Shown here: positions 1 through 49,454 of the stretch, piece by piece
How the letters are laid out: every line of letters begins with the position of its first letter
Numbering within the stretch: the first letter of the stretch is position 1
DNA from: a virus
IMG/VR virus record: IMGVR_UViG_3300009954_000001
Span: 1-49,454 of that record
Direction: 5' to 3' (one strand)
Length of the DNA: 49,454 nt
The notes under the pieces: model-generated
Databases searched by the model: none
Told to the model about the DNA's origin: nothing
The model's input: the letters and a program-made list of their open reading frames with translations, nothing else
Position numbers and translations under genes: made by a program

Positions 1-127
1 ACTTAAAGGCTGGTTTGCGCTTACGCCTGGCTTCACCGCCTACGATGCCGCAAAGTGGGCACAGCGCGCCGAGCGCGCGGCGCACGGCGACCGACAGGCC
101 ATCGCTCAGCTCGATGGGGCCGGCTTC
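1..127. repeat. Terminal redundancy, copy 1 (identical to 49328-49454)
   Basis: Read directly: acttaaaggctggtttgcgc...gatggggccggcttc is present at both window ends, 127/127 identical. An ORF reads through it, so it behaves as a circular-assembly overlap. Confidence 0.95.
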
Positions 128-145
128 GCCCTGGCGGTCCTCTGA
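1..145 (+). CDS. 3' part of a 75-aa hypothetical protein (5' part at 49245-49454)
   Basis: The frame opened by ATG 49245 continues through the repeat. The first full codon here starts at base 2 and the stop is TGA 143-145. Confidence 0.5.
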   Translation, partial: LKGWFALTPGFTAYDAAKWAQRAERAAHGDRQAIAQLDGAGFALAVL

Positions 146-302
146 CCCTCACGCCGCGTTGGGCAACACACGTGTGGCTTGCGCCTGACGGGCACCTGTT
201 ATGTGAGCGAGTCTGACATTGCTCAGATGCCCTTGACCGTCACACCTGAGCGCTTTAAGCAGCTCCACCGCTAAGCAGTGACACACATCACAACCTAACA
301 AT

Positions 303-332
303 TTGACAACCGCCTAGCACCGCTGCTAGGCT
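303..332 (+). promoter_or_regulatory. Candidate early promoter TTGACA-18-TAGGCT
   Basis: TTGACA at 303-308 and TAGGCT (TANNNT) at 327-332, intergenic, about 40 nt upstream of ATG 370. It shares the extended TTGACAAC box with sites at 1834, 4565 and 12075. Confidence 0.45.
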
Positions 333-369
333 GAAAGCACAAGCCAACCACAGAGAAAGCGAAAGCACC

Positions 370-663
370 ATGCGAGACACAATCCACGCGACAGTCACCA
401 AGTGGACCGAGTACCGTACCACTAGCGGGCGGTGGTCAAAGGTCCGACACGATGAAACCGAGAAAGATTTTAAGCCGCACAACCTGCGCAATTTCTTCGA
501 TGCAAAGTTCCCGGGTGAATGGCGCGGTTACGCATACACCATGCACGGATACCTACCCGTTAGTGTGACCGTCCCGTCGCCCGATGGAAGCGAACGCCGC
601 GTGTATCGTTTCGACTACTACACCGGCCAGCGTGAGGTCACTTCGTACACGTACGAAGACTAG
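370..663 (+). CDS. Hypothetical early protein (97 aa)
   Basis: ATG ORF preceded by a purine-rich gaaagcgaaag stretch. No recognisable motifs. Confidence 0.6.
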   Translation: MRDTIHATVTKWTEYRTTSGRWSKVRHDETEKDFKPHNLRNFFDAKFPGEWRGYAYTMHGYLPVSVTVPSPDGSERRVYRFDYYTGQREVTSYTYED

Positions 664-675
664 CCGTCTTCAACT

Positions 676-723
676 TCCACGCATCAATGGCGATAAAGCT
701 GGGTTCGATCCCCGGGCGTGGAA
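676..723 (+). ncRNA. Armless tRNA-like minihelix (acceptor stem + T-arm, no anticodon arm)
   Basis: tccacgc 676-682 pairs with gcgtgga 716-722 (7/7). The ctggg/cccgg stem closes T-loop TTCGATC 704-710. A723 sits at the discriminator position. Only 16 nt lie between the acceptor 5' strand and the T-arm. Confidence 0.35.
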
Positions 724-774
724 CGATGCGACACAAGTCGCACAAACCACCAACAAACCGGAAGGTTAATTAAC

Positions 775-1032
775 ATGGCACACACCTACAAGACGGACCC
801 CTGGCACGTCAAAGAAGCGCGCGGGGCGGCGTGGCATCCCACGCAGTTCGCCCGCGAACACTCGCCCTACACTAAGGCGCGCCGGGACCTGAGTAAGCGT
901 ATCCGCGCCCGTGAACGCCGCGAAATGGACCGCATCATGCGCGATATTGAAGCGTGGGAGGACTACTACCCTACGGGCGTGACGCTGCGAGAGTTCGCAA
1001 CCGATACCAACCGTGACGGTTGGCAGTACTGA
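775..1032 (+). CDS. Hypothetical protein (85 aa), Arg/Glu-rich
   Basis: ATG 775 with GGAAGG 10 nt upstream. The longer 718 start would overlap the structured element. Confidence 0.6.
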   Translation: MAHTYKTDPWHVKEARGAAWHPTQFAREHSPYTKARRDLSKRIRARERREMDRIMRDIEAWEDYYPTGVTLREFATDTNRDGWQY

Positions 1033-1092
1033 CCAATAACCGCTAGGGACGGGGGTTAACGCCCCCGCCCCCACACAGAAAGACTAGAGACA

Positions 1093-1467
1093 ATGGGTAT
1101 TCTCGAAAACATTGATAGCGCCGCATGGGACTTGGAACACGGGCGCATTGACAGCCTGTATCCAGTTAGCAACAACTTTACTATTGTTCCTGACTATGAT
1201 GGGAATATTGGTGAAACTAACTATAGTGTGTTTTCTTACACTACGCTAGTCGCACGTGTCATTTTGGACGACGACGATAGGGAGCCTTGCACGGTACTTG
1301 TTGAACAGGATGCGTTTCACCATTCCATTACTACTAGCCGACACTTGCGCCGTTTCTTGTCGGCAATGGTTGGCCGTGTTGACTTTAACGCACTTTACAA
1401 GGCGTGCGACCGTGAACGTGTTGACGGTAACAGAGTGCGCTTTATCAATGTTAGGGAGGTCGCCTAA
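1093..1467 (+). CDS. Hypothetical protein (124 aa)
   Basis: ATG ORF. Its stop overlaps the next start (TAATG). Confidence 0.65.
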   Translation: MGILENIDSAAWDLEHGRIDSLYPVSNNFTIVPDYDGNIGETNYSVFSYTTLVARVILDDDDREPCTVLVEQDAFHHSITTSRHLRRFLSAMVGRVDFNALYKACDRERVDGNRVRFINVREVA

Positions 1468-1829
1468 TGACTATCGAAAGTGCCTTGCAAGGTATCTACC
1501 CTAACCAGATCGTTGCTGAGCCTGTTCGCCTTGGTAGCAAGTTATATCTCACGATGAATCACAATGACCTAGCGCACAATTGGATTAGCTACTGGGTATC
1601 TAGGGAGGACACAAACGAAATTATCTTCAAGTTTAACCCTAGTGGCACTGTGTACGTATACAACGACGTTACGCTAACGCCACATGAGAAACGGGTCATT
1701 AGGAAGATTATCAGCATGTGGCGCGAACACATGCGCCCTGACTGGCAGACTTTCGAGAGTATGCGCGCGCATCCTGCGTGCATCGAGTCAGCCACAACCC
1801 TAGTGCCTGTAGTGCACAACACATTCTGA
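1467..1829 (+). CDS. Hypothetical protein (120 aa)
   Basis: ATG overlaps the upstream stop, suggesting translational coupling. Confidence 0.65.
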   Translation: MTIESALQGIYPNQIVAEPVRLGSKLYLTMNHNDLAHNWISYWVSREDTNEIIFKFNPSGTVYVYNDVTLTPHEKRVIRKIISMWREHMRPDWQTFESMRAHPACIESATTLVPVVHNTF

Positions 1830-1833
1830 CAAC

Positions 1834-1862
1834 TTGACAACAACCGATCAAAAACCTACACT
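1834..1862 (+). promoter_or_regulatory. Candidate promoter TTGACA-17-TACACT
   Basis: TTGACA 1834-1839 and TACACT 1857-1862, in the gap between 1829 and 1907. Confidence 0.45.
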
Positions 1863-1906
1863 AGAAGCATGGGCACAAGCCAACGACAGAAAGAGAGACA
1901 CAAATC

Positions 1907-2086
1907 ATGCGAATCAACAAGGACACTATGCAGGTTATCAAGGCCGCTACAGCCGCTAAGATCACATTTCGAAAGATGGGAGCCGACTACGGGGACAACC
2001 CTAGCGTGCTTGCCGCTATTGACGCGGTTGTGACTGCCCTTGACGGCCTGTCGGATGCGGTAGTTATGAGCGAGATCGAAGCGTGA
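1907..2086 (+). CDS. Hypothetical small protein (59 aa, below the ORF-track cutoff)
   Basis: ATG 1907 after agaaagagaga, in frame to TGA 2084-2086. It fills an otherwise empty + strand gap, and the listed antisense ORF 1856-2089 is less likely. Confidence 0.45.
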   Translation: MRINKDTMQVIKAATAAKITFRKMGADYGDNPSVLAAIDAVVTALDGLSDAVVMSEIEA

Positions 2087-2088
2087 CA

Positions 2089-2283
2089 ATGGAGCTGACT
2101 TGGGAGCAGATGGACTTTATTCGTATCGCGCTTGAAGCCCATATTGACGCGCTACGCAAGGATGCGGCGGCACTTGGTGAACCACTCGTTACCGAGACAA
2201 TTGAAGAACGCATTGACAAGATAGGACCCGTGTATGACGCACTAGTATCTGGTGACTGTGTTCTCATTCTGGAAGAATACTAG
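2089..2283 (+). CDS. Hypothetical acidic protein (64 aa)
   Basis: ATG 2089 (GTG 2083 is an alternative), abutting the previous stop. Confidence 0.55.
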   Translation: MELTWEQMDFIRIALEAHIDALRKDAAALGEPLVTETIEERIDKIGPVYDALVSGDCVLILEEY

Positions 2284-2298
2284 CCTAGTTAACTAGGC
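2283..2298. repeat. Perfect 16-bp palindrome GCCTAGTTAACTAGGC
   Basis: Read directly. It overlaps the stop codon of 2089-2283. A third AACTAGGC half-site lies at 2348-2355. Confidence 0.85.
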
Positions 2299-2299
2299 A

Positions 2300-2348
2300 T
2301 CCCTAGCCTGTCGGTAGGTAAATGCAGGTTCAACCCCTGCCTAGGGAA
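2300..2348 (+). ncRNA. Second armless tRNA-like minihelix
   Basis: tccctag 2300-2306 pairs with ctaggga 2341-2347 (7/7). The gcagg/cctgc stem closes T-loop TTCAACC 2329-2335. A2348 sits at the discriminator position. The internal segment is 17 nt (cct-gtcggt-agg hairpin plus taaat). Confidence 0.35.
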
Positions 2349-2396
2349 CTAGGCTAACCAAGGTGGTTAGCTTTCAACAACCGAGAGGTAGAAACC

Positions 2397-2861
2397 ATGT
2401 GCAATGAGTACGCATACCAGGTAGCTAAGGAACTCATCTACCCTGAACTCACTGTTGAGTTCGCTGCCGACGTTATCAATGGCTACGTTTACGGTAGTCA
2501 GATCTGGGACGAGGTTTGCACTCTGACCGGCGGTTGGTGCAATGACGCTAATGTGTTCCTCGCATGGGACAAAATGGGCCGTCCTGAGGAATGGGATTAC
2601 CTGCCTGGTGACTACGATCTGGAACGTGACCCGGCCCGTAGGCGCGCAATGGTCGCCAATGCCCGTATCTCTGCAATGGCCGAAACGGTGGCAGAAGCGC
2701 TGTACGATGTCGTTAATGAGACTGTCGTTAACGAGGGTTGGAAGTGCGTGCCCGCTAACGAGATTAACGAGGATATGCACGGCGTTGGTTGGCTTGAGGA
2801 AGGTTGCGACGCATTGGACGTTTACACCGAAAGTTACCTGTTTAAGCCTAACGGAAAGTGA
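2397..2861 (+). CDS. Hypothetical protein (154 aa)
   Basis: ATG ORF with gagaggtag upstream. Confidence 0.65.
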   Translation: MCNEYAYQVAKELIYPELTVEFAADVINGYVYGSQIWDEVCTLTGGWCNDANVFLAWDKMGRPEEWDYLPGDYDLERDPARRRAMVANARISAMAETVAEALYDVVNETVVNEGWKCVPANEINEDMHGVGWLEEGCDALDVYTESYLFKPNGK

Positions 2862-2869
2862 GAACTAAC

Positions 2870-3112
2870 ATGTTGCCTAATTGGTATGGTATCCCCGGTA
2901 TCGGCTTTGAGTGGCGTGGTTCCCAAAGTGACCCGATGTTGCATTACAAGGGGCATGTGTTTAACGCCCATGACATGCAAGATGGGTTGTGGGAGAACTA
3001 CCAGGAAGATCTGGAAACAGGGTATACGTCCCTTGAGTGGGAGGAATATGTCAGGGACAACGCAACTGACTACCTTGACGATGCACTATTTTTTGAGCGG
3101 GAGGAATGGTAA
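2870..3112 (+). CDS. Hypothetical protein (80 aa)
   Basis: ATG 2870 after gaaagtgag. GTG 2858 is an alternative start. Confidence 0.6.
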   Translation: MLPNWYGIPGIGFEWRGSQSDPMLHYKGHVFNAHDMQDGLWENYQEDLETGYTSLEWEEYVRDNATDYLDDALFFEREEW

Positions 3113-3114
3113 AC

Positions 3115-3495
3115 ATGTGGGAAGAATTGCTGAGCGTCATTAGTGACCGTTACTATCCGCTTGAATCCATGCAGGAACACACGGCAGGCTATATTGACCT
3201 TGACCAAGGTTGGGACCTAACACGTGTTAACCCTTGGTTTACTGAGCGCGGCTATGAGTTTGTGGGACTACTTGACCTGTTCTCTGAGAATGAGCCTAGC
3301 GGCGTGTACGTGAATGTTGACGGGTACGTATGGCGTTGTCGCACTAACGCCGCTGACAATAGCCTATATTGGTACTGGCAGTCAGACAACGAGGGCATTA
3401 CACTGGATGACTTTAAGTTCCTGCATGGATATGCGCACCAGTTTATCTGGGACAACGACACAAAGACATGTGAAGTAATCAACATGGCAGAATGA
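3115..3495 (+). CDS. Hypothetical protein (126 aa)
   Basis: ATG 3115 lies 10 nt after GGGAGGA. ATG 3106 is an alternative start. Confidence 0.6.
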   Translation: MWEELLSVISDRYYPLESMQEHTAGYIDLDQGWDLTRVNPWFTERGYEFVGLLDLFSENEPSGVYVNVDGYVWRCRTNAADNSLYWYWQSDNEGITLDDFKFLHGYAHQFIWDNDTKTCEVINMAE

Positions 3496-3544
3496 CTGCC
3501 AACCTGATAGACTAGAACCAACCAAGCGAAAGCGAGAAACAAAA

Positions 3545-4051
3545 ATGATCCAGACACAGTTTGCACACACTGTCACAATTCCCGATGAATGGGAGCATAA
3601 CGGACACACTTTACAAGTGTTTCAGGATGATTGGGCAGAGTGTCCTACACAGTGGCTTGCTAGCGCCGATGCACTGTGTGTCATTGGGGGTCCACATGGT
3701 TACATCCTGGATCACCCCGCCGAAACGGACTGCCCCGCTATGTGGGAATTTGACATCTTCCACAAGGAACATGGGCGTACGCCTACGCAGGAAGAATGGG
3801 AGAATCTTTGCCCTGACTATTGGGTATACGTTGGTTGGTATAGGATGGATACTGACCGTCTGTTTGCGGCCGCGTTCCGCAAGGATGCGTATCCTACTGA
3901 CCCTTGCGAGTCATGGGTGCATGAATACTCTCTTTGGGCCGATGGCTATGTGTGGTTTGTGTTGGACACAACTACAGATGACTCTCTGGCAGGTATCTAT
4001 GCCAAGTCCAAGGAAGACGCTATCAAGTACTACACCGAAAACTACATGTGA
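3545..4051 (+). CDS. Hypothetical protein (168 aa), Trp/Asp-rich
   Basis: ATG ORF. The overlapping 3561-4349 frame is rejected for its N-terminal part. Confidence 0.65.
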   Translation: MIQTQFAHTVTIPDEWEHNGHTLQVFQDDWAECPTQWLASADALCVIGGPHGYILDHPAETDCPAMWEFDIFHKEHGRTPTQEEWENLCPDYWVYVGWYRMDTDRLFAAAFRKDAYPTDPCESWVHEYSLWADGYVWFVLDTTTDDSLAGIYAKSKEDAIKYYTENYM

Positions 4052-4061
4052 GGAGAACAAC

Positions 4062-4349
4062 ATGATCGAAAATTGGGATACTAAGTTTTGTTTTACCGCC
4101 GATGAGCTGGGAGTTAGCAAGGATGAGTACGACTACGTGACACGTAGCGGCGACCTGCGTATCCGGGAAGACTTTGAGGCTATGGCCGCCGATGCCGTGG
4201 ATGAGCTGCATAAACCTATCACGGTGCTGGGTAGGACTCTCAAGGCGAGTGACATTGCCAGGGAGATGCTGAGCGATGACTGGGAGGTATACGTCAACGC
4301 TTGCATTGCACACCTAATCGCAATGGAAGAGATTAAGGAAGTCCGATAG
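4062..4349 (+). CDS. Hypothetical protein (95 aa)
   Basis: ATG 4062 after GAGGAGA. This is the C-terminal part of track ORF 3561-4349. Confidence 0.6.
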   Translation: MIENWDTKFCFTADELGVSKDEYDYVTRSGDLRIREDFEAMAADAVDELHKPITVLGRTLKASDIAREMLSDDWEVYVNACIAHLIAMEEIKEVR

Positions 4350-4453
4350 TGTTCGCGGTCGCCTACTACACCCTGTTCCTACTGGCTATCCTCGCCCCTG
4401 TCGGCGCATACTGTCACCACGCGGAACAACGGGACAACAAGCATGACGATTAG
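4349..4453 (+). CDS. Possible 34-aa single-TM peptide
   Basis: GTG overlaps the upstream stop (TAGTG). Translation is VFAVAYYTLFLLAILAPVGAYCHHAEQRDNKHDD. It is short, so uncertain. Confidence 0.3.
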   Translation: MFAVAYYTLFLLAILAPVGAYCHHAEQRDNKHDD

Positions 4454-4594
4454 CCTTGAAGAACTAATGAGCCTACCCATAGCACCTAAGCCGCTACCCG
4501 TTGTTATCCCGGCATGGGAGCTAGGTGTAAATTACGGCTTAGTGCATGGGCAAGACGATTACAATTGACAACAACAACGAAAGTGAGAACAACA

Positions 4595-4930
4595 ATGGAC
4601 ACTGAAAACCTCGTCAACAAGATTATCAAGCTCAACGCCGAGATTAGCGCCCTGACTGAAGCACGAGACGCGCTTAAGACTGAACTGTGCGCACAGTTCA
4701 ACGTGGGGGACAAGATTCAGGTCGGTGACACGCGCGTTACGTTCGCCGTGCGACAGACGATTAACGCTGCCGCTGTTGAAGCACTGCCCACGTTTAAGAA
4801 ACTGCCTAAGGCAGTCAGGGAGGCCGTCTACGACAAGCCAAAGCTCAACACGCGTAAGCTTGCGGCGCTTGATCTTATTGATCTGTCGCCCGCTACTACC
4901 GTATCGGACGTGTACGCGACTTTCCGATGA
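4595..4930 (+). CDS. Hypothetical protein (111 aa), coiled-coil N-terminus
   Basis: ATG 4595 after gaaagtgaga. The upstream extension to 4514 is basic and low-complexity. Confidence 0.6.
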   Translation: MDTENLVNKIIKLNAEISALTEARDALKTELCAQFNVGDKIQVGDTRVTFAVRQTINAAAVEALPTFKKLPKAVREAVYDKPKLNTRKLAALDLIDLSPATTVSDVYATFR

Positions 4931-5151
4931 ATTGGAAGCAATACGGGACGGGCGATATTGTCACTGTCGAACAGGTTGAAAATATCGCCCGTTCCCTGGA
5001 GGAACAGGAACTGCAAGAATATAGCACCATGTGGAACGAGGCGGTACGACAGATGCGCGCCGCCGAAATTATCCACAACAACCTCGGCGTGGGAGCCGAG
5101 GTAGAACTGCCTAATGGCATGTCAATTTATATCAAACGTGAAAGTGAGTAA
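4927..5151 (+). CDS. Hypothetical protein (74 aa)
   Basis: ATGA start/stop overlap with the upstream gene. Confidence 0.6.
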   Translation: MNWKQYGTGDIVTVEQVENIARSLEEQELQEYSTMWNEAVRQMRAAEIIHNNLGVGAEVELPNGMSIYIKRESE

Positions 5152-5156
5152 TCAAA

Positions 5157-5576
5157 ATGTTTGCATCTTACGTATTGGACGGCGTTTTCTGTTGGCACGA
5201 GGTTGAAGACGATGTGTTTAATGAACTTTATTGCGCTTGTGAGATTGGGCACTACCCGCGCGGTGGTGACTCTGAGTCTGATTACTACCGTGCATGGGAA
5301 TATTGGTCGAACAGTGACATGTTCTGGGAGTGGCTTACCGACAAGGCCAAGGAATATGGTTTTGTTGACTACGACAAGCAACCGCAAGACGGTACGTTTA
5401 TGTGGATTCAAGCTGAGGAAATGCTTGTTGTTCAACCTAGTGATTCTAAGGTAGAACTGCCTACCGAGGTTGTCGCTACGTTCGATAGGGACAGTCTGTA
5501 CGAAACGGAATACGCGGAGGGCATTGTCCAGGATGGTGTGTTCTACGCCACTGTTATTGCACGGGAGCTTGGCTAA
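5157..5576 (+). CDS. Hypothetical protein, paralog 1 of a tandem trio
   Basis: The C-terminal motif YAEGIVQDGVFYATV is shared with the next two genes. Confidence 0.65.
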   Translation: MFASYVLDGVFCWHEVEDDVFNELYCACEIGHYPRGGDSESDYYRAWEYWSNSDMFWEWLTDKAKEYGFVDYDKQPQDGTFMWIQAEEMLVVQPSDSKVELPTEVVATFDRDSLYETEYAEGIVQDGVFYATVIARELG

Positions 5577-5848
5577 TGAATATCAACTGGTCAAAGCCAC
5601 ACACAGTAGCATATCCAGAACAGGTAGAGGTTTGGCATGATGGGCTATTCAGATACCATGAAATCACGGGGCTTTACTGGGTGCCCGCTAACGAGGAAAT
5701 CGACTTTCAACCACTATATATTCTTGAAGCTCATGATTTTGACAGCTTTGAAGCTGCAACAGGAACTGTTAAGGATGGCTTGTTCTATGTCGAGTCATGC
5801 CGTTTTGAAGGGAGAGATTACCTTGCAGATGCCTTGGACAACAGTTGA
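5576..5848 (+). CDS. Hypothetical protein, paralog 2
   Basis: TAATG coupling. Carries motif ATGTVKDGLFYVES. Confidence 0.6.
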   Translation: MNINWSKPHTVAYPEQVEVWHDGLFRYHEITGLYWVPANEEIDFQPLYILEAHDFDSFEAATGTVKDGLFYVESCRFEGRDYLADALDNS

Positions 5849-6086
5849 AGCACTGACGAAAGACGGAAATGTCCCTTACGAGGGACAGGACTCTGGGTTT
5901 ATCTGGGAGGTGGAGAATGGGATCATTATGTGTGACCCTAACTATACTAGTGTGGACTTCCAGACTGAATACAAACTGACTGAGGAAGAAATTAAGACAC
6001 TCCCATATGCTGAGGGCATTGTTAACGATGGGGTATTTTATGTCGCATCAGCACTAATCGAAGGGAGCTTCTACAATGCAGACTGA
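5829..6086 (+). CDS. Hypothetical protein, paralog 3 (85 aa)
   Basis: ATG 5829 in the frame of track ORF 5637-6086. Carries motif YAEGIVNDGVFYVAS. Confidence 0.55.
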   Translation: MPWTTVEALTKDGNVPYEGQDSGFIWEVENGIIMCDPNYTSVDFQTEYKLTEEEIKTLPYAEGIVNDGVFYVASALIEGSFYNAD

Positions 6087-6432
6087 CATGGAACCTGATA
6101 TTGAAAAGATGACTAGAGAGTACAGTGACACTTGTGCATGGGCTGTCCGTCATGCCATTGATATGTTCACTATCCAGTGGGATACCGACACAAAGAATTA
6201 CCTGCGCGAACAGGGATATGACATTTGTACTGAACTGTACGAAGATAGTCTGATTATTTATGCATATGTCGCAAAGGACGATTACTACGGCCATATCAAG
6301 TATGAGGACGACAGTCTGAATGAGGCCATTCAGGAAGTGTTCGATAAGCTAGGGTTCCAAGTTGTGTTCAACGCAATGCTACGGCTTGGAATGGAAGACG
6401 TTAATCAGATCATTCATTGGAGGATTAAGTAA
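6076..6432 (+). CDS. Hypothetical protein (118 aa)
   Basis: ATG ORF that overlaps the previous gene by 11 nt. Confidence 0.6.
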   Translation: MQTDMEPDIEKMTREYSDTCAWAVRHAIDMFTIQWDTDTKNYLREQGYDICTELYEDSLIIYAYVAKDDYYGHIKYEDDSLNEAIQEVFDKLGFQVVFNAMLRLGMEDVNQIIHWRIK

Positions 6433-7848
6433 ATGACATTCAAGCCGCGCCATTACCAGGAACGTGTACTGGAAGGGCTGGCAAACTCTAAAACGCCGTA
6501 CACGGGCCTGGTAGGCGCGGGCCTCGGTACGGGCAAGACGGCAATTAGCGTGTGGAATGCACTTAACGCTTTCGGTAGTGCTATCGGGGAACAGATTATC
6601 CTCGTTGTCGCCCCTGTCCGTACCGAGTCTGGTTGGCGCTCGCACTGGAAGACGCTTGCGGGCATCGACATGCGCACGCTGTCTGGTAAGAAAACCAAGG
6701 CCGCGCTTGCAGTGTGGGACGATCTGGAAAACCATGTGCCCGGCGTGTACTTTATTACGTGGGAGCTTATGCGGTCCCGTAATAAGGAAAAGCGCTGGGA
6801 CGGTCGCGCCAAAAAATACGTCTTCAAGTCAATGGCTAAGCCGTTCTACGGTGTGAACTTTGGGATGGTTATTGCCGACGAATGGCACCGCGCGTGCAAC
6901 CACTCGTCGCTCAACTTTGACGTGGCACGCCACATTAAGTCTCAGTACCGCCTCGCACTGTCGGCAACGCCCGCTGGGAACAAACCCTGCAACATCTGGG
7001 CTGCACTGAAGTTCCTATGGCCTAACCACTACGGTGGATACTGGGACTTCTGTGAGAAGTTCTTTAAGGTGGAAGTCAATCCCTGGTCGGCCTATGGGAA
7101 AGATTTTTCGGGAGAGCGATCGCCCGGCATGGTCCGTCGTGGAGCGCCGTCCTATCACGATGTTTCACAGGCCGAGGCTAACCCTGAGCTGCCCGGCGTG
7201 ATCATCCACCGCGTGGAAGTCGAACTGTCCCGCGCGCAACGCAAGGCGTACGACGAACTGGAACAGAAGGCACTCACGTTCCTGGGAGAATACCCACTTG
7301 CACTGTCTATCCCGATGGAGCTTGACCTGCGTCTGCGACAGATGACGCTGGGAGTCCCCTCGTTTAACGAAGACGAGGCTGTCGATTACAAGGAAGACTG
7401 CAAGTCGTCCAAGCTGGACGCAATGATGGATATTATTGCGGACCTTCCTGAAGATGAGCCTGTCGTTGTGTGGGTGCATAGCCAGAAGTTCATTAAGGCG
7501 GCGCTGTACCGTCTGAAGAAAGCCGGTATTAAGGCCATTGAAGTCTCTGGCAAGTCGCGCGGTGACTTCCATGCCATGATCGACGGTGACGTGCGCGTCA
7601 CCGTCGCTCAACATGAGGCCATGTCAGAAGGGGTTGACGGACTTCAGCGAGTCTGTCATACTGAGATATGGCTGAGTCAGTCTAACAGCCTGGTGATTAA
7701 CGAACAGGCTACGGGACGGATTAACCGACAAGGTCAGACTACGGCTGTTAACCGTTTCCTGATTCAGGCGACTGACACGGTAGATGACCGTGTTCTGGGA
7801 CGCTTGCAGGAGCGTTTCGACAAGCTCAAGGCATCTGGCCTTATCTGA
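6433..7848 (+). CDS. SNF2-family (DExH) helicase
   Basis: Motif I GAGLGTGKT, motif II VIADEWHR, motif III LALSATP and motif VI GRINRQGQ. Confidence 0.85.
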   Translation: MTFKPRHYQERVLEGLANSKTPYTGLVGAGLGTGKTAISVWNALNAFGSAIGEQIILVVAPVRTESGWRSHWKTLAGIDMRTLSGKKTKAALAVWDDLENHVPGVYFITWELMRSRNKEKRWDGRAKKYVFKSMAKPFYGVNFGMVIADEWHRACNHSSLNFDVARHIKSQYRLALSATPAGNKPCNIWAALKFLWPNHYGGYWDFCEKFFKVEVNPWSAYGKDFSGERSPGMVRRGAPSYHDVSQAEANPELPGVIIHRVEVELSRAQRKAYDELEQKALTFLGEYPLALSIPMELDLRLRQMTLGVPSFNEDEAVDYKEDCKSSKLDAMMDIIADLPEDEPVVVWVHSQKFIKAALYRLKKAGIKAIEVSGKSRGDFHAMIDGDVRVTVAQHEAMSEGVDGLQRVCHTEIWLSQSNSLVINEQATGRINRQGQTTAVNRFLIQATDTVDDRVLGRLQERFDKLKASGLI

Positions 7849-7880
7849 AAACAAACAACAACAACTGAAGGGGGACTAAA

Positions 7881-8156
7881 ATGTCTGACTACTACAACCA
7901 GGGCGTGGCTGCCTACAACAACTCAATCAACACGATGCGGGACATTGTGAAGAAGCCGGGCTACGGACGCTACATTCTGCTTGCGTTCTGCCTTGCGTTT
8001 ACGATTACGGGTGTATGGTTCCCTGCCTACTTCATGTGGGTTGTGTGGGCATTTGTTGCCTATCTGGCACTGAATATCATTCTCATTCTGGTCTATGTGA
8101 TCTGCATGGCTGTCGTCGTGTTGTTCCTTCGTCACCTTGCTAAGAGTGGTGACTGA
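7881..8156 (+). CDS. Membrane protein (91 aa, 2-3 TM)
   Basis: Hydrophobic stretches YILLAFCLAFTITGVWFPAYFMWVVWAFVAYLALNIILILVYVICMAVVVLFL, with GAAGGGGG upstream. Confidence 0.6.
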   Translation: MSDYYNQGVAAYNNSINTMRDIVKKPGYGRYILLAFCLAFTITGVWFPAYFMWVVWAFVAYLALNIILILVYVICMAVVVLFLRHLAKSGD

Positions 8157-8159
8157 GCC

Positions 8160-8561
8160 GTGGAGATTATTCAGTTCAACCACAAGACGGCAGCGAACCT
8201 GCTGAATAAGTCCACTGAAGAATACTGGCTCGATGGCAGGGATGTGTATATCCGCTTCACGGATGGGAGCATCGTGTGTATCCACGTGCTTGAGAATAGT
8301 CTTTATACATACGTGTCACTCGATGATCGGAAAGAAGATAATGACCATAGCCGGGGCCTTACCGACGAACAGAGTATTTATTACTTTACAGGGGATGGTA
8401 GGGGCAAAGCTACCATTACAACCCGCATCGTGGCACTGGAATTTGATTGTGTAAGGTACTACTATCACCGACAGTTTAATCGTGTAACTCGACAATACAT
8501 TCCAGTCATTGAGTTCCGCTACTACGAAAAGGGAGAAGAAGTTGCCCGTAACGATTCGTGA
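8160..8561 (+). CDS. Hypothetical protein (133 aa)
   Basis: GTG start with a weak RBS. Confidence 0.5.
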   Translation: MEIIQFNHKTAANLLNKSTEEYWLDGRDVYIRFTDGSIVCIHVLENSLYTYVSLDDRKEDNDHSRGLTDEQSIYYFTGDGRGKATITTRIVALEFDCVRYYYHRQFNRVTRQYIPVIEFRYYEKGEEVARNDS

Positions 8562-9225
8562 TATTTACGCACCCCCGCTTGGCTTTGGTTGGGAGAACCT
8601 TCCCACACGTTACGTCAAGCGACAGTACCTTGACATTGAAGATGGGCTTGTCACAACACCTAGGGGTGTGGTCCTGGGTACTGGCACGCTGCCTAACGGA
8701 CGGCTTGCCCTGCTCAACGACAGGGGCACCGTGTGCGCTCAGTGGTGGTCCGCTAAAGATGAGATGGTTGTCATTGACCCGTTCGACAACCGTGTGTTTA
8801 TCGTGCCTTCCGTCGATGACCTGAAGTGCAATGCGCGGGAGATGACCTCGGCACAGATCGACATTCAGGCCGCGCGCCCACTAGACCTGTCGATCATGTG
8901 GACTGACCCTGTTGCAGGTGAGTGTGGTTTTGACCGGGACGATCTCTCGATTGGTGAGCACCACTACTACACTGACCGTCTGAACGGTACTGTTCTCCTA
9001 GGTCTAGTGGAAGACGCAGACGGCAACTACGTGGTGTCTCGTAACTCGGTGCTGTGTCGTCTGCTGCGGTACGTGGACGGTGATCGTTTCGCCTTCAGTG
9101 ACTACCGTAAGAAGGCTATTCCGGGACTGCTGAATGATAACGATGGTCTGTCGGACTTTGCCCGTAAGGTGCTGCTGTGGGCTAATAATCTGACCGATGA
9201 GCAACGGGAGATTCTTTCTCGATGA
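8509..9225 (+). CDS. Hypothetical protein (up to 238 aa, start uncertain)
   Basis: ATG 8509 overlaps the upstream gene by 53 nt. TTG 8542 after GGGAGAAG is an alternative start. Confidence 0.55.
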   Translation: MSSATTKREKKLPVTIRDIYAPPLGFGWENLPTRYVKRQYLDIEDGLVTTPRGVVLGTGTLPNGRLALLNDRGTVCAQWWSAKDEMVVIDPFDNRVFIVPSVDDLKCNAREMTSAQIDIQAARPLDLSIMWTDPVAGECGFDRDDLSIGEHHYYTDRLNGTVLLGLVEDADGNYVVSRNSVLCRLLRYVDGDRFAFSDYRKKAIPGLLNDNDGLSDFARKVLLWANNLTDEQREILSR

Positions 9226-9629
9226 GGGAGTATATTCAGGCAGCACGGGATGAGGCCGCTAAGTCACGGTGCGACCGTGCCCATGTGGGTTGCGTGATCG
9301 TTGATCGTGCGACAGGTCAGGTGGTGTCGAGCGCGTTCAACGAGACACCGCACGGCCTTGAGCCGTGCGACACGGGCGGGCACCGGATTGTGGACAACCA
9401 CTGCGTGAACACTGTTCATGCGGAACGCAACGCGATTAGGAAGATGGCAACACATGATAGTGAGTACACGCTTTACGTGACTCACTATCCCTGCCAGGGG
9501 TGCGCTCACCTTATCTCGTCATGCCCTGAGATCGTGGAGGTTGTGTACCTGGGGGACTATCGAAACTCTAGCGAGGCGACAGCCTTGCTGAGCGGATTGT
9601 CGAAGGGAGTTCATCGTGGGGAAGAATAA
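9222..9629 (+). CDS. dCMP (deoxycytidylate) deaminase
   Basis: Zinc motifs VHAERNAI (HAE) and YPCQGCAHLI (PCxxC). ATGA coupling with the upstream gene. Confidence 0.85.
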   Translation: MREYIQAARDEAAKSRCDRAHVGCVIVDRATGQVVSSAFNETPHGLEPCDTGGHRIVDNHCVNTVHAERNAIRKMATHDSEYTLYVTHYPCQGCAHLISSCPEIVEVVYLGDYRNSSEATALLSGLSKGVHRGEE

Positions 9630-9903
9630 GCTGGTCCTTCAAGTTCCTCCGGAGTTCATGTTTACGGACATTGAACGGGACAAGGTGAGTAAGACGCGAT
9701 GGGAGGTTAATTCTGGCTCGAATAAGATCATGCGCCGTATTTCGTGTATCCCACTCTTCGGGACTCGTGAGACGTGGAAGGTCATTGAGGAAGGCGACTT
9801 TCTGGTTTTCATTGAATCGCCACTAGATGACCTCCATTATTACGCTTGGAACCTTTATGTCATGAAGGACGAGCAGTACAAGGAGTGGGCAAAGAATGAG
9901 TGA
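9616..9903 (+). CDS. Hypothetical protein (95 aa)
   Basis: GTG start overlapping the deaminase 3' end. Confidence 0.5.
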   Translation: MGKNKLVLQVPPEFMFTDIERDKVSKTRWEVNSGSNKIMRRISCIPLFGTRETWKVIEEGDFLVFIESPLDDLHYYAWNLYVMKDEQYKEWAKNE

Positions 9904-10600
9904 AATCTACGACAACATTATCCGGGAGCTGACTAAGCCTTCTGAGCGTGACAAGCAACGTAAGGTTGGCCCGTCTGAACTGGGAGACCTGTGTGAGCGT
10001 TGCCTGGCTGAAAAGCTGCTGGGCGTTCACGAGGAAGAAATGACTCACCCTCTGGCCCCGATGATTGGGACGGCTTTCCACTTGTATCTTGAGAACACGA
10101 TTGGCCTCAAGGATTACTTGAAGGAAACCAAGGTTACTGTCGGGACGATTGAAGGGTATGGTGACATTAGTGGCACTGCTGATGGGTTTGATACTGCGAC
10201 AGGGCATGTCGTGGACTACAAGGTTCTGTCGAAGAAGAAGATCAAGGCGTTTTCGTCTGCGACATTCTTCGATGAGGACCGTAATCCTGAGTTCTACTCG
10301 GACTCGCTAACCGAAGCCCGATTGAAAAAATATTATTACCAGATGCAGTTGTACGGTCTGGGTATGGAGAACACTGGGTATGAGGTAAATCACACCTCAC
10401 TGATTTTGTTCCCACGAGACTGTACGGTAGAGTCTGTCATGTCGGCAAGCCACGAGCTGTGCTTCAAGTACAACCGTGAAGCTGCCCTCAACGTCCTTGA
10501 ACGTGCCAACCAAATCTTCAAGTGGGCTATCAACAACTGGAACATCCTTGAAGAACTCGACAGCCACCCAGGCTGTTACTACTGCGCGTTCAAGCGCTAA
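9896..10600 (+). CDS. PD-(D/E)xK exonuclease, Cas4/RecB-like
   Basis: GTADGFD...VVDYK (D..D/ExK), YYQMQLY (QxxxY), and Cys pairs CERC (N-terminal) and CYYC (C-terminal) compatible with an Fe-S cluster. Confidence 0.75.
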   Translation: MSEIYDNIIRELTKPSERDKQRKVGPSELGDLCERCLAEKLLGVHEEEMTHPLAPMIGTAFHLYLENTIGLKDYLKETKVTVGTIEGYGDISGTADGFDTATGHVVDYKVLSKKKIKAFSSATFFDEDRNPEFYSDSLTEARLKKYYYQMQLYGLGMENTGYEVNHTSLILFPRDCTVESVMSASHELCFKYNREAALNVLERANQIFKWAINNWNILEELDSHPGCYYCAFKR

Positions 10601-10615
10601 CAGAAAGGAGAAACA

Positions 10616-11398
10616 ATGGGAAAGTTTGACAAGTTCCTGAATGGAATTGACATCGAAGTGTCTGACCCGCGCATCACCACCCCTAAGATCAAAATGCTGA
10701 TCTACGGCATGTCGGGAACCGGGAAGACTTCGCTCGCAGTTTCGGCCTCAAAGGTTGAAGAGCTGGGGCCGGTCCTTTACATCGACTTGGAGCGCGGTAC
10801 CGCACCGGCTGCCAAGTACGGCGACCTGGACAACATGCTTGTCGTTCAGCCAGCGACCTACCAGAAGTTTGCTGAACTCCTTGTCGAGATTAGCAAGAAG
10901 AAGGACATGCCGTTCAAGACTATCGTCATCGACACGGTTGACCGCTTGCAGGAACTTATCAAGTTCCACTTCAAGGCCACGAAACCCAATGACAGCTTTG
11001 CCATGTGGGACGCTACTTACGAGAAGATCATTGATCTTGTCAACAAGATCAGCTTTGACCTCGGACTGAACATCATCTGCATCACGCACGAAGCGCGTGA
11101 AGTGAACGATGTGTCCCGGCTGTCGCTTATCGGACCATCATTTGAGGGCAAGCAGAGCTTCAAGAAGCTACCCGGAATCTTCGATATTATCGCCCGCATG
11201 ACGTGGGAGGATGTTGGAGACGATGACAATGAAGAGCTGGTCACAGTCATGACTGTCCGGTCTTCGTCTGAAGTACTGGCAAAGACGCGATTCGACCCGA
11301 TGCCGTCCATGTCTGGAAACACGACAATGGAGAAGATCATGGGTTGGGTCCATGAGCATTGTGAAGCACAGGAAGTAAAGGAAGAAAATGACGACTAG
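10616..11398 (+). CDS. Sak4-like AAA/RecA-fold ATPase (recombination)
   Basis: Walker A GMSGTGKTS and Walker B TIVIDTVD. It lies between the nuclease and the SSB-like gene. Confidence 0.75.
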   Translation: MGKFDKFLNGIDIEVSDPRITTPKIKMLIYGMSGTGKTSLAVSASKVEELGPVLYIDLERGTAPAAKYGDLDNMLVVQPATYQKFAELLVEISKKKDMPFKTIVIDTVDRLQELIKFHFKATKPNDSFAMWDATYEKIIDLVNKISFDLGLNIICITHEAREVNDVSRLSLIGPSFEGKQSFKKLPGIFDIIARMTWEDVGDDDNEELVTVMTVRSSSEVLAKTRFDPMPSMSGNTTMEKIMGWVHEHCEAQEVKEENDD

Positions 11399-11579
11399 GT
11401 ACCTCTCTATTAGTGATGCGTCTGAGCGCACGGGAGTTGGTCGAACGACCATCCTGTACCGCATCAACACCGGGAAGTTCCCACAACCCGACGCAATCGT
11501 TACTTACAAGCGAACTGCCGCCCTCGGGTGGCTACCTGAAACCATCGAAGATTACAACACCAACAAGAAGGAGAACTGA
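11388..11579 (+). CDS. AlpA/Xis-type helix-turn-helix DNA-binding protein
   Basis: YLSISDASERTGVGRTTILYRINTGKFPQP matches the HTH_17 pattern. 63 aa. Confidence 0.65.
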   Translation: MTTRYLSISDASERTGVGRTTILYRINTGKFPQPDAIVTYKRTAALGWLPETIEDYNTNKKEN

Positions 11580-11584
11580 TTAAC

Positions 11585-12052
11585 ATGGCAATCAATTTCA
11601 ACGAACTTATGTCCCTGGATGTCGCCGAGTCCTTGTCCTTTGAGCCTCTTCCCGAAGGCCAGTACAAGGTGGCTGTCGATTCCTGTGAGCTGGGAGAGTC
11701 CAAGTCTGGCAAGCCCATGTATACTGTGGATTTCGTTGTCACCGAGGGTGACCACACGGCACGACAGATTCGCTACTGGCTGGTCCTTGTCACCAAGAAG
11801 GGCCTCCACTGGGACCTCCCCGCCTTCTGCGAGGCATCGGGCAACGCCTGGCCTGAAGAGCCTGCCGGTCGTACCGAGGATTACTTTAACCAGGTCGCAC
11901 TTGATCTGGTTGGTAAGACTGCGACGATCACCGTTTCGATTGAAGAGTCCGAGTACAACGGTGAGACTCGTGCCCGCAACAACATCAAGAAGGTTGAGTG
12001 GGACCAGCCCAAGGCCAAGAAGAAGTCCAAGGCATCCAAGATCGAACTCTGA
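11585..12052 (+). CDS. DUF669-like ssDNA-binding protein
   Basis: Size, Lys-rich C-terminal tail and position next to Sak4 fit the DUF669 family. Assigned from memory, not searched. Confidence 0.55.
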   Translation: MAINFNELMSLDVAESLSFEPLPEGQYKVAVDSCELGESKSGKPMYTVDFVVTEGDHTARQIRYWLVLVTKKGLHWDLPAFCEASGNAWPEEPAGRTEDYFNQVALDLVGKTATITVSIEESEYNGETRARNNIKKVEWDQPKAKKKSKASKIEL

Positions 12053-12061
12053 TCTTCACTA

Positions 12062-12097
12062 GGCGGGCCGCATCTTGACAACCAGGTGCGGCCCGCC
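12062..12097 (+). terminator. 11-bp perfect hairpin after the SSB-like gene
   Basis: ggcgggccgca 12062-12072 pairs with tgcggcccgcc 12087-12097. There is no U-tract downstream. Confidence 0.45.
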
Positions 12098-12104
12098 GTA
12101 CTAT
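12075..12104 (+). promoter_or_regulatory. Candidate promoter TTGACA-18-TACTAT embedded in the hairpin
   Basis: The -35 (12075-12080) lies in the hairpin loop. The -10 is TACTAT at 12099-12104. Confidence 0.4.
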
Positions 12105-12125
12105 ATACAAGCAGAAAGGAGAGCA

Positions 12126-14441
12126 ATGGACCTCAAAGAATTCTTCCAAGCAGTACTCCCAGCGGGCGAAGGCTGGACACCAATCATCCTCAAGGGTCCG
12201 ATGGGTGGTCTAACCAACTTCCGCTGGTTCGAATTGCCCGCCCAGCTCGACAAGATGGTGGCATACGCCGAGGCTAACGCTGATCTGGACGTGTACTACT
12301 CTCCATTCCTTTACACCAAGCCCCCAGCCCTGTCGAACACGAGGCACGCAGCCAAAGACAACGTGACCAAGGCAGCGTGCGTCTGGGCAGACGGCGACGA
12401 CTGCCCTACTGACAAGCTCCGCATCCAGCCGACAATCACCGTCCAGACCAGTGAGAAGCACTGGCAGGGATACTGGCTGCTGACCGACGCAGATGACCTG
12501 TCGAACGACATGTGTGAGGCCCTCTCACGAGGACTCTACGAAGCACATAAGAACGACGGCATGGACCGGGGCTGGCCCTTGTCGAAGAAGCTCCGTGTCC
12601 CGTACACCAACAATCTCAAGAAGGTGAAGCCATGGGAGATCACTCTCACCGTTAACGACGAGGCTATCACCGCAGCCGAGTTCGCCGCCGAATACCCACC
12701 TGTCGAACGTATGGGCATTGAGGAAGAAGACTTCCCCACCGACATCCCCAGCATGTTTGAAGTGCTCGGCATGGTGAACCGTAGCTACATCACGGACCTA
12801 GCTACAGACGACACCTTCAACACTGAGGAAGATCGTTCATCGAAGATGTATCACCTTCAGTGCGCCCTCTGGGAAGAAGGTTGTTCAATTGTTGAAGCAT
12901 TTGCAGTCGTGCGCGCTACTGAGTTCAACAAGTTTGAGGCAGACGGACGCGGCGACGGCTACCTCTGGAAGCAGATCAATCGTGACTACGCACGCTGGAA
13001 GGCAGAACACAGCGGGCCGACAGAAAACGATCTCGAAGCATCGACCCGTATCGGTGCTTCGTACCTCCTAAGCGAAGCACGAGAGCTAACCCTTCAAGAC
13101 GTGGACTTCCTACACGAGGGCGAAGAAGAACCGATGGGACTCTTTGTCGATCAGTTCGCGGCATGGGCATCAACCAAGTCAGCAATGGCCCCTAAGCAGT
13201 TCCACTACGCGGGCGCTCTTGCCATTCTTTCTTCGATGTTTGCCAAGTACGCCTTTCTGCCTACCAACGTGCAAAAAATGCCGTTGAACTTGTACTTCCT
13301 GGTTCTGGGGCGTACAACCCAGTCTCGAAAGTCAACGTCTCTGCGACTCGCTGAGTCCATGATGCGTGATGTGGCTGTCGGTATCGGCAAGGGACCGGAT
13401 GCCTTCATTGCTCCTGAAGATTCGACAGGCGAAGCACTGTCCGCATATCTGCGCACCAAGCCAAAAGAGTCCGGCCTCTTCGCTATTGATGAGGTTCAAG
13501 ACTTCTTCGCACACGCGGCGCAGAAGAACAGCTATATGGCATCAATGATGCCATTCCTCACCAAGTCTTACGATGGCTACATTCCGGCTGTCGCACGTAA
13601 AGACAAGGGCGGCAAGGTCGCCTACCAGATTGCCACCCCGTACTACATGACATTCTACGGGACAGGTATTCTCGACCAGGCCGCTAAGCACCTGACGACC
13701 GAGAAGGTAGAGTCTGGCTTCACACCCCGCTGCCTTGTCGTCATTGACGACAGGGACAAGTACATCACGTCCTCCCAGGACGTGAAGCTCGTGACCGTGA
13801 GCGCATCGACAGGCCGTATTGAGGACAAGCAGCGTGACTTCATGCTGTCGAACCTTATCAAGTCTGTGACCAAGTTCGATGTGGCTTTCAATGCTCGCCG
13901 TGCGCAGCGCATGGAGAATGAGGAAGTCCGTATTCCCGTCGAGTTCGAGCCTGGTGTGTTCGAGCGCTGGATCGGCTTCTCAGAAGAAGCCAAGGTACTG
14001 GCTGAACGACATATGCTGAATAGCCGTGAGCTGTTCCCTGGCACCGAGCGTATGACCTTCTCGGTGTTGCGCATTGCTGCTTTACTTGCCATGTATAACG
14101 GGCCGACGACAAAGGGCGCTGTCGTTGTTACGATGCGGGAAATGCTCAAAGCTATCTCACTTGCGTCGATCTGGTTGAGCAGTAACGAGGTGTTCATTCA
14201 CCACGTGAAAAACTCTAATTTCAGTAACAAGGTCGATAAGCTCATTAACTTCGTTGCACGCACCGACAACGGCCTTGTGTCTATTCCTAAGCTCATGTTG
14301 AAATTCCAGTCTGAAATCAGCGGTATGCGTGAACTGAAGGAAATCATCACTTATGCCCAAGCACGTGGAGTAATCCAAGAAGTCGTGAAGGGCAAGACAA
14401 ATAACGAGCGATTCATTAAATACACAGGAGGGCAGGTATGA
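12126..14441 (+). CDS. Bifunctional primase-polymerase (AEP) / helicase
   Basis: ATG 12126 after AAAGGAGAG. AEP motifs WADGDDC (DxD) and SEKHWQGYW (sxH). C-terminal NTPase with LGRTTQSRKST and LFAIDEV. Confidence 0.8.
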   Translation: MDLKEFFQAVLPAGEGWTPIILKGPMGGLTNFRWFELPAQLDKMVAYAEANADLDVYYSPFLYTKPPALSNTRHAAKDNVTKAACVWADGDDCPTDKLRIQPTITVQTSEKHWQGYWLLTDADDLSNDMCEALSRGLYEAHKNDGMDRGWPLSKKLRVPYTNNLKKVKPWEITLTVNDEAITAAEFAAEYPPVERMGIEEEDFPTDIPSMFEVLGMVNRSYITDLATDDTFNTEEDRSSKMYHLQCALWEEGCSIVEAFAVVRATEFNKFEADGRGDGYLWKQINRDYARWKAEHSGPTENDLEASTRIGASYLLSEARELTLQDVDFLHEGEEEPMGLFVDQFAAWASTKSAMAPKQFHYAGALAILSSMFAKYAFLPTNVQKMPLNLYFLVLGRTTQSRKSTSLRLAESMMRDVAVGIGKGPDAFIAPEDSTGEALSAYLRTKPKESGLFAIDEVQDFFAHAAQKNSYMASMMPFLTKSYDGYIPAVARKDKGGKVAYQIATPYYMTFYGTGILDQAAKHLTTEKVESGFTPRCLVVIDDRDKYITSSQDVKLVTVSASTGRIEDKQRDFMLSNLIKSVTKFDVAFNARRAQRMENEEVRIPVEFEPGVFERWIGFSEEAKVLAERHMLNSRELFPGTERMTFSVLRIAALLAMYNGPTTKGAVVVTMREMLKAISLASIWLSSNEVFIHHVKNSNFSNKVDKLINFVARTDNGLVSIPKLMLKFQSEISGMRELKEIITYAQARGVIQEVVKGKTNNERFIKYTGGQV

Positions 14442-16495
14442 AGATTCTGACTGAAGACTGCGACAAGCTGCCTGTTCTTGCACAGGTTCTACTGAAGCGC
14501 GCTCGCGTGGTGTCTGGCCTGCCAGAAGATGTGGCTGTCGAACTTACTGACGACCCCACCGAAGAAGGCATCGACATCACTCTCGGCACTGTCAAGGGCT
14601 ACAAGGGTAAGGCGTACAAGACGCTCTCGCCTAAGCAGATTGTCACTAATCCGCAGGCTGGTCTGTTCCTCGCTCAGGCATTGCAGTACGCTTACCTCGG
14701 TCCTGTTAATCCTGGGTTGGAACTCGGCAAGGACTGGGTGATCTGGCAGGGCGAGGACATCACGTTCAAGCCTGGCACACTAATTGCGCTCGACATCGAA
14801 TCCGCAGGCGACATTGACGAAGACACTTTTGCTGCTGGCCGTATTCTGTCGATTGCACTATGGAACGGCAAGTTCGGGGTTGTTATCCCTGAAGAGCTTG
14901 CCGAGACCGACAAGGCAGCAGAGCTTATCAAGCGTCTGTGCGACACCTGCACTGTCATTTGTCACAACGGAACATTCGATATGCCTTACCTGTCGAAGCG
15001 CCTCGGCATCCGCGTGTACCATCATGAGGACACGCTGCTCATGCACTTCGTGCTCGACAACCTGGCTGGTGAGCATGGCTTGAAGCCTCTCGCTCGTCGC
15101 TGGTTGCGCGCTGAAGACTGGGACTCGGATGCTAAGTCTTACCTGAAGGGTGGGGCGTACTTCGAGAACATTCCCAGGGAAAAGCTCTACGAGTACAACT
15201 TGGCAGACGTGGTGTGGACCTTCAAGCTGTACGAGTACTTCCTCCCGATGCTCAAGAACAATGGAAAGTACGACTATTACCGATACCGTATGCAGGTCAC
15301 GAGGGTTCTCAACGACGTGCAGATGAACGGCGTTGCGGTGTCGCTCGATGCTCTCGATGAGCTGGAAGAAAAGTATAAGCGTCAGTGTGACGAGAACCTT
15401 GTGACACTGCGTGAGCACGCGGGCGAGGACTTCAACCCACAGTCCCCTAAGCAGATCAAGGACTACTTCACGTCCAAGGGCGTGTCATCTCCCTCGTTCG
15501 ACTCAGACCACCTGAAGAAGCTGCGACGTGAAGGCAAAGAGGTTGAGTTTATCGACGCTCTACTTGCCTACCGCTACGCCGCTAAGGTGATTGGCAGCTT
15601 CATTGCCAATGTGCGCCGTAAGGTCGGTGATGACGGACGTATCCACCCGTACTACCTCCCTCATGGTGCGAAGACTGGTCGCCTGTCCGCTAAGGGTCCG
15701 GCGATTCAGACGATGGGGCGCGACAGCGGCATTAAGCGCGCCCTTGTCGCTAAGCCAGGCTGCAAGATCATCTCGTGCGACTACTCTCAGGCTGAGCTAC
15801 GTACTGTCGCTGAGCTTGCAGACGACGAGGCCATGATTGCTGCCTTCCAGCCGGGTGCGCCTGACTTCTTCGATGACCTGATGACGAAAATCTGGCCTGA
15901 AGAGTTCCCGACAATCGAAGCATACGAGGCTTTCAAGCACGAACAGCCAAAGACTGCTAAGAACCGACGCGCACTAGTCAAGAGTGTGGTGTACGGCCTC
16001 AACTACGGTCGTGGCGTGGCTGCTATTGCGACAGCCCTTGAACAGCCAATTGAAGTTGCACAACACGTTGTCGATCAATACCTGGGTGCCTACCCAGGAC
16101 TTCGAGACTGGCAGGCACGAGTACGCCACAGTGTCGGACGGAAGGAAGAGGACAACGAACGTAAAACCAAGTTCGCCCTCACGTTCAATCCCCTCTTTGT
16201 GTCGGACAGCAACTACAGTTCGACACAGAACGAAGCCCTCGCCTTTGTTCCGCAGTCAACCGCTAATGACATCTGCCTCAACGCAGCAATCAAGATCAAC
16301 GAACAGGTAGGACAATATGGTGCTAAGCTGATTGGCCTTGTCCATGACGCTACCTATGTCGAGTGCCCGGAAGAAACCATTGAAGAGTGCTCCAAGATGA
16401 TGGAGCGCGAAATGGCTCAGGCAGCGACCCTCGTGTTCAACCGCGTACCGTTTGCCGCTGAAGCAGAAGTCGGCAACAACTGGGAGGAAGTGTGA
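14438..16495 (+). CDS. Family A DNA polymerase with 3'-5' exonuclease domain
   Basis: Exo motifs ALDIES, HNGTFDMPYL and YNLADV. Polymerase motifs A DYSQAELR, B RRALVKSVVYGLNYG and C LVHDA. Confidence 0.9.
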   Translation: MKILTEDCDKLPVLAQVLLKRARVVSGLPEDVAVELTDDPTEEGIDITLGTVKGYKGKAYKTLSPKQIVTNPQAGLFLAQALQYAYLGPVNPGLELGKDWVIWQGEDITFKPGTLIALDIESAGDIDEDTFAAGRILSIALWNGKFGVVIPEELAETDKAAELIKRLCDTCTVICHNGTFDMPYLSKRLGIRVYHHEDTLLMHFVLDNLAGEHGLKPLARRWLRAEDWDSDAKSYLKGGAYFENIPREKLYEYNLADVVWTFKLYEYFLPMLKNNGKYDYYRYRMQVTRVLNDVQMNGVAVSLDALDELEEKYKRQCDENLVTLREHAGEDFNPQSPKQIKDYFTSKGVSSPSFDSDHLKKLRREGKEVEFIDALLAYRYAAKVIGSFIANVRRKVGDDGRIHPYYLPHGAKTGRLSAKGPAIQTMGRDSGIKRALVAKPGCKIISCDYSQAELRTVAELADDEAMIAAFQPGAPDFFDDLMTKIWPEEFPTIEAYEAFKHEQPKTAKNRRALVKSVVYGLNYGRGVAAIATALEQPIEVAQHVVDQYLGAYPGLRDWQARVRHSVGRKEEDNERKTKFALTFNPLFVSDSNYSSTQNEALAFVPQSTANDICLNAAIKINEQVGQYGAKLIGLVHDATYVECPEETIEECSKMMEREMAQAATLVFNRVPFAAEAEVGNNWEEV

Positions 16496-16785
16496 CAGAC
16501 TACAAGCAGGCACCCTGTAGTGGAGCACCAACCGAATGGTTCTACGACCCGACACTCTACGAAACAGTTGTGAGGGCTTTTTGTAATGAGTGTCCTGTCA
16601 AGGAACAATGCCTTCAAGACTGTCTGATAGCCGAAGAAACACCAATCGACGGCAAAAAGTTCCGCTCTGGTATTTTTGGTGGCCTCTCACCGACAGGCCG
16701 AAACAGGCTCATGGGTACCGGATATGCAGTCATCACCGAAAACTGGATGGAGAAAGATAATGACGATGACAGTAATAGCAATTGA
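16492..16785 (+). CDS. whiB: WhiB-like Fe-S transcription factor
   Basis: C9 then C31-x2-C34-x5-C40, a GIFGG turn and a basic C-terminal segment. GTG start overlapping the polymerase stop. Confidence 0.8.
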   Translation: MTDYKQAPCSGAPTEWFYDPTLYETVVRAFCNECPVKEQCLQDCLIAEETPIDGKKFRSGIFGGLSPTGRNRLMGTGYAVITENWMEKDNDDDSNSN

Positions 16786-17224
16786 CCCCGGCGTGAACAC
16801 CGGCCTCGTTGTAGCACGTGTCGAAGAAGAGGTGGAGATTCTACACTTCGACCAATTCATTTGCTCGACGCACACCGAAACGGCAGAACTCATCAAACAC
16901 TACCTTGACGAGTACCCTCAAGCCGTTGTCGTGGCTGAGCAATTCGACCTGAGACCCAGCAACAAGTTCACAGCAGACCTTACCCCCGTGAAGGTCAATG
17001 CAATCCTTGACTGGTTTGTCGATGACATCCATTATCAGACACCCGCTCAAGCCAAGGGCCTGGTCAAGGATGCGACACTCAAGAATCTCGGGTGGTGGCT
17101 CACTGGTAAGGACGTGAACTATAAGGACGCTAACGATGTCCGTGATGCCTTCCGGCACCTCGTGTACTACCTTGTTCACGAGCTGAAGCACAAGTGGACA
17201 CTCGACAACGGGTGGCCGAGATAG
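16760..17224 (+). CDS. RuvC-like Holliday junction resolvase
   Basis: ATG 16760 after GGAGAAAG. Motifs IAIDPGVNTG, VVVAEQF and DANDVRDAFRH. Confidence 0.8.
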   Translation: MTMTVIAIDPGVNTGLVVARVEEEVEILHFDQFICSTHTETAELIKHYLDEYPQAVVVAEQFDLRPSNKFTADLTPVKVNAILDWFVDDIHYQTPAQAKGLVKDATLKNLGWWLTGKDVNYKDANDVRDAFRHLVYYLVHELKHKWTLDNGWPR

Positions 17225-17226
17225 CG

Positions 17227-17270
17227 AAAACCCCTCTGCTAGGAAAGGAGAACTAGCAGAGGGGTTTTCT
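17227..17270. terminator. Bidirectional rho-independent terminator at arm convergence
   Basis: cccctctgctag 17231-17242 pairs with ctagcagagggg 17253-17264, flanked by AAAA and TTTT. Confidence 0.8.
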
Positions 17271-17332
17271 GTGCCTCACACCCAACAACACTCACACGGA
17301 GGTGAATAATTGTCACCGACTAGTGTAGCACA

Positions 17333-18007
17333 TCAACCGATCTTTGTCGCCTGAATGGTCAGGCCACCCCAGCCAAGGTTCGTGCTCTGGTCGATTTGCA
17401 GCCTAATAGACACTGACACTTCCTTGCCGGGGGTATCAACGTACTTAGCAATAGGGCCAACATGAACGAACATGACATTCTTATCATGGCCGTACGTGTT
17501 GAAAACACCAACATTATGTTCCTTGCCGTCAATCATCATAAAGATGTTGATATAGGCATCATTAGCGTTATAGTCATTGGTCATGGTGATCTGACCCGAG
17601 ATCAGCCACAAACCAGCCTTCGACAGACGGATATTACGGCTAACGCGTGCATTAGCACCATCAGCAGTATAGCGGCGGTAATCAGCAAACGAGGCATTTT
17701 CGTTCACGTAATCCGTTTCGACAGCGTCACCCCAAATCTTAGTGAGCTGACCGTTGCTGTTAATCAGCATCTCCTTCGTGTCCTTACGGTAGATAAGGAC
17801 ATCATAGTTGCCAGCCCCAGCCTTACGGATAGCAGTCAGCTTAGTGTCATAATCATTAGCATTGTTAGCGATAATGACACGGCCCTTCTGAAGCTGCTTC
17901 ACAACATCAGAAACAGAATTGAAACCCAAGTTCATGAAAACAGGCCAACTCTGAATAATATCAGAATCAGAGTAAGTCCAGATACCCTGATCGTTAACTG
18001 TACCCAT
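17333..18007 (-). CDS. Distal tail fibre / receptor-binding candidate (224 aa)
   Basis: Last gene of the tail module, with AGGAGTGAGG RBS. Function assigned by position only. Confidence 0.45.
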   Translation of the reverse strand: MGTVNDQGIWTYSDSDIIQSWPVFMNLGFNSVSDVVKQLQKGRVIIANNANDYDTKLTAIRKAGAGNYDVLIYRKDTKEMLINSNGQLTKIWGDAVETDYVNENASFADYRRYTADGANARVSRNIRLSKAGLWLISGQITMTNDYNANDAYINIFMMIDGKEHNVGVFNTYGHDKNVMFVHVGPIAKYVDTPGKEVSVSIRLQIDQSTNLGWGGLTIQATKIG

Positions 18008-18008
18008 G

Positions 18009-18629
18009 TTAGTACCTCACTCCTGAGAATTGAACGGAAACATATGCGTGACCGTTGTGGTTGTCGATATATTCTGGGTGCTCTTTGGAACCCTTCAACC
18101 CAATAAAGGCAGTTCCATACTGGAAATTGTCGTAATCAACAACCATAGTAAACGACAAGCCAGTTACCATAACCAAGTCAGTGCCTCGGCCACCCCGTCC
18201 TGTAGCAAGGCCCGAAACCACATACGGGATATGCGCAAGTTTGCGCTCGCGGCCAAGATGATCTCGAACGCCTGTGAAAACCTGCGGAAAGATATACTCA
18301 CCAGTAGTCAACGGAATCACAGGAATGTAAAGAAACCCTGTAATAGACAGCTGCATGAACGAACCAGCGTTACCCCAATCCAAAGGTGCTTTCCACAAGT
18401 CCTCATAGGCACCAATGCCAGGATTACTACCGGGCTGTTCAACAAGCATCTCCTGATAGAACGGCTGTGCAACACCATTAGCCGCACGCGAAGAAGTCAA
18501 GGCACTAACAGCATCATACGAATTACTGACCTTGCTCTTCATCAAGGTCATGTCATTCTCAAGATACGCTACGCGCCTGTCGATGTCACTTCCCCATGCC
18601 TGGGATGGGGTCGGCAGATTGTGCTTCAT
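18009..18629 (-). CDS. Minor tail protein (206 aa)
   Basis: ATG 18629 after AAAGGAG. Overlaps the upstream gene by 44 nt. Confidence 0.5.
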   Translation of the reverse strand: MKHNLPTPSQAWGSDIDRRVAYLENDMTLMKSKVSNSYDAVSALTSSRAANGVAQPFYQEMLVEQPGSNPGIGAYEDLWKAPLDWGNAGSFMQLSITGFLYIPVIPLTTGEYIFPQVFTGVRDHLGRERKLAHIPYVVSGLATGRGGRGTDLVMVTGLSFTMVVDYDNFQYGTAFIGLKGSKEHPEYIDNHNGHAYVSVQFSGVRY

Positions 18630-20385
18630 TATGCGTCACTCCTTTCAACGTCAACTCTCGAAGCGTGATACCAGCCTCAAGAGGATAATCCGCAACTCGG
18701 GGCCTATCGAATATTGTAGCAACATCCGATACCCTAGTAAGCGCCTCACACGAAGCCTTCACACTAGACTCATCATACGAAGCTGACTTGATATGCCACG
18801 TAAAGTGATCGTACACAGCTGTCGTCCCAGCAATGCGCCCAAACACCTGCTGATTCGACACCACAGGCTTGTTCTTCGTGAACTCCAACAAGTCGTCCAT
18901 GATCTTCTTCATTGTCGTACCACGAGGCCACTTCTCAGTAGCCTTCTCAGGCAATGGTGAGCCAGTAAAAGCATCGACATCAGACAGATACACAGGCTCA
19001 CGCTCGAAGTCATACACGACATCTGTGTATGACTCGTGCATCGGAACAGCGCCCGTCCAATCCATCTCAGCAGAGTAGCCAAACGCGCTCTGGGCCTTAT
19101 ACACACAAGCCTCATACGCCTGGGTCTTAGTCGTTAGGTTCATGCTGTCGATCTTCACAGCATCCGTCTTATGTGGGTAGCCAGTGTAGAACGTAAATGT
19201 CTCCTGGTCACACAAGTAAGCGTGCCCATAAATACGGAGGGTGCTGTAGTCAGTCTGACCATCCGACTCAGCAATACGATAAGGAGATAGACGCTCATTC
19301 GACATGCCCGTCACAGTCACCTTGATCTGGTTCGCTTCGTCGCCCTTCTCGATGTGGAGCGAACCGCCCTCGGCGTACCACTGAGCAGGTGTAATCGGCT
19401 TGTTGTCCTTGCCGACGACAGAGTACACGGAGCGCGCAAAGTAGACCTGACCGTTAGCACGAGTCCTAATATTGAAGTCCGTACCAACTTCGTTAGGCAT
19501 CACACACTCAGGCTGAGAATACAAATAATCAATCGTCCCTTGAATCTCAAGCACAAACTCTTTAGTCTCGCCAGACTCGACTGACAAAACCTCAGCAGCC
19601 TTAATGGACTCCACTGTCGTCTTGTTGTTAGACGGCTGTGGGTGGATAAGGCTAATGCGATCTTCGCCTTCAATGCGAGGGCGGGTACCGGCAAGGTTGC
19701 CTGAGCGATAATCAGAAGAAGCTAGGTCAATGACAGGGGGGTAATAAGTACACTCAATATGCGAGAAAGGCTCACCAATAGCCCACTGAATCGAATAGTC
19801 TACAGTAGAGCCTTGGAACCTCGTAAGAACAGTGTGGTTCTCAAACAGCACAATCGTGTCATACACCCACGTAATCTGATAATTGTTAGCAGACAAGAAG
19901 CTCTTGAGGATAGTCCACAAATTACCCTTACCACCAACAAAATCATACGTCTTAGTCGCAATAGTAGTCTTAGGTGCAATAAACGGATTACGCTCATTAG
20001 CAGTCGGCTTAGCAACATACACCTTTGGAGACTCGACACCCGCAGCCTTAAACACCTGCGCAATAACCTTGTCCATCGTCACGCCCTGAAGGTGCTTAAC
20101 CTCAGCAGACACATCAAGACGATAGAAAGGGTCATTCAACGTAGCCGACCACGACCACGGGGTATTCGTAATTGACCGGACAAACGCGTGAGTACGGCCA
20201 AAGACAGGACTATCGAGACGAATCTCCTTCGTCATCACATCAGCAGCCTCAACGTACCCGGCACCCTCAAGAGAATACTCAGAAAAGCCACCCGTTGTCG
20301 AATCACGGTCAAGAGACACAGCATCCTCAACGACAGACCAACCAGTCAGCTTGTTGTTAGTAAAGCCGATAGCCTGCATCACCAT
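18586..20385 (-). CDS. Minor tail protein, Tal-like by position (599 aa)
   Basis: Second gene after the tape measure. The start cluster is ATGGTGATG. Confidence 0.55.
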   Translation of the reverse strand: MVMQAIGFTNNKLTGWSVVEDAVSLDRDSTTGGFSEYSLEGAGYVEAADVMTKEIRLDSPVFGRTHAFVRSITNTPWSWSATLNDPFYRLDVSAEVKHLQGVTMDKVIAQVFKAAGVESPKVYVAKPTANERNPFIAPKTTIATKTYDFVGGKGNLWTILKSFLSANNYQITWVYDTIVLFENHTVLTRFQGSTVDYSIQWAIGEPFSHIECTYYPPVIDLASSDYRSGNLAGTRPRIEGEDRISLIHPQPSNNKTTVESIKAAEVLSVESGETKEFVLEIQGTIDYLYSQPECVMPNEVGTDFNIRTRANGQVYFARSVYSVVGKDNKPITPAQWYAEGGSLHIEKGDEANQIKVTVTGMSNERLSPYRIAESDGQTDYSTLRIYGHAYLCDQETFTFYTGYPHKTDAVKIDSMNLTTKTQAYEACVYKAQSAFGYSAEMDWTGAVPMHESYTDVVYDFEREPVYLSDVDAFTGSPLPEKATEKWPRGTTMKKIMDDLLEFTKNKPVVSNQQVFGRIAGTTAVYDHFTWHIKSASYDESSVKASCEALTRVSDVATIFDRPRVADYPLEAGITLRELTLKGVTHNEAQSADPIPGMGK

Positions 20386-21302
20386 GAGTAAACCTCTTCC
20401 AATGTCACAGAAGCCGTGTAATGACCGCGATAGTTGTTGACAGTCACAACACTAGCCGAGCCAGGAACAACCTGAAGGTTGCCGCCACCCGAAGGGTACG
20501 CGAACTCATACAGGTTAACGGCTGTGTCGATGTGTGTATCCTCCGGCACGATCTGAAGCATAGTCCAATCGAGTCCACCTTCAAACCTCGGAAGAATCGA
20601 CACCTCCCACAAACCGGGATCAAGTGCGCGCACCGTATTCTTATTGATAGTGAAGGTATCAGAGACACCTGTCAATTTACGGAAATTAAACGCAAACGGA
20701 CTCTTACCATCTTCCGGCCCAGACGACAAAAACACGCCCTTATGGCCTTCAGGTACAAGAACACGCTCAGTGTAACTTCCAACCTTCGACAAAGCCAAAG
20801 ACACCTGCCGCCCATTCAGACGATCAACATCAGACTGGAACTTGTTGTTCGTCTGAAGGACACCGCCCTTCAGCACGACACCAGGGTGTCCAGACTGAGA
20901 GTTGTTAGCCTTCGTGGGGAACAGTGCTTGCTTACCCCAATCGTTGAAAGCAAACGGAGAACCAACATGGTAATGCAGGTACGGCAAACCCATCAAAGGC
21001 GACAAAACGTTCTTCATCGAGAACGGGTCCAGATACGTCACCCACTCGCCCGTCCTGTTCATGAACAGCTCACGGAACTTGTTAGCCTGCTCACGATTCA
21101 AGAACGACCACGACAGCTCATAATGCCTGCCGCCATACACAGAACCACCCATGTAGGACAGACCATTCAGAAGGCGCTGTGAGTCGCCCGAATGGACATT
21201 AGTCGAAACAGGCGACTCGTCCGGTGCGGGGAACCACTCAATAATGTCGTTCCCCACACCGAAACAAACCTCACGGGTTGCGCAACCCCTAGTAGACACC
21301 AC
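20379..21302 (-). CDS. Minor tail protein, Dit-like by position (307 aa)
   Basis: GTG start after GAGGA, immediately downstream of the tape measure. Confidence 0.55.
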   Translation of the reverse strand: MVSTRGCATREVCFGVGNDIIEWFPAPDESPVSTNVHSGDSQRLLNGLSYMGGSVYGGRHYELSWSFLNREQANKFRELFMNRTGEWVTYLDPFSMKNVLSPLMGLPYLHYHVGSPFAFNDWGKQALFPTKANNSQSGHPGVVLKGGVLQTNNKFQSDVDRLNGRQVSLALSKVGSYTERVLVPEGHKGVFLSSGPEDGKSPFAFNFRKLTGVSDTFTINKNTVRALDPGLWEVSILPRFEGGLDWTMLQIVPEDTHIDTAVNLYEFAYPSGGGNLQVVPGSASVVTVNNYRGHYTASVTLEEVYSW

Positions 21303-24300
21303 GATTACCTGTCCTCATATTGCCGTTGTCGATGCTCTGGCTAATCGAGCGACCATCAAGCATGATCGAAGTCGAAACAGCCTTCACCAACTGATTAAAC
21401 TGTGCTGGGTTAATTGTAACAAGACCGTCACCACCGCCCATAGCGTAAACACCACCCGCCGACACAGGAACCTGCATCGTGTTCAGCGCGTTCATGAAGC
21501 CCTTGCCGTAGAAATCGACAGCGGGCTGTGAAATCACGTACTCGCCGCTACGGACACGGAACATGCCCTTGCCGTCCGTAGCCATGAGGTTGTCGGCCTT
21601 CGGGTTAGCCGGAGGACGGCCAGGCAGCAAGCCGCCACCTGCAAACCCAGGCAGATAGTTGGCACTCGACAGCAAACCACCTGTGTAGATAGTTCCGATG
21701 TTCCTACCAGAACGGGTACGAACAGTGCGGTTCTGACTACCCAGTGGATTCATCCGCGCTGCATTAAGCGCAGCGGCATAAGACGCTTCATCAATCTGGT
21801 AACGAATCTTGACATTAAGCTCACTATGGCTAGGCTGGACAGGAACAGTCACACCATTAGAGTGAAGCGAGTCAATAGCATCCTGTGTCGAACCGACAGT
21901 GCCGTTATCGGTCACATGTTCCTTCACCTCACGAGGAACCTGACCAATCGTCCCAGTCAAGCTATCGAAAGCGCCTGCCAACTCAGTAACTTCACCCTGG
22001 TTGAACCCAAGCTGAGTAACCTGGTCAATAAACTGCTGCTTAAGGCTCTGAGTGTACGCCTCGATCTCCTGGGTCGAATGACCAGCAGCAGCATACGCCT
22101 CAATCAAACCAATCATCTGAGACTGCAACGACCGCAAAGCCTCACGGTTAGCAATAGCCGCCTCAGTGTAACCCTTCAGCGCAAACTGCCCGGCCTGAAG
22201 GGTTGCGATCTCCTTGTCGTTGTCCGCAATCTTCGTCTGGCCCTCGTTGATCTTCTGCTTAGCCTCGTCAATATCAACCTGAGTAGACTGCGCGCGCTCA
22301 GTGTCGCCATACTTTACAGCGACAGCATGGAAGAACTCAGCATCGTGCAACTCCTGCTGGTTCTTACGCATATCCGACGCAAGTTTCTCATTCTCCTTAC
22401 GAAGATCAGTCACCTTCTTGGTCGTGTTCTCCACGTCCTTACGCAAAGAATTAAGACCCTTATGGTAATTATCCTGCGCGGTCGTAGAGCGCCACCAAGA
22501 CGACAACGCCTTGTCGAGCGCAGACTTCAGACGGCTAAGGAAGTCCTCGAAAATCTCAGCAGCAGTCTTCGTTTCCTTACGGGCGTGGGAACCACCACCC
22601 CCGCCTCCACCGGAACGAGGCGAGCGGCCACCACCTCCACCACCGGAGCGAGAAGGCTTAGCCTTGAAGTTGTTACCACTAAACGCCGACGCACCATTGT
22701 TACGGTTAGCAAAGGTTGGCATCCTGAACTTATTAGCCTGACCACCAAGAAATGAACCCTTGCCAGTCTTAGACTTAACGCCACTGAAAGCACCGGCCCT
22801 CATGGCTGCTTGCATAAACGCCTGAACCTTACCAAGGTTAGCCTGGGCAGCACTCACGGCCTTCGCAGTGTTATCAACCATCTGATTCAGAGAAGCGTCT
22901 GTCGCAGAATGGTCAACCTCACCAGACTGATACGGCTGGGAAATAATCGCAGCCATAAGGTCACGCTGCTGCTCAAACTGGCTCATGTCGAAGCCCTGAG
23001 CAGCAAGGTAGTCGATGGTGTCTTGAATCGACTGCTGAGCGTACTGGTACGCTTCATCGCCAGTTAGACCCATTTCCTCAATACCAGCAGCGGCGGCATT
23101 ACCCATCTTCTCGAAGTAATCCGAGATAGCAGCAATGTTCGCCTGGCCGTCTGGGCTGTTCGGGTCCATCGACGTACCGTGCTCCTGCATCGACTCGTAC
23201 ACCTGCTGCAACGATGAATCGAGAGCAGCAGCCGCGTCTGTCGATGAGAACATCTCGTCAAGGACAGAGCGGATAGCTTCGGCCATGTCCTTGAACTCGC
23301 CCTTAGCGTCACCAACCTTGAGGCCAGCTTCTTCCGTCTGTTCACCAGTCTCTTCGACACCCTGGCCGAAGAGGATAGCATCATTTAGAGCGTCCTTCAT
23401 CGCACCACCAACACCATCAGTCTGACTCTTCAAGCCATTAAGAGCACTAATCTGCTCATCATACTTCTTGGTGTCAACCATGATAGCCGCTGATGGGTCG
23501 CCACCACCATGAGACGCAACATCCAAAGCAGCTTGACCGGCCTCATTAGAACGAGCCTGAATCTGCGCAATGTACCCATCAACATAAGCATCAGCGGCCT
23601 TCTTGCCGCCACCCTGAGCTTCAGACGTAGACGCAAGCTTAATGTACTTAGCGTAACTGAAGCCCATGTCAACCAAAGCCTGCTTGGTTTTCTTCGACAT
23701 GCCCTTAAACGCATCAGAACCCTGAACAGCGTCCATAATCAAGGCTTGAGTATGCTCACCAATCTTCAAGGTAGAGTAACCCATAGCCTCGGCCTGCTCA
23801 TGAGTAGCCTGAACAACCTGACCAGACTTATCCACGTAGTAACCAAGCGCCTGACCATTAGCCGTCAGAACTTCACCATTCTGCTCAATAGTCGCGTTCA
23901 GCTCAACAAAGCCAGACTGAGTGCCATCACCAACTTCCTTCGTATCCTGAGCCAAAGCGTTAAGAATCGCAGAAGAACCACCAACAGCGTTCTTAAACGT
24001 ATCGGCCTTAGCCGACGCATCCTGGAAAGCATCACCCAAATACGTAGCACCGACAGATACAGCAGTCAAAGCAGCAGAAATAGCAAGACCCCAGGGGCCT
24101 CCAAACATCGACATCAAGCCAGAACCAACCGACGACAGCTTAGACAGCGCGCCCACAGCCTGACCAGCACTAGCCGCAACCTGCGCACCGGCAGCAGCCG
24201 CAGACGCGCCAGCAGAAGCCACCTGAGCCGTATTCTGAGCAGCCTTAGCAGCCGCAGCCTTACCAGCCGCAGCAGCCACCATGTTATCCGCAGCAGCAAG

Positions 24301-26523
24301 ACGCTGATTAGCCGCAGCCGCAGCATTAGCAGTACCAATGTTCGACGCAAGAGCCGAGTCATACTGAACAGTAGCCGTCTGAGCCTGACGAATAGCCTGC
24401 CACACGACACTCCACGTCGCCTTCTGCGCACCCGTCGCCTGCAACATGCGATTCTGCATCTGCAAATACGTAGCCGACATCGACACAGCAGCAGCCTTCG
24501 CAGCCATAAGCCCAACACGCACTGTCGCCACAGCCGCGAGCGCACCAACAAACGCCTGAATAGGGGCAGGCAGCTTAGCGAAAGCATTAACGATACCTGT
24601 CGCCAGGCTGATGAGCAGCTTGAATGGCACCATGAAGCTAGAGTTCATAACCGCCCCCGCGTTCTGCAAGGCGTGCTGGAAAGCCTCGATCTTAGCCGAC
24701 AAGGTATCCATGATGATGCCCATCGACTCATCAATGAATGTCGTACCCTTAGAAGCCGCCTCGGCTTCCTTCAGTTGTTCGACATACAGGCCGACACTGT
24801 TCGACATACGGGACAGCAATTCAACGTCACGCACATTCTTGAAGCCCAAGTCCTTAATCGCCTGGGCCTTCTCAACCTTGTCGCTAATGCCCGCGAGGTT
24901 TTGCAAGATGCCTTGGAACACCTTGTTCGGGTCGTCACGCCACAGCTTCTGGAACTCAGCGTCAGTCACACCGACAGCCTGAGCGTACGTGTGCATCTTC
25001 TCGCCACCATCAGCAGCAGCAGAGTTGATCGAGTTGAAGATACGCTGAAGCGAGCCGCGCGCCCATTCCTTCGGGATAGCGAGAGACGACAACGTAGACG
25101 ACAGCGCAAGAATCTCATTCTGAGTGAAGCCAGCCGACTTACCCTGAGCAGCAATCGACACAGCCATGTTCGCAATCTCAGGCTCAGTCGCAACCGACTT
25201 CGCACCAAGATCGGCAATCTGGTTAGCGAGGACCGCGTAGCCGTCGCCCTTACCCTTAGCGGACTCCTGCAAGCCGCCCATCATCTGACCGAAACGACCG
25301 AAAGCAGTTGTTGCAGACTCAACTTCCATACCCGTCACGGTAGAGAACTCAGCGACAGCCTTCGTAAAATCCTTCAACTGGTTTGTCGGAATGTTCATCT
25401 GCGCGCCGAGCGTACCAATCTTCGACAGATCAGCAAACGACGTAGTAGTCTTCGTAGACAGCTCGGTGTAAGCGTTCTTCAGATCACTAAGAGACCTCGT
25501 AGTACCCTGCGCAGTACGCTCCACATCAGCAAACGCACGCTCCTGCGCAATACCAGCCTCAGCAGCAGCAGACACAACACGGCCAATACCAGCCGTGATA
25601 GCACCGTAATACACTGCCATGTCGCGCGCAGCATAACGAACGTTCTCAATCGCCTTCTCGCTTGCGCGGGCATCATTACGAGCGCTACTTGCGCTAGTGC
25701 GGACCAACTGTCGATCAAAAGCACCCTGGGTCTTGATCTTCTCACGCTCAGTACGCGCGGCCTCTGACTCACGGTTAGCGACGATCCTCGCAGACGCAGC
25801 CTCGACAGCAGCAGCACGCTTAGACTCAGCAGAAGCCGTCGTTGCAGCGGCCCTGATCTCTGCCTGCTCCAAAGCCGTGAGCGCCTGAATCTCAGCAAGA
25901 CGAGTAGCCTCAGCACCCTTCGCACGCACAAGGCTACGCTCATCCTTCCCCTTCTGCTTCTGCAAAGGAAGAGCATTATCCTCATGCTTCACTGCTGCCT
26001 GCGCGCGCAATTTCTCAGCCTGGGCCTCAGTCTTACGCGCCTGCGACTGATTCAACGCCGCCTGAGCCTTCTTCGCCTTATTCTCAGCCTCAGCCATAGC
26101 GTTCGACGCAGAAGCCACCTCACGCATAGCCGAGGCAGTATCCCTCAGCTTAGCAATATGGTCCTTACTCAGGTTGTTCATCGTGCGAGTCTCACGGATG
26201 AACTGTCGATACGCAGAAACAGCCTTATCGACACCCGCCGAAAGATCAGCCTTACTCGCGTCCCCAGCAGCCTTATTCAACGAGCCAAGCGCATCCGCAA
26301 CCGACTTCAGCGCTGTCGCAGAGTCCTTCAGGTTCTTGACCTTCGAGCTGTCAAGCTGCAAAGAATCAAGAATCGTACCACCACGCCCAGACGGAGACTT
26401 CAGCGTAGCGACAGCACTCTGAAGCGAATCAATCTGCTTTTCCAGAGCACCAATGCTCTGTGCCGCCTTGTCTGCCCCAGCAGCGTTAACGTCAATGTCG
26501 ATCTTAATTGACTCGTCTGCCAC
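21289..26523 (-). CDS. Tape measure protein (1744 aa)
   Basis: GTG 26523 lies 5 nt after AGGAG. Ala/Gln-rich coiled-coil, hydrophobic mid-segment, Gly runs GGGGGRSPRSGGGGGGGS, and position after the chaperone pair. Confidence 0.9.
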   Translation of the reverse strand: MADESIKIDIDVNAAGADKAAQSIGALEKQIDSLQSAVATLKSPSGRGGTILDSLQLDSSKVKNLKDSATALKSVADALGSLNKAAGDASKADLSAGVDKAVSAYRQFIRETRTMNNLSKDHIAKLRDTASAMREVASASNAMAEAENKAKKAQAALNQSQARKTEAQAEKLRAQAAVKHEDNALPLQKQKGKDERSLVRAKGAEATRLAEIQALTALEQAEIRAAATTASAESKRAAAVEAASARIVANRESEAARTEREKIKTQGAFDRQLVRTSASSARNDARASEKAIENVRYAARDMAVYYGAITAGIGRVVSAAAEAGIAQERAFADVERTAQGTTRSLSDLKNAYTELSTKTTTSFADLSKIGTLGAQMNIPTNQLKDFTKAVAEFSTVTGMEVESATTAFGRFGQMMGGLQESAKGKGDGYAVLANQIADLGAKSVATEPEIANMAVSIAAQGKSAGFTQNEILALSSTLSSLAIPKEWARGSLQRIFNSINSAAADGGEKMHTYAQAVGVTDAEFQKLWRDDPNKVFQGILQNLAGISDKVEKAQAIKDLGFKNVRDVELLSRMSNSVGLYVEQLKEAEAASKGTTFIDESMGIIMDTLSAKIEAFQHALQNAGAVMNSSFMVPFKLLISLATGIVNAFAKLPAPIQAFVGALAAVATVRVGLMAAKAAAVSMSATYLQMQNRMLQATGAQKATWSVVWQAIRQAQTATVQYDSALASNIGTANAAAAANQRLAAADNMVAAAAGKAAAAKAAQNTAQVASAGASAAAAGAQVAASAGQAVGALSKLSSVGSGLMSMFGGPWGLAISAALTAVSVGATYLGDAFQDASAKADTFKNAVGGSSAILNALAQDTKEVGDGTQSGFVELNATIEQNGEVLTANGQALGYYVDKSGQVVQATHEQAEAMGYSTLKIGEHTQALIMDAVQGSDAFKGMSKKTKQALVDMGFSYAKYIKLASTSEAQGGGKKAADAYVDGYIAQIQARSNEAGQAALDVASHGGGDPSAAIMVDTKKYDEQISALNGLKSQTDGVGGAMKDALNDAILFGQGVEETGEQTEEAGLKVGDAKGEFKDMAEAIRSVLDEMFSSTDAAAALDSSLQQVYESMQEHGTSMDPNSPDGQANIAAISDYFEKMGNAAAAGIEEMGLTGDEAYQYAQQSIQDTIDYLAAQGFDMSQFEQQRDLMAAIISQPYQSGEVDHSATDASLNQMVDNTAKAVSAAQANLGKVQAFMQAAMRAGAFSGVKSKTGKGSFLGGQANKFRMPTFANRNNGASAFSGNNFKAKPSRSGGGGGGRSPRSGGGGGGGSHARKETKTAAEIFEDFLSRLKSALDKALSSWWRSTTAQDNYHKGLNSLRKDVENTTKKVTDLRKENEKLASDMRKNQQELHDAEFFHAVAVKYGDTERAQSTQVDIDEAKQKINEGQTKIADNDKEIATLQAGQFALKGYTEAAIANREALRSLQSQMIGLIEAYAAAGHSTQEIEAYTQSLKQQFIDQVTQLGFNQGEVTELAGAFDSLTGTIGQVPREVKEHVTDNGTVGSTQDAIDSLHSNGVTVPVQPSHSELNVKIRYQIDEASYAAALNAARMNPLGSQNRTVRTRSGRNIGTIYTGGLLSSANYLPGFAGGGLLPGRPPANPKADNLMATDGKGMFRVRSGEYVISQPAVDFYGKGFMNALNTMQVPVSAGGVYAMGGGDGLVTINPAQFNQLVKAVSTSIMLDGRSISQSIDNGNMRTGNRGVY

Positions 26524-26533
26524 CTTAACTCCT

Positions 26534-26580
26534 AAAAAGAAAAGTCCCTGATACCACTTCAATGATACCAGGGACTTTTC
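26534..26580 (-). terminator. Terminator-like hairpin between the chaperone and the tape measure
   Basis: agtccctg 26543-26550 pairs with cagggact 26569-26576. The loop is 18 nt. On the - strand the hairpin is followed by tttcttttt. Confidence 0.3.
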
Positions 26581-27043
26581 CTACCTAACTTGCTCAAGCG
26601 CTTCAAGCGGCGACGGCAATGGCTCTTTCGTACCGTCTGAGTATTCAACAGTCCTCATCACAGTGTACGTGCTTTCACCCGGCTTAGTTTCCTTCACGTG
26701 CTCACGATGCCTATCCAACTCAGCACATGAATAACACGTAGAAGTCTCCACATGGAACTCAATCGCACTATGCTCACTACGACCATACCAGAGCGGCGTG
26801 CCGCATTTGTTGCACAAGCTATCAAGATAGTATTGATAACCAGCAGCCAAAGCAATATCCAAGTTAGTGTATTCAGTTTGATCTATCGGCTCCGAGTCAA
26901 GCTCATCACCAAGCCACACAGGCACCACACGAGCAAACATGCCATGAGCACCTGTGAACAGTGTCGGAGGCTTACTCTCCGCTCTCGCCGTCTTCAGCAG
27001 AAGAATCATCCACTGGTTCTCCGGCTTGCTCAGCTCCGTCCCC
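26581..27043 (-). CDS. Tail assembly chaperone T-like extension, reached by frameshift from 26972-27601
   Basis: The frame stays open past the G stop. It is +1 relative to G ((27601-27234) mod 3 = 1). It has no plausible own start and contains CNKC...CYSC. Confidence 0.5.
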
Positions 27044-27601
27044 ACGAAACGTAGGATCAGAAATCGCCTCAGACACGACAACACCAAGCTCCTGTGCATC
27101 ATTCCACGTCGCACAAATCTGCTGCCACAAGAACTCAGGCAGATGACCACGCAGCTCCGCAGCCTCGTCATCCGACAGACCGTTCTTCGACTCACCCGTG
27201 GAGTTGTCGATGACTTCGACACAAGAGCGGGCAATGATGTACTCCATCAAACGGTCTTCGCGCTCAATGCTGATGATTGCCTTTTCGTCCTCGTTCTTGT
27301 TCTTCGTGGAGAAGAATGGGTCTTCCCAGACCTTCTTCTTCAGAATGTAAAGTTCCTTGTTCGATAGCGCACGCAGACGCAAGGTAATCGTCTCCTTGCG
27401 AAGAGCCTCAAGCTCTTCTTGCAGCTCGACACCCGGCGAAGTGTCGGTAATCGAACGAGACAGCGGTGCCTCAGCGATCTGCGCGGTCTTAGCCAGTTCG
27501 ACCAACTGAGCGAAACGCTCCGCGTTCTCGGTATTCAGCGGCACGTCGATAGCCTTGACCGTAGGCTTGATAGACGAGATAATCCTAGACAACTCAAACA
27601 T
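26972..27601 (-). CDS. Tail assembly chaperone (G-like, 209 aa)
   Basis: Sits between the major tail protein and the tape measure. Acidic C-terminus, GGAGTAG RBS. Confidence 0.7.
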   Translation of the reverse strand: MFELSRIISSIKPTVKAIDVPLNTENAERFAQLVELAKTAQIAEAPLSRSITDTSPGVELQEELEALRKETITLRLRALSNKELYILKKKVWEDPFFSTKNKNEDEKAIISIEREDRLMEYIIARSCVEVIDNSTGESKNGLSDDEAAELRGHLPEFLWQQICATWNDAQELGVVVSEAISDPTFRGDGAEQAGEPVDDSSAEDGESGE

Positions 27602-27621
27602 GTCTACTCCAATCAGATATG

Positions 27622-27658
27622 AGAATACCCCCGCACCTCGGAGGCACAGGGGTATTCT
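27622..27658 (-). terminator. 10-bp hairpin after the major tail protein gene
   Basis: agaatacccc 27622-27631 pairs with ggggtattct 27649-27658. No clear U-tract, so it may be a partial terminator or a stabiliser. Confidence 0.4.
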
Positions 27659-27669
27659 AGCAGAGTTGA

Positions 27670-28215
27670 TCAGGCAGCGACAGCCTTATTCAACTCCATA
27701 AAGCCTTGAGGCAGGAACGGGACGGTGAACTGGATGGGTTTATCCCCATCACCGAGCTCGTCCTTCGGGTTGTCCGGCACGACCTTAAAGGCCGACAGCT
27801 CCATACCGGCCTCGACAGGGGTGCCCTGTCGGAAACCGATACGCTGGACCAGGTATCCTTCTTTGATACCATCAAGGGTACCACGCTTGAACAGCTGGAA
27901 CGCCTTGTCATAGACAGAGGTGTTACCCGCTGCCTTCTGACCAGCCGCAATAGCCTCACGGAAGAACGTGAGCGAGGCTTCATAGTTAGCGATAGTCGGG
28001 GTCTTCGCGTTACCCGAATCGCAAATGGTGCGCGAGTCATCCGTGTCAGAGTCCGTCGCACCGAGCGTCATACCAGCTGCAATGGCGCAGCTGATGTCAA
28101 CAGCCTTCGGCGTGCCACCAGTGTAGGTAGCAGCCTTAAACAGGTCGGCAACGTTAGTAATGGCATCAGCCGGAACCCACCAAATGGTGGTGTTCGGCGA
28201 CAACATCTTGGGCAT
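27670..28215 (-). CDS. Major tail protein (181 aa)
   Basis: AAGGAGGAAG RBS. Size and position upstream of the chaperones fit, and a stable hairpin follows the gene. Confidence 0.75.
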   Translation of the reverse strand: MPKMLSPNTTIWWVPADAITNVADLFKAATYTGGTPKAVDISCAIAAGMTLGATDSDTDDSRTICDSGNAKTPTIANYEASLTFFREAIAAGQKAAGNTSVYDKAFQLFKRGTLDGIKEGYLVQRIGFRQGTPVEAGMELSAFKVVPDNPKDELGDGDKPIQFTVPFLPQGFMELNKAVAA

Positions 28216-28403
28216 CAGTCTTCCTCCTTGTGGGAAACGATATCGTCATCTTCAATGGTATCATCCTCGCCGCAACACTTGGCCTGTGTAATCGGCGTAT
28301 TGTCATCGACAACCTCATACATGTCCGGCAGAACAGCCAGCTCATCTTCAGTCTTGTCGCAGACAATATTGGTAAAAATATTGCGCACGCGCAATTCACT
28401 CAC
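28215..28403 (-). CDS. Small highly acidic protein (62 aa)
   Basis: GTG start. The C-terminal half is rich in Asp and Glu (CCGEDDTIEDDDIVSHKEED). Confidence 0.4.
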   Translation of the reverse strand: MSELRVRNIFTNIVCDKTEDELAVLPDMYEVVDDNTPITQAKCCGEDDTIEDDDIVSHKEED

Positions 28404-28812
28404 CCCTATCTAGGTTGACGTAAAAACTCATACTGTGCTGATAAACCGTAGGCCGCAACGTGGAATCGAAATCGCTATCAGTACCAACCGACGCAGCGAT
28501 ATTCACCCCATTAGACCCTTCAACCAACACAGCGCCAATGAGCTTTTCTTTCACAACCGACACAAGCCGATTGAGAAGTTTCTTATCCTCACCATACACA
28601 TCAACAGTAAACGGATGCTCGTACACATCCATAGTGTGACCACCAAGCGACGCATACTCGTCCAACTGTCGATTGATCTCAGCGCCGCCGTGATACACAA
28701 TATAGAGAGGAACATGAACATCACGGGCAAAAGAATCAAAAACCTCAATACCCTTGATGCCACGCAACAGATCCAGGCAAGCCTCGTCAAACTCTAGGGT
28801 CCGGTCTTTCAC
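28396..28812 (-). CDS. Tail terminator / head-tail joining protein (138 aa)
   Basis: GTGA coupling with a GGGAGG RBS. Function assigned by position. Confidence 0.5.
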   Translation of the reverse strand: MKDRTLEFDEACLDLLRGIKGIEVFDSFARDVHVPLYIVYHGGAEINRQLDEYASLGGHTMDVYEHPFTVDVYGEDKKLLNRLVSVVKEKLIGAVLVEGSNGVNIAASVGTDSDFDSTLRPTVYQHSMSFYVNLDRGE

Positions 28813-29288
28813 TTCAGCCTCCCGTAGAATTCTTCCCGGAATATAGCCGTCACACGAGGCAAATACTTAGCAGGGGTAATACCTTTCCCCTTGTCGCCGC
28901 CCGTAGGCTTGCCACGCAAACCGGAGCGCAAATAACCAGAAGTACGCTGACTGTACGTACCGTTCTCCTGCCACGCATAGTACGGCTTAGCACGGTCCCA
29001 ACGATGCCAACCGATCTCGATAACCTTACCGCCCTTAGACGCATCAACACGGAAAGCATCACGCATGTAGCCAGTATCGACACGCCTGGGGTCTGTCGCA
29101 ATCAACGCGCGCCCATACTCAGTAGAAGCGACAGCAGCAGCCTTAGCAGCAGCGTCAACCTTCTTCCAAGCAGCATCAATAATCTTCTTCTTCGCCTTAG
29201 CAGCGACACCATACCTGTCGGTATCGACCGTAACCTTGATACCAGCAACGCGACCGTCGTACCGTACAGTCTTCTTAGTCCTAGCCAC
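28809..29288 (-). CDS. Head-tail joining (neck) protein
   Basis: GTG 29288 overlaps the upstream stop. Function assigned by position in the connector block. Confidence 0.5.
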   Translation of the reverse strand: MARTKKTVRYDGRVAGIKVTVDTDRYGVAAKAKKKIIDAAWKKVDAAAKAAAVASTEYGRALIATDPRRVDTGYMRDAFRVDASKGGKVIEIGWHRWDRAKPYYAWQENGTYSQRTSGYLRSGLRGKPTGGDKGKGITPAKYLPRVTAIFREEFYGRLK

Positions 29289-29772
29289 GAGCAGTATCCC
29301 CTGTCTCCACATCACAAAGCAGCGTTACCTGCCAGTTTAGCGTATCAATCTGCGCATTACGCACAACCAGCTTCAAGCCCTCAACCCTGGTGTCAGTTGG
29401 CATTTCATCCACTTGGAGGCGCATACCCTCACCGAAGGATACGCGGACGGAAGGGTCACCCCACAAATCCTGTGATACAAGTTCGTTCTTGTCGAGATGC
29501 AAAAGCTGCACACGATAAGCGTGAACACCCGTGACTTCACCGGCCCACTCACGGTTACGGGCACGCCAGTCAACGTTAGGTGTAATGTTCGCCCAACCCC
29601 TCCACACAGGATGATTGTCCTTAGCCGACAGACCATCGTCAGCCGTCCAATCATACGAAACAGTATCAGGTGTTTCGTAGATGGATACCTTCGTATTAGC
29701 CAACAACTGCAATGGGTAGTACGAGGTATACAAGAACAAGGGGTGTATATTAGGATTGATCGACAGCCCCAT
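29281..29772 (-). CDS. Head closure / head-tail adaptor protein
   Basis: ATG 29772 in a TAATG overlap. Function assigned by position. Confidence 0.5.
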   Translation of the reverse strand: MGLSINPNIHPLFLYTSYYPLQLLANTKVSIYETPDTVSYDWTADDGLSAKDNHPVWRGWANITPNVDWRARNREWAGEVTGVHAYRVQLLHLDKNELVSQDLWGDPSVRVSFGEGMRLQVDEMPTDTRVEGLKLVVRNAQIDTLNWQVTLLCDVETGDTARG

Positions 29773-30158
29773 TAGAAGTTCACCGCCCAATCCACAGGCT
29801 CAAACGTCGGATGAACAACATCAAAGCAGAGGCTGTTTACTTCATCTTCCTTCGCCTGAGCACGCAACTGACGAGCACGACCGACAATCGCAGACAGCAA
29901 CTTCGCGCCGTCCGTCTGCTTGTCGTCCGTCTTCAAGACAAGCAACTGCAAAGCCTTATCCATGCCGATAGCGTCACACGCATCAGCAGCAGCCAGCTTC
30001 ACATTCCCACCGTTAACAGCGAGCAAAGCCTCAATCTCTTCATCAGTAAACAAGTAGCGTGGCTCATTGCGGAGATCACGCAAGTCCTCCAACTTACGCA
30101 AATCAGGAATAAGTACACGCACCTGACCCACAGGCGAAGAAAAATTAATATTGCTCAT
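29772..30158 (-). CDS. Head-tail connector (gp6-like) protein
   Basis: ATG 30158. The FTDEEIEALLAVNGG segment resembles the gp6-like connector pattern. Confidence 0.5.
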   Translation of the reverse strand: MSNINFSSPVGQVRVLIPDLRKLEDLRDLRNEPRYLFTDEEIEALLAVNGGNVKLAAADACDAIGMDKALQLLVLKTDDKQTDGAKLLSAIVGRARQLRAQAKEDEVNSLCFDVVHPTFEPVDWAVNF

Positions 30159-30172
30159 GAAACCAGTATAGC

Positions 30173-30206
30173 AAGACCCCCGTGACCAAAAGGCCACAGG
30201 GGTCTT
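30173..30206 (-). terminator. Imperfect long hairpin after the major capsid gene
   Basis: aagaccccCgtg 30173-30184 pairs with cacaggggtctt 30195-30206, with one mismatch. No U-tract. Confidence 0.4.
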
Positions 30207-30224
30207 ACTTAATCAGCTAACTGA

Positions 30225-31370
30225 TCAGAGTGACGCATTACCAGTCGAACCGATGACACCATCGTAGCGAACAATGCCAGCACCAGCGATCTGTCGAATA
30301 CGGACTTCGACATCATCGTTGTCGAACGAACCCTCATAAGGATTAACGTCGCCGCCACCGATCATCTGACCAGTCTTGTTGTGGATACGAAGTTCTGGGG
30401 CCTCACGACCCAGCATACCAGTCTTCGCAAGGACAGTCTTACCATTGGCACGACCACCCTTCGGAAGAAGAACCCATGCCTTCTCGCCACCAACAACGGA
30501 AATCAGATCAGAAGTAACGACCTCCAAGTCCTTCAGAGGGTTGCCCTTGATCTCGGTACGCTTACCATTCTGAACACGAATCTCGTTAATCTGAGTGTAG
30601 CCCTTAGCAACCTCAGCGAGAGCGGGGTTAGTGACCAGCACGAAACCCTCGGGAACATAAGTCGAGTGACCGTCACGCATGGTAGCAAGTGCCTGGAAAC
30701 GCGCTGCGACAATGGCGTCGAAGCTCAGTGGCGCGTTCTTCTCGTCACCGACACCGCTAGCACCAGTACCACCCGTAAACTCATCAGGAACACCCGTGAA
30801 GTTAGCCTTCGTCTTGTTGGCGTCGTTGAAGACATCCGTACGAAGAGACTTCGTACTGGGATCAAACAGCTGAAGCAGAACCAACAGGTCCTCCGTACGA
30901 GCCGCCAGCGTCGCAGCATCCTTCGGGAAACGACTAATCACATTCCACTCATCGTTGATAAACGACTCAAACGAGAACTGAATGCGAGCACCATGCTTGG
31001 CAGTCGTGATAAACGCACCATCGGCACTGTAGGACATGGTCGGGTAAGGAGTCAACTCAGGCACATGAGGCAAAGTGCCAACAGGGTGCTGATAACCACC
31101 ATTGTCGATAGGAGCCGTAGTAGCGTCAGGCTTCAGCGACAGAAGCGAAGCAGGACGGAAGTCCGTCAACAGCTCCTTCGTCGCAATCTTGTCCCAAATC
31201 GTCTCATGAGCATCGAAATACTCCTGGAAACGAACGTTCGCGGCCCTCACGAACATAGGTGCCAGCTGATCAGAGGTGACAGCCTCCTTCAGGCGCGCCT
31301 GCGCGAGACGGTCGCCTGCAAGGGCCTCACCCAACTGGACGTTGAACTCTTCCTGGTTCTTGAAACGCAC
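30225..31370 (-). CDS. Major capsid protein (381 aa)
   Basis: GTG 31370 lies 8 nt after AAGGAGG. Size and position after the scaffold/decoration genes fit. A hairpin lies downstream. Confidence 0.8.
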   Translation of the reverse strand: MRFKNQEEFNVQLGEALAGDRLAQARLKEAVTSDQLAPMFVRAANVRFQEYFDAHETIWDKIATKELLTDFRPASLLSLKPDATTAPIDNGGYQHPVGTLPHVPELTPYPTMSYSADGAFITTAKHGARIQFSFESFINDEWNVISRFPKDAATLAARTEDLLVLLQLFDPSTKSLRTDVFNDANKTKANFTGVPDEFTGGTGASGVGDEKNAPLSFDAIVAARFQALATMRDGHSTYVPEGFVLVTNPALAEVAKGYTQINEIRVQNGKRTEIKGNPLKDLEVVTSDLISVVGGEKAWVLLPKGGRANGKTVLAKTGMLGREAPELRIHNKTGQMIGGGDVNPYEGSFDNDDVEVRIRQIAGAGIVRYDGVIGSTGNASL

Positions 31371-31386
31371 TTTAGTTGCCTCCTTA

Positions 31387-31869
31387 TCAGGCGTTCTTAG
31401 CAGGTGCAAGAACAACCTGCATCTTCTGAGGGTCGGCAGACGCAGCAAGAGGCTCCTTCAGCCAACCGATAACAACATCAGCACCAGCCTTAACGGTCGT
31501 AATCTCAGGCTTTACACCTGCGCCCGTCGCGGCCTTCGCATACACAGGCGCACCCGCCTTCGCAGCGGCAGCAGACTTGCCGACAAGCTCAAACACGCCA
31601 CCAGCGACACGCACAGAGGCGTAGCCGGGGCCATTCAGACCGTACGTAGGGGCCACTAGCACATCAGTAAGAGCCTGCTCAGCCTTGTCAGTCGTAGGAC
31701 GAACCTTCGACTGAAGGATACCAGCAATACCGTTGTCCTTGTTGATGACAACAACGTCGCCAGGCTCAAGATGAGCCTGCGTGGCATCGACAGGGAGGGA
31801 GAGAGTCTTGGAATACTCAAAAATCTGGTTGTCCTTGACAACCGGAACACGGATAGCGTTGACTGCCAT
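31387..31869 (-). CDS. Head decoration / capsid cement-like protein (160 aa)
   Basis: Ala/Gly/Val-rich and immediately upstream of the capsid gene. Function is positional. Confidence 0.45.
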   Translation of the reverse strand: MAVNAIRVPVVKDNQIFEYSKTLSLPVDATQAHLEPGDVVVINKDNGIAGILQSKVRPTTDKAEQALTDVLVAPTYGLNGPGYASVRVAGGVFELVGKSAAAAKAGAPVYAKAATGAGVKPEITTVKAGADVVIGWLKEPLAASADPQKMQVVLAPAKNA

Positions 31870-31874
31870 TATGC

Positions 31875-32747
31875 TCACCAACCAATCTTTCCGAAAGTGT
31901 CTTCGTTCTTTTCGACAACAGGGGTGGCAGTCGCAGCGACAGCCTCCTTCAGATACGCACGCTCAGCCTCAAGAGCAGACTCGACATCCGCACCCTTCTT
32001 CACAGCCTCACGAACACGCGCGACAGCTGCCTCCGGCAACCCGGACTCAGCAATCTTCTTACCGGCCTCAAGGACAGAATCGACATCCACGGATGCCTCT
32101 TCGGCCTTCTCAGCAGGTTCCTCCACCTTGGCCTCCTGAAGAGCAGCCACAGCAGATTCTAGCTTAGAGCCGATAGCTTCACCAAGAGAAGCAATCTCGC
32201 CCTTCAGCTCATCGAACTTGGACTCAAGCAGCTTCTCGTCCACAGTTCCCTCCTTAATAGAATTGTTGTTCCTATTTGATTCTAGCAGATCAACAATGGC
32301 ACCACCCGCACCGGGCGCGGTAACAAAGTCAACCGACCTAACGCCAGCAAAAACAGGAACAACACCTGTTTCCGCAATTGGCTCGTTGCACCAAGCATTG
32401 ATGGAAACACCGATATGCTCCCACTTATCCTTGATTAGCTCGTTAATACCCGAGAATACTTTGCATACAGTGTAGAGTGCGCCATCCTCACCAACCGTCG
32501 CGTCTTCCAAAAACACGCCAGCATAGTCACGAATAGAACGCTCCGGGCGCTCCCATTCCTCAGTCTCAGTTGGATGGTCAATAAACATTTCCGTGCCCGC
32601 CTTAAACAAAGGCGCAGACTCAGCCAAGTTCTCAGCAGTGTAAATACCACTCGAACCCTGGCCGGGCACGATAATGCGGATGCGGTACTTACCCTCACCA
32701 AGAGACTCAGTACCGACAGCCGCAGTTGACTCATGCAACTTAAGCAT
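31875..32747 (-). CDS. Scaffolding protein, possibly fused to a maturation protease domain (290 aa)
   Basis: ATG 32747. The N-terminal half is globular and the C-terminal half is an Ala/Glu/Lys coiled-coil. It lies between the portal and capsid genes. Confidence 0.5.
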   Translation of the reverse strand: MLKLHESTAAVGTESLGEGKYRIRIIVPGQGSSGIYTAENLAESAPLFKAGTEMFIDHPTETEEWERPERSIRDYAGVFLEDATVGEDGALYTVCKVFSGINELIKDKWEHIGVSINAWCNEPIAETGVVPVFAGVRSVDFVTAPGAGGAIVDLLESNRNNNSIKEGTVDEKLLESKFDELKGEIASLGEAIGSKLESAVAALQEAKVEEPAEKAEEASVDVDSVLEAGKKIAESGLPEAAVARVREAVKKGADVESALEAERAYLKEAVAATATPVVEKNEDTFGKIGW

Positions 32748-34092
32748 CAGTCCCCCTATCTCGGTTGTCGTTCGTTCCATCTGACAACGGGCCGACACCC
32801 GTTGCGCGCCCGTCATCCTTATTGCTGTCGTCGGGGCTGTCCGTGTTGGTATCTGTGCCGTCTTCGTCCTTGCCCTCATCCGGCAACTCCGGCAAATCTT
32901 CCAACGGCAAAGAACCAGCAATCTTCAAGAGCTGCAACACACCCGAACGCATCTCAATCTGATGCAAAGCACCGTTCTGATACGCGAGCGTTAGAGATTG
33001 GATGCGGCGGTGAGTCTGGTCATTATTGATCGAACCGTACTCGATCTGCACCTTAATGCCGAGAGCCGCAGCAATCTCATTCAGCATGTCGATATGGAGT
33101 TGACGGCGCAATTCCAACGCCTTAAACGTCGGGTCTTCAAGCGCAGTCTCAGCGCCCTGTCGGCCACCCGCAGAACCATCAGTCAGCAACACCGACAAGG
33201 GGATGTCGAGAGCAGCCGACACCATAGCCGCAAGAGGCGTACCAGCCGAGAAATCAATCCCAGCGCCAGCCTTGTTAATTGCCTGAATATCCTGCCCAGC
33301 ACCAATGTTCGCAGTGCCACCGACACCGGGACCAGCCATACGCTGCTGAACGGCCTGTTGCTGCTTAGAATTAACGCTCGTTGCCTTGAAGGCCAGCTTA
33401 GCGAGAGACTTCTCCATGAGGTGTGCGACCTCAAGATGCTCCTTGTACTTCTGTGCATACGACATAGCGCTCATGAGATCAGGCTTACCGTACTGTTCAG
33501 CAGCAAGGCGATTCACGGTCGCATACACAGCCGTCAAGCGCTTGTTCACCTTGTAGTTAGTCTTAGTGATCTTCACGCTCACGCGGTCCCACAGCATGTA
33601 CCACTGAGGCTCACCACTTACGACAGGGTTGATCAGGAGCGCAACGACATCACCTGTCGCATCATCAGTAGCCACACCAGCAAGGCGCATCAACGGAACA
33701 GGTGTAACAGTCTTTGTCGCCTTATCCACAAGATAAATGACGCAACCGTCAGTGTTGAAAGACTGCTCATCACGAACACGCGCCTGCACACTGAAACAAG
33801 CCTTCGCGTTTTCATCAATCACCTTACGAGAAGGTCCAGTAGAACCCTTGTAGACAACAGGGTCGCCCCACATGTAAGCGTTACGCACAACCAGGCCACG
33901 CTTCACAATAGGGTTAAGAGTAGCCAAACGGCGCGCACGCGCCGAATGGTCCCTAATCACATCAAGAGTAATCAGAGAATCAGGGCCTTCGACAGCAGAC
34001 AAAGGCAACCAGCCCGCATCTTCTCGCTTGAGACGCGCTAGGGTATCAGAAAAAGACCCTAGCGCTTCTTGGAATGTCTGCTCATACTTCAT
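32740..34092 (-). CDS. Portal protein (450 aa)
   Basis: Immediately downstream of TerL. Size fits and the C-terminal tail is acidic. Confidence 0.8.
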   Translation of the reverse strand: MKYEQTFQEALGSFSDTLARLKREDAGWLPLSAVEGPDSLITLDVIRDHSARARRLATLNPIVKRGLVVRNAYMWGDPVVYKGSTGPSRKVIDENAKACFSVQARVRDEQSFNTDGCVIYLVDKATKTVTPVPLMRLAGVATDDATGDVVALLINPVVSGEPQWYMLWDRVSVKITKTNYKVNKRLTAVYATVNRLAAEQYGKPDLMSAMSYAQKYKEHLEVAHLMEKSLAKLAFKATSVNSKQQQAVQQRMAGPGVGGTANIGAGQDIQAINKAGAGIDFSAGTPLAAMVSAALDIPLSVLLTDGSAGGRQGAETALEDPTFKALELRRQLHIDMLNEIAAALGIKVQIEYGSINNDQTHRRIQSLTLAYQNGALHQIEMRSGVLQLLKIAGSLPLEDLPELPDEGKDEDGTDTNTDSPDDSNKDDGRATGVGPLSDGTNDNRDRGTDA

Positions 34093-34105
34093 GCTAATTA
34101 TCCTA

Positions 34106-36049
34106 TCACGCTAGAAATACAGACAACTCTTCCTCGAACATGAAGTCCAAGAGGTCATCTTCTTCTAGTAGATCATCAGGTGAATAGTACTGACCTTCTG
34201 AATCACCGGCCATAATGGCTCCAATATTCTGGTACGCATAAATGACAGCATCAAGAACGTCAGGCGACTTAATGCCACGCTTGCGCATATTTTCCTTCGA
34301 TTCGATGAGCATTGCTGACCCACGATACTCGTACTTAATCGAAGCAATTTCATTGTGGAGTTTATCGTCATCGGGCAGGAAGACACGACCATCAGCGACA
34401 GCCTTAGCGAACTGATCGTACATAGCGGCGCGATAGTTGTACCACTTAGTGCTATCACCGGACTTCGCGTTACCGTGAATACCAACGACAGAAATGTCAG
34501 CGGGCACGAAATTGTAGATACTATCGAGAACGGATGCGCCAACACCGATAGCGTCAATACGAATCTCGACAGCCCCGAGTTCGACTGCCAGCTCACCAAC
34601 CTTACGGGCAAGCTCAGGACCGTTCAAGCCTTGGTAACGCCCATGAATCTTGATGTAACCGCCTTGGTTCGACACAATCACTGAGCTGTCGGACCCATAA
34701 CGGGCAACGTCAACACCGAGAACAATCGGCATACCCTCGTCAGGTTCAGAAGTGTCGTAAGCCTCCATCGACTGCATGACGCGGCCCATGTTGAACAGGC
34801 CGTCGTCAGACACGTCTGGGAACTCACCGAGGACACGCGCTACGAAACGGGGGTCATCCTCGCCCCATTCCTTCTTACGTGCCTCAACCCAGTCAACCTG
34901 CACAAGACGAGTCGCAACCTCGACAGGTACGACCTCACCCGTGAAATTAGGCGTGTCGTACGCGCCGAATTGGATGATGTTCCAGGAGCGCTCTTCAGGC
35001 TTCAGGCGCATCTCCCGCTTGAACACCTCGGCCATGTAGCACGACGGGTCGTTAGGGTTAGCAATAGCCAAGATGCGTGCATACTTGTTGGTCGTAATTG
35101 CGTCAGCAGCGGTGAAGATTTCCTTGGAGATACCACCCGCCTCGTCCATAATCACTAGGACGTACTGGTCGTGGACACCTTGAAAACCCGACTCGTCCTT
35201 ATCGTCCGGCTTCATACCGAAAGCGATAGGGTCTTGTCGGTATCCCATCTTCCATGTTGCGTCGGCGCTAACCTTGCCACCAATACCAGCATCGGCCTTG
35301 ACACGAGGAATCTCTTTCCACAGAACGTTGCGGACCTGTTTCCAGTTCGTTGCCGTGGTGACGACTGTCGTGTCATCGACAGGGTGTGTGTCTACCCACC
35401 AGTTAACGAGCGTTGCCGAGAGTCGGCTGTTGTGCGTAGGGATGCACCACTGGCTCACCTGGTACAAGTGACGTGGTGAGTCTACCTCGATACACTGTGT
35501 CGGCTCTGTTGGCGCACCTTGAATAGCAACGACACACCAATGTCCTTCTTCGCCACCGGCCTTCGGAATACGATCTCCAATATGTAGGTCGCGTGTTTCG
35601 ACAACAACCGTGTCGTCCCACCTAGTTTTGCCGTAAACAAGAAAGTCTGCCGAACGAATGACAGCCCACTCGTGGGCTTCTGGGCAGATAACCTCTGCAC
35701 CGTCGTTAAAGATGACCTTAACCAGCGGAATGTTCCACACAGGTGACTTAGCAACAACCTTGGTCGGATTACCAAGTTCGTCAAGGACATAGTCACCGAT
35801 GCGAAGTTCACCCATTGTCGTCCAGCCAGTAGGCGTTGGTATAGGTTCTGTCAACTTGACAGCTTTGCCTACGCCATTGCCCGTAACCACAAGCGTCTTT
35901 TGGTGCTCTACAACTGACTGAGCAACTTCACGTTGCTTAGACCACATGAACAGACCGTGATCCTCAGCCCACTTGGCAGGATTATTACGCCACACTTCAA
36001 GACGCTGAGCATCTGAGAATTTCTTAGCGACAGCACCGAAAGGCAGCAT
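34106..36049 (-). CDS. terL: Terminase large subunit, intein-containing precursor (647 aa)
   Basis: Walker A GNGVGK//S is split by the insert. Walker B is YVLVIMDEAGG. The C-terminal nuclease region has GVDVARYGSD. Confidence 0.9.
   Translation of the reverse strand: MLPFGAVAKKFSDAQRLEVWRNNPAKWAEDHGLFMWSKQREVAQSVVEHQKTLVVTGNGVGKAVKLTEPIPTPTGWTTMGELRIGDYVLDELGNPTKVVAKSPVWNIPLVKVIFNDGAEVICPEAHEWAVIRSADFLVYGKTRWDDTVVVETRDLHIGDRIPKAGGEEGHWCVVAIQGAPTEPTQCIEVDSPRHLYQVSQWCIPTHNSRLSATLVNWWVDTHPVDDTTVVTTATNWKQVRNVLWKEIPRVKADAGIGGKVSADATWKMGYRQDPIAFGMKPDDKDESGFQGVHDQYVLVIMDEAGGISKEIFTAADAITTNKYARILAIANPNDPSCYMAEVFKREMRLKPEERSWNIIQFGAYDTPNFTGEVVPVEVATRLVQVDWVEARKKEWGEDDPRFVARVLGEFPDVSDDGLFNMGRVMQSMEAYDTSEPDEGMPIVLGVDVARYGSDSSVIVSNQGGYIKIHGRYQGLNGPELARKVGELAVELGAVEIRIDAIGVGASVLDSIYNFVPADISVVGIHGNAKSGDSTKWYNYRAAMYDQFAKAVADGRVFLPDDDKLHNEIASIKYEYRGSAMLIESKENMRKRGIKSPDVLDAVIYAYQNIGAIMAGDSEGQYYSPDDLLEEDDLLDFMFEEELSVFLA
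35429..35863 (-). mobile_element. Mini-intein (145 aa, class-3-like) in the TerL P-loop
   Basis: Spans A63-N207. Block A is AVKLTEPIPTPTGW, block B is PEAHEW, block F is TQCIEVDSPRHLY and block G is IPTHN followed by +1 Ser. Excision restores GNGVGKS. Confidence 0.8.
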
Positions 36050-36633
36050 CAGTCACCCTCAACTTCCACAGTCGCCTCAAGCAACGCGGCAGGCTTGTTT
36101 ACAGCCTGAGAAAACCAATCAGCCTTATTCGTCTCCAAAGCCTTCTTAGCCTTAGCCGACAAGTGCGGATACATGAGCGCCGTATACTCTTCGAGCACCT
36201 GATTAGTGAACGACAGCATGATGTTCACTTGCTTCTCTTCGATCACACGAATCTCATGCGTCACCGTCTGACGCTTCAGGTTCGCAACCTCGGAGATTTC
36301 ACGCAGAACAGCGAGAACAGCCTGAAGGTTCTGCCCCCAGTTACCCTTCTCGTCAGCAAGGCCGAACATCCCGATCTGGCTGTAAGCCATGTCAACAAGC
36401 GCATCAAGACGATCAAGCTGCTTGATGCGCATATTGCGAGGCGACAACTCCTGTCGGCTGTCGTAGTACGACTGCTCGATAACGAACAGTTCTTCAGACG
36501 TGAAACCTGTCGACTGAATAATCTTGTTTCGCTCTGTGCCGCGCTTTAGCAGCGACAAAGCCATGTCGCGCTTACCCCGCAGCTCCGGGTCATCACTCGT
36601 CAGCAAATCGCGCGAGTTCGTCTTGGATACCAT
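36049..36633 (-). CDS. terS: Terminase small subunit (by position, 194 aa)
   Basis: ATG 36633 lies 6 nt after AAGGAGG. TGATG coupling to terL. Confidence 0.6.
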   Translation of the reverse strand: MVSKTNSRDLLTSDDPELRGKRDMALSLLKRGTERNKIIQSTGFTSEELFVIEQSYYDSRQELSPRNMRIKQLDRLDALVDMAYSQIGMFGLADEKGNWGQNLQAVLAVLREISEVANLKRQTVTHEIRVIEEKQVNIMLSFTNQVLEEYTALMYPHLSAKAKKALETNKADWFSQAVNKPAALLEATVEVEGD

Positions 36634-36745
36634 CAAGCACCTCCTTCACAGCCTTCTGGAACTTGTTGTCCAAGTACACGTAAGTACAAGCAGCACCGGC
36701 AATCAAGCCAGCGGCGAGACCAACCAAAAACCAGGCAATGAGCAT
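36593..36745 (-). CDS. Small single-TM protein (50 aa)
   Basis: ATG 36745 after AAGGAGG. The TM segment is LIAWFLVGLAAGLIAGAACTYVYL. Confidence 0.45.
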   Translation of the reverse strand: MLIAWFLVGLAAGLIAGAACTYVYLDNKFQKAVKEVLDGIQDELARFADE

Positions 36746-36987
36746 TAGTCCTCCTTTGGAACTGAAGGCAGGTCTTCTACCTTCACACCGGCTTGCAAAG
36801 CCGCAACACGCACAGCGTAAGCGTGTTCCTTCCACAGGAACGCTTGCGTGCGCAATTCAGCTTCAAGATCATCACGAGCTTCTTGAATCTCTTGAGACTT
36901 CTTGTAACGATCAATGCACAAATCAACTATAGCCTTGATAACAAGGGTTACGGCAGAGCAAACGAGGCCCACCAGTGCCGTGTTCAT
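36745..36987 (-). CDS. N-terminal TM + coiled-coil protein (80 aa), lysis accessory candidate
   Basis: AAGGAG RBS. The TM segment is ALVGLVCSAVTLVIKAIV. Confidence 0.5.
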   Translation of the reverse strand: MNTALVGLVCSAVTLVIKAIVDLCIDRYKKSQEIQEARDDLEAELRTQAFLWKEHAYAVRVAALQAGVKVEDLPSVPKED

Positions 36988-37001
36988 ACGCTAACTCCTT
37001 G

Positions 37002-37466
37002 TTACTCACTAACGGTTGACAAGTATTCTTCCCTTGTCTTATGATACCGTTCTTCAGCCTCTTCCAGCTTGCTTTTCGGCAGAACCCCGGGGCGATACGA
37101 GTAAGGCCACACACGCAGAGCACGCCCCAAAAAGAACAGTCCAATAATTACTGACAAAATAATAACATGGATCGGCCAACGAACATGTGCAGTAGTCAGC
37201 ACTAGTTCGTTAATCGACACAAGCATGATGCCAACAACAGATGTCAAAGCCGCTGGGCCTTCCAACCACCAAGAACCCAACCACGCTGAAGGTGCACCCA
37301 AAACACCCGAGATGAGCATGAGAACACCCGCAAGGACAACAACCCACGGTAGCACCGCAGCACTCGTCAAGAACCCAATACCTGTAATAGCGATAGCCGT
37401 GTAGATAACTACCATCACGGCAGTTACAGACCTTGGCTCGCTCATTGATCTCAGCAACTTCTTCAT
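37002..37466 (-). CDS. Four-TM membrane protein (154 aa), holin-like or lysis accessory
   Basis: Four hydrophobic segments. The start is 6 nt downstream of a perfect TATAAT with no SD sequence. Confidence 0.6.
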   Translation of the reverse strand: MKKLLRSMSEPRSVTAVMVVIYTAIAITGIGFLTSAAVLPWVVVLAGVLMLISGVLGAPSAWLGSWWLEGPAALTSVVGIMLVSINELVLTTAHVRWPIHVIILSVIIGLFFLGRALRVWPYSYRPGVLPKSKLEEAEERYHKTREEYLSTVSE

Positions 37467-37472
37467 GAGGCC

Positions 37473-37478
37473 ATTATA
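37473..37478 (-). promoter_or_regulatory. Perfect -10 hexamer TATAAT, 6 nt upstream of ATG 37466 (leaderless candidate)
   Basis: The - strand reads ...ggggttttcgcTATAATggcctcATG. No convincing -35 was found. Confidence 0.3.
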
Positions 37479-37481
37479 GCG

Positions 37482-37516
37482 AAAACCCCCTCACTGACAT
37501 CAGCAAGGGGGTTTTC
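37482..37516. terminator. Rho-independent terminator after the holin gene
   Basis: aaccccct 37484-37491 pairs with agggggtt 37506-37513, with A and T runs on both sides. Confidence 0.7.
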
Positions 37517-37526
37517 TGTAATTGTG

Positions 37527-37781
37527 TCACTCAGCGTCAGGAGTGCCATACGACGGGGCCGTATAGACACCACCCGTGTGAACAGCTGCAAGAACCAGGG
37601 CAAGCAAGCCCAAGACCTTATCCAGCACATCAAGCCACTGAGCCGACTGCTCAGGCGCGACAACACCGTAAGCAATACCGACAGCCAGCAAAGCTGCAAC
37701 AACACCATAGATCGCCTTACGCCGCTCAGGTGTCAGTGCGGTCCACTTGGTGCGGTCAGTAGTGAGAACATCCTTCTCCAT
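37527..37781 (-). CDS. Holin candidate (84 aa, two TM)
   Basis: ATG 37781 lies 9 nt after AGGAGG (TTG 37787 is an alternative). TM segments are AIYGVVAALLAVGIAYGVV and VLGLLALVLAAV. It directly follows the endolysin. Confidence 0.6.
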   Translation of the reverse strand: MEKDVLTTDRTKWTALTPERRKAIYGVVAALLAVGIAYGVVAPEQSAQWLDVLDKVLGLLALVLAAVHTGGVYTAPSYGTPDAE

Positions 37782-37805
37782 GTCCAAGTTCCTCCTAAAT
37801 TGAAG

Positions 37806-38831
37806 TTACTTAGATTCTACCAGCTTCACGATGCCATCAGCGTCCTGCTCGACAACCAGCTTACCGACAATCAGCTTGCCGTCCTCACCGAAAATCGAGC
37901 AAGCGCCGTCGAGACGGGTCTGGCACAGTCCGACAGCCATAGCGCCCGATTCCGTGAGGAAGTAGTCGCTGCCGTTGTACGACAGCCAGCCGGTGCGCAT
38001 AGCGCCGTTTTCCTCAAGGTAGTACCACTTGCTCTTGACGAGCTGCCAGCCGGTCTGCATCTGCCCCTTGTCGTTCAAGAGGAACCAGTGCTCACCGACC
38101 TTCACCCAGCCAGTCTCCATCTCACCATAACGCCCATCGTGGACATCATGCAGGAAATACCAGTGACCATCGACGTGCTGCCAACCGAACTGCAACCAGC
38201 CCTTCTCGTTAGCGTAGTACCACTTGTCGCCCACAGGGAACCAGCCAGTTTCGTAGCCACCGTCTTCAGTACGGTACCACCAACCACCATTCTGCGACAC
38301 CCAACCCTCCTTCTCGGACAGGTCAGCATCAAGGTTGTCGTAATACTGCTGGGCCTTCTCGATGTACTCGTTCGCATACGTGTCACGCAGCGAGGCAGGG
38401 CACATCGTGGAGTAGAAGTCGCTGTGGGGGAACACATTGACTCGCCACTCAGGACGACCCAGACCATACGCACGACACAGAGCAGCAGTCAGATGCGCGC
38501 CCGCGTCGATGGTGGCCTCACCGACATCCCAGCCGCCCTCAGCGCCCGTCGAGTTCGCGTGCTCAATGCCAATCGACAGCTTGTTCACACCTGGGCAGTG
38601 CCATGCAGTATCCCAGTCGTGGACATACTGCGCAATAGCGCCGTTGATGTCAACATCGTAGTGCGCAGACGTACCATTGCCGCTGAAGGCACCGTACACA
38701 TCTTGGTGCGACATGGCCTTGCCAGCGTTGTGGTGGATGATGATGCGGTCAATAGCGTTGCCACCACGGCCCGCATCGAAATTGTCGATCCACAGGTTGT
38801 AGTCGGCGGTCAGGTCAGTCCAACTGATCAT
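37806..38831 (-). CDS. Endolysin: N-acetylmuramoyl-L-alanine amidase + choline-binding-type (CW_binding_1) repeats
   Basis: Amidase_2 signatures IIIHHNAG and HSDF..TMCP. About six GW-x-Y/F repeats (e.g. TGWVKVGEHWFLLNDKGQMQ). Confidence 0.9.
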   Translation of the reverse strand: MISWTDLTADYNLWIDNFDAGRGGNAIDRIIIHHNAGKAMSHQDVYGAFSGNGTSAHYDVDINGAIAQYVHDWDTAWHCPGVNKLSIGIEHANSTGAEGGWDVGEATIDAGAHLTAALCRAYGLGRPEWRVNVFPHSDFYSTMCPASLRDTYANEYIEKAQQYYDNLDADLSEKEGWVSQNGGWWYRTEDGGYETGWFPVGDKWYYANEKGWLQFGWQHVDGHWYFLHDVHDGRYGEMETGWVKVGEHWFLLNDKGQMQTGWQLVKSKWYYLEENGAMRTGWLSYNGSDYFLTESGAMAVGLCQTRLDGACSIFGEDGKLIVGKLVVEQDADGIVKLVESK

Positions 38832-39126
38832 TGTTCCTCCAATTGCTCCTAATCTCCCAAGGACCGAAGTCCTTGTACGCAGCCTTAATCATATCAGTGA
38901 ACACCCGGACACCCTCTTCAGTGACGAACACCTGCCGATACGAGTTACCCTCATCAGTGTAGACACGGCGCACATCGAGCAATCCTTTGGCCTTGTCAGT
39001 CGGTTCGCTAATATAGCGCCCCTTCTTCAAGAAACCCTCACGTCGGAGGAACCGAACGAGCTTTGTCGAACCGAACTTAGGGATGTCCGTGAGGCTCTTA
39101 GCAAAATCACGCAACGAGGGTTCCAT
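38815..39126 (-). CDS. KilAC-like (antirepressor C-terminal type) DNA-binding protein
   Basis: FGSTKLVRFLRREGFL...VFVTEEGVRVF resembles the KilAC pattern. Assigned from memory only. Confidence 0.45.
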   Translation of the reverse strand: MEPSLRDFAKSLTDIPKFGSTKLVRFLRREGFLKKGRYISEPTDKAKGLLDVRRVYTDEGNSYRQVFVTEEGVRVFTDMIKAAYKDFGPWEIRSNWRNNDQLD

Positions 39127-39548
39127 CACACACCATCCACATCAACGAAATAGTCAGCAAATGGGTTATCCCCAGGCTCGGTGAACTCCATGTTGATAGT
39201 TGCTGCCTCATCGTCCATTGGGCGCAGAACGTCCTTTGGCTGTCGAATCGACTTTAGGATGAGAGTCCAGTCAATTGGCATGTAGTCACCAAGCAAGATC
39301 ATGTCCTTGATCGTTAGGCTACCATTCACCAACTTGGAGCGGTAATACTGCGCAGAAGACCCGCCGAGCAGCTTTCCATCGTTAGTGATCGACAGGCCCG
39401 CGTCCTTGAACTGCTTCATCACAAGCTGTCGGACAAAATCAAGCCGCGTTTCGACATCCTTGGGATACTTTTCAGGGCCACGAGACGCGCGAGCCTTAGC
39501 CATGCGTGCGCGTGCCTCTTCGAGCTTCACCGGGTCAGTAATTTTCAT
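39126..39548 (-). CDS. Hypothetical protein (140 aa)
   Basis: ATGA coupling to nrdH. Confidence 0.55.
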   Translation of the reverse strand: MKITDPVKLEEARARMAKARASRGPEKYPKDVETRLDFVRQLVMKQFKDAGLSITNDGKLLGGSSAQYYRSKLVNGSLTIKDMILLGDYMPIDWTLILKSIRQPKDVLRPMDDEAATINMEFTEPGDNPFADYFVDVDGV

Positions 39549-39787
39549 TCTTTCACCTCATACTTCTTCAAGAGGTCCGGTCGGAACCCAGACCAGTGTT
39601 CCTTAATTTGCGCGCCTTCACGCACGACAACGACAGGTGCCTGCTGATAACCCAGTGCGCGGATAAATGCCAATGCGTCAGCATCTTCCGTCACATCCAC
39701 ACTCTCATGCGGTAGATCAAGGCTCTTCAGCTTGCGGTACGTCACAGAGCACTGTTGGCAGTTGGGCTTAGAGTAGACGGTAATCAT
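39545..39787 (-). CDS. nrdH: NrdH-like glutaredoxin
   Basis: CQQC redox motif at residues 10-13 and the WSGFRPD signature. Confidence 0.8.
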   Translation of the reverse strand: MITVYSKPNCQQCSVTYRKLKSLDLPHESVDVTEDADALAFIRALGYQQAPVVVVREGAQIKEHWSGFRPDLLKKYEVKE

Positions 39788-40197
39788 TTGTTGGCCTTTC
39801 CAGTAGAACCGAAGCCACCTTTACCTCGCTCACCGGCTTGGACGGGTGGCTGTGCGTAGAGAGCAGATGTGCCCTCTAGCTTGACAATAACAATCTGAGC
39901 GATGCGCTCATGCTCTTCCAGCACGACAGGGGTGTCCTTGCTCATGTTCCACAGTGGAACAAGAACTTCGCCCTCGTAGCCAGCGTCGATGACACCGACA
40001 CCATTAGCGAGAAGCAGTCCCTTCTTGCTCAGTGACGAGCGGGCAAAGACGAGTCCAACAGACCCATCAGGGATGTCGTGCTTATCAGGGTAGTAGCCTG
40101 TCGCCACGTAGATAACCTCACCTGGGTAGATGATGACAGGCATCTTCGTGGACAGGTCGAAACCAGCATCATTATAGTGCTGTCGTTGTGGTCGCAT
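39784..40197 (-). CDS. dut: dUTP diphosphatase (trimeric dUTPase)
   Basis: Motifs AGFDL, GVIDAGYEGE, RIAQ and RGKGGFGSTG. Confidence 0.9.
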   Translation of the reverse strand: MRPQRQHYNDAGFDLSTKMPVIIYPGEVIYVATGYYPDKHDIPDGSVGLVFARSSLSKKGLLLANGVGVIDAGYEGEVLVPLWNMSKDTPVVLEEHERIAQIVIVKLEGTSALYAQPPVQAGERGKGGFGSTGKANK

Positions 40198-40272
40198 TGG
40201 TTCTCCTTTGTGTTATTTATCGGGGCAAGATAGAGGGCCAGCACTAACCAGCACTGGCCCCCTAATTATGTG

Positions 40273-41508
40273 TCAGCGAGTCTTGCTGTATCGGCCAACA
40301 CACCAGGCCACAGTCATGGCTGCCGCGCCGAACAGCAGCGACAGAATCCCGATTACAGCAGCCTCAGAGGCAGCACCAGTCTTGGCTAGCTTGGCCTTCG
40401 GGGCCTCAATCGTTGGCGCAGGCTTCGGGGCCGGTGTAGCCTTAGTCGGTGCAGGGATAGGCTCGATCTTGCAAGGCACGCGGTCCTTGTCTCGGTCAGG
40501 GTGAATCGTGCAAGGGGTCTGAGTCGGTGTAGGTGTAGGCTTAGAGGGCTCAGGTTCCGGGGTGGGGGTAGGAGTCGGCTTCGGGTCCTCAGACGGCGTA
40601 GGGGCGGGCTTCACAGTCCCATCGCCGTCGGTGCCTCCGTTAGAGCGTACGGTCGCAGTAGATTCCAGCTTCAGGCCGTTCACCTCGGCGTGGTTCGTCA
40701 CCGAGGTCTGCCCCTCGGGAACCTTCATCTGCTCCGGCGGGTAGGTGATGCAGGTCTTAGACCCTTCAGGCGCGGTGAACTTGATCGTGTTCGCGTCCAC
40801 TTGCGTGGCTGTGACAATCTCAGTTGTGGCCGGGTCCCAGGTTGGGCCTTTGGCGCACTTGACACCGGGAGAGAGTCGGGTATCGAAGTCCTTAATGGTG
40901 TACTCGACACCACCCTCAGCAATAAACTTGATACCCCATCCAACGGTTCCGTTGGAATTGGTCCAACCAAACTTAACGTTGGACGGTTCTGCGTACTCAA
41001 AGTGGGCCGGACCATCACAATCATTCGTGCAGACACCTGTTCCTTCAGCATCACCCCACACGAGCTTCTTCACGACCTCACCATTAAGAGTGATCGTACT
41101 CTCGTTAGTGCCGACAGCAGCGTCCTGAAGGCGCGCACGCGCCCACCATGTACCGCTGACGTTCTCCTTGTCGGCGTAAGCTGCGGGCACCTCCGTGACC
41201 TTGCAGGTCAGTGTCGCCTGATCGGCGACACACTCACCGACGACAGTGCCGTCGTCCAAGGCAAAAGGAAATGAGGCGTTCCACTTGAAGCCACCATCCT
41301 TAGAAGCCACCGTGAACTGCTGTCCGACAGCCAGTCGCTTGGTGGTCCAAGTCCCGCCCACATTGACCTCAGATGAGGTCTGTCGAGACGCGGACGTGGC
41401 CTTCGTGACCTCGGCCTTGATCCCAGGGTTGTCGGCGGCATTAGCAGTAGCAGCAGCTGTAGTAATCATTAGTAGTGCGACACCGGTCGTCGCAAGAAAC
41501 TTCTTCAT
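40273..41508 (-). CDS. Secreted, sortase-anchored (LAKTG) surface protein, adhesin-like
   Basis: ATG 41508 after AAAGGAA. Signal peptide MKKFLATTGVALLMITTAAATANA. Pro/Thr linker PKPTPTPTPEPEPSKPTPTPT. LAKTG followed by a hydrophobic segment and the RYSKTR tail. Confidence 0.8.
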   Translation of the reverse strand: MKKFLATTGVALLMITTAAATANAADNPGIKAEVTKATSASRQTSSEVNVGGTWTTKRLAVGQQFTVASKDGGFKWNASFPFALDDGTVVGECVADQATLTCKVTEVPAAYADKENVSGTWWARARLQDAAVGTNESTITLNGEVVKKLVWGDAEGTGVCTNDCDGPAHFEYAEPSNVKFGWTNSNGTVGWGIKFIAEGGVEYTIKDFDTRLSPGVKCAKGPTWDPATTEIVTATQVDANTIKFTAPEGSKTCITYPPEQMKVPEGQTSVTNHAEVNGLKLESTATVRSNGGTDGDGTVKPAPTPSEDPKPTPTPTPEPEPSKPTPTPTQTPCTIHPDRDKDRVPCKIEPIPAPTKATPAPKPAPTIEAPKAKLAKTGAASEAAVIGILSLLFGAAAMTVAWCVGRYSKTR

Positions 41509-41750
41509 GTTGTTGGTTCCTTTCGTAGTTGTTCGGCCTGACAACATGAAGCATAGCTGACAGGCCGAGTAGTTTACAATAGATAACCACGTGACTCTGC
41601 TCACATAGTATCATCCCCCTACCGAGTATTAGTCGATAGGGGGATGAGTCCTCATGAATTATGAACCCTCATGTAAGGCCAGTACCCGAAAGGACGAACC
41701 CTTCAGTTACTTAATCCTGAGATCAGAGGCGCGCTGTCTCAGGCCGACAA

Positions 41751-42047
41751 TCACAGATGGTCGAAAGGACGCTGCTCCAAAATCTCTTCCATCTTATGAC
41801 CAGGCACCGTATAGACACCAGGCGAGACGACACCATAGGTCATGGGCTTAACCATCGTCACAGGAGCCTTCTCGACAATGCCCTGGTCGAGAAGAGCAAT
41901 CAGCTCAGCGTCCTGTGTGGTGATCGTGTAGACACCCGTACGGGCCTCCTGGGTGATGGTCGTCTTCATCTCGTCATTCTTGATGACAGACGAATAGCTA
42001 CCGTCGAAAGCCTTACCCAGCTTGACTGCGAGATCGACAATGCTCAT
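41751..42047 (-). CDS. Hypothetical protein (98 aa)
   Basis: ATG after AAAGGAGGAA. Confidence 0.55.
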   Translation of the reverse strand: MSIVDLAVKLGKAFDGSYSSVIKNDEMKTTITQEARTGVYTITTQDAELIALLDQGIVEKAPVTMVKPMTYGVVSPGVYTVPGHKMEEILEQRPFDHL

Positions 42048-42072
42048 CGTTCCTCCTTTGTTGTCGTTGTTG

Positions 42073-42462
42073 TTACAAGGACAGTGTATCAGTCTTCAGT
42101 GCCCAATCAAGACTTTCATTGAGTTCTTCCTTGTTACTACAAAACTCGGCACACCGAAGAACATCAGTTAGAAACTCCTCCCAGAAGCGCTTGTCTGAAA
42201 GACCCTGATATTTCTCGGAAAGTCCGAATGGTTCCTTGAACTCCACAGTGTGAAGCCAATGCGTGAAGACAGGCACGTTAACGGCGTAGCTAGTAATGTC
42301 ACCCCAGCTAGAATACCATCCATCGACAGCATGAACTCCACCATAGCTATCTGTGAATGTGTAGATAGGATGGTCCATCATGCCCTTAAACTCGCACAGC
42401 TCACAGGTGCCTGTTACATCCTCGTAAGTATTTGAGTCGAAGTCAGTAAGTCGTAACTTCAT
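42073..42462 (-). CDS. Hypothetical protein (129 aa)
   Basis: ATG after AAAGGAGAAA. Confidence 0.6.
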   Translation of the reverse strand: MKLRLTDFDSNTYEDVTGTCELCEFKGMMDHPIYTFTDSYGGVHAVDGWYSSWGDITSYAVNVPVFTHWLHTVEFKEPFGLSEKYQGLSDKRFWEEFLTDVLRCAEFCSNKEELNESLDWALKTDTLSL

Positions 42463-42481
42463 TTTGTTTCTCCTTTCTGTC

Positions 42482-42553
42482 GTGCTGCTACAGGACTCGA
42501 ACCTGTTCCTTGGCGACTGACACCCCGTTCTTGACCAGTTAAACTAAGCAGCT
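42482..42553 (-). tRNA. tRNA-like gene with a degenerate anticodon stem (possible pseudo-tRNA, loop centre CAG)
   Basis: The T-arm is good (acagg-TTCGAGT-cctgt) and so is the D-arm (gttt/gaac). The acceptor has 6 bp plus an A.A pair at 1:72. The anticodon stem has only 3 of 5 pairs and there is no long variable arm. Confidence 0.4.
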
Positions 42554-42638
42554 TGCCACCTGACCAGGGTAGCCCAGCTCTTCGATGGAAGTCTTGGTCG
42601 TGACACTTTGTGCTATCGAGCAACCTCATCGTCAAGCG

Positions 42639-42709
42639 CTCCCAGACTAGGACTCGAACCTAGTCCGACAGGGCCAGAACCTGCCGTGCTGCCATTACAC
42701 TATCTGGGA
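42639..42709 (-). tRNA. tRNA-Gln (anticodon CTG)
   Basis: Hand fold: acceptor tcccaga/tctggga, D stem gtgt/gcac, anticodon stem gcagg/cctgt with loop ttCTGgc, T-arm ctagg-TTCGAGT-cctag. Confidence 0.85.
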
Positions 42710-42784
42710 TAAAGGCTGGGTAGTCCCGGAGGACACCCAGCAGCTAGGTAGTTACACTTGTGTAACTACAGGCAATACTGCCCG

Positions 42785-42857
42785 TCGGAATGGTGAGACT
42801 CGAACTCACGACCCCCTGGTCCCAAACCAGGTGCGCTGCCTACTGCGCTACATTCCG
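42785..42857 (-). tRNA. tRNA-Pro (anticodon TGG)
   Basis: Acceptor cggaatg/cattccg, D stem gcgc/gcgc, anticodon stem cctgg/ccagg with loop ttTGGga, T-arm gtgag-TTCGAGT-ctcac. Confidence 0.9.
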
Positions 42858-43016
42858 TTGGTGGGGGTGCTATTCGGACGACAGAAACACACACAAAAAA
42901 GTGTCGTCCCTAGGGTGCTACCCCGCACGTGACCCCCGTCACGGCAACCGGCACGTCCTCTTGATCAGAGAGGCAGGCAGCTATGGCCTAATCATCCAGC
43001 ATCGTCCGGTGCTTGG

Positions 43017-43101
43017 TGGTCCCCTCGGTGAGAGTCGAACTCACACTCCTTTCGGAACCCGGGTTTGAGCCGAGCGCGTCTGCCTGTTCCGCCACAAGGG
43101 G
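43017..43101 (-). tRNA. tRNA-Leu (anticodon CAA), class II, CCA encoded
   Basis: Acceptor ccccttg/cgagggg, anticodon loop ctCAAac, long variable arm ttccgaaaggagt, T-arm gtgag-TTCGACT-ctcac, followed by ACCA. Confidence 0.9.
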
Positions 43102-43170
43102 TGGTGCCTCCCAATGTTCACAGACCCTTGCTTATAAGGTATCGAGAGGCTATTCAGATGTTATGTGTTT

Positions 43171-43200
43171 AGTATAGAGTTGCATTTCTCGGACTGTCAA
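43171..43200 (-). promoter_or_regulatory. Promoter TTGACA-18-TATACT upstream of the tRNA cluster
   Basis: The - strand reads ttgacagtccgagaaatgcaactctatact. It is intergenic, about 70 nt upstream of tRNA-Leu. Confidence 0.55.
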
Positions 43201-43221
43201 CACCATACTAAGTGATGTGTG

Positions 43222-43566
43222 TTACTTTCCAGGATCAATAATTGCCGCCACCTTGCCCTCATCGCTTTCAGTGATAAGGAACTTGAGGACATCGAGATCA
43301 TGCATCAGACTATCCTGATCAGTGACAGGGTTGAACCAGTACTGGGTGTTAATCTTCACCCAAATCCCGTGGTTATTAGTGATGAGCACGCAACCCTTCG
43401 CAGTGATAGCAGCAAAGTCGTGGCAGTCTGCAATCTCTGCAACCTGTCGCTTATCTAACCCTTCGACAAACCAGACACTAAGACCATAAAGGTCCCAGTT
43501 ATGCAGCTTGTTGTGATTCTCTCGGGTCTGCTCGTAAAGCTCCATGAACCCTTTGTTATCATTCAT
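43222..43566 (-). CDS. Hypothetical protein (114 aa)
   Basis: ATGA coupling. Confidence 0.6.
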   Translation of the reverse strand: MNDNKGFMELYEQTRENHNKLHNWDLYGLSVWFVEGLDKRQVAEIADCHDFAAITAKGCVLITNNHGIWVKINTQYWFNPVTDQDSLMHDLDVLKFLITESDEGKVAAIIDPGK

Positions 43567-43844
43567 TCTTTTTCTTCTCCCATTTCAAGAATGATTGCTT
43601 GCTTATCACTATTGTTGATAAGATAAGCCATTTCGTAGTCGTACAGGGCAATCATTACGATTCTCCCTGTTACGAACCAGAGTGTGCTACGTCGCTTGAA
43701 GGTGACTGAGTTCCACTTCAGCTTCTTTACGGTACCAAGGTCTACATCACCGAGACTCGGCACGTTAACGACAGGGCTGTCATCCTCCTGCGCATTGTCG
43801 CAAGCTGCCTCAAGGAGGTCGTAGATTTCTGCAATACTCAGCAT
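43563..43844 (-). CDS. Hypothetical protein (93 aa)
   Basis: Overlapping start and stop. Confidence 0.6.
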   Translation of the reverse strand: MLSIAEIYDLLEAACDNAQEDDSPVVNVPSLGDVDLGTVKKLKWNSVTFKRRSTLWFVTGRIVMIALYDYEMAYLINNSDKQAIILEMGEEKE

Positions 43845-44122
43845 GGTGTAACCTCTTTTCGATCAATTCCCAGCATCATGTTCGCAAACATCTTTACGGT
43901 GCCCCAGTCTTCGGCTGGGTCATTAACACACTGTGAGTATGCAATAGCATAAATATCAACGATAAGTTGGTATTGGTGGTAATTTAGTGCATCTGATTCA
44001 GGTTCCTCAAAGATTGGTATGATCTTACAGAAATCTGCAACCTTATACCACTCAACACCTTCCTCATGGGTATCAGCAATCCGACCAATCTCCTTGGTTA
44101 ATTCTGCCAATTCAGCGTTCAT
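43838..44122 (-). CDS. Hypothetical protein (94 aa)
   Basis: ATG after AAAGGAGAAA. First gene after promoter 44155-44184. Confidence 0.6.
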   Translation of the reverse strand: MNAELAELTKEIGRIADTHEEGVEWYKVADFCKIIPIFEEPESDALNYHQYQLIVDIYAIAYSQCVNDPAEDWGTVKMFANMMLGIDRKEVTPC

Positions 44123-44154
44123 TGATTTCTCCTTTCTTTGTGGCTGATGTATTT

Positions 44155-44184
44155 ATACTAATCTACTCTGCCAACATCTGTCAA
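44155..44184 (-). promoter_or_regulatory. Promoter TTGACA-18-TAGTAT
   Basis: The - strand reads ttgacagatgttggcagagtagattagtat. It is intergenic, directly after terminator 44224-44266. Confidence 0.5.
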
Positions 44185-44223
44185 CAACTAACCCAGTGAC
44201 GTGTACCACATCATTGTGAGGAC

Positions 44224-44266
44224 AAAATAAAACCCCTGTACCTCAATCCAAGCACAGGGGTTTTAT
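44224..44266 (-). terminator. Rho-independent terminator
   Basis: aaaacccctgt 44229-44239 pairs with acaggggtttt 44254-44264. On the - strand a ttttatttt tail follows. Confidence 0.75.
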
Positions 44267-44349
44267 CGGATCAAAGATCCATCAACTGGTAATGACCAAT
44301 CTAGCACATCAACGAGAGATCGTGCAACACTAATTGAGTGTGCAGTGGG

Positions 44350-44598
44350 TCACTTGTTGTCCATGAGTTCACCAACAATACTGTCAGCGACAGAATAGGC
44401 AGTCGTACCCAAACCAGGGTACAGATCATTGAGAGCTGACCATGTATCCCGACTAGCTGGGTGTTCAATAGCAAAAAGGTAGTCGCAGACCTTAAACTCA
44501 ACCTCAGTCTCTAGCAGCTCCATCAGCCTATCCTGAGTAACGATGAACTTACCATCACCATGATACTTGATTCCATCAGTCACGGCAGCACCTTCCAT
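44350..44598 (-). CDS. Hypothetical protein (82 aa)
   Basis: ATG 44598. GTG 44583 in a GTGA overlap is an alternative start. Confidence 0.55.
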   Translation of the reverse strand: MEGAAVTDGIKYHGDGKFIVTQDRLMELLETEVEFKVCDYLFAIEHPASRDTWSALNDLYPGLGTTAYSVADSIVGELMDNK

Positions 44599-44798
44599 CC
44601 TTCGCCGTCTCCAATCTCCTTTTTCAACTCTTCATCAGAGTGTGCTTGATTAGTCCACAAGTCCTTCACGTGGACCCAGTAGTCTTCCATGTCTTCACTG
44701 ATGAACTTTAGATAACGAACGTCATCAGGACTAATCAGCACAGCTCCGGGTGCAAGCCGATGGAACGGAATAGTCAACTCACTGAAATTGATAATCAT
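44580..44798 (-). CDS. Hypothetical protein (72 aa), small-paralog family member
   Basis: AAAGGAGAA RBS. Carries motif LAPGAVLIS...YWVHV...SDEEL. Confidence 0.6.
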   Translation of the reverse strand: MIINFSELTIPFHRLAPGAVLISPDDVRYLKFISEDMEDYWVHVKDLWTNQAHSDEELKKEIGDGEGWKVLP

Positions 44799-45016
44799 TC
44801 TCGATTCTCCTTTGCTTCAACAAGATGGTACTTCGCAACCGCGTAGTCATCCTTCTCATCACATGCGAACTGACCAATACGGCCAATGCCACCCCAACCC
44901 ATCTTCTCAGACAGGTAGGCGTGGACGATCTTGTACTTACGGCCACTACCAGTCTTGATGCTGCCTGTCTTCTTATTGAAAATCACGTAGATTTCCTCAG
45001 CAGGATTAGTCATCAT
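44795..45016 (-). CDS. Hypothetical protein (73 aa)
   Basis: TAAGGAGAA followed by ATGATG. Confidence 0.6.
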   Translation of the reverse strand: MMTNPAEEIYVIFNKKTGSIKTGSGRKYKIVHAYLSEKMGWGGIGRIGQFACDEKDDYAVAKYHLVEAKENRE

Positions 45017-45022
45017 TTCTCC

Positions 45023-45199
45023 TTAGACGTGGATACCATAGTAGAAGACACAACCAGCGAGGCAAACCAGAGCCACACAGAGCATAATCGTGCCGACAGC
45101 CACTACCTTCTCGCCCCAAGGGTAAATCTCATCCAGCATCATCCCGAAAAGCGCTACTGCAAAACTGAGGATCAGCAGCCCAACAGCAAAAGTCATCAT
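45023..45199 (-). CDS. Small two-TM membrane protein (58 aa, below the track cutoff)
   Basis: ATG 45199 overlaps the upstream TGA. Translation is MMTFAVGLLILSFAVALFGMM...VGTIMLCVALVCLAGCVFYYGIHV, with stop TAA at 45023-45025. Confidence 0.45.
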   Translation of the reverse strand: MMTFAVGLLILSFAVALFGMMLDEIYPWGEKVVAVGTIMLCVALVCLAGCVFYYGIHV

Positions 45200-45699
45200 T
45201 CCTTATCATGTCCTTTCGTAAATAGGTCCATAATGTCAATTTTTTCCGAGTACTCCTTCAAAAACAGGTTGTTAGCAACAGCCAGCAGACCCATAGGCTT
45301 AAGATCATTCTGTGTATCAAGGAAGAAGTCACCATACTTAACGAAACGACCATCCAACAGCGTCTCGCCGTTCTTAACGTTCATCACCTCTTCCAACGCC
45401 TTGTTATGCTGCTTAGCAATGTCACTCGACAAAGGCTCGTGGAAGGAAACAGACATTGCCTCTTCCTTCAAGGGGTTGTTACCCTGGATGATTTCGATGA
45501 AGTCTTGTATGTCCCCACAGGCAAAAGAATCATCAGCACAGATAAACCAGTCATCGTAAGCCTTCACGAAGCTGAAAGTGTCTGCACGGAAAAACTCAAG
45601 ATCGACAATCCAACCAGCGGGAAGCTCATCCAGAGCAGCCTTACAAACTTCCGTGTTATGAACCAGGTCAATCTGTTCAGTATCAACTGTCACTAGCAT
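45196..45699 (-). CDS. Hypothetical protein (167 aa)
   Basis: TAATG coupling. Confidence 0.6.
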   Translation of the reverse strand: MLVTVDTEQIDLVHNTEVCKAALDELPAGWIVDLEFFRADTFSFVKAYDDWFICADDSFACGDIQDFIEIIQGNNPLKEEAMSVSFHEPLSSDIAKQHNKALEEVMNVKNGETLLDGRFVKYGDFFLDTQNDLKPMGLLAVANNLFLKEYSEKIDIMDLFTKGHDKE

Positions 45700-45941
45700 T
45701 ATGGCAGTCTCCTTTCAATAGTAAAACGCGCATCGAGAGGGGCAACCTCAATCCTTAAAAAGTAAGAATAAGGTTCTTCCCACATAGGAACCTCGGTTTC
45801 AACCTCAAAGTCCTCTGACTCATTCCACACATGCTCTAACTGATTAACCAGCATTTTGCGGAAATAGGATGGTAAATCATAGCAATGTGCAACGATACCC
45901 TCGGGTGTTATCTCAAACTGTGGCTTTGTCAGCTTAGCCAT
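45699..45941 (-). CDS. Hypothetical protein (80 aa)
   Basis: TAATG coupling. Confidence 0.6.
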   Translation of the reverse strand: MAKLTKPQFEITPEGIVAHCYDLPSYFRKMLVNQLEHVWNESEDFEVETEVPMWEEPYSYFLRIEVAPLDARFTIERRLP

Positions 45942-46291
45942 TAGTAACCCTTGTGAATCAGATGGACATGGTCACGGTTACGCAGGATATGAATGAACAT
46001 CTTAGTATCATTCCGCACACCCCCGTAACAGCTTATCCACTTATCTTCGCAGCGCATCCATTCAGTACCACAGACAGCAATGACCATCCCCGCACTAGCC
46101 TTCCACAAGTCATCAGGTATAGTGATAGTAAATCCTGTAGGGTTGCCGTCAATGTCCTTCAGCTCGACAGACACCTCGTTGTCATAGACGAGGTTATCAA
46201 TCTTGGTATCAAAGGACTTGAACACTTCATAGGCTTGCTCACGCTTGTGAGCAAGATCGGTGTACTTGGTCAAAAGTTCTTCAATGCTCAT
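45941..46291 (-). CDS. Hypothetical protein (116 aa)
   Basis: Overlaps the upstream gene by 11 nt. Confidence 0.6.
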   Translation of the reverse strand: MSIEELLTKYTDLAHKREQAYEVFKSFDTKIDNLVYDNEVSVELKDIDGNPTGFTITIPDDLWKASAGMVIAVCGTEWMRCEDKWISCYGGVRNDTKMFIHILRNRDHVHLIHKGY

Positions 46292-46517
46292 GGTTAAAAC
46301 CCCTAAAGTTTGTTGTTGTATAAAAGACGCGGTGCCCGAAGTCTACGACCTCATAGTCAAGTTCTCGACACAGCTGCTCCATAGCGTCTTCACTGTAGTA
46401 GTTGCCCTTGTTGTCCAACCAGTAGTACGTCAGCTCACCAAGGACTAGGAAAAATGACTTGTGTAGCCGTTCGACACGGATGCAGGCACCACTACTGAGG
46501 TTTCGTAGAGTGCTCAT
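46281..46517 (-). CDS. Hypothetical protein (78 aa)
   Basis: ATG 46517 in a TAATG overlap. Confidence 0.55.
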   Translation of the reverse strand: MSTLRNLSSGACIRVERLHKSFFLVLGELTYYWLDNKGNYYSEDAMEQLCRELDYEVVDFGHRVFYTTTNFRGFNHEH

Positions 46518-46717
46518 TAGTGGTACCCCGCGATCATTGCAACACCCATACCTATGAACAAGACGCACTCAACCACCGAGGCGACGACACCACAGACCAG
46601 CAAGAACGACACAGGCTTACTGATGATGTCTCGGCAATCATGACGACAGTAGCCGAGTATAAACGCCGTGCCAGCCCACAGGAGAGCCAGGAAACAGTAA
46701 ATAATCCCGAGCAGCAT
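46517..46717 (-). CDS. Two-TM membrane protein (66 aa)
   Basis: ATG 46717 in a TGATG overlap. TM segments are LLGIIYCFLALLWAGTAFILGY and FLLVCGVVASVVECVLFIGMGVAMIAG. Confidence 0.5.
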   Translation of the reverse strand: MLLGIIYCFLALLWAGTAFILGYCRHDCRDIISKPVSFLLVCGVVASVVECVLFIGMGVAMIAGYH

Positions 46718-47022
46718 CAGCCCTCCAACACTATTTCGACAGGGCAACCAGTGTCAATCACCTTGCACAAGAACTCGTGGACACTGTAAGTGCAAGACTC
46801 TTCATCAGACCACACGCCTTCGAGATTCATCATCCCGAAAGGGCAGCTATAAAAGTACGTGTGCTTATTAAATCTGACGACAGTACCCGGTTCAAGGATG
46901 GTGATATAAGGACGATTTGAGAGGCAGGTCGTGTCCTTATCCTTGATAGGAATCAGCACATCCTGCATCTTCCACGTCAGTTCACAGTACAATCTGTTCA
47001 GCTCATCAAGCTTTTCCATCAT
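46717..47022 (-). CDS. Hypothetical protein (101 aa), paralog of the 47042-47587 C-terminal half
   Basis: The leader ACGAAAGGAGAAAACAAATG is almost identical to that of the next two genes. Carries motif SNRPYITILEPGTVVRF...LEGVWSDEE. Confidence 0.6.
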   Translation of the reverse strand: MMEKLDELNRLYCELTWKMQDVLIPIKDKDTTCLSNRPYITILEPGTVVRFNKHTYFYSCPFGMMNLEGVWSDEESCTYSVHEFLCKVIDTGCPVEIVLEG

Positions 47023-47041
47023 TTGTTTTCTCCTTTCGTTG

Positions 47042-47587
47042 TCAGTCGTTAACAAGCGTGATCGCTTCATTCTCATTCAGGACGTAGAACAAGAACTCAG
47101 CTGTCGCACGGCACGAGCCTTCTTCATCTATCCACGAGCCTTCCAGCAGTGAAAGACCAAACTCGGCACAGAAGAAGTGCTTGCGGCCCTTAAAGTAAAC
47201 GACAGTGCCGGTCTTCAGTAGGGTGGAATAAGGGCGGTTTGAGAAGCTGTCCATGTCAAGGTCGTAGACCGGCACCTCTTGTTCTTCGACAAGCCATCCC
47301 ATCCGTGTGTACTGCGTGGCAAGGTCCGTCTCATACATACCCTGGAAGTCATAATCAGAAAGACGAACCAGCTTACAGTTGGTGTCTTTAGTGTTCAGCT
47401 CATCAAAAAGCTGCTCGCACGTGAGGATGGTGCCCTCGCTCGACACCCACCTGTCCCCCGGCATCGACATGTAGTTAGGCTCGTAATGTGCCTCGGTGGC
47501 GAGGACGACACCGGGCTTGGACGACAGGTCGGTGGGGGTGGTGATTGTGAACAGTTTGCCTGTGTAGTGCTCTCGTGAGGTAATCAT
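47042..47587 (-). CDS. Hypothetical protein (181 aa) with two copies of the paralog module
   Basis: ATG 47587 after GCGAAAGGAGAAAACAA. Carries SNRPYSTLLKTGTVVYF...LEGSWIDEE. Confidence 0.6.
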   Translation of the reverse strand: MITSREHYTGKLFTITTPTDLSSKPGVVLATEAHYEPNYMSMPGDRWVSSEGTILTCEQLFDELNTKDTNCKLVRLSDYDFQGMYETDLATQYTRMGWLVEEQEVPVYDLDMDSFSNRPYSTLLKTGTVVYFKGRKHFFCAEFGLSLLEGSWIDEEGSCRATAEFLFYVLNENEAITLVND

Positions 47588-47612
47588 TTGTTTTCTCCTT
47601 TCGCTTGTTGGT

Positions 47613-47834
47613 TCAGCTGTACACCCGGATAGGGTCAATCATCGACTTAGCGATCTGGGCAAGTTCTTCATCAGTGTGGATGTCACCCGTGTACGACACC
47701 CAGCCTCCGAGCTTGCTCACTTTAAAGAAGCGGTGCGCCGCGATCTTAACGACAGCCCCGTCCTTGAGGGCTGTGGTGTCGAACTCCCTGTAATCGGTTT
47801 CCTTGCAATAACCGTAAAAGCTGGTTTCAGACAT
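47613..47834 (-). CDS. Hypothetical protein (73 aa), first gene of the leftward arm
   Basis: ATG 47834 after ACGAAAGGAGAACAAA. Downstream of promoter 47861-47890. Confidence 0.55.
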   Translation of the reverse strand: MSETSFYGYCKETDYREFDTTALKDGAVVKIAAHRFFKVSKLGGWVSYTGDIHTDEELAQIAKSMIDPIRVYS

Positions 47835-47860
47835 TTTGTTCTCCTTTCGTTGATGTCTTA

Positions 47861-47890
47861 AGTATAGAAGGGTGGGATGGTAGAAGTCAA
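47861..47890 (-). promoter_or_regulatory. Leftward promoter TTGACT-18-TATACT
   Basis: The - strand reads ttgacttctaccatcccacccttctatact. It is bracketed by inverted 8-mers agggtggg (47869-47876) and cccaccct (47911-47918). Confidence 0.5.
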
Positions 47891-47937
47891 GATAGTAGCA
47901 TGTGATTTGACCCACCCTATTACCCCGTTACCACCCG

Positions 47938-47988
47938 AATACGCAAAGGGGTATGGACTAGTAGCCAGAAAATACGCAAAGGGGTATG
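47938..47988. repeat. Two 18-bp direct repeats AATACGCAAAGGGGTATG, 33 bp apart
   Basis: Copies at 47938-47955 and 47971-47988 are identical, read directly. Confidence 0.85.
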
Positions 47989-48374
47989 ACACCCCCTCCA
48001 TCTTTACACTTACTCAGCAATTGATTTTTTAGTTGCTTATTTTTACCCTTCCTTTACCCACCTGTCAAGCGCCCTCCCCGCTCCCCAGCTCCCTACCCGG
48101 CCCATATCCATACACTGACCCCGGGTCACTCATGGACCCATGACCATACCAAAAATGTGACCTGCCCCATACCGATATTAACCGGAGGTCAATTAACAAA
48201 ACTTAGGCTACCCTAACCAACCTTAGCTCATCCTATGTGCCTCACCTCACACTACCCACCAAAGTCACACAACCCACAACCTGCAACCTACCAAGCAACA
48301 ACAACAAACCAACACGAACTAGCATGATCTAGCAATATGCCTAGTACCCGAAACGCCTCACGTAAAATACCCCT

Positions 48375-48550
48375 CGAAACTTCTAATTTCTACTCATTTT
48401 TATTGTGTGTAATACACTCCAGTAAATAAGAACAAAAACACGAAAAACGATTATACAATAAAGAATCTATATACGTGTATTTATTTCTATACTTGATTAT
48501 TATCTATTACTATTAATATATTTATTTATTATATTTATTTATTTCTTAAA
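48375..48550. other. AT-rich island (~175 bp) inside the G-depleted non-coding region
   Basis: Runs such as tatttatttctatacttgattattatctattactattaatatatttatttattatatttatttatttc, with sharp composition borders on both sides. Confidence 0.8.
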
Positions 48551-48969
48551 CGACGTACCTAGGCGTACGCGCGCGAGATTATCGTCAGAGTGACGTTAAT
48601 GTTGAGAATGATTCTCATTATCAGTCCTTCCCCTCCTGAATTGTCCTAACATTTACGCTACGCCCCCTCTCACGCCCTTTCACCCCCTCAGAGCTACCCA
48701 CATACTACTCACCCCCTAAAAGTCCCTCAAACGGCCTTCCAGGCCCCTTAAACGCCCCCTCCCACCTCAACTCTCCCTCCCTGACTCTCCCTACCCACCA
48801 AAAACCCACGCCCTGCCTACGCGAGTAACATACTCTCCCTACAAAGTCAACACGAACACAAAAAGTATCCACACTGTGAGATGTCTAGTTCTACCCACAC
48901 ATTTTTACACTGGCACTGTCGCACGCTAACCAAGCCACAGAATGTTACCAACGACACACCAACAAACTA

Positions 48970-48998
48970 TTGACATTCTTCCTCCTTACTGATAATCT
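48970..48998 (+). promoter_or_regulatory. Rightward promoter candidate TTGACA-17-TAATCT
   Basis: TTGACA 48970-48975 and TAATCT 48993-48998. Confidence 0.4.
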
Positions 48999-49077
48999 GC
49001 CAGGGTCACCGCCCTAGGTATGTCTACACAACGAAGCACAGATGCCGGCCTGAGACCAAGGCCACACCCTTAGCCTA

Positions 49078-49106
49078 TTGACGGCATGGCCTGTCGATGC
49101 TATTTA
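49078..49106 (+). promoter_or_regulatory. Rightward promoter candidate TTGACG-17-TATTTA
   Basis: TTGACG 49078-49083 and TATTTA 49101-49106. Confidence 0.35.
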
Positions 49107-49175
49107 CACGCGTGTTCCTTATCCCCCTACTGTCGCTAACCAACCCAAATGTGACGCGGTTCACACGCTGTCAGC

Positions 49176-49204
49176 TTGACACGGCCACCAGGGGGCGATA
49201 GACT
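49176..49204 (+). promoter_or_regulatory. Rightward promoter candidate TTGACA-17-TAGACT
   Basis: TTGACA 49176-49181 and TAGACT 49199-49204, 40 nt upstream of ATG 49245. Confidence 0.4.
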
Positions 49205-49244
49205 GTAGTCACAAGGTCAAACACCACACCGAAAGGTCACACTC

Positions 49245-49454
49245 ATGTCCGCTCCCTACCTCATCATTTCAGACACACTCACCTCCTCCCCGCGCACGTC
49301 GCCGGTCTTCGCTGCTGACTACGCCACACTTAAAGGCTGGTTTGCGCTTACGCCTGGCTTCACCGCCTACGATGCCGCAAAGTGGGCACAGCGCGCCGAG
49401 CGCGCGGCGCACGGCGACCGACAGGCCATCGCTCAGCTCGATGGGGCCGGCTTC
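49245..49454 (+). CDS. 5' part of a 75-aa hypothetical protein (continues at 1-145 through the junction)
   Basis: ATG 49245 after GAAAGG. The frame is open to the window end (70 codons) and continues in phase into base 128 of the window start. Confidence 0.5.
   Translation, partial: MSAPYLIISDTLTSSPRTSPVFAADYATLKGWFALTPGFTAYDAAKWAQRAERAAHGDRQAIAQLDGAGF
49328..49454. repeat. Terminal redundancy, copy 2 (identical to 1-127)
   Basis: Same 127-nt string as the window start, and it reaches exactly to the last base. Confidence 0.95.

Follow-up and report, generated by a model that had tools for sequence, protein, structure and literature searches.

A family of tRNA-like elements without an anticodon arm lies between the early genes of actinobacterial phages

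The early-gene region and its two elements

The stretch of DNA analysed here, referred to below as the window, comprises 49,454 nt of an uncultured actinobacterial phage (IMG/VR record IMGVR_UViG_3300009954_000001). Its early-gene region contains two RNA elements, E1 and E2, of 48-50 bases that have the shape of a tRNA without an anticodon arm. Both are situated inside operons, between a gene and the ribosome-binding site that follows, and the features of the two neighborhoods, together with the phage tRNA that most resembles the elements, are as follows.

303-332, + strand: P1, putative early promoter (TTGACA-18 nt-TAGGCT) upstream of gene 370-663, read from the sequence
370-663, + strand: gp1, 97-aa orphan early protein (ORF list)
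655-671, + strand: E1 upstream hairpin GAAGAC-TAGCC-GTCTTC, ending 4 nt ahead of E1
676-724, + strand: E1, tRNA-like element (sequence; covariance model 52.1 bits, E 2.5e-11)
676-682 and 716-722, + strand: E1 acceptor stem, TCCACGC/GCGTGGA, perfect 7 bp
683-694, + strand: E1 mini D-hairpin, ATC-AATGGC-GAT (sequence)
695-698, + strand: E1 linker, AAAG (sequence)
699-715, + strand: E1 T-arm, with T-stem CTGGG (699-703)/CCCGG (711-715), 5 bp including one G-U
704-710, + strand: E1 T-loop, TTCGATC (sequence)
723, + strand: E1 discriminator, unpaired A, followed by C724 (sequence)
727-742, + strand: E1 downstream hairpin TGCGAC-ACAA-GTCGCA, starting 4 nt past the discriminator
775-1032, + strand: gp2, next gene in the E1 operon, with RBS ggaagg upstream
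1834-1862, + strand: P2, promoter-like, TTGACA-17-TACACT (consensus scan)
1907-2086 and 2089-2283, + strand: two small orphan genes upstream of E2 (ORF list), without Pfam or PHROG match
2283-2298, + strand: E2 upstream hairpin GCCTAG-TTAA-CTAGGC, ending 1 nt ahead of E2
2300-2349, + strand: E2, tRNA-like element (sequence; covariance model 69.9 bits, E 6e-16)
2300-2306 and 2341-2347, + strand: E2 acceptor stem, TCCCTAG/CTAGGGA (sequence)
2307-2318, + strand: E2 mini D-hairpin, CCT-GTCGGT-AGG (sequence)
2319-2323, + strand: E2 linker, TAAAT (sequence)
2324-2340, + strand: E2 T-arm, GCAGG-TTCAACC-CCTGC (sequence)
2348, + strand: E2 discriminator, A, followed by C2349 (sequence)
2351-2373, + strand: E2 downstream hairpin, core GCTAACCA-AGG-TGGTTAGC (sequence, folding)
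2397-2861, + strand: gp7, next gene past E2 (ORF list)
42638-42709, - strand: the phage's own tRNA-Gln(CUG), the real tRNA most like the elements

P1 is inferred rather than called, because it scores below the threshold of the consensus scan, and the same TTGACA-18-TAGGCT layout is present in the related contig L026. The gp1 protein, for which no Pfam or PHROG match was found, has 23 homologues in IMG/VR at 74-90% identity; the stop codon of its gene (661-663) sits within the loop of the upstream hairpin and E1 starts at the 13th base past it. The two elements share a fold consisting of a 7-bp acceptor stem, a 3-bp mini D-hairpin with GG in its loop, a linker of 4-5 nt and a 5-bp T-stem closing a canonical T-loop, followed in both by a purine discriminator and a C. 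The middle region between the acceptor and T stems is 16 bases long in E1. A prior sequence-only reading of this DNA had described E1 in terms of the acceptor stem, T-stem, canonical T-loop and unpaired A723, an anatomy that is confirmed by the sequence and by a descriptor scan, and it had pointed to a second element of different sequence and the same architecture at 2300-2348, which proves to be real by sequence and by covariance model. Its label "armless" has to be given up, as a conserved and covarying mini D-arm is retained, and its placement of E1 at the point where the first early transcription unit ends is not supported in the window, since the consensus scan found no promoter-like or terminator-like site in 663-775, ahead of the gene at 775.

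The descriptor, comprising a 7-bp stem, a gap of 8-30 nt and a 5-bp stem with a TTCRANN loop, was run over both strands of the window and recovered exactly E1 and E2 plus the real tRNAs, with no other site. In 300 first-order Markov simulations of the window the chance expectation was 0.047 descriptor sites per genome, and two or more sites occurred in 0.7% of the simulations. The folding-energy z-scores of the single elements are weak (-1.4 and -1.7), which is why the case for E1 and E2 is built on comparative evidence and not on folding energy. The three real phage tRNAs are found at 42.6-43.1 kb, embedded among co-oriented genes. The tRNA-Gln(CUG) among them is the third-best match of the element covariance model in the window (20 bits), hence its best non-element match, and it resembles the elements in its UCCC...GGGA acceptor, its AATGG D-loop and the GC past the stem.

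Conservation and covariation in related phages

E1 and E2 are both present, and syntenic, in every related IMG/VR contig that covers the region. In an alignment of 25 unique sequences all of the 373 pair cells (100%) are standard pairs and 11 of the 15 pairs show double changes, with a covariation score of 0.69, which none of 500 shuffles reached and which compares with at most 0.14 for slid registers. The same fold is predicted by RNAalifold. When the set is widened to 74 distinct rows aligned by the model, pairing holds in 99.4% of cells and compensatory changes are seen in 13 of the 15 pairs, and the G-U pairs are consistent only with a reading of the + strand. Acceptor sequences differ even among close relatives, with compensation. 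The sequence-only reading had argued for selection on structure as opposed to a random remnant, and had suggested a covariance model with a search of relatives for compensatory changes; the strong covariation bears out the former, and the latter found the elements conserved with 11 of 15 pairs compensated in the 25 unique sequences.

The covariance-model search identified 135 unique elements, spread over at least 77 viral contigs, all of them with one and the same reduced architecture and all on the strand of their flanking genes. Some of the IMG/VR carriers come from HMP samples numbered 7000000xxx. The comparison of relatives establishes E1 and E2 as members of a family of conserved structured RNAs encoded in the sense direction of phage early operons. 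In the relative L004 the 5' half of E2 has been lost by deletion, and a given copy is therefore dispensable, at least in that assembly. The E1 subtype ATC-AAYGGY-GAY-AAAG is also found in L049, L026, L057 and others.

Bases of the tRNA elbow and of the acceptor end are strongly conserved. The T-loop is TTCRANY in 71/71 elements, with the invariants T54, T55, C56, R57 and A58, and its closing pair is G53:C61 in 70/71. A GG is located inside the mini D-loop in 70/71 elements and somewhere in the middle region in all 71, the exception being the middle region CCTAATGATAGGTTTAAT, in which the GG is part of the stem instead of the loop; this GG can dock on the T-loop, forming an elbow. Across elements the acceptor and T stems are separated by 16-19 nt. 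The first acceptor pair, 1:72, is U:A in 114/135 elements and U:A or A:U in 117/135 (G:C or C:G in just 10), pairs 2:71 and 4:69 are each C:G in 128/135, and pair 3:70 is C:G in 69/71. The flanks are similarly restricted, with a purine at N73 (132/132), C at N74 (129/132) and a pyrimidine at N-2 (169/172), while acceptor positions 5-7 and the T-stem drift freely. Processing by itself does not obviously account for the near invariance of the acceptor top and flanks, and this constancy suggests that something else may also read the acceptor end.

Placement and flanking hairpins

The number of copies per genome ranges from 2 to 8, the higher numbers occurring in more distant phages in which an element follows nearly every small early ORF. 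An example is L076, where 8 copies are spread over ~4.5 kb behind almost every successive small ORF. In none of 81 loci do copies occur on opposite strands; their spacing has a median of 816 nt. The elements start 3-24 nt past a stop codon in 99/104 contexts. They are also framed by hairpins: one of at least 5 bp, ending no more than 5 nt (mostly 1-4 nt) ahead of the element, is found in 69% of contexts versus 23% of controls, and a downstream hairpin of at least 6 bp in 69% versus 14%. The downstream hairpin usually begins 3-4 nt past the discriminator, and a clear one is absent in about one-fifth of contexts.

These hairpins are themselves maintained in relatives of the window. The hairpin upstream of E1 is kept with compensatory variants such as GAAAAC/GTTTTC, and that downstream of E2 is conserved with compensatory ACTAACC/GGTTAGT variants, while other hairpin sequences occupy the position downstream of E1 and other small hairpins, for example CCCTAACAAGGG, TCCCACATGGGA and TTCCTAACGGAA, the site upstream of E2. 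An intrinsic terminator was considered and rejected, as there is no GC-rich hairpin with a T-run on the + strand at either element; a promoter consensus is likewise absent from both elements of the window. The terminator scan of the + strand gave no terminator-like site in 664-775 or in 2284-2396, its lone site there being the 2283-2298 palindrome read on the - strand, and no T-run follows the downstream hairpin in relatives.

Searches for known families, partners and hosts

The family is, to judge from Rfam, ARAGORN and the searchable literature, previously undescribed. ARAGORN and Rfam, at gathering and permissive thresholds, call only the three real tRNAs of the window and leave the elements uncalled, and neither finds a tmRNA. 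In Rfam searches of 600-2450 at E<=10 the elements were unmatched, the weak matches there being attributable to chance. Full-text literature searches returned no description of the tRNA-like element, and a 2023 catalogue listing 10,006 candidate structured RNAs of viruses mentions tRNA-like RNAs, among its named entries, only where ARAGORN calls a tRNA as well. Positions 1-3000 gave no megablast match in 50,697 phage records. Pfam and PHROGs yielded nothing on the early proteins of the window or on the proteins around the 8-copy array of L076, and among the proteins scanned there was no RNA-processing, nucleotidyltransferase, ligase or Ro60-like partner; likewise, none of the larger proteins scanned was identified as an integrase.

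When 185,579 species genomes of bacteria and archaea were scanned with the pattern, true matches came solely from phage-like contigs within MAGs, of ~50 kb in size with one of 21.8 kb. On the basis of MAG bin labels only, which are what the host assignment consists of, these belong to Actinomyces (four stretches on three contigs), Atopobium (one) and Rothia (one). Six other pattern matches (WOR-3, Archangium, Streptomyces and others) scored below 14 bits with the model and were set aside, their number being that expected by chance. The closest cultured relatives are lytic-type actinophages, the nearest being Arthrobacter phage Amigo, with which the replication module is syntenic; a model search of 36-59 kb of Amigo with filters off found no element.

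A proposed role in the processing of early transcripts

We propose that the element is a tRNA-like signal for host RNase P and the enzymes that process tRNA 3' ends, such that the early operons would be punctuated in the manner of tRNA-containing transcripts, and we give this reading a probability of roughly 55%. The sequence-only reading had listed a role at mRNA ends involving RNase P, RNase Z and the CCA-adding enzyme among its speculations; that role has the best support among the readings, given the flanking hairpins and the arrays with one element per gene, and it stands as a proposal drawn from sequence. The cleavages and their consequences, as we infer them, are the following. Host RNase P would cut the polycistronic early transcript at the 5' edge of each element (675/676 and 2299/2300), and the host 3' tRNA-processing machinery, either RNase Z or an endonuclease whose product is then trimmed by exonucleases, would cut at or just past the purine discriminator. 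The upstream mRNA would then end in a small hairpin with a tail of 1-4 nt, resisting 3' exonucleases, and the downstream mRNA would start with 3-4 nt and then a hairpin, resisting 5'-end-dependent decay. A tRNA-like RNA of ~50 nt would be freed, probably to be given CCA, and it may have a function of its own as well. The net effect would be that one promoter gives rise to several independently stable mRNAs whose levels are free to differ. Structurally, each copy is a tRNA pared down to the features that tRNA-processing enzymes recognize. For RNase P, the distance from the elbow along the stack of T-stem and acceptor is what is measured, and no specific sequence is required (PMC4919913); the tRNA-like module of YrlA, with its 7-bp acceptor, is cut by RNase P and given CCA in vivo in the actinobacterium M. 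smegmatis (PMC4201824), and the t-elements of plant mitochondria serve as such signals at mRNA ends (PMC1920247).

The constancy of the acceptor end also permits a reading in which selection acts on the excised ~50-nt RNA, with processing as no more than its release step. The RNA, expressed early and in multiple copies, would mimic the acceptor arm and elbow of a tRNA and, once given CCA, would titrate or misdirect a reader of acceptor ends, such as MenT/AbiEii nucleotidyltransferases, toxSAS pyrophosphokinases or a GatCAB-type factor. GatCAB is specific for tRNAs with U1:A72, and pair 1:72 of the elements is mostly U:A or A:U as in the phage tRNA-Gln. Conservation of the acceptor top and flanks goes past the known needs of a cleavage signal, up to 8 copies per early operon would mean a high early dose, and toxins that inspect or modify acceptor ends do exist (PMC7450476, PMC10435456, PMC11559606). 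Yet the design with flanking hairpins is better explained by protection of mRNA ends, the rest of the acceptor and the T-stem are under no such sequence constraint, and none of the phage proteins scanned is a partner with an RNA-related domain, and we consider this reading clearly less likely. A decoy for MenT/AbiEii-type enzymes had been among the speculations of the sequence-only reading as well, and it is kept here as a minority view. An extended version, which we find slightly more doubtful still, would turn the early operons into a factory for a small RNA of a new class, an anticodon-less tRNA mimic acting in trans as decoy or inhibitor. It would bear a tRNA-Gln/Asn-type acceptor signature (U1:A72, C2-C4, purine 73 and C74), host tRNA enzymes would release up to 8 copies per transcript and add CCA, and punctuation would be a by-product or second function; its candidate targets would be the GatCAB amidotransferase or a MenT/AbiEii- or toxSAS-type toxin of abortive infection.

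The remaining explanations are all of lower probability. Because the elements are always intergenic, co-oriented and near an upstream stop codon and a downstream RBS, and because in the L040/L054/L068 lineage element and hairpin are followed by a TTGACA promoter so that the unit ends there, they might be cis-regulatory RNAs (a translational operator, cistron insulator, or factor-dependent terminator or antiterminator) to which a protein of phage or host binds, or which ribosome or RNA polymerase senses, with a tRNA shape that is incidental or inherited. We consider this improbable: the invariant bases match the universal tRNA elbow and T-loop, which points to tRNA-recognizing machinery and not to a private protein, the U-tract of a terminator is absent, and the neighboring genes differ by lineage without detectable homology, hence there is no common regulated gene. 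Even less probable is a recombination or mobility module, comparable to the promoter-stem-loop cassettes of T4-type phages, that shuffles early genes between phages at gene boundaries, or else a small self-spreading repeat. The genes flanking E2 do vary between close relatives while the element is retained, the gp1 homologue of L049 has been relocated to lie between two elements, and the same element class spans phage lineages without detectable protein similarity in the region. But copies within an array have a common structure and little common stem sequence, which argues against recent copying, and recombination sites need sequence identity, not compensatory pairs, strand polarity and the bases of tRNA tertiary contacts; recombination is at most a side effect. 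The T-arm and acceptor 3' strand correspond to a tRNA 3' half, and with the resemblance to tRNA-Gln they could be taken for a decaying pseudogene or an attP-type copy of the 3' half of a host tRNA, the latter being the outcome that the sequence-only reading had itself named as fatal to its interpretation. This is effectively refuted by the presence of both acceptor strands, the single reduced architecture of all unique copies, the compensatory upkeep of helices whose acceptor sequences differ between close relatives, the 2-8 copies per genome, the failure to find an integrase among the larger proteins scanned, and the lytic type of the cultured relatives.

If the elements are cut as proposed, processing by the host tRNA enzymes would represent the first case found of tRNA-style punctuation in bacteriophage operons, a strategy otherwise documented in mitochondria and in a small number of eukaryotic and viral RNAs. 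It would be carried out by a uniform minimal tRNA mimic that retains only the features recognized by RNase P, RNase Z and the CCA-adding enzyme, and it would yield a testable rule by which phage early messages gain defined ends, protected by hairpins, in actinobacterial hosts. The elements offer a natural minimal substrate for studies of elbow recognition and, at ~50 nt plus two hairpins, a possible cistron insulator for synthetic operons. The constancy of the acceptor end raises the possibility of mass-produced acceptor-arm decoys, which would tie the family to current work on tRNA-targeting defense. Their description also fills a gap in annotation, as neither tRNA finders nor Rfam detect the family.

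Comparison with known systems

Relative to canonical tRNA (RF00005), the elements retain the core, with a 7-bp acceptor on a 5-bp T-stem, T54-T55-C56-R57-A58, G53:C61 and G18-G19, and lack the four-arm cloverleaf with its anticodon arm and 7-nt anticodon loop. The tRNA-like domain of tmRNA is similar in having acceptor, T-arm and a reduced D-loop without an anticodon arm. However, tmRNA is distinguished by pseudoknots, a reading frame for the tag peptide and G3:U70, the identity pair for alanine, whereas the elements have C:G at 3:70, are ~50 nt long and are negative with ARAGORN and Rfam, and this identity is rejected. In animal mitochondria, tRNA units between coding regions are excised by RNase P and RNase Z, which frees the mRNAs; these are working decoding tRNAs, while the phage elements cannot decode because they lack the anticodon arm, and the real phage tRNAs are encoded elsewhere. 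A tRNA-like fold also serves as an RNase P/RNase Z handle that defines the end of a neighboring RNA in MALAT1 mascRNA and in the TMERs of gammaherpesvirus 68, the latter with hairpins after the tRNA-like unit, but these are eukaryotic nuclear RNAs of unrelated sequence that have a cloverleaf with a small anticodon stem.

Among phage and bacterial RNAs, the C4 antisense RNA of P1/P7 and the M3 RNA of phi80 are phage transcripts matured by host RNase P (PMC11143913), but they are single regulatory RNAs of enterobacterial phages and not elbow-containing tRNA mimics repeated between genes. YrlA is closer in form, as a bacterial and phage-encoded non-coding RNA with an acceptor-like stem, T-arm and D-arm and no anticodon arm, and differs in the Ro60-binding stem that replaces the anticodon arm and in being a single gene beside rsr (PMC4201824). 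Identity with YrlA or other bacterial Y RNAs was rejected, with no match to the YrlA model at E<=10 in 600-2450; there was also no YrlA-like Rfam match at E<=1 in L076, L086, L049 or L038. As to a nearby rsr (Ro60) gene, the neighboring proteins, within the part of the window's proteins that was scanned, have no Pfam match. A further parallel lies in the t-elements of plant mitochondria, with which the family shares a GGTTCRANYCC T-arm motif in a tRNA-like fold adjoining mRNA boundaries, t-element-type signal being here a class of things that work alike and not a homologous family. The t-elements are likewise tRNA-like with this motif near mRNA ends, are cis signals for RNase P and RNase Z, and accumulate in excised form with non-templated C or CCA, but they are organellar, sporadic and irregular cloverleaf remnants with no homology to the phage family (PMC1920247). 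The phage elements, in contrast, have a uniform reduced architecture with a 3-bp D-hairpin and no anticodon arm, are accompanied by flanking hairpins, and form arrays of up to 8 copies in early operons.

Two tRNA-like elements in the early arm

The sequence-only reading had described two tRNA-like minihelices in the early region, and both are confirmed here by reading of the sequence and by a descriptor scan. The two elements, E1 and E2, are as follows.

676-724, +, E1, read from the sequence: TCCACGC / ATC-AATGGC-GAT / AAAG / CTGGG-TTCGATC-CCCGG / GCGTGGA / A C
2300-2349, +, E2, read from the sequence: TCCCTAG / CCT-GTCGGT-AGG / TAAAT / GCAGG-TTCAACC-CCTGC / CTAGGGA / A C

In each, a 7-bp acceptor-type stem without mismatch encloses a 3-bp hairpin with GG inside its 6-nt loop, a short linker and a 5-bp T-type stem around a 7-nt TTCRANY loop, and an unpaired A and then a C follow. 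The descriptor (7-bp stem, 8-30-nt gap, 5-bp stem, TTCRANN loop) returned the real tRNAs, E1, E2 and no other site on either strand of the window. In Markov simulations of the window, the number of such sites per genome is 0.047. The folding energies of the single sequences lie only 1.4-1.7 sd below those of shuffles, so thermodynamics alone is insufficient for a structural claim. ARAGORN and Rfam searches of the window called tRNA-Gln, tRNA-Pro and tRNA-Leu only (42.6-43.1 kb, opposite strand) and neither of the elements, at whose positions Rfam has no match even at E<=10. A covariance model of the element found just E2 (69.9 bits) and E1 (52.1 bits) in the window, with the phage tRNA-Gln third at 20 bits. 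Adjoining the tRNA cluster is a fourth tRNA-like sequence (42483-42553, -) with a good T-arm (ACAGG-TTCGAGT-CCTGT) and D-arm, an A1xA72 mismatch, a poor anticodon arm and an overlap with a 58-aa ORF; neither ARAGORN nor Rfam calls it.

Conservation and covariation

The orphan early protein gp1 (97 aa, gene 370-663, +), encoded upstream of E1, has 23 homologues in IMG/VR, and in each such locus that covers the region one element lies a few bases past the gp1-homologue stop and a second one 1-2.7 kb further, both on the gene strand without exception. Among these relatives, acceptor positions 4-7 vary pairwise (ACGC/GCGT, CTAG/CTAG, CCCG/CGGG, CTGA/TCAG, CCGC/GCGG, CGGC/GCCG), as do the T-stems (CTGGG/CCCGG, GGTGG/CCACC, GTTGG/CCAAC, ACTGG/CCAGT, AAGGG/CCCTT) and the D-hairpins (CTT/AAG, CTT/GAG, CCT/AGG, CCT/GGG, CAT/ATG, CGT/ACG). 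Across 25 unique sequences all 373 of 373 pair cells form standard pairs, double changes occur in 11 of 15 pairs, and the covariation score is 0.69 versus at most 0.14 in any slid register and 0.18 in shuffles, of which 0 of 500 scored as high. RNAalifold predicts the same three helices. These compensatory changes uphold the earlier argument for selection on structure.

Because this first set was chosen with a descriptor demanding pairing, a covariance model was built and searched without a pairing filter. In the relatives this check, which had also been proposed earlier, added a single, degraded copy, in the related locus L004. There the second element (7685-7731) lacks its 5' acceptor strand and upstream hairpin, the sequence between two CCTAA direct repeats having been deleted, so either the phage can lose a single copy or there is an error in the assembly. 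In the 74 distinct model-aligned rows, which are fitted to the model, 99.4% of cells are paired, and double changes affect 13 of 15 pairs.

Gene context and operon placement

Element starts lie 3-24 nt past the stop of a co-oriented ORF in 99 of 104 unique contexts. An upstream hairpin of at least 5 bp ends within 5 nt (mostly 1-4 nt) of the element in 69% of contexts versus 23% of control positions, and a downstream hairpin of at least 6 bp starts 2-4 nt past the RC dinucleotide in 69% versus 14%. The sequences of these hairpins diverge widely between lineages, with compensatory variants, and the next ribosome-binding site and start codon follow about 26-60 nt past the element. The layout in the window is as follows.

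303-332, +, promoter-like site, read by eye, conserved in the related locus L026
655-671, +, hairpin upstream of E1
727-742, +, hairpin downstream of E1
775, +, start of gene gp2
1834-1862, +, promoter-like site from a consensus scan
2283-2298, +, hairpin upstream of E2
2351-2373, +, hairpin downstream of E2
2397, +, start of gene gp7

The sequence-only reading had placed E1 at the 3' end of the first early transcription unit, a position that the window does not support. A scan of the window revealed no promoter-like or terminator-like consensus at E1 or E2, the nearest promoter-like sites being those at 303-332 and 1834-1862, and hence both elements are operon-internal, each past the first one or two genes after a promoter. 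In the lineage of L040, L054 and L068, a TTGACA promoter follows the element and hairpin, so there the module ends a unit.

The operon of E1 also contains a different type of intergenic structure, a GC-rich hairpin (GGGGG-TTAACG-CCCCC, 1036-1073) in the gap from gp2 to gp3 that lacks both a T-run and tRNA-like features. L026 has a low-scoring (21-bit) variant at 638-703, in which the acceptor stem is GAGCCG/CGGCTC and the middle hairpin is long; a TTGACA-18-TAGGCT promoter resembling window 303-332 follows this variant directly, and window 1-300 has no counterpart of the variant. In the carrier locus L049, elements lie at mosaic junctions.

Wider family and likely host

Pattern scans of IMG/VR and subsequent model searches yielded 135 unique element sequences at 81 loci on at least 77 contigs, with copies on both strands at 0 of the 81 loci and a median spacing of 816 nt between neighbours. 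Many carriers have no protein similarity to the window detectable in the fetched region, and thus the family spans several phage lineages. Copy number is higher in these lineages, with eight copies in locus L076, seven each in L096, L101 and L115 (counted after a T-loop filter; 8, 10 and 8 model matches before it) and six in several others. Over about 4.5 kb of L076 nearly each successive small ORF is followed by an element; none of the proteins encoded between the copies matches Pfam, the usual situation with early genes.

The window has the look of a complete tailed-phage genome of ~49 kb. Its + strand arm (about 0.3-17.2 kb) has small orphan genes and then those for an SNF2-type helicase, deaminase, exonuclease, Sak4, DUF669 protein, primase and DNA polymerase A; the - strand arm has terminase, portal, protease, tail and endolysin genes, three tRNAs and further small genes. 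A 443-aa protein without Pfam or PHROG match is encoded between the lysis genes and the tRNA cluster (40273-41604, -), and no integrase was found among the window proteins scanned.

At the DNA level window 1-3000 matched none of 50,697 phage records, and the nearest cultured phages of the window all have actinobacterial hosts. The closest are Arthrobacter phages of the Amigo group (terminase about 42%, primase about 28% identity), with a syntenic replication module; the model search found no element in the early and replication arm of Amigo. That arm (36000-59173) includes an annotated polynucleotide kinase and RNA ligase, a tRNA-repair-type pair, and tRNAs; neither enzyme was found among the window proteins scanned. 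In the species-genome collection, carriers are phage-sized contigs only, in MAGs labelled Actinomyces (4 stretches, 3 contigs), Atopobium (1) and Rothia (1), and Human Microbiome Project sample numbers are present among the IMG/VR carriers. The host is likely, although not established, to be an oral actinobacterium.

Constant positions and possible tRNA ancestry

The builders of the tRNA elbow are the T-loop bases, G53:C61 and the D-loop GG. In the elements T54, T55, C56, R57 and A58 are present in 71 of 71, and G53:C61 and the GG of the mini D-loop in 70 of 71 each. In acceptor pairs 5-7, T-stem pairs 49-52 and the D-stem the bases change freely, with compensation. The acceptor-stem top and flanks are, unexpectedly, nearly fixed: 1:72 is U:A in 114 of 135 (G:C in only 9), 2:71 and 4:69 are each C:G in 128 of 135, and there is a purine at the discriminator N73 in 132/132, a C at N74 in 129/132 and a pyrimidine at N-2 in 169/172. 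At N75 G predominates, and no element encodes CCA. In the window the near-fixed bases around the predicted cleavage sites are 674-678, 720-725, 2298-2302 and 2345-2350; the phage tRNA-Pro and tRNA-Gln genes likewise have C-G directly after the discriminator.

Descent from a tRNA gene through loss of the anticodon arm is plausible, as suggested by the UCCC...GGGA, AATGG D-loop and G-C trailer common to the phage tRNA-Gln and the elements, and by a 71-nt member of an eight-copy array (L086 3003-3073, -). In the latter the acceptor stem has C1:G72, and an additional hairpin occupies the position of the anticodon arm. ARAGORN calls this member as an undetermined tRNA (tRNA-???) with a 2-nt anticodon, and it may be a transitional form that links a tRNA gene to the reduced element.

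Proposed function and alternatives

Comparative sequence analysis establishes the element as a strand-specific RNA structure with a tRNA acceptor/T-stem stack and elbow, located between cistrons and bracketed by hairpins. RNase P recognises such a stack and measures the distance from elbow to cleavage site with no specific sequence needed, and RNase Z and the CCA-adding enzyme likewise use the elbow as a register (PMC4919913). [quoted passage not shown]

We propose, with a probability of roughly 0.55, that the elements punctuate early operons by tRNA-type processing. RNase P would make one cut, at the 5' border of the element, and a 3' tRNA-processing activity the other, at the discriminator, setting free a tRNA-like RNA of ~50 nt and leaving the upstream mRNA with a 3' hairpin whose tail is too short for 3' exonucleases and the downstream mRNA with a near-terminal 5' hairpin. 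Terminal hairpins stabilise mRNA. The role in RNase P, RNase Z or CCA processing suggested earlier is the best available reading, yet unproven, with both cuts predicted.

We know of no requirement of a pure cleavage signal for U1:A72, C2-C4, R73 or C74, and U1:A72 is the mark of bacterial tRNA-Gln and tRNA-Asn that is read by the GatCAB amidotransferase. As several defence toxins target tRNA acceptor ends (PMC7450476, PMC10435456, PMC11559606), and as the many copies in early transcripts would fit a decoy, we keep a trans-acting tRNA mimic, alone or alongside punctuation, as an unlikely alternative. Cassette shuffling can be seen in the differing genes that flank E2 in close relatives, and also in L049 10155-11642 (-), where a gp1 homologue lies between two elements and downstream of a gp5 homologue, not at the region head, and has apparently moved along with an element; since shuffling cannot account for the covariation, we treat it as a side effect.

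Comparison with known systems

The element failed the defining tests of a tRNA, a tmRNA and YrlA, has no Rfam family, and no description of it was found in full-text searches of the literature. Its shape resembles the tRNA-like domains of tmRNA and YrlA, and t-elements and mitochondrial tRNA punctuation work in the same way as proposed here. The element is of a known kind, that of tRNA-like processing elements or tRNA mimics. Its new features are a uniform architecture lacking the anticodon, a module bracketed by hairpins, arrays with as many as eight copies per operon and its occurrence in bacteriophages.

Follow-up and report, generated by a model that had tools for sequence, protein, structure and literature searches.

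The window analysed here is the complete virus record IMGVR_UViG_3300009954_000001 (49,454 bp, with direct terminal repeats), and its early region holds a structured module at positions 2283-2371, on the plus strand, in the gap between two early genes. On the upstream side lies a small ORF (2083..2283, plus strand; 66 aa, from GTG 2083 or ATG 2089), whose stop codon TAG occupies 2281-2283 and whose product had no match in Pfam or PHROG. This ORF is absent from two relatives (L009 and L010), where the element directly follows the preceding gene. On the downstream side, a ribosome-binding site (GAGAGG, 2383-2388) and the ATG at 2397 (2383..2399, plus strand) precede an early gene of 154 aa (2397..2861, plus strand) of the MCNEYAY family, which is persistently linked to the minihelix described below. 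The 154-aa protein had no match in Pfam or PHROG, and its AF2 model was poor (pLDDT 48). Short contigs that encode this neighbouring protein include at least one plain metagenome scaffold. The gap itself (2284-2396) measures 113 nt, and both MFE and RNAalifold folds make it a structured module, in agreement with the preliminary description of this DNA.

Transcription of the module probably starts at an early promoter (TTGACA-17 nt-TACACT, 1834..1862, plus strand), which agreed with 10 of 12 positions in a consensus scan. Orthologous promoters of the form TTGACAAC...TACACT/TACTAT occur in relatives L002-L007, L009, L011, L012 and L013, and the TTGACAAC-type promoter postulated earlier at this place is thus borne out both by its consensus positions and by its conservation. 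Together with the promoter at 303, it makes up the conserved promoters of the early region in the window. The consensus scan returned no promoter-like site between the minihelix (2300-2348) and the next gene, nor any before about 5632, which leaves at least eight genes downstream of 2371 without one of their own; no promoter was found either between a sister element at 676-723 and the genes that follow it. Since no promoter follows the element, and since the relatives carry no U tract there, transcription must pass through it. The genes from 2397 onward are thus transcribed through the module, which is not the end of the transcription unit. The unit had been proposed to begin with the promoter at 1834-1862 and to end with the tRNA-like element; its beginning holds, while its end has to be given up in view of this read-through.

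The core of the module is a tRNA-like minihelix (2300..2348, plus strand). Its 7-bp acceptor stem pairs TCCCTAG (2300-2306) with CTAGGGA (2341-2347), its 5-bp T stem pairs GCAGG (2324-2328) with CCTGC (2336-2340) around the T loop TTCAACC (2329-2335), and its discriminator is A2348. The 17-nt internal segment (2307-2323) consists of a 3-bp mini D-arm (CCT/AGG, 2307-2309/2316-2318), whose D-like loop GTCGGT carries G2313 and G2314, and of the linker TAAAT (2319-2323); the anticodon arm is absent. The composition given in the preliminary description (acceptor stem, T arm, TTCAACC, discriminator A and 17-nt segment) is entirely present in the sequence, and the 3-bp internal hairpin is real, as shown by its covariation in relatives. 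The T-arm motif GGTTCRANYCC, as defined for plant mitochondria (PMC1920247), is matched by GGTTCAACCCC at 2327-2337. The pattern GGTTCRANNCC occurs 4 times, against 0.79 expected. The single-sequence MFE fold consists of three domains (z = -2.4); the centroid does not contain the acceptor stem, owing to alternative folds that the CTAG-rich repeats allow in this one sequence. On the 3' side, the trailer CTAG (2349..2352, plus strand) starts with a C that is conserved at +1 across the family, and no CCA is encoded. Position -1 is an A, a point against cleavage by bacterial RNase P, which is generally held to prefer U there.

A hairpin stands on either side of the minihelix. The upstream one (2283..2298, plus strand) is the perfect 16-bp palindrome GCCTAGTTAACTAGGC, with a 6-bp stem (GCCTAG/CTAGGC) and a TTAA loop; it ends 1 nt before the minihelix and, as noted earlier, overlaps the stop codon, of which it takes the final base. 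The downstream one (GCTAACC-AAGGT-GGTTAGC, followed by TTTC) had also been recognised, at 2352-2370; its actual position is 2353..2371 (plus strand), it can be extended to 2351-2373, and it begins 3-5 nt past the discriminator. The sister minihelix (676..723, plus strand), the sole other copy in the genome, is likewise flanked by hairpins of its own, GAAGAC-TAGCC-GTCTTC upstream, whose loop contains the stop codon, and TGCGAC-ACAA-GTCGCA downstream.

The minihelix belongs to a family that is widespread in related phages. Thirteen copies collected by hand from relatives were aligned as a seed, from which the covariance model R1 was built; in this seed alignment (n = 13), 99.5% of the pairings are kept and 11 of 15 pairs show compensated changes. 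In the window, the model recognised exactly two copies, 2300-2348 (70.2 bits, E = 8e-18) and 676-723 (60.9 bits), the next match being the phage's own tRNA-Gln (17.6 bits), and reverse strands scored 7-10 bits. Five complete relatives have two or three strong copies each. A search of IMG/VR, by a degenerate pattern scan followed by the covariance model, gave 128 copies (90 distinct) in about 50 contigs of related phages. An early operon contains from two to six or seven copies, diverged from one another, with the maximum in L065, L069 and L085. In the 90 distinct members, pairing holds in 99.2% of cells and compensatory changes affect 13 of the 15 pairs; none of 500 shuffles was as good, and slid partners lowered pairing to 57-61% or less. 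RNAalifold, applied to a MAFFT alignment that had not been fitted to the model, recovered the same acceptor stem, mini D-arm and T arm, as well as the downstream hairpin. The evidence that the minihelix fold is under selection is therefore overwhelming. The preliminary description had taken 2300-2348 for a second tRNA-like minihelix, paired with 676-723, and had suggested a covariance search as a check: pairing of at least 99% with compensatory changes, in minihelices present in related phages, together with the model matches in the window, makes it a real and selected element and the sister of 676-723.

The conserved bases of this family are those of the tRNA elbow and acceptor end. In the T loop, U54 (90/90), U55 (89/90), C56 (89/90), R57 (90/90) and A58 (90/90) are practically fixed, as is the G53:C61 pair (89 of 90 distinct members). 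The two G residues of the D-like loop were found in 84 and 82 of the 84 rows that have letters there. The stack of 7 + 5 bp is constant, and position 73 is a purine. The top of the acceptor stem, UCCC/GGGA, is nearly invariant (C2:G71 in 88/88, U1:A72 in 79/88), unlike acceptor pairs 5-7 and the T stem, which covary freely. The position after the discriminator is C in 115 of 118 distinct modules, followed by G or T at +2 and by A or G at +3. Members are 48-56 nt long and share one architecture from which the anticodon arm has been removed: only 16-24 nt separate the acceptor and T stems, comprising the 3-bp mini D-arm and, in place of the anticodon arm, a linker of varying sequence. This variable interior, which offers no conserved sequence for read-out, argues for recognition by shape.

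Placement is as constant as the fold. The element always lies on the coding strand; a stop codon precedes it at a median distance of 13 nt (118 of 123 elements), and a median of 48.5 nt separates its end from the Shine-Dalgarno sequence and start codon of the next gene. The module is kept in relatives while the neighbouring genes are swapped or deleted: the upstream gene product ends in ILEEY or in EIEA, the downstream one begins with MCNEYAY, MSHNELPNWYG or MQDTTYATV, and BLAST breakpoints among relatives fall at 2298-2300, 2371 and 2393. Among homologues of the MCNEYAY gene, 25 of 32 loci have the element directly upstream, and these loci extend to phages whose GC content is about 60% and whose homologue shares about 30% identity.

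The flanking hairpins follow the same geometry. An upstream hairpin (dG <= -4) was found in 100 of 120 distinct modules and ends a median of 1 nt before the element; a downstream hairpin, also in 100 of 120, starts a median of 3 nt after the discriminator. Upstream and downstream flanks fold to -7.1 and -9.8 kcal/mol, against -3.5 and -4.2 kcal/mol, respectively, for shuffles, and about a sixth of the modules have no hairpin on one side or the other. Since dG <= -4 is also reached by 52% of control coding windows, the argument from these hairpins rests mainly on their fixed position and not on their presence. The upstream stems are unrelated among relatives (for example GCCTAG/CTAGGC, CCC/GGG, GTTCC/GGAAC and GTCCC/GGGAC), and in the type represented by the sister element the stop codon sits within the loop. 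The downstream hairpin is conserved in sequence (AACC-AWGGY-GGTT) across groups that lie ten percentage points of GC apart, and RNAalifold predicted it independently, with 4 of 7 pairs compensatory. It is followed in relatives by CGACAA, CCAAAC or CCTACA, with no U tract, and the A/C-rich stretch beyond it, which carries the ribosome-binding site, is predicted to be unpaired. Selection on the fold, placement, strand specificity and flanking-hairpin geometry are thus direct observations on this family.

The minihelix shares some traits of known RNA classes and lacks others. With canonical tRNA (RF00005) it has in common the 7-bp acceptor stem, the 5-bp T stem that includes G53:C61 and the T loop UUCRANN; it has neither the anticodon arm and its 7-nt loop nor the 4-bp D stem that follows U8/N9. 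Rfam RF00005 gave no match within 1-6000 even at E <= 10, and ARAGORN called neither a tRNA nor a tmRNA at 2300-2348; its three true tRNAs in the window are at 42638-43101, and a degenerate tRNA lies at 42482-42553 on the minus strand. A Rfam scan of the early arm and of 18 relatives' loci found true tRNAs only, and no ribozyme in the equivalent slots of the family. As in minihelix substrates of RNase P, the acceptor and T stems form a 12-bp coaxial stack with no intervening base and with a T loop (n = 90 distinct); the 3' RCCA that contacts the P15 loop of type-A RNase P RNA is reduced to an encoded R73-C74. The G3:U70 pair of the alanine minihelix and of tmRNA is replaced by C:G in 75 of 88 and by G:C in 8 of 88, and C3:G70 rules out an alanine minihelix identity.

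The host of the phage is presumed to be an oral actinobacterium, because near-identical phage-sized contigs were binned into oral Actinomyces, Rothia and Atopobium MAGs. A nucleotide search against cultured phages returned no match. The gene content includes a family-A DNA polymerase, a SNF2 helicase, a capsid protein, an amidase endolysin and a dUTPase, to which the preliminary description adds a WhiB-like gene, and the capsid protein is about 30% identical to its nearest cultured counterparts, in Microbacterium, Arthrobacter and Curtobacterium phages. When the MAG contigs were scanned for copies in the host chromosome, true matches were found only on phage-sized contigs. The best tRNA matches to the model were tRNA-Asn(GUU) and tRNA-Gln(UUG) of the candidate hosts and the phage's own tRNA-Gln. 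The former two, which are the two U1:A72 tRNAs, share with the minihelix the UCCC/GGGA top, the D-loop sequence AAUGG and the R73-C74 end without CCA. Most tRNA-Gln, tRNA-Asn and tRNA-Glu genes of these MAGs encode N73-C and then diverge, and the R73-C74 ending without CCA is likewise shared with most CCA-less tRNA genes of the MAGs that bear phage contigs. From these sequence likenesses, the family most likely arose from an Asn/Gln-type U1:A72 tRNA through loss of the anticodon arm.

On the evidence of sequence, we cautiously lean towards reading the module as a place where host RNase P and a 3' tRNA-processing activity cut, the new mRNA ends being protected by the hairpins. The minimal recognition unit of RNase P is a 12-bp coaxial acceptor/T stack with a T loop, and hairpin geometries of the kind found here shield transcripts from 3' exonucleases and from 5'-end-dependent RNase E/J during bacterial mRNA decay. 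The stretch 2283-2371 would then be a three-part RNA module within a polycistronic early transcript that starts from the promoter at 1834. Its core (2300-2348) copies the tRNA parts that maturation enzymes read, namely the 12-bp stack and a canonical T loop closed by G53:C61; the GG of the mini D-arm could dock on this loop and form a tRNA elbow, and the purine discriminator followed by C, without CCA, resembles the ends of the presumed host's tRNA genes. The 5' cut, by host RNase P, would fall directly before U2300; the 3' cut, at or just past A2348, would be the work of a host 3' tRNA-processing activity, either an RNase Z-type endonuclease or exonucleases. The upstream mRNA would be left with the 2283-2298 hairpin and a 1-nt tail, and so resist 3' exonucleases, while the downstream mRNA would acquire a 5' end 3-5 nt before the 2353-2371 hairpin, and so resist 5'-end-dependent RNase E/J. 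We infer the cleavages at the module and the stabilising effect of the hairpins from this arrangement. The candidate-host MAGs encode a type-A RNase P RNA; a search for RNase Z in them returned only weak metallo-beta-lactamase matches, the best of which scored 53 bits where the cut-off is 293. On the phage side, a Pfam scan of 39 of the roughly 80 predicted ORFs revealed no RNA-processing enzyme, a result in keeping with a dependence on host enzymes. A cis-acting processing site appears to be the best supported reading because what tRNA-maturation enzymes recognise is the acceptor/T stack with the elbow, and not the anticodon. The invariant UCCC/GGGA top and the sequence-conserved downstream hairpin exceed what RNase P and RNase Z should need, which hints at an additional, sequence-specific partner and in turn makes it conceivable that the excised RNA has a role in trans or as a decoy.

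Such a role would be played by the excised, probably CCA-tailed, 49-nt tRNA mimic, which would accumulate as a small RNA and bind, or titrate, a host or defence protein able to read tRNA acceptor ends, with additional copies raising the dose. The near invariance of the top four acceptor pairs beside freely covarying pairs 5-7 and T stem, their occurrence in the candidate-host tRNA-Asn(GUU) and tRNA-Gln(UUG) that match the model best, the several copies per early operon and the location in an early region amid small genes without assigned function all speak for it. We nevertheless regard it as unlikely, since a conserved single-stranded sequence for read-out is absent, since copies in one genome differ in their stems and linker, and since neither the fixed position relative to stop codon and ribosome-binding site nor the flanking hairpins would be needed. 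Without an anticodon arm, moreover, the RNA could not decoy anticodon nucleases, and an alanine minihelix identity is excluded by C3:G70. It would require the same excision by RNase P and 3'-end processing, and so adds to processing in cis more than it replaces it. A specific version, in which stable, CCA-tailed minihelices, made in several copies early during infection, would mimic the acceptor end and D loop of tRNA-Asn/tRNA-Gln and occupy a defence toxin that modifies acceptor ends (a MenT/AbiE-type nucleotidyltransferase or a CapRel-type pyrophosphokinase) or GatCAB, an amidotransferase that reads U1:A72, with the AACC-AWGGY-GGTT hairpin as a second specific binding site, is more doubtful still. 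We also give a low probability to an element that stays uncut, in which the tRNA-like knot and its hairpins would block exonucleases, insulate the folding of the cistrons or uncouple their translation. The dense structure that fills the gap from stop codon to ribosome-binding site, the stop codon in or beside the upstream hairpin and the ribosome-binding site on a stretch predicted to be unpaired would suit it, but a generic roadblock needs no exact T loop, G53:C61, D-loop GG, 7 + 5 bp or R73-C74, all of which are read by tRNA enzymes.

Three other explanations were rejected. It is very improbable that the module is a terminator or attenuator closing the early unit: the 2353-2371 hairpin contains G+C and is followed by TTTC in this genome, but the terminator scan does not pick up this plus-strand hairpin, no T run follows it in relatives, the downstream genes need read-through, and the tRNA-specific bases would serve no purpose. 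Even less credit can be given to a DNA operator, in which the palindrome and the AACTAGGC repeats would be half-sites for a dimeric regulator of the phage or of the host. The count on which this proposal was founded is correct, as the octamer AACTAGGC occurs three times, within 72 bp at the module and nowhere else in the genome, next to a perfect 16-bp palindrome, and GCCTAGC/GCTAGGC is also found in the 303 promoter. The half-sites themselves, by contrast, are not conserved in related genomes: no relative has the third copy (2347-2354), its place being taken there by AACGATGC, AACTGAGC or AACTGCAC, and the position of the palindrome holds unrelated hairpins in relatives (for example CCCTAGAAAGGG, GTTCCTAACGGAAC and GTCCCTAACGGGAC), its sequence, and with it AACTAGGC, being found only in L006 and L007, inside the palindrome itself. 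The count is also at the level of shuffled sequence (15 of 100 shuffles give at least three), and CTAGGC shows no excess (11 occurrences, with 18 expected). Judging by these comparisons, the conserved feature of the module is structure, on one strand and at the RNA level. A decaying tRNA pseudogene, or a selfish repeat without a function of its own, is just as improbable as the operator; the clear descent from an Asn/Gln-type U1:A72 tRNA and the existence of the degenerate tRNA at 42482-42553 could suggest it, but 90 distinct sequences with 99% pairing, hundreds of compensated changes, an identical deletion architecture and a constant strand and position run against decay, and no terminal repeats or target duplications were seen.

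If cleavage takes place as proposed, pared-down tRNA mimics would serve phages of Actinomycetota as cut signals, by which one early transcript would become several separately stabilised messages. Until now, this principle has been known chiefly from organelles and from engineered tRNA-gRNA arrays. Phage genome annotation would gain a so far unannotated RNA family, which Rfam and ARAGORN both miss although it numbers 128 copies in about 50 contigs; the conserved "non-coding" gaps of early operons would be explained; and a compact natural part, about 90 nt long when its hairpins are included, would become available for expressing several genes in actinobacteria. Full-text literature searches brought up no report of tRNA mimics that lack an anticodon arm and lie between phage genes, and these minihelices have no Rfam family. 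The accessible part of a catalogue of structured RNAs in viruses, published in 2023, refers to tRNA-like candidates in general terms only.

The nearest parallel is found in the t-elements of plant mitochondria, which are proposed, and partly shown, to direct cleavage by RNase P and RNase Z and so to generate mRNA 5' and 3' ends (Forner et al., 2007; PMC1920247), and which share with the phage family a non-canonical tRNA-like fold, the GGTTCRANYCC motif in the T arm and a location beside protein genes in polycistronic transcripts (PMC1920247). Unlike t-elements, the minihelices occur in phages of Actinomycetota and not in an organelle, and they are uniform (48-56 nt), without an anticodon arm and with a 3-bp mini D-arm. 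They also differ by their serial arrangement, with up to six or seven copies per operon, by fixed hairpins on both sides and by being described from sequence. In animal mitochondrial tRNA punctuation and in synthetic polycistronic tRNA-gRNA arrays, RNase P and RNase Z excise tRNA units from between cistrons; the tRNA-shaped unit between cistrons is common to these systems and to the phage, but theirs are working tRNAs and the phage minihelix cannot decode. Elements of the mascRNA/MALAT1 type are tRNA-like structures within a longer transcript which RNase P (with RNase Z) cuts to define the end of a functional RNA; unlike the phage minihelix, they belong to eukaryotic nuclear lncRNAs and have a full cloverleaf in a single 3' copy. 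The tRNA-like domain of tmRNA resembles the minihelix in its acceptor stem, T arm, reduced D region and missing anticodon arm, but the phage element has no G3:U70, tag reading frame or pseudoknots, and its 5' and 3' halves are contiguous. The substrates of RNase P, finally, include acceptor/T-arm minihelices, the precursors of phage P1/P7 C4 RNA and operon mRNAs. The phage family has the same 12-bp coaxial acceptor/T stack with a T loop as the minihelix substrates, but where the classic minihelix ends in a 3' RCCA and has no mimic of the D loop, the phage family encodes R73-C74 only and carries a mini D-arm bearing GG.

Comparison with the loci of related IMG/VR phages (L009-L013) showed that whole small genes, namely the early ORF 2083-2283 upstream of the module and the early gene 2397-2861 downstream of it, occur in some relatives and are missing from others. 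Breakpoints fell exactly at the 5' end of the tRNA-like minihelix (2298-2300) and at the RBS (2393), and mosaic joints thus fall at the edges of the module. The 154-aa protein encoded by 2397-2861 is very abundant, with 278 homologues in public assemblies, and a minihelix of this family lies directly upstream of its gene in 25 of 32 loci. No match to this protein was found in Pfam or PHROG, and its AF2 model was poor (pLDDT 48).

Within the downstream hairpin (2353-2371), the sequence AACC-AWGGY-GGTT was kept in the relatives, even in those of about 60% GC (alignment A4, which includes this hairpin). AAGGUGGU, carried by the same hairpin, agrees with the ideal Shine-Dalgarno complement AAGGAGGU at seven of eight positions, and no start codon is found at the right distance after it. 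Early promoters of a conserved family, following the pattern TTGACAAC-N-TA(C/G)ACT or TACTAT, were located at 303-332 and 1834-1862 and also in L002-L013, with about two to six matches per fetched locus. In the first early unit, 3' of gene 776-1032, a G+C-rich hairpin without a U tract (GGGACGGGGG-TTAAC-GCCCCCGCCCC, 1041-1075) could act as a stabiliser or as a U-less terminator. Both an Amidase_2 domain and cell-wall repeats of the choline-binding type are present in the endolysin (37806-38831, minus strand), a combination that may help to narrow the range of possible hosts.

In relatives of about 60% GC, the series of minihelices is preceded by a tRNA-Ala call from ARAGORN, whose anticodon, AGC, is unusual (L069:1247-1322, plus strand; L062:3119-3195, minus strand). 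These calls, rejected by the Rfam tRNA model (E > 0.1), may belong to the tRNA-like family, as a longer version or a precursor of its elements. A fourth tRNA-like gene (42482-42553, minus strand), not called by ARAGORN, scored 33.5 bits with the same Rfam model, above the gathering cut-off of 29; it displays a mismatch at pair 1:72 and a defective anticodon stem. The RBS of the gene starting at 42462 is situated about 10 nt beyond its end, and this tRNA-like gene may constitute a further punctuation-type element, on the leftward arm, i.e., an intergenic tRNA-like RNA proposed as a cut site for host tRNA-processing enzymes.

Follow-up and report, generated by a model that had tools for sequence, protein, structure and literature searches.

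A 145-residue insert with class 3 mini-intein features splits the Walker A motif of a phage large terminase

Introduction

The viral record IMGVR_UViG_3300009954_000001 (positions 1 to 49,454; hereafter, the window, a stretch of 49,454 nucleotides) encodes a large terminase subunit (TerL) in which 145 residues separate the Lys from the Ser of the Walker A motif (P-loop). What is this insert, and how might a packaging ATPase be produced from such a gene? A first-pass annotation made from the sequence alone read the insert as a class 3 mini-intein and suggested that protein splicing of TerL could be a post-translational control point. Here we present evidence from sequence comparison and structure prediction that the insert is a real, sharply bounded class 3 mini-intein, a further example of a type already described, whereas its role as a control point is speculation.

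Results

The terminase gene and its intein-less alleles

The TerL frame, its parts outside the insert, and the adjacent genes are as follows.

34106..36049, minus strand: TerL precursor ORF (large terminase with intein), 647 aa plus stop codon
35864..36049, minus strand: N-extein, M1-K62, defined by translation and alignment with intein-less alleles; ends in the first part of Walker A
35864-35881, minus strand: first part of Walker A, G57-N-G-V-G-K62, at the end of the N-extein
35864-35866, minus strand: Lys62 codon, by translation
34106..35428, minus strand: C-extein, S208-A647, plus stop codon; contains Walker B and the C-terminal RNaseH-like nuclease domain
35426..35428, minus strand: Ser+1 (precursor S208), predicted C-extein nucleophile and, after splicing, the Walker A Ser (GK-S)
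35132-35164, minus strand: Walker B YVLVIMDEAGG, Y296-G306, in the C-extein
36049..36636, minus strand: 195-aa gene located where a small terminase would be expected, with a 1-nt overlap between its stop codon and the TerL ATG
32740..34092, minus strand: portal protein gene (phrog_10963 portal protein, 3.4e-70), immediately downstream of TerL

The precursor displays the hallmarks of TerL, namely, an ASCE ATPase domain with Walker A and B motifs, an RNaseH-like nuclease domain, and a place in the packaging gene cluster. It matches the PHROG terminase large subunit families phrog_2 (3.5e-23) and phrog_15 (1.7e-17) and, weakly, the Terminase_6C nuclease domain of Pfam (residues 456-608). The 195-aa upstream gene has no PHROG match; a syntenic 194-aa gene precedes TerL in all sibling contigs. 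Protease and capsid genes, like the portal gene, are located downstream of TerL. A megablast search with terL against 50,697 phage records returned zero matches, and among annotated TerLs, the best matches share 33-43% identity with that of the window. A close cultured relative of the window phage is lacking.

The uninterrupted form of the gene can be read from natural alleles. Among the 71 closest relatives, 16 are intein-less, with TerLs of 500-507 aa, mostly 502 aa, and a junction that reads GNG[A/C/T/V]GK^S[R/Y]LSA (here and below, ^ marks an insertion or splice site); the DNA alignment with these alleles contains an exact in-frame gap of 435 nt between the Lys and Ser codons. As the first-pass annotation had it, removal of the insert rebuilds the P-loop GNGVGK-S in a TerL of 502 aa, and the intein-less alleles, from which exactly 145 residues are absent, are collinear with the extein-only sequence thus obtained. 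G61 and K62 show no variation in 16 aligned TerLs; S208 is also invariant and directly follows GK in the intein-less alleles, and within Walker B, D302, E303, A304, G305, and G306 are invariant in the alignment. Weak Pfam matches to AAA-type P-loop families (residues 39-183, E~1e-3) were obtained only for the extein-only product, and its alignment with the intein-less alleles revealed no second P-loop elsewhere in TerL. The outcome that the first-pass annotation had named as fatal to its own reading, that is, retention of the segment as an ordinary domain in homologues whose P-loop lies elsewhere, is incompatible with the 16 intein-less alleles.

Signature and fold of the insert

The insert and its predicted catalytic positions map as follows.

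35429..35863, minus strand: class 3 mini-intein as recognised from sequence, 145 aa (precursor A63-N207; intein residues 1-145), between Walker A Lys62 and Ser208
35861-35863, minus strand: Ala1 of the intein (precursor A63), by translation
35666..35674, minus strand: block B His64-Glu65-Trp66 (precursor H126, E127, W128); His is the catalytic B:10 residue, and Trp is B:12, the W of WCT
35492..35494, minus strand: block F Cys124 (precursor C186, F:4), the predicted initiating nucleophile by position and homologue alignment
35429..35437, minus strand: block G Thr143 (G:5, the T of WCT), His144, and cyclising Asn145 (precursor T205-H206-N207), by translation

The reading frame and the boundaries of the insert proved exact to the nucleotide, and all the strings originally quoted are found in the translation, namely, LVVTGNGVGK^AVKLTEPIPTPTGW..., PEAHEW, TQCIEVDSPRHLY, PTHN^SRLSATLVNWW, and the Walker B motif. 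Translation and homologue alignments likewise bear out Ala1, the Trp (B:12), Cys (F:4), and Thr (G:5) triplet, and the HN^S C-terminal junction. H64, W66, and C124 show no variation in 82 aligned inteins, including Msm and Mch DnaBi1; together with T143, H144, N145, and S+1, they are constant in 36 copies of the 145-aa form that are 70-100% identical to one another. All 35 database inserts of 145 aa, found independently of the motif, end in PTHN. Among the 82 aligned relatives, residue 1 is Ala (47), Asp (23), or Gly (12), and the +1 residue is Ser in 80 and Thr in two. The insert combines the sequence features of class 3, that is, a non-nucleophilic residue 1, WCT, Ser+1, and a conserved block B His, predicted to belong to a Cys-His-Thr triad; Ala1 sets it apart from class 1, with Cys, Ser, or Thr at this position, and the presence of WCT along with Ser+1 sets it apart from class 2 (KlbA type).

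Searches with the insert alone point to the same family. Against PDB sequences, phmmer yielded full-length matches to the class 3 DnaB-1 structures 6BS8/6RIX (E=1.7e-21 and 2.2e-21), far beyond chance. The Hint/intein HMM check proposed by the first-pass annotation failed with Pfam and NCBIfam, where no such model matched. We attribute this failure to poor coverage of the intein lineage by the profiles and do not hold it against the intein assignment because the PDB sequence and fold searches are decisive. The AlphaFold (AF2) model of the insert (pLDDT 96.5, pTM 0.88) has an all-beta HINT topology, and in a Foldseek search, class 3 DnaB inteins take the top seven places (TM 0.77-0.92); 48 PDB matches were obtained at E<=1e-3, and the best 50 ranked matches are inteins, BIL, or Hedgehog HINT domains throughout. 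With 145 aa folded, in the model, into one compact beta-rich HINT domain, and no match to homing endonuclease (HEN) families in Pfam, NCBIfam, and PHROG scans, the insert is a mini-intein without an endonuclease, as had been claimed. None of the small alternative-frame and antisense ORFs listed for the intein DNA is long enough, or so placed, as to encode a free-standing HEN. An HMM derived from the 82 family inteins detected no second intein among all six-frame ORFs of the window, where the remaining xHN[STC] motifs lack the block F context.

Relationships to known inteins

We compared the window intein with the mycobacterial DnaB-1/DnaB-b mini-inteins Msm DnaBi1 (6BS8, 139 aa), Mch DnaB1 (6RIX, 145 aa), and Mle DnaB (145 aa). 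Identity to the DnaB-1 inteins is ~37-38% in the intein alignment and 33-35% in Foldseek structural alignments, and they share with the window intein a similar size class, the absence of a HEN, and Ala1, as well as insertion after the Walker A Lys, such that Ser+1 is the P-loop Ser (PMC6195587). The catalytic set His64/Trp66/Cys124/Thr143 corresponds to His65/Trp67/Cys124/Thr143 of Mch DnaB1 (PMC7664689), and Cys124 of the window intein aligns with Cys124 of MchDnaB1 and Cys118 of Msm DnaBi1, where the C118A substitution abolishes splicing (PMC6195587). However, the window intein resides in a phage TerL and the DnaB-1 inteins in the bacterial replicative helicase, the 46 residues that link block B to block F are unrelated, Cys48 of Msm DnaBi1 is replaced by Leu, and Cys60 is specific to the window lineage. 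When bacterial genomes were searched with the intein alignment, every relative recovered was <=40% identical over the full intein, and neither a prophage copy nor a host assignment resulted; 13 of the 16 translated loci, with a junction of the type ...AARPGxGK^ALALDTPLPTP...PTHN^STLGLDF, are DnaB P-loop inteins of Actinomycetota.

Among cultured actinophages, a TerL Walker A motif interrupted in the same way, as GK^intein^S, is found in gp59 of Clavibacter phage CN1A (annotated 'contains intein'), with the class 3 signature GK^DIALDTPLPTPTGW...HQW...PTQCIRVD...IPTHN^S, and in the terminases of Streptomyces phages of the Kradal/Frankenweenie type (Kradal, GK^ALGL...HLW...VQCIQVD...IPTHN^S). No intein of the phage collection is closer to that of the window than the CN1A intein (47% identity); the CN1A and Kradal exteins are only 33-37% identical to the window TerL. 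Whereas the CN1A intein has 299 aa with a LAGLIDADG HEN and that of Kradal 268 aa with a degenerate middle, the window carries the 145-aa mini form, which is smaller than every class 3 intein in a PhagesDB survey because these span only 225-359 aa (bioRxiv 10.1101/2025.01.02.630785).

The mycobacteriophage TerL inteins described by Kelley et al. 2016 (PMC5050341) are also located in the TerL ATPase domain. In that account, TerL1-a and TerL1-b are P-loop sites, with TerL1-a lying, as in the window, between the invariant Lys and the Walker A hydroxyl residue, and the label 'classic' is applied to TerL inteins at the Lys^Thr site of the P-loop; TerL1-c and TerL1-e inteins cluster with mycobacterial DnaB-b inteins. 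The class 3 groupings described in the main text of that paper comprise TerL1-c, -d, and -e alone, sites that lie outside the P-loop, unlike that of the window; HENs are present in the TerL1-b and TerL1-c inteins that were assayed, in contrast to the window intein, and the phages involved have TerLs of the Terminase_1 family, compared with the weak Terminase_6C match alone in the window. The founding class 3 intein, in DnaB of mycobacteriophage Bethlehem (MP-Be DnaB; Tori et al. 2010, PMC2807308), resembles the window intein in WCT, the non-nucleophilic residue 1, Ser or Thr at +1, phage origin, and a P-loop NTPase host, but differs in Pro1, Thr+1, a length of 341 aa with a HEN, and location in a helicase. 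The same class-defining paper already noted WCT/class 3 inteins in phage TerL, mostly in ATPase P-loops. The current understanding of inteins or terminases is unchanged by our finding.

Polymorphism, recombination, and selection at the insertion site

Among sibling phages, this single site is empty in some and in others holds one of three inserts: the 145-aa mini-intein, one of ~220 aa, or one of ~352 aa whose LAGLIDADG HEN matches PF05204 Hom_end above the cut-off. These states are scrambled on a neighbor-joining (NJ) tree of the exteins, whose 71 tips require at least 23 state changes, a count to be read qualitatively only because the tree is shallow and confounded by recombination. Recombination breakpoints are located inside the intein in near-identical phages: the N-terminal halves of the mini and 352-aa inteins recombine, and one mini-intein (P0005) shares its first 66 aa without a mismatch with an intein that has a HEN (P0036). 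In contrast, the C-terminal 33 aa are 52-70% identical between the two forms, compared with 79-100% within each, and on these residues, we rejected a simple recent HEN deletion from the 352-aa intein as the source of the mini form. Synonymous divergence is greater in the intein than in the extein for the window and two sibling loci, L005 and L006, in all three pairings (for example, pS 0.77 vs 0.45). The idea that Val at -3 (GNGVGK) marks intein-bearing alleles, as opposed to Ala, Cys, or Thr, and is a signature of homing-site immunity was dropped because, in a survey of 120 homologues, both states occur in both allele classes.

The dN/dS values are 0.05-0.13 for the intein, approximate because the intein dS is near saturation, compared with 0.02-0.045 for the exteins. 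Such constraint, along with the need of TerL for an unbroken Walker A motif, lends indirect support to autocatalytic splicing. It is most likely that the mini-intein is kept by purifying selection on splicing, given that TerL is essential, and is spread between genomes by recombination.

Proposed splicing route and alternatives

We consider it very probable that the insert is a class 3 mini-intein of the DnaB-1 lineage which occupies the Lys^Ser site of the TerL Walker A motif, splices, and, having no HEN, is a selfish element that corresponds to one phase of the intein homing cycle. By homology to the Msm and Mle DnaB-1 inteins and MP-Be DnaB, we infer both splicing and its chemistry. The precursor, as translated, would have a split P-loop and be incapable of acting as a packaging ATPase. 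Cys124 of block F, activated by His64 of block B with Trp66 and Thr143, would attack the Lys62-Ala63 bond to form a branched intermediate with a block F thioester; the N-extein would then be transferred to the hydroxyl of Ser+1, cyclisation of Asn145 would free the 145-aa intein, and an O-to-N acyl shift would produce the 502-aa TerL with an intact GNGVGKS P-loop.

Two departures from this scheme concern whether the insert splices as proposed, or at all. Ala1 inteins of the KlbA type exist, and three WCT inteins with Ser1 or Cys1 are known (PMC2807308), so a class 1 or class 2 route that bypasses the block F cysteine is conceivable, but it appears highly improbable: residue 1 is never Cys, Ser, or Thr across the family, which excludes class 1; class 2 inteins lack WCT, which is invariant in the window family; the +1 residue has been demonstrated to attack directly in Mja KlbA, where it is Cys, whereas the window has Ser+1; and the class 2 route is closed to the class 3 intein of Bvi IcmO (PMC5222942). 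We give even less credence to the insert being a degenerate HINT domain that no longer splices or an ordinary domain that TerL tolerates, even though a class-3-like intein pseudogene with a WDT triplet is on record (Arth_1007, PMC3196547) and the Pfam Hint models did not match the insert. The insert splits GK^S of Walker A, invariant in this TerL family, for which the collinear intein-less alleles offer no alternative P-loop; all catalytic residues are invariant over the 36 diverged copies, with the low dN/dS given above; and mini-intein copies reside in apparently complete phage contigs of ~50 kb.

A different alternative accepts the same intein but assigns it a physiological role, whereby redox-, metal-, or temperature-gated splicing releases the packaging ATPase, as proposed for Msm DnaBi1. 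In this closest solved relative, H2O2 reversibly inhibits splicing via a Cys48-Cys118 disulfide (PMC6195587), and zinc inhibition is reported in related work (PMC7360933); of the four Cys in the window intein, Cys60, which has no catalytic role and precedes the block B His by four residues, is present in all 36 mini copies and 59 of the 82 relatives, and the P-loop position implies that the precursor is necessarily inactive. We looked for the Msm redox pair in the window intein and found it absent: the equivalent of Cys48 is Leu47, Leu in all 36 copies, and therefore, the Msm redox mechanism is not transferable. Furthermore, Cys110 is variable (R or Y), as is Cys140 (R or H), intein-less alleles are common in near-identical phages, so that the phage needs no switch, and five representative mycobacteriophage terminase-family inteins assayed in a reporter by Kelley et al. 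spliced readily (PMC5050341). Gated splicing thus seems unlikely to us, and marginally more doubtful still is the specific version in which the HEN-less mini-intein is a conditional switch, for instance, through Cys60 and the catalytic Cys124 or through metal binding, that delays maturation of the packaging ATPase. If it did operate, this would be the first case of intein-gated virion assembly, with a permissive redox or metal state as the trigger.

Implications

Under the preferred reading, a selfish mini-intein that splices, the correct length of the window TerL is 502 aa rather than 647 aa. The intein lineage is missed by gene callers as well as by the Pfam and NCBIfam profiles, and for this uncultured phage group, trees and clusters built on TerL will be distorted as long as the intein is left in. 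With empty, HEN-bearing, intermediate, and mini alleles at one site, the phage population is a compact natural example of the homing cycle and can be used to study the persistence of endonuclease-free inteins in phages. The 145-aa class 3 intein with its Ser+1 junction is, in addition, a possible part for protein engineering beside the DnaB-1 inteins.

Insert boundaries and natural controls

The insert in the large terminase subunit (TerL) of the window is confirmed, and its interpretation as a class 3 mini-intein is supported. Translation of the ORF gives the following positions, all on the minus strand:

34106..36049, minus: TerL precursor ORF, 647 aa
35864-35866, minus: K62
35861-35863, minus: A63 (intein residue 1)
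35429-35863, minus: insert, exactly 145 aa / 435 nt
35429-35431, minus: N207
35426-35428, minus: S208 (+1)

The flanks without the insert total 502 aa, so that both the insert length and the extein-only TerL length of the first-pass annotation are reproduced. The G+C content of the intein (0.52) is the same as that of the exteins and the entire window, with a slight drop in GC3 (0.50 vs 0.57). Weak Pfam matches to the P-loop families AAA_19 and AAA_30 (residues 39-183, E~1e-3, under the gathering cut-offs) were obtained with the in-silico spliced TerL only and are absent from the unspliced precursor. The 195-aa gene upstream, which occupies the small-terminase position and has no family match, ends in a stop codon that shares one nucleotide with the TerL ATG (window 36049), which suggests that the two genes are translationally coupled.

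The close TerL relatives, sought in a collection of 5.8 billion proteins, fall into four separate length classes (~502, 647, ~720 and ~854 aa) that align collinearly, with exteins 90-96% identical, and differ solely in what lies between the Walker A Lys and the next Ser. Among the 71 closest relatives with a parseable junction, 36 (the window and 35 database proteins) carry the 145-aa insert, 16 have none, 6 contain ~220 aa and 13 contain 306-352 aa. The intein-less proteins read …LVVTGNGAGK/SRLSATLVNWW… (here and below, a slash within a motif marks the junction), the very junction that had been predicted from the sequence. DNA was retrieved for L001 and L004, which are empty alleles, and for L003, a 352-aa allele; in the nucleotide alignment, a clean in-frame 435-nt gap lies between the Lys codon (AAA or AAG) and the Ser codon (AGC or TCA), bearing out the exact placement of the insert. 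These siblings are syntenic ~50-kb phages whose gene order runs from the 194-aa gene through TerL, portal, protease and capsid to the tape measure gene. An ordinary terminase domain with the P-loop elsewhere, the alternative named in the first-pass annotation, finds no place here: the homologues do not retain the segment as a domain, and a second P-loop is absent.

Homology, fold and class 3 membership

The Hint/intein profile check proposed in that annotation came back empty, the insert being recognised by neither Pfam nor NCBIfam profiles. In PHROGs, the insert alone matches long TerL, primase and helicase-loader profiles, the pattern to be expected of a mobile element common to those families. 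The sequence search of the PDB with phmmer was decisive: the insert matches end-to-end the DnaB-1 inteins of Mycobacterium smegmatis (6BS8, E=1.7e-21) and M. chimaera (6RIX, E=2.2e-21), both solved class 3 inteins (PMC6195587, PMC7664689). An AlphaFold2 model built from 32 family members is a single compact beta-rich domain (mean pLDDT 96.5, pTM 0.88), for which the seven top Foldseek matches in the PDB are 6BS8/6RIX class 3 chains (TM 0.77-0.92); gp41-1 ranks next, ahead of other inteins and of BIL and Hedgehog HINT domains.

The defining features of class 3 are a non-nucleophilic residue 1, which co-varies with Trp at B:12, Cys at F:4 and Thr at G:5, and a Ser or Thr at +1 (PMC2807308); every one of them is found in the translated window intein. 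The residues named at the outset, H126, W128, C186 and T205-H206-N207 of the precursor, are all correctly placed on retranslation and correspond to intein H64, W66, C124, T143, H144 and N145. They align with the crystal-structure catalytic residues His65/Trp67/Cys124/Thr143 of the M. chimaera intein (PMC7664689) and His65/Cys118/Thr137 of the M. smegmatis intein (PMC6195587), so that the WCT assignment stands with its signature complete. The 36 mini-intein copies are 70-100% identical in pairs (mean 83%), and H64, W66, C124, T143, H144, N145 and the +1 Ser are invariant in all of them. H64, W66 and C124 are also invariant across 82 inteins, including forms bearing a homing endonuclease (HEN) and the two DnaB-1 inteins; T-H-N was part of the extraction pattern for that set, and its invariance there results from the way the set was drawn, but the 145-aa inserts, which were delimited independently of the motif, all terminate in PTHN.

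Position 1 of the window intein is Ala, as annotated, and across the mini copies it is Ala (21/36) or Asp (15/36), never Cys, Ser or Thr, which rules out the class 1 route; class 2 (KlbA-type) is ruled out by the WCT triplet and the +1 Ser. A more distant clade of the family has Gly as residue 1, and the intein of Clavibacter phage CN1A (L088) likewise has Asp1 (residue-1 variation: window 35861-35863; P0003, P0009, P0038, P0068, P0081; L088).

Population states and recombination

Near-identical phages present four states at one TerL Lys/Ser site, namely, empty (TerL of 500-507 aa), 145-aa, ~220-aa and ~352-aa (window 35429-35863; loci L001, L003, L004; proteins P0036-P0051, P0052-P0066). In the 352-aa form, Pfam recognises a homing endonuclease of LAGLIDADG type (PF05204, 31.4 bits vs a cut-off of 21.1); the middle part of the ~220-aa form is unmatched in Pfam. 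In an extein-only neighbor-joining tree, the four states are thoroughly interspersed, with at least 23 state changes across 71 tips by Fitch parsimony, a qualitative figure given that the tree is shallow and recombination likely. The closest extein neighbours of the window, all at most 3.5% away, comprise mini, HEN-bearing and empty alleles.

Synonymous divergence is greater in the intein than in the extein for the pairs window-L005, window-L006 and L005-L006, all mini-bearing genomes (pS of 0.77 vs 0.45 for window-L005), which indicates separate histories of intein and extein. The N-terminal 66 residues of the mini-intein are haplotypes that HEN-bearing inteins share, to the point of identity between P0005 (mini) and P0036 (HEN form). 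The linker and C-terminal half of the mini form are coherent: mini copies are 79-100% identical to one another there, but only 52-70% identical to the HEN form, and the C-terminal 33 aa (residues 113-145) differ systematically between the two forms, again with 52-70% identity. The inteins are mosaics, which implies recombination breakpoints within them. From the coherent C-terminal half and the shared N-terminal haplotypes, the mini-intein is a lineage of single origin, and it recombines with the other forms inside the intein. A simple recent deletion of the endonuclease from the co-circulating HEN form is rejected because the C-terminal half is only 52-70% identical.

Probable splicing and its possible regulation

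TerL is essential, and the insert divides the Walker A GK/S, a motif invariant in this TerL family. Among four divergent mini-bearing genomes (window, L005, L006, L007), Nei-Gojobori dN/dS is 0.05-0.13 for the intein vs 0.02-0.045 for the exteins, ratios that are approximate with intein dS near saturation, and the intein is under strong purifying selection. Splicing in a reporter was seen for five representative mycobacteriophage terminase-family inteins (PMC5050341). Together, these points make it very likely that the window intein splices.

That splicing would also be a post-translational control point, as first proposed, seems improbable. The related M. smegmatis DnaB-1 intein is redox-gated via Cys48-Cys118 (PMC6195587), but the position of Cys48 is Leu in 36/36 mini copies, and the abundance of intein-less alleles in near-identical phages speaks against any dependence of the phage on a switch of this kind. 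Cys60 (precursor C122, nt 35684-35686), a non-catalytic residue four positions before the block B His, is found in all 36 minis and in 59 of 82 relatives, but the solved DnaB-1 inteins have Ala there; Cys110 and Cys140 vary among intein copies.

Relatives and known systems

A scan of 185,579 bacterial species genomes recovered relatives with at most ~40% identity across the full intein, overwhelmingly ~130-156-aa inserts in Actinomycetota. In 13 of the 16 loci with translated junctions, the site is the DnaB Walker A (…AARPGxGK/ALALDTPLPTP…PTHN/STLGLDF); the other three, a Kocuria locus and Pirellulaceae and Paceibacterota MAGs, also have the insert after GK in P-loop contexts. The two MAG loci, L068 (Pirellulaceae, 3001-3411, …PRGGGK/ALALE…PTHN/SKL) and L076 (Paceibacterota, 3001-3216, …PPRHGK/ALALS…), interrupt other P-loop proteins and extend the relatives of this class 3 lineage beyond Actinomycetota.

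Among cultured phages, the closest intein (47% identity) is in the TerL of CN1A, a gene annotated as 'contains intein', with the pattern GK/DIALDTPLPTPTGW…HQW…PTQCIRVD…IPTHN/S and 299 aa including a LAGLIDADG HEN; Streptomyces phage Kradal has GK/ALGL…HLW…VQCIQVD…IPTHN/S and 268 aa. Judging from these two sequences, inteins with the class 3 signature at exactly this TerL junction are already known in public cultured phages. Kelley et al. 2016 (PMC5050341) call the TerL P-loop Lys/Thr site a 'classic' intein site, draw a link between mycobacterial DnaB-b inteins and the class 3 inteins of TerL, and demonstrate splicing and HEN activity. A 2025 PhagesDB survey lists 287 class 3 inteins, mainly in TerL and Cas4, of 225-359 aa (bioRxiv 10.1101/2025.01.02.630785); at 145 aa, the window intein is smaller than any of these and matches the bacterial DnaB-1 minis in size. 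The departures from precedent are modest and only two: a class 3 TerL intein of mini size, and the dense sampling of four allelic states within a single group of uncultured phages.

Phage genome and host

At ~49.5 kb, the window has the look of a complete siphovirus genome. Its plus strand encodes helicase, primase and DNA polymerase; the genes for packaging, head, tail and lysis lie on the minus strand, which includes these two features:

37806-38831, minus: endolysin, N-terminal amidase
42638-43101, minus: three-tRNA cluster, Gln(CTG), Pro(TGG), Leu(CAA)

Endolysin homologues in sibling contigs contain Pfam choline-binding repeats, and the best match of the endolysin from a cultured phage is in Eggerthella phage PMBT5 (43%, covering 97% of the query). 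The TerL is closest to actinophage TerLs, and the endolysin and TerL matches make a human-associated actinobacterium a plausible host.

Follow-up and report, generated by a model that had tools for sequence, protein, structure and literature searches.

The window, which is the whole stretch of 49,454 nucleotides that was analysed, is a circular assembly of a phage genome of ~49.3 kb (a circle of 49,327 bp), and the tract described here therefore sits between the starts of two divergent gene arms. It is bounded by a leftward ORF that starts at 47836 (a GTG-extended version reaches 47915) and by a rightward ATG at 49246, and the non-coding junction measures 1330 bp. An earlier note on this DNA had described ~1.3 kb free of ORFs, which is borne out, as the longest start-to-stop ORF between the flanking starts is only 55 aa. 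The two gene arms converge at 17.2-17.3 kb, so that no outside transcript enters the tract. The rightward arm encodes SSB, a Sak4-like AAA_24 annealing protein and primase, and the only tRNAs reported by ARAGORN are three at 42.6-43.1 kb. Among 50,697 phage records, megablast and blastn retrieved no sequence similar to the tract, tblastn of a neighbouring 97-aa protein against this set gave no match, and literature searches retrieved no description of this phage family and none of a comparable tract.

The overlaps at the contig ends are 127 and 55 nt long and were not taken for a real terminal repeat, because both are k-mer sized, i.e. equal to assembler k values. Across related contigs, the ends gather to the right of the tract and within its AT island without sharing one common coordinate, and these clusters are read as strain mosaicism or low coverage and not as termini. 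Each of 29 contigs carries one copy of a conserved motif of the second G-poor arm, i.e. the region is single-copy in each. Overlap size and copy number speak neither for nor against a repeat. The features of the tract were defined on the window together with 17 aligned IMG/VR relatives, several of them from oral samples, which make up a family set of 18 genomes:

47861-47890, minus strand: PL, promoter of the leftward arm, TTGACT-18-TATACT (promoter scan)
47938-47988: 18-mer AATACGCAAAGGGGTATG in two copies 33 bp apart, each an operator-like ATAC-N8-GTAT palindrome
48017-48068: boxes TTGATTTTTTAG and CTGTCAAG (conservation profile, alignment)
48070-48400, plus strand: G-depleted arm I (A.31, C.38, G.11, T.19)
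48401-48550: AT island, 80-88% AT, the most AT-rich stretch of the genome
48551-48635: GC clamp CGTACGCGCGCGAG and palindrome slot, 85 bp of balanced composition (G.24)
48636-48960, plus strand: G-depleted arm II (C.42, G.11)
48970-48998, plus strand: PR0, TTGACA-17-TAATCT, read from the sequence and present in only 8/18 genomes
49078-49106, plus strand: PR1, TTGACG-17-TATTTA, with an upstream TGc extended -10
49150-49165, plus strand: palindrome TGTGA-N6-TCACA, directly upstream of PR2
49176-49204, plus strand: PR2, the conserved main rightward promoter, TTGACA-17-TAGACT (promoter scan)

Promoters and operator-like sites at the edges

The conserved sigma-70-like promoters (PL, PR1/PR2) all fire outward from the tract, in agreement with the divergent control region proposed earlier, with PL on one side and the rightward promoters on the other. 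The leftward promoter named in the earlier note is found again, and a promoter occupies its alignment position in all 18 genomes; in the window, an AGGAGA Shine-Dalgarno sequence lies between it and the ATG at 47836. Three tandem rightward promoters had also been suggested, two of which (49078-49106 and 49176-49204) are conserved, while that at 48970-48998 is limited to the eight genomes mentioned. The PR1 block CTATTGACAAC...GTGCTATT is kept in all relatives, PR2 is found in 17/18 genomes ahead of the first rightward ATG, and the palindrome upstream of it is conserved in relatives as ATGTG..N..CACAT. A promoter scan of the 18 genomes found no conserved sigma-70-type promoter that reads into either arm.

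Next to PL, the right copy of AATACGCAAAGGGGTATG overlaps the invariant GGTATGACACC and the hairpin GGGGT-ATGAC-ACCCC (47981-47995). The number of AATACGCAAAGGGGTATG repeats ranges from one to three or more among the relatives, while GGTATGACACC does not vary. A terminator-like hairpin at 47978-47998 was considered here and rejected, as its loop is the invariant GGTATGACACC and it overlaps the operator-like repeat; it is more likely a protein-binding site than a terminator. The arrays of regulatory protein sites that had been anticipated are thus present in the form of putative, operator-like sites. Further inward, TTGATTTTTTAG sits in an AGCA...TGCT inverted repeat and CTGTCAAG reads TTGACAG on the minus strand. 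The spacing between these boxes varies, therefore they do not form a consistently spaced promoter, and a leftward promoter TTGACA-18-AAAAAT at 48068-48039 was rejected as a family feature because its -10 spacing is kept in only 5/18 genomes.

Strand asymmetry and conserved architecture

Between 48000 and 48960 the plus strand contains A.299, C.329, G.116 and T.257, with a GC skew of -0.48, compared with 24.3±2.9% G (minimum 17.5%) and a skew of -0.066±0.10 (minimum -0.26) in 960-nt windows elsewhere in the stretch. The depletion is strongest in the arms, with 11.0% G at 48000-48400 and 10.9% G, 41.9% C and a skew of -0.59 at 48620-48960. At the 200-nt scale, all windows with less than 13% G fall within 48081-48580 or 48581-49000, and the lowest value elsewhere is 13.5%. 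The remaining non-ORF DNA of the genome (1382 nt, pooled) is ordinary, with 22.6% G and a skew of -0.11. In the flanking genes closest to the tract, four-fold degenerate sites show a plus-strand skew of only -0.05 and -0.14, which demonstrates that the depletion is sharply bounded. The extreme loss of G from the plus strand, claimed earlier along with a windowed skew comparison as its check, is thus confirmed as real and unique in the genome (11.6% G overall). The low counts given for individual 60-nt lines are correct as well (1-8 G, with 3 G in the quoted line 48241-48300). What does not hold is the uniformity of a nearly G-free 48000-48960, as there are two depleted arms (~48070-48400 and 48636-48960), interrupted by the AT island and by 48551-48635. 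The motif ACTCTCCCT does occur three times as stated, at 48770, 48784 and 48832, in a part poorly conserved among relatives. Recurring motifs likewise exist, with CACCCCCT, CCCTAA/CCTAAC and CTACCCAC as the family-wide ones.

The two arms enclose a core of different character. Within the AT island, 48451-48550 reaches 88% AT, which is 6.8 SD above the genome mean of 48±6% (next highest 67%), as suits an easily melted segment; the AT fraction of the island is 0.73-0.88 across the 18 genomes. A conserved plus-strand -10-like box, TATACT/TATAAT, lies inside it at 48488-48493. The slot beyond the GC clamp holds the perfect palindromes CGTCAGAGTGACG and TGAGAATGATTCTCA in the window, and these differ between relatives, where GTTAAC-N3-GTTAAC, two copies of TGCATAATATGCA, CGTCAnnnTGACG or ATACCCC..GGGGTAT are found at the same place. 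In one relative, L013, the slot is filled by an array of CTTTACCTTCC of ~200 nt. Arm I carries the conserved islands GTGACC, TAACAAAACTTAGG..CCTAAC and GCAAC/GAACT short repeats, and arm II carries AATTGTCCTnnCATTTAC, CACCCCCT (twice), GCTACCCACATAC, CCCCTTAAAC, GCGAGTAACATAC and TATCCACAnTGTGAGATGTCTAG. The genome has three copies of CACCCCCT, all of them within the tract.

Although nucleotide identity of the relatives is only 57-71%, their arms hardly vary in length or in G content (8-13%), and their AT islands hardly vary in size. Arm I spans 314-346 nt in the 18 genomes (G 8-13%, skew -0.49 to -0.68) and arm II 269-356 nt (G 9-13%, skew -0.48 to -0.62). All 17 aligned relatives share the ORF-free layout and its order, in which PL and the palindromic operator-like repeats are followed by a G-poor arm of ~330 bp, the AT island, the GC clamp with interchangeable palindromes, a second G-poor arm of ~320 bp and two conserved rightward promoters. 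A hidden or decayed gene was rejected as an explanation, since the longest ORF of each of the 18 genomes has 43-87 aa and is not always on the same strand, a consistent ORF exists in 0/18, and the indels are not multiples of three. The earlier note had named ordinary genes at this position in related genomes as evidence against it; no consistent ORF is present there, and relatives share the skew as well as much of the sequence.

The conservation profile consists of well-conserved islands that alternate with variable spacers. Conserved columns are mostly C and A, and T is depleted there along with G; richness in C and A of this kind also follows from a strong mutation bias and is therefore no proof of selection. 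The variable, unalignable spacers have the same composition (13% G) and the unrelated CTTTACCTTCC insert of L013 is equally G-free (5% G), therefore the composition extends past any single motif. Folded with DNA parameters, both strands of arm I have minimum free energies between -19 and -24 kcal/mol per 300 nt, and those of arm II have -9.4 (plus) and -13.4 (minus) kcal/mol, compared with -39.6±8.8 and -42.6±8.7 kcal/mol on the two strands of the genome. Arm II is thus ~3.4 SD less structured than the genome.

A proposed genome-end or origin element and its rivals

Taken together, the tract is a DNA region of composite make-up that is conserved and acts in cis; it separates the first genes of the structural/packaging arm from those of the replication arm, a position at which the nearest cultured relatives carry a non-coding terminal repeat. 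From the observed composition, sharp bounds, conservation, architecture, absence of self-structure and synteny with terminal-repeat phages, we infer that the physical ends or the origin lie in the tract and that structure-free single strands are a selected property. The reading we favour, with a probability of about 0.4, is that of a DNA-level genome-end (concatemer-junction) and/or origin element whose single strands would be unable to pair with themselves; marking a genome-end or replication-start region, rather than an RNA gene, is the most likely role of the tract. The phage itself is read as a probable siphovirus that packages DNA with direct terminal repeats. The core (AT island, GC clamp and palindromes) would be the place of duplex opening or cutting, and the outward-firing PL and PR1/PR2 would generate negative supercoiling that favours melting there. 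As the arms are rich in A and C on one strand and in G and T on the other, neither single strand forms G-C hairpins and few A-T pairs arise, while the duplex would keep normal stability. Unwinding, exonuclease resection or incomplete replication at the end of a terminal repeat could each expose long single strands; these would not fold and would remain available to SSB, the Sak4-like AAA_24 annealing protein and primase, and might thereby aid end-to-end annealing into concatemers or primosome loading.

A replication origin had been suggested earlier, and the tract has an origin-like anatomy (a unique AT island with a GC clamp, palindromes and short repeats). Short repeats of ~10 nt, GCAACGAACT, are present in some relatives, and there is one conserved TATCCACA box at 48866. 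The GC-skew switch that a bidirectional origin would give is absent at the AT island, both arms being of the same polarity. DnaA boxes were rejected as a feature, as the window holds about as many DnaA-box-like 9-mers as expected by chance (26 observed vs 21.5 expected).

A more general form of the idea is also possible, although we hold it only tentatively: the arms may be an evolved 'reduced-alphabet' module, with one strand made mostly of A and C plus some T and both strands free of hairpins, selected because the ends or origin of this phage's genome must exist as long single strands, for end annealing, strand displacement or primosome loading. To our knowledge, phage cis-elements built on this principle have not been recognised as a class. 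Rather doubtful is the proposal that the arms consist of arrayed sites to which a sequence-specific protein binds, in which case the richness in C and A would be nothing but the composition of the motifs CACCCCCT, CCCTAAC, CTACCCAC and TTGTCCT. The small terminase is one candidate, after the pacL-pacC-pacR arrangement of SPP1, and an early regulator or a partition-type protein is another. Short strand-specific motifs do recur two to four times per genome with reverse complements almost never found, and every genomic copy of CACCCCCT lies in the tract; in addition, variable spacers separate the conserved islands, the central core has an arm on either side, and relatives differ in their palindrome modules as though these followed a protein that changes. 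However, spacers that cannot be aligned and the foreign repeat of L013 are just as poor in G, and no partner protein was found. Alternatively, the skew might be a mutational by-product of a minus strand that is held single-stranded in a stable D-loop or R-loop or at a resected end, where deamination of C and A would drive the tract to an equilibrium rich in A+C on one strand and G+T on the other, with only embedded motifs under selection. In base composition (A.30, C.33, G.12, T.26) the tract comes near the L-strand of vertebrate mitochondria, and conserved columns of mostly C and A fit a strong directional bias. We nevertheless regard this as unlikely, as arm lengths and composition are kept within narrow limits in all 18 genomes, no conserved promoter was found for the required leftward R-loop, and the weak skew of flanking four-fold sites means that the process would have to stop at the tract edges.

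Readings at the level of RNA are improbable to a similar degree. A non-coding RNA, proposed in the earlier note, is not supported: Rfam gave no match in the window tract at E≤1 and none in the relative L003, and on folding of the arms on both strands against shuffles, z-scores of -0.74, 0.00, -0.84 and -0.10 reveal no excess structure. Another possibility is a rightward transcript, C-rich, unstructured and untranslatable, that would either serve as a leader or load Rho, acting ahead of PR as an insulator or rut site. The C/G ratio is 3-4 across each arm of ~330 nt, as in the unstructured C>G segments of rut type (about 80 nt or more), and plus-strand RNA of the arms folds weakly (-36 and -40 kcal/mol for 325-331 nt), so the compositional half of the rut signature noted earlier stands; the mechanism is unsupported, as no conserved promoter leads into arm I. 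The sole possible plus-strand feed into arm II is the conserved -10-like box of the AT island, but promoter matches there are what a composition of 80-88% AT yields. Moreover, the arms lie upstream and not downstream of the strong conserved promoters, and T is also depleted in conserved columns, which a rut site does not need. In favour of a transcript, phage CN1A has a consensus promoter inside its terminal repeat, and the ~200 nt downstream of it are C-rich and G-poor with the polarity seen here. Compared with known rut sites, the plus strand is similarly C-rich, G-poor and unstructured, whereas the arms are several times the typical rut length, T-depleted and without conserved promoters to transcribe them.

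Very improbable is a switch made of a G-quadruplex on the minus strand (to which the earlier note had pointed), or an i-motif on the plus strand, that would govern the divergent promoters or replication. C-runs are clustered, and two canonical minus-strand motifs occur in the window, but a canonical four-run motif (loops ≤7 nt) is present in only 9/18 genomes and missing from the other 9, and its positions are not conserved. G4Hunter windows of ≤ -1.5 exceed shuffles in 10/18 genomes, and in 8 genomes 0/200 shuffles reached the observed count, an excess that is overstated because the shuffle control mixes in the AT island. The clustered runs of the G-rich strand could fold into quadruplexes, which would fit poorly with selection for structure-free strands.

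As for its significance, the tract is the main non-coding control hub of a family of abundant but uncultured phages of ~50 kb, whose contigs (IMG/VR, ENA) come largely from human oral and HMP-type samples; three of them were binned into Actinomyces or Atopobium MAGs. If the genome ends or origin are located here, they would provide coordinates to orient genomes and predict the first-entering genes, and a basis for building replicons or packaging substrates. Its sharply bounded, conserved asymmetry also offers a natural test case for selection on single-strand structure at phage ends.

Comparison with terminal-repeat phages, known origins and T7

The closest cultured phages are a small set of actinophages. 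TerL is 37-42% identical to that of Amigo, CMP1, CN1A and Kradal, and PolA (~35%) and the 788-aa primase (~28%) match the same set. Exact direct terminal repeats were verified in all four, with lengths of 1584 bp in Amigo, 791 bp in CMP1, 1053 bp in Kradal and 952 bp in CN1A, the last as published (PMC3853054). The repeat is non-coding in 3/4 (CMP1, CN1A and Kradal) and carries four genes in Amigo. In CMP1 and CN1A it is an ORF-free segment between the starts of two divergent arms, as is the tract described here. CMP1 is furthermore collinear in gene order, with small genes, terminase, portal and so on to TMP converging on primase, ssb, exo, annealase and helicase, and its non-coding repeat occupies the map position of the tract. 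For CN1A, the non-coding junction would measure 1406 bp vs 1330 bp here. The inner half of the Kradal repeat is strand-asymmetric and 5-8 SD less structured than the Kradal genome. None of the four repeats has nucleotide similarity to the tract, and duplication at the virion ends is proven in these phages, whereas the present family is known from assembled contigs alone. In CMP1 and CN1A the skew is weak or local (+0.14 for the CMP1 repeat, -0.06 for the whole CN1A repeat) and the single strands are not unusually unstructured, therefore the extreme composition is not general to the repeats of this clade.

The origins of lambda (ori), T7 (phiOL/phi1.1) and T4 (R-loop origins) rely on an AT-rich unwinding element activated by nearby transcription. 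The tract resembles them in having an AT island beside a GC clamp, palindromes and short repeats, all located between promoters. It differs in that no initiator gene or regular iteron set was found and the skew does not switch at the island; the long G-poor arms are not a feature of those origins.

At the left end of T7, too, a gene-free tract precedes strong early host promoters that are arranged in tandem (A1-A3). The SRL array at T7 161-400 follows directly on the left terminal repeat and precedes phiOL and A1-A3; its sense strand has 10.8% G and a skew of -0.44, and its minimum free energies are -10.6/-15.6; both single strands are thus unstructured as in the arms, an AT-rich stretch (the phiOL secondary origin) adjoins it, and its CCTAAAG repeats resemble the CCTAAC/CCCTAA repeats of the tract. 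In T7, however, there is a single tract of 240 bp instead of two arms of ~330 bp around an AT core, the G-poor array flanks the terminal repeat and is not inside it, and the phage is a podovirus with its own RNA polymerase and unrelated genes. If the reduced-alphabet principle holds, it would be found in weaker form in the SRL array and in the inner part of the Kradal repeat. We know of no established role for the T7 array, and the present family could provide one for this long-unexplained G-poor repeat array beside the T7 terminal repeat.

Genome, gene arms and host

The first 127 nt of the window are identical to its last 127 nt, which indicates a circularly closed assembly and a phage genome of ~49,327 bp; JGI 3300022571 Ga0248011_1021 is the same contig. 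Genes on the + strand run from an ATG at 49246 over the junction as far as about 17.2 kb, and those on the - strand from 47836 leftward to 17.3 kb, and the tract between them (about 47916-49244) is the single divergent intergenic region in the genome. Encoded in the rightward arm are an SNF2 helicase, a dCMP deaminase, a Cas4-like exonuclease, an AAA_24 (Sak4-like) protein, SSB, a 788-aa primase and a family-A DNA polymerase. In the leftward arm lie small genes, three tRNAs, dUTPase, an amidase with choline-binding repeats, terminase and structural genes, as well as a 1757-aa ORF that is taken, by its size and position, to be a putative tape-measure protein. The opening gene of either arm is variable (window 47613-47836 and 49246-146): the relative L003 lacks the 73-aa leftward gene, and the first rightward ORFs differ among relatives, which fits a mosaic 'leading' region. 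At four-fold degenerate third positions, the sense strand of the late genes (window 17.3-36 kb) has 47% T and 8% A, a bias that is much weaker in the replication genes (26% T, 17% A).

An oral Gram-positive host is indicated, probably an actinobacterium. In the endolysin (37806-38831, - strand), an Amidase_2 domain is joined to choline-binding repeats, and the cell-wall-binding part has its closest matches in Granulicatella and mitis-group streptococci, unlike the phage as a whole, which bins with Actinomyces or Atopobium MAGs.

Composition and anatomy of the tract

The earlier note described the tract as devoid of ORFs of 60 aa or more and extremely G-depleted on the + strand, and both descriptions hold. 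The longest ORF is 55 aa, and the + strand at 48000-48960 has A.299, C.329, G.116 and T.257 (skew -0.48), compared with 24.3±2.9% G (minimum 17.5%) and a skew of -0.066±0.10 in 960-nt windows outside the tract. All 200-nt windows with G <13% lie inside it, and the depletion is not a general property of intergenic DNA, as the pooled remaining non-ORF DNA of the genome (1382 nt) has 22.6% G. Furthermore, the nearest flanking genes have a + strand skew of just -0.05 and -0.14 at four-fold degenerate sites, thus the G depletion is sharply bounded.

Features of the tract and its borders (window coordinates; fractions refer to the window and 17 aligned relatives)
47861-47890, - strand: PL, the leftward-arm promoter, present in 18/18
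47938 and 47971: two copies of the palindromic 18-mer ATAC-N8-GTAT, upstream of PL (1 to 3 or more copies across the family)
Alongside these palindromes, upstream of PL: invariant GGTATGACACC
Between the palindromes/GGTATGACACC and arm I: conserved boxes TTGATTTTTTAG and CTGTCAAG
48070-48400: arm I, G-poor on the + strand
48401-48550: AT island, the genome extreme (88% AT over 100 nt vs 67% for the next-highest)
48488-48493: -10-like box (TATACT/TATAAT) within the AT island
Between the AT island and the palindrome slot: GC clamp CGTACGCGCGCGAG
48578-48620: palindrome slot, with perfect palindromes that differ between relatives (L004-L026)
48636-48960: arm II, G-poor on the + strand, with conserved islands AATTGTCCTnnCATTTAC, two CACCCCCT, CCCCTTAAAC, GCGAGTAACATAC and TATCCACAnTGTGAGATGTCTAG
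48970, + strand: PR0, a rightward promoter, in only 8/18
49078-49106, + strand: PR1, a rightward promoter
49150-49165: perfect palindrome TGTGA-N6-TCACA (CRP/GlxR-type consensus), just 5' of the PR2 -35
49176-49204, + strand: PR2, a rightward promoter, in 17/18

By DNA energy parameters, either single strand of both arms is abnormally poor in self-structure, with -19 to -24 kcal/mol per 300 nt for arm I and -9.4/-13.4 for arm II, against genome values of -39.6±8.8/-42.6±8.7.

The slot palindromes among relatives include GTTAAC-N3-GTTAAC, two TGCATAATATGCA, CGTCAnnnTGACG and ATACCCC..GGGGTAT, and in L013 a ~200-nt G-free CTTTACCTTCC array takes their place; this looks like module swapping, the modules perhaps being matched to a variable DNA-binding protein. 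Relatives also keep an ATGTG...CACAT palindrome just upstream of PR2. A conserved block at 48866-48890 reads CATCTCACAGTGTGGATAC on the - strand, eleven bases of which (TCTCACAGTGT) exactly match the far left end of T7 DNA, probably by chance, and its + strand includes TATCCACA, a DnaA box core. In L003 (reverse-complement ~930-650; same contig as L023), a ~300-nt insert that is not in the window lies between PR2 and the first rightward ORF, and L016 has related sequence. The insert terminates in a tRNA-like T-arm, acceptor and CCA (...GGTTAGGTTCAATTCCTAACCGGCTCACCA) followed by TTTTT. Neither ARAGORN nor Rfam makes a call in this insert, which may represent a structured RNA, tRNA-like or of another type.

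Conservation in relatives

A search with the 97-aa protein encoded by the first conserved rightward gene found 23 IMG/VR and 23 metagenome loci of one phage family (~46-53 kb), several from HMP or oral assemblies and three on contigs binned into Actinomyces or Atopobium MAGs. The G-poor tract is present, in unchanged orientation, at every locus having sufficient upstream DNA. Across the alignment of the window with 17 relatives (57-71% identity), arm I spans 314-346 nt (8-13% G), the AT island 135-151 nt and arm II 269-356 nt (9-13% G). Ordinary genes at this position, which would make the tract a decayed remnant, were also looked for, and no consistent ORF occurs in the 18 sequences (0/18). 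Overall, the tract is genuine, conserved and unusual.

The overlaps at contig ends correspond to assembler k-mers, and the tract is present once per contig. Independently assembled contig ends cluster just right of it (window ~120-1000), in the window itself, a Logan SRR3657277 contig (at 123/127), L003, L012, L014, L021, L024, L087, L091, L092 and L101-L103, and three further ends lie in the AT island (L090, L094, L104). Since these ends are scattered over coordinates, they more likely reflect strain mosaicism or low coverage than the physical termini.

Possible functions and known counterparts

The most likely reading of the tract, with a probability of roughly 0.4, is an element that acts at the DNA level, as a genome end and/or a replication start. 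The data show how the tract is composed, bounded, conserved and built, that its arms are short of self-structure and that it is syntenic with terminal-repeat phages; the two steps proposed next are inferred. The duplex would be opened or cut at the AT island and palindromes, assisted by negative supercoiling from the divergent promoters. One strand of the arms being without G and T-poor and the other without C, the exposed single strands could not fold back and would stay accessible to SSB, annealing protein and primase, serving concatemer formation by end annealing or primosome loading. The combination of AT island, clamp, palindromes and short repeats does look like a replication origin, which the earlier note had suggested the region may hold; however, there is no GC skew switch in the tract, no recognisable initiator or iteron set was found for it, and DnaA-box-like 9-mers are as frequent as expected by chance.

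Instead, a sequence-specific protein, e.g. the small terminase, might bind arrays of sites in the arms, although we consider this rather unlikely. We are more doubtful still of a rut or leader role at the RNA level: the composition fits the rut site of the earlier note and a + strand RNA would be near-unstructured, but the universally conserved sigma-70-like promoters all fire outward. The -10-like box at 48488-48493 is the sole candidate to feed arm II transcription, and no conserved promoter feeding arm I occurs among the 18 sequences. Non-coding RNA, also suggested there, found no support, as an Rfam search of the tract gave no match and, relative to dinucleotide shuffles, folding gives z-scores of -0.84 and -0.10 (+/-) for arm I and -0.74 and 0.00 for arm II. 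Just as doubtful as the rut or leader role is a mutational origin of the composition, as a by-product of the single-stranded state in which one strand would persist. Strong mutation bias would equally predict conserved columns that are mostly C and A, therefore such columns do not argue against it, but the sharp bounds of the depletion and the tightly held arm lengths do. A quadruplex or i-motif switch is very improbable. The C-runs are clustered, but the canonical G-quadruplex motif is missing in half of the relatives.

The genome-end or replication-start reading can be set beside known phages. TerL, PolA and primase searches converge on one small actinophage group, comprising Arthrobacter Amigo-like, Clavibacter CMP1 and CN1A, Streptomyces Kradal-like and Curtobacterium phages. 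Exact direct terminal repeats were verified in Amigo (1584 bp), CMP1 (791 bp, annotated 'terminal redundancy'), Kradal (1053 bp) and CN1A (952 bp, also in PMC3853054), and those of CMP1 and CN1A are ORF-free and separate two arms, each reading inward from its end. The order of genes in CMP1 matches that of the window arm for arm, with small genes, nucleotide metabolism, terminase and portal ... tape measure in one arm, and primase, ssb, exonuclease, annealing protein and helicase in the opposing, converging arm. The head-to-tail junction of CN1A would be non-coding, divergent and 1406 bp long, versus 1330 bp in the window. In position, the tract thus corresponds to these terminal-repeat junctions. 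Within the CN1A repeat (L109/L110, junction ~780-1000), ~200 nt of C-rich, G-poor DNA (skew -0.25 to -0.45) follow a consensus promoter (TTGACA-17-TAAGAT) on the replication-arm sense strand, a polarity equal to that of the window's arms. The inner half of the Kradal repeat is, like those arms, abnormally free of self-structure, whereas the CMP1 and CN1A repeats are not.

T7 161-400, a CCTAAAG repeat array with 10.8% G and a skew of -0.44, shows that such a composition has a precedent. The array is found immediately inward of the left terminal repeat, with phiOL, an AT-rich stretch and the host promoters A1-A3 downstream, and the strands of T7 151-450 are abnormally unstructured (-10.6/-15.6 kcal/mol, DNA parameters), as in the window's arms. 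While no known family accounts for the composition of the tract, it belongs to a known kind, the non-coding hub that separates divergent phage arms, and is probably a terminal-repeat or origin region; what is new is the extreme compositional form that such a hub takes here.
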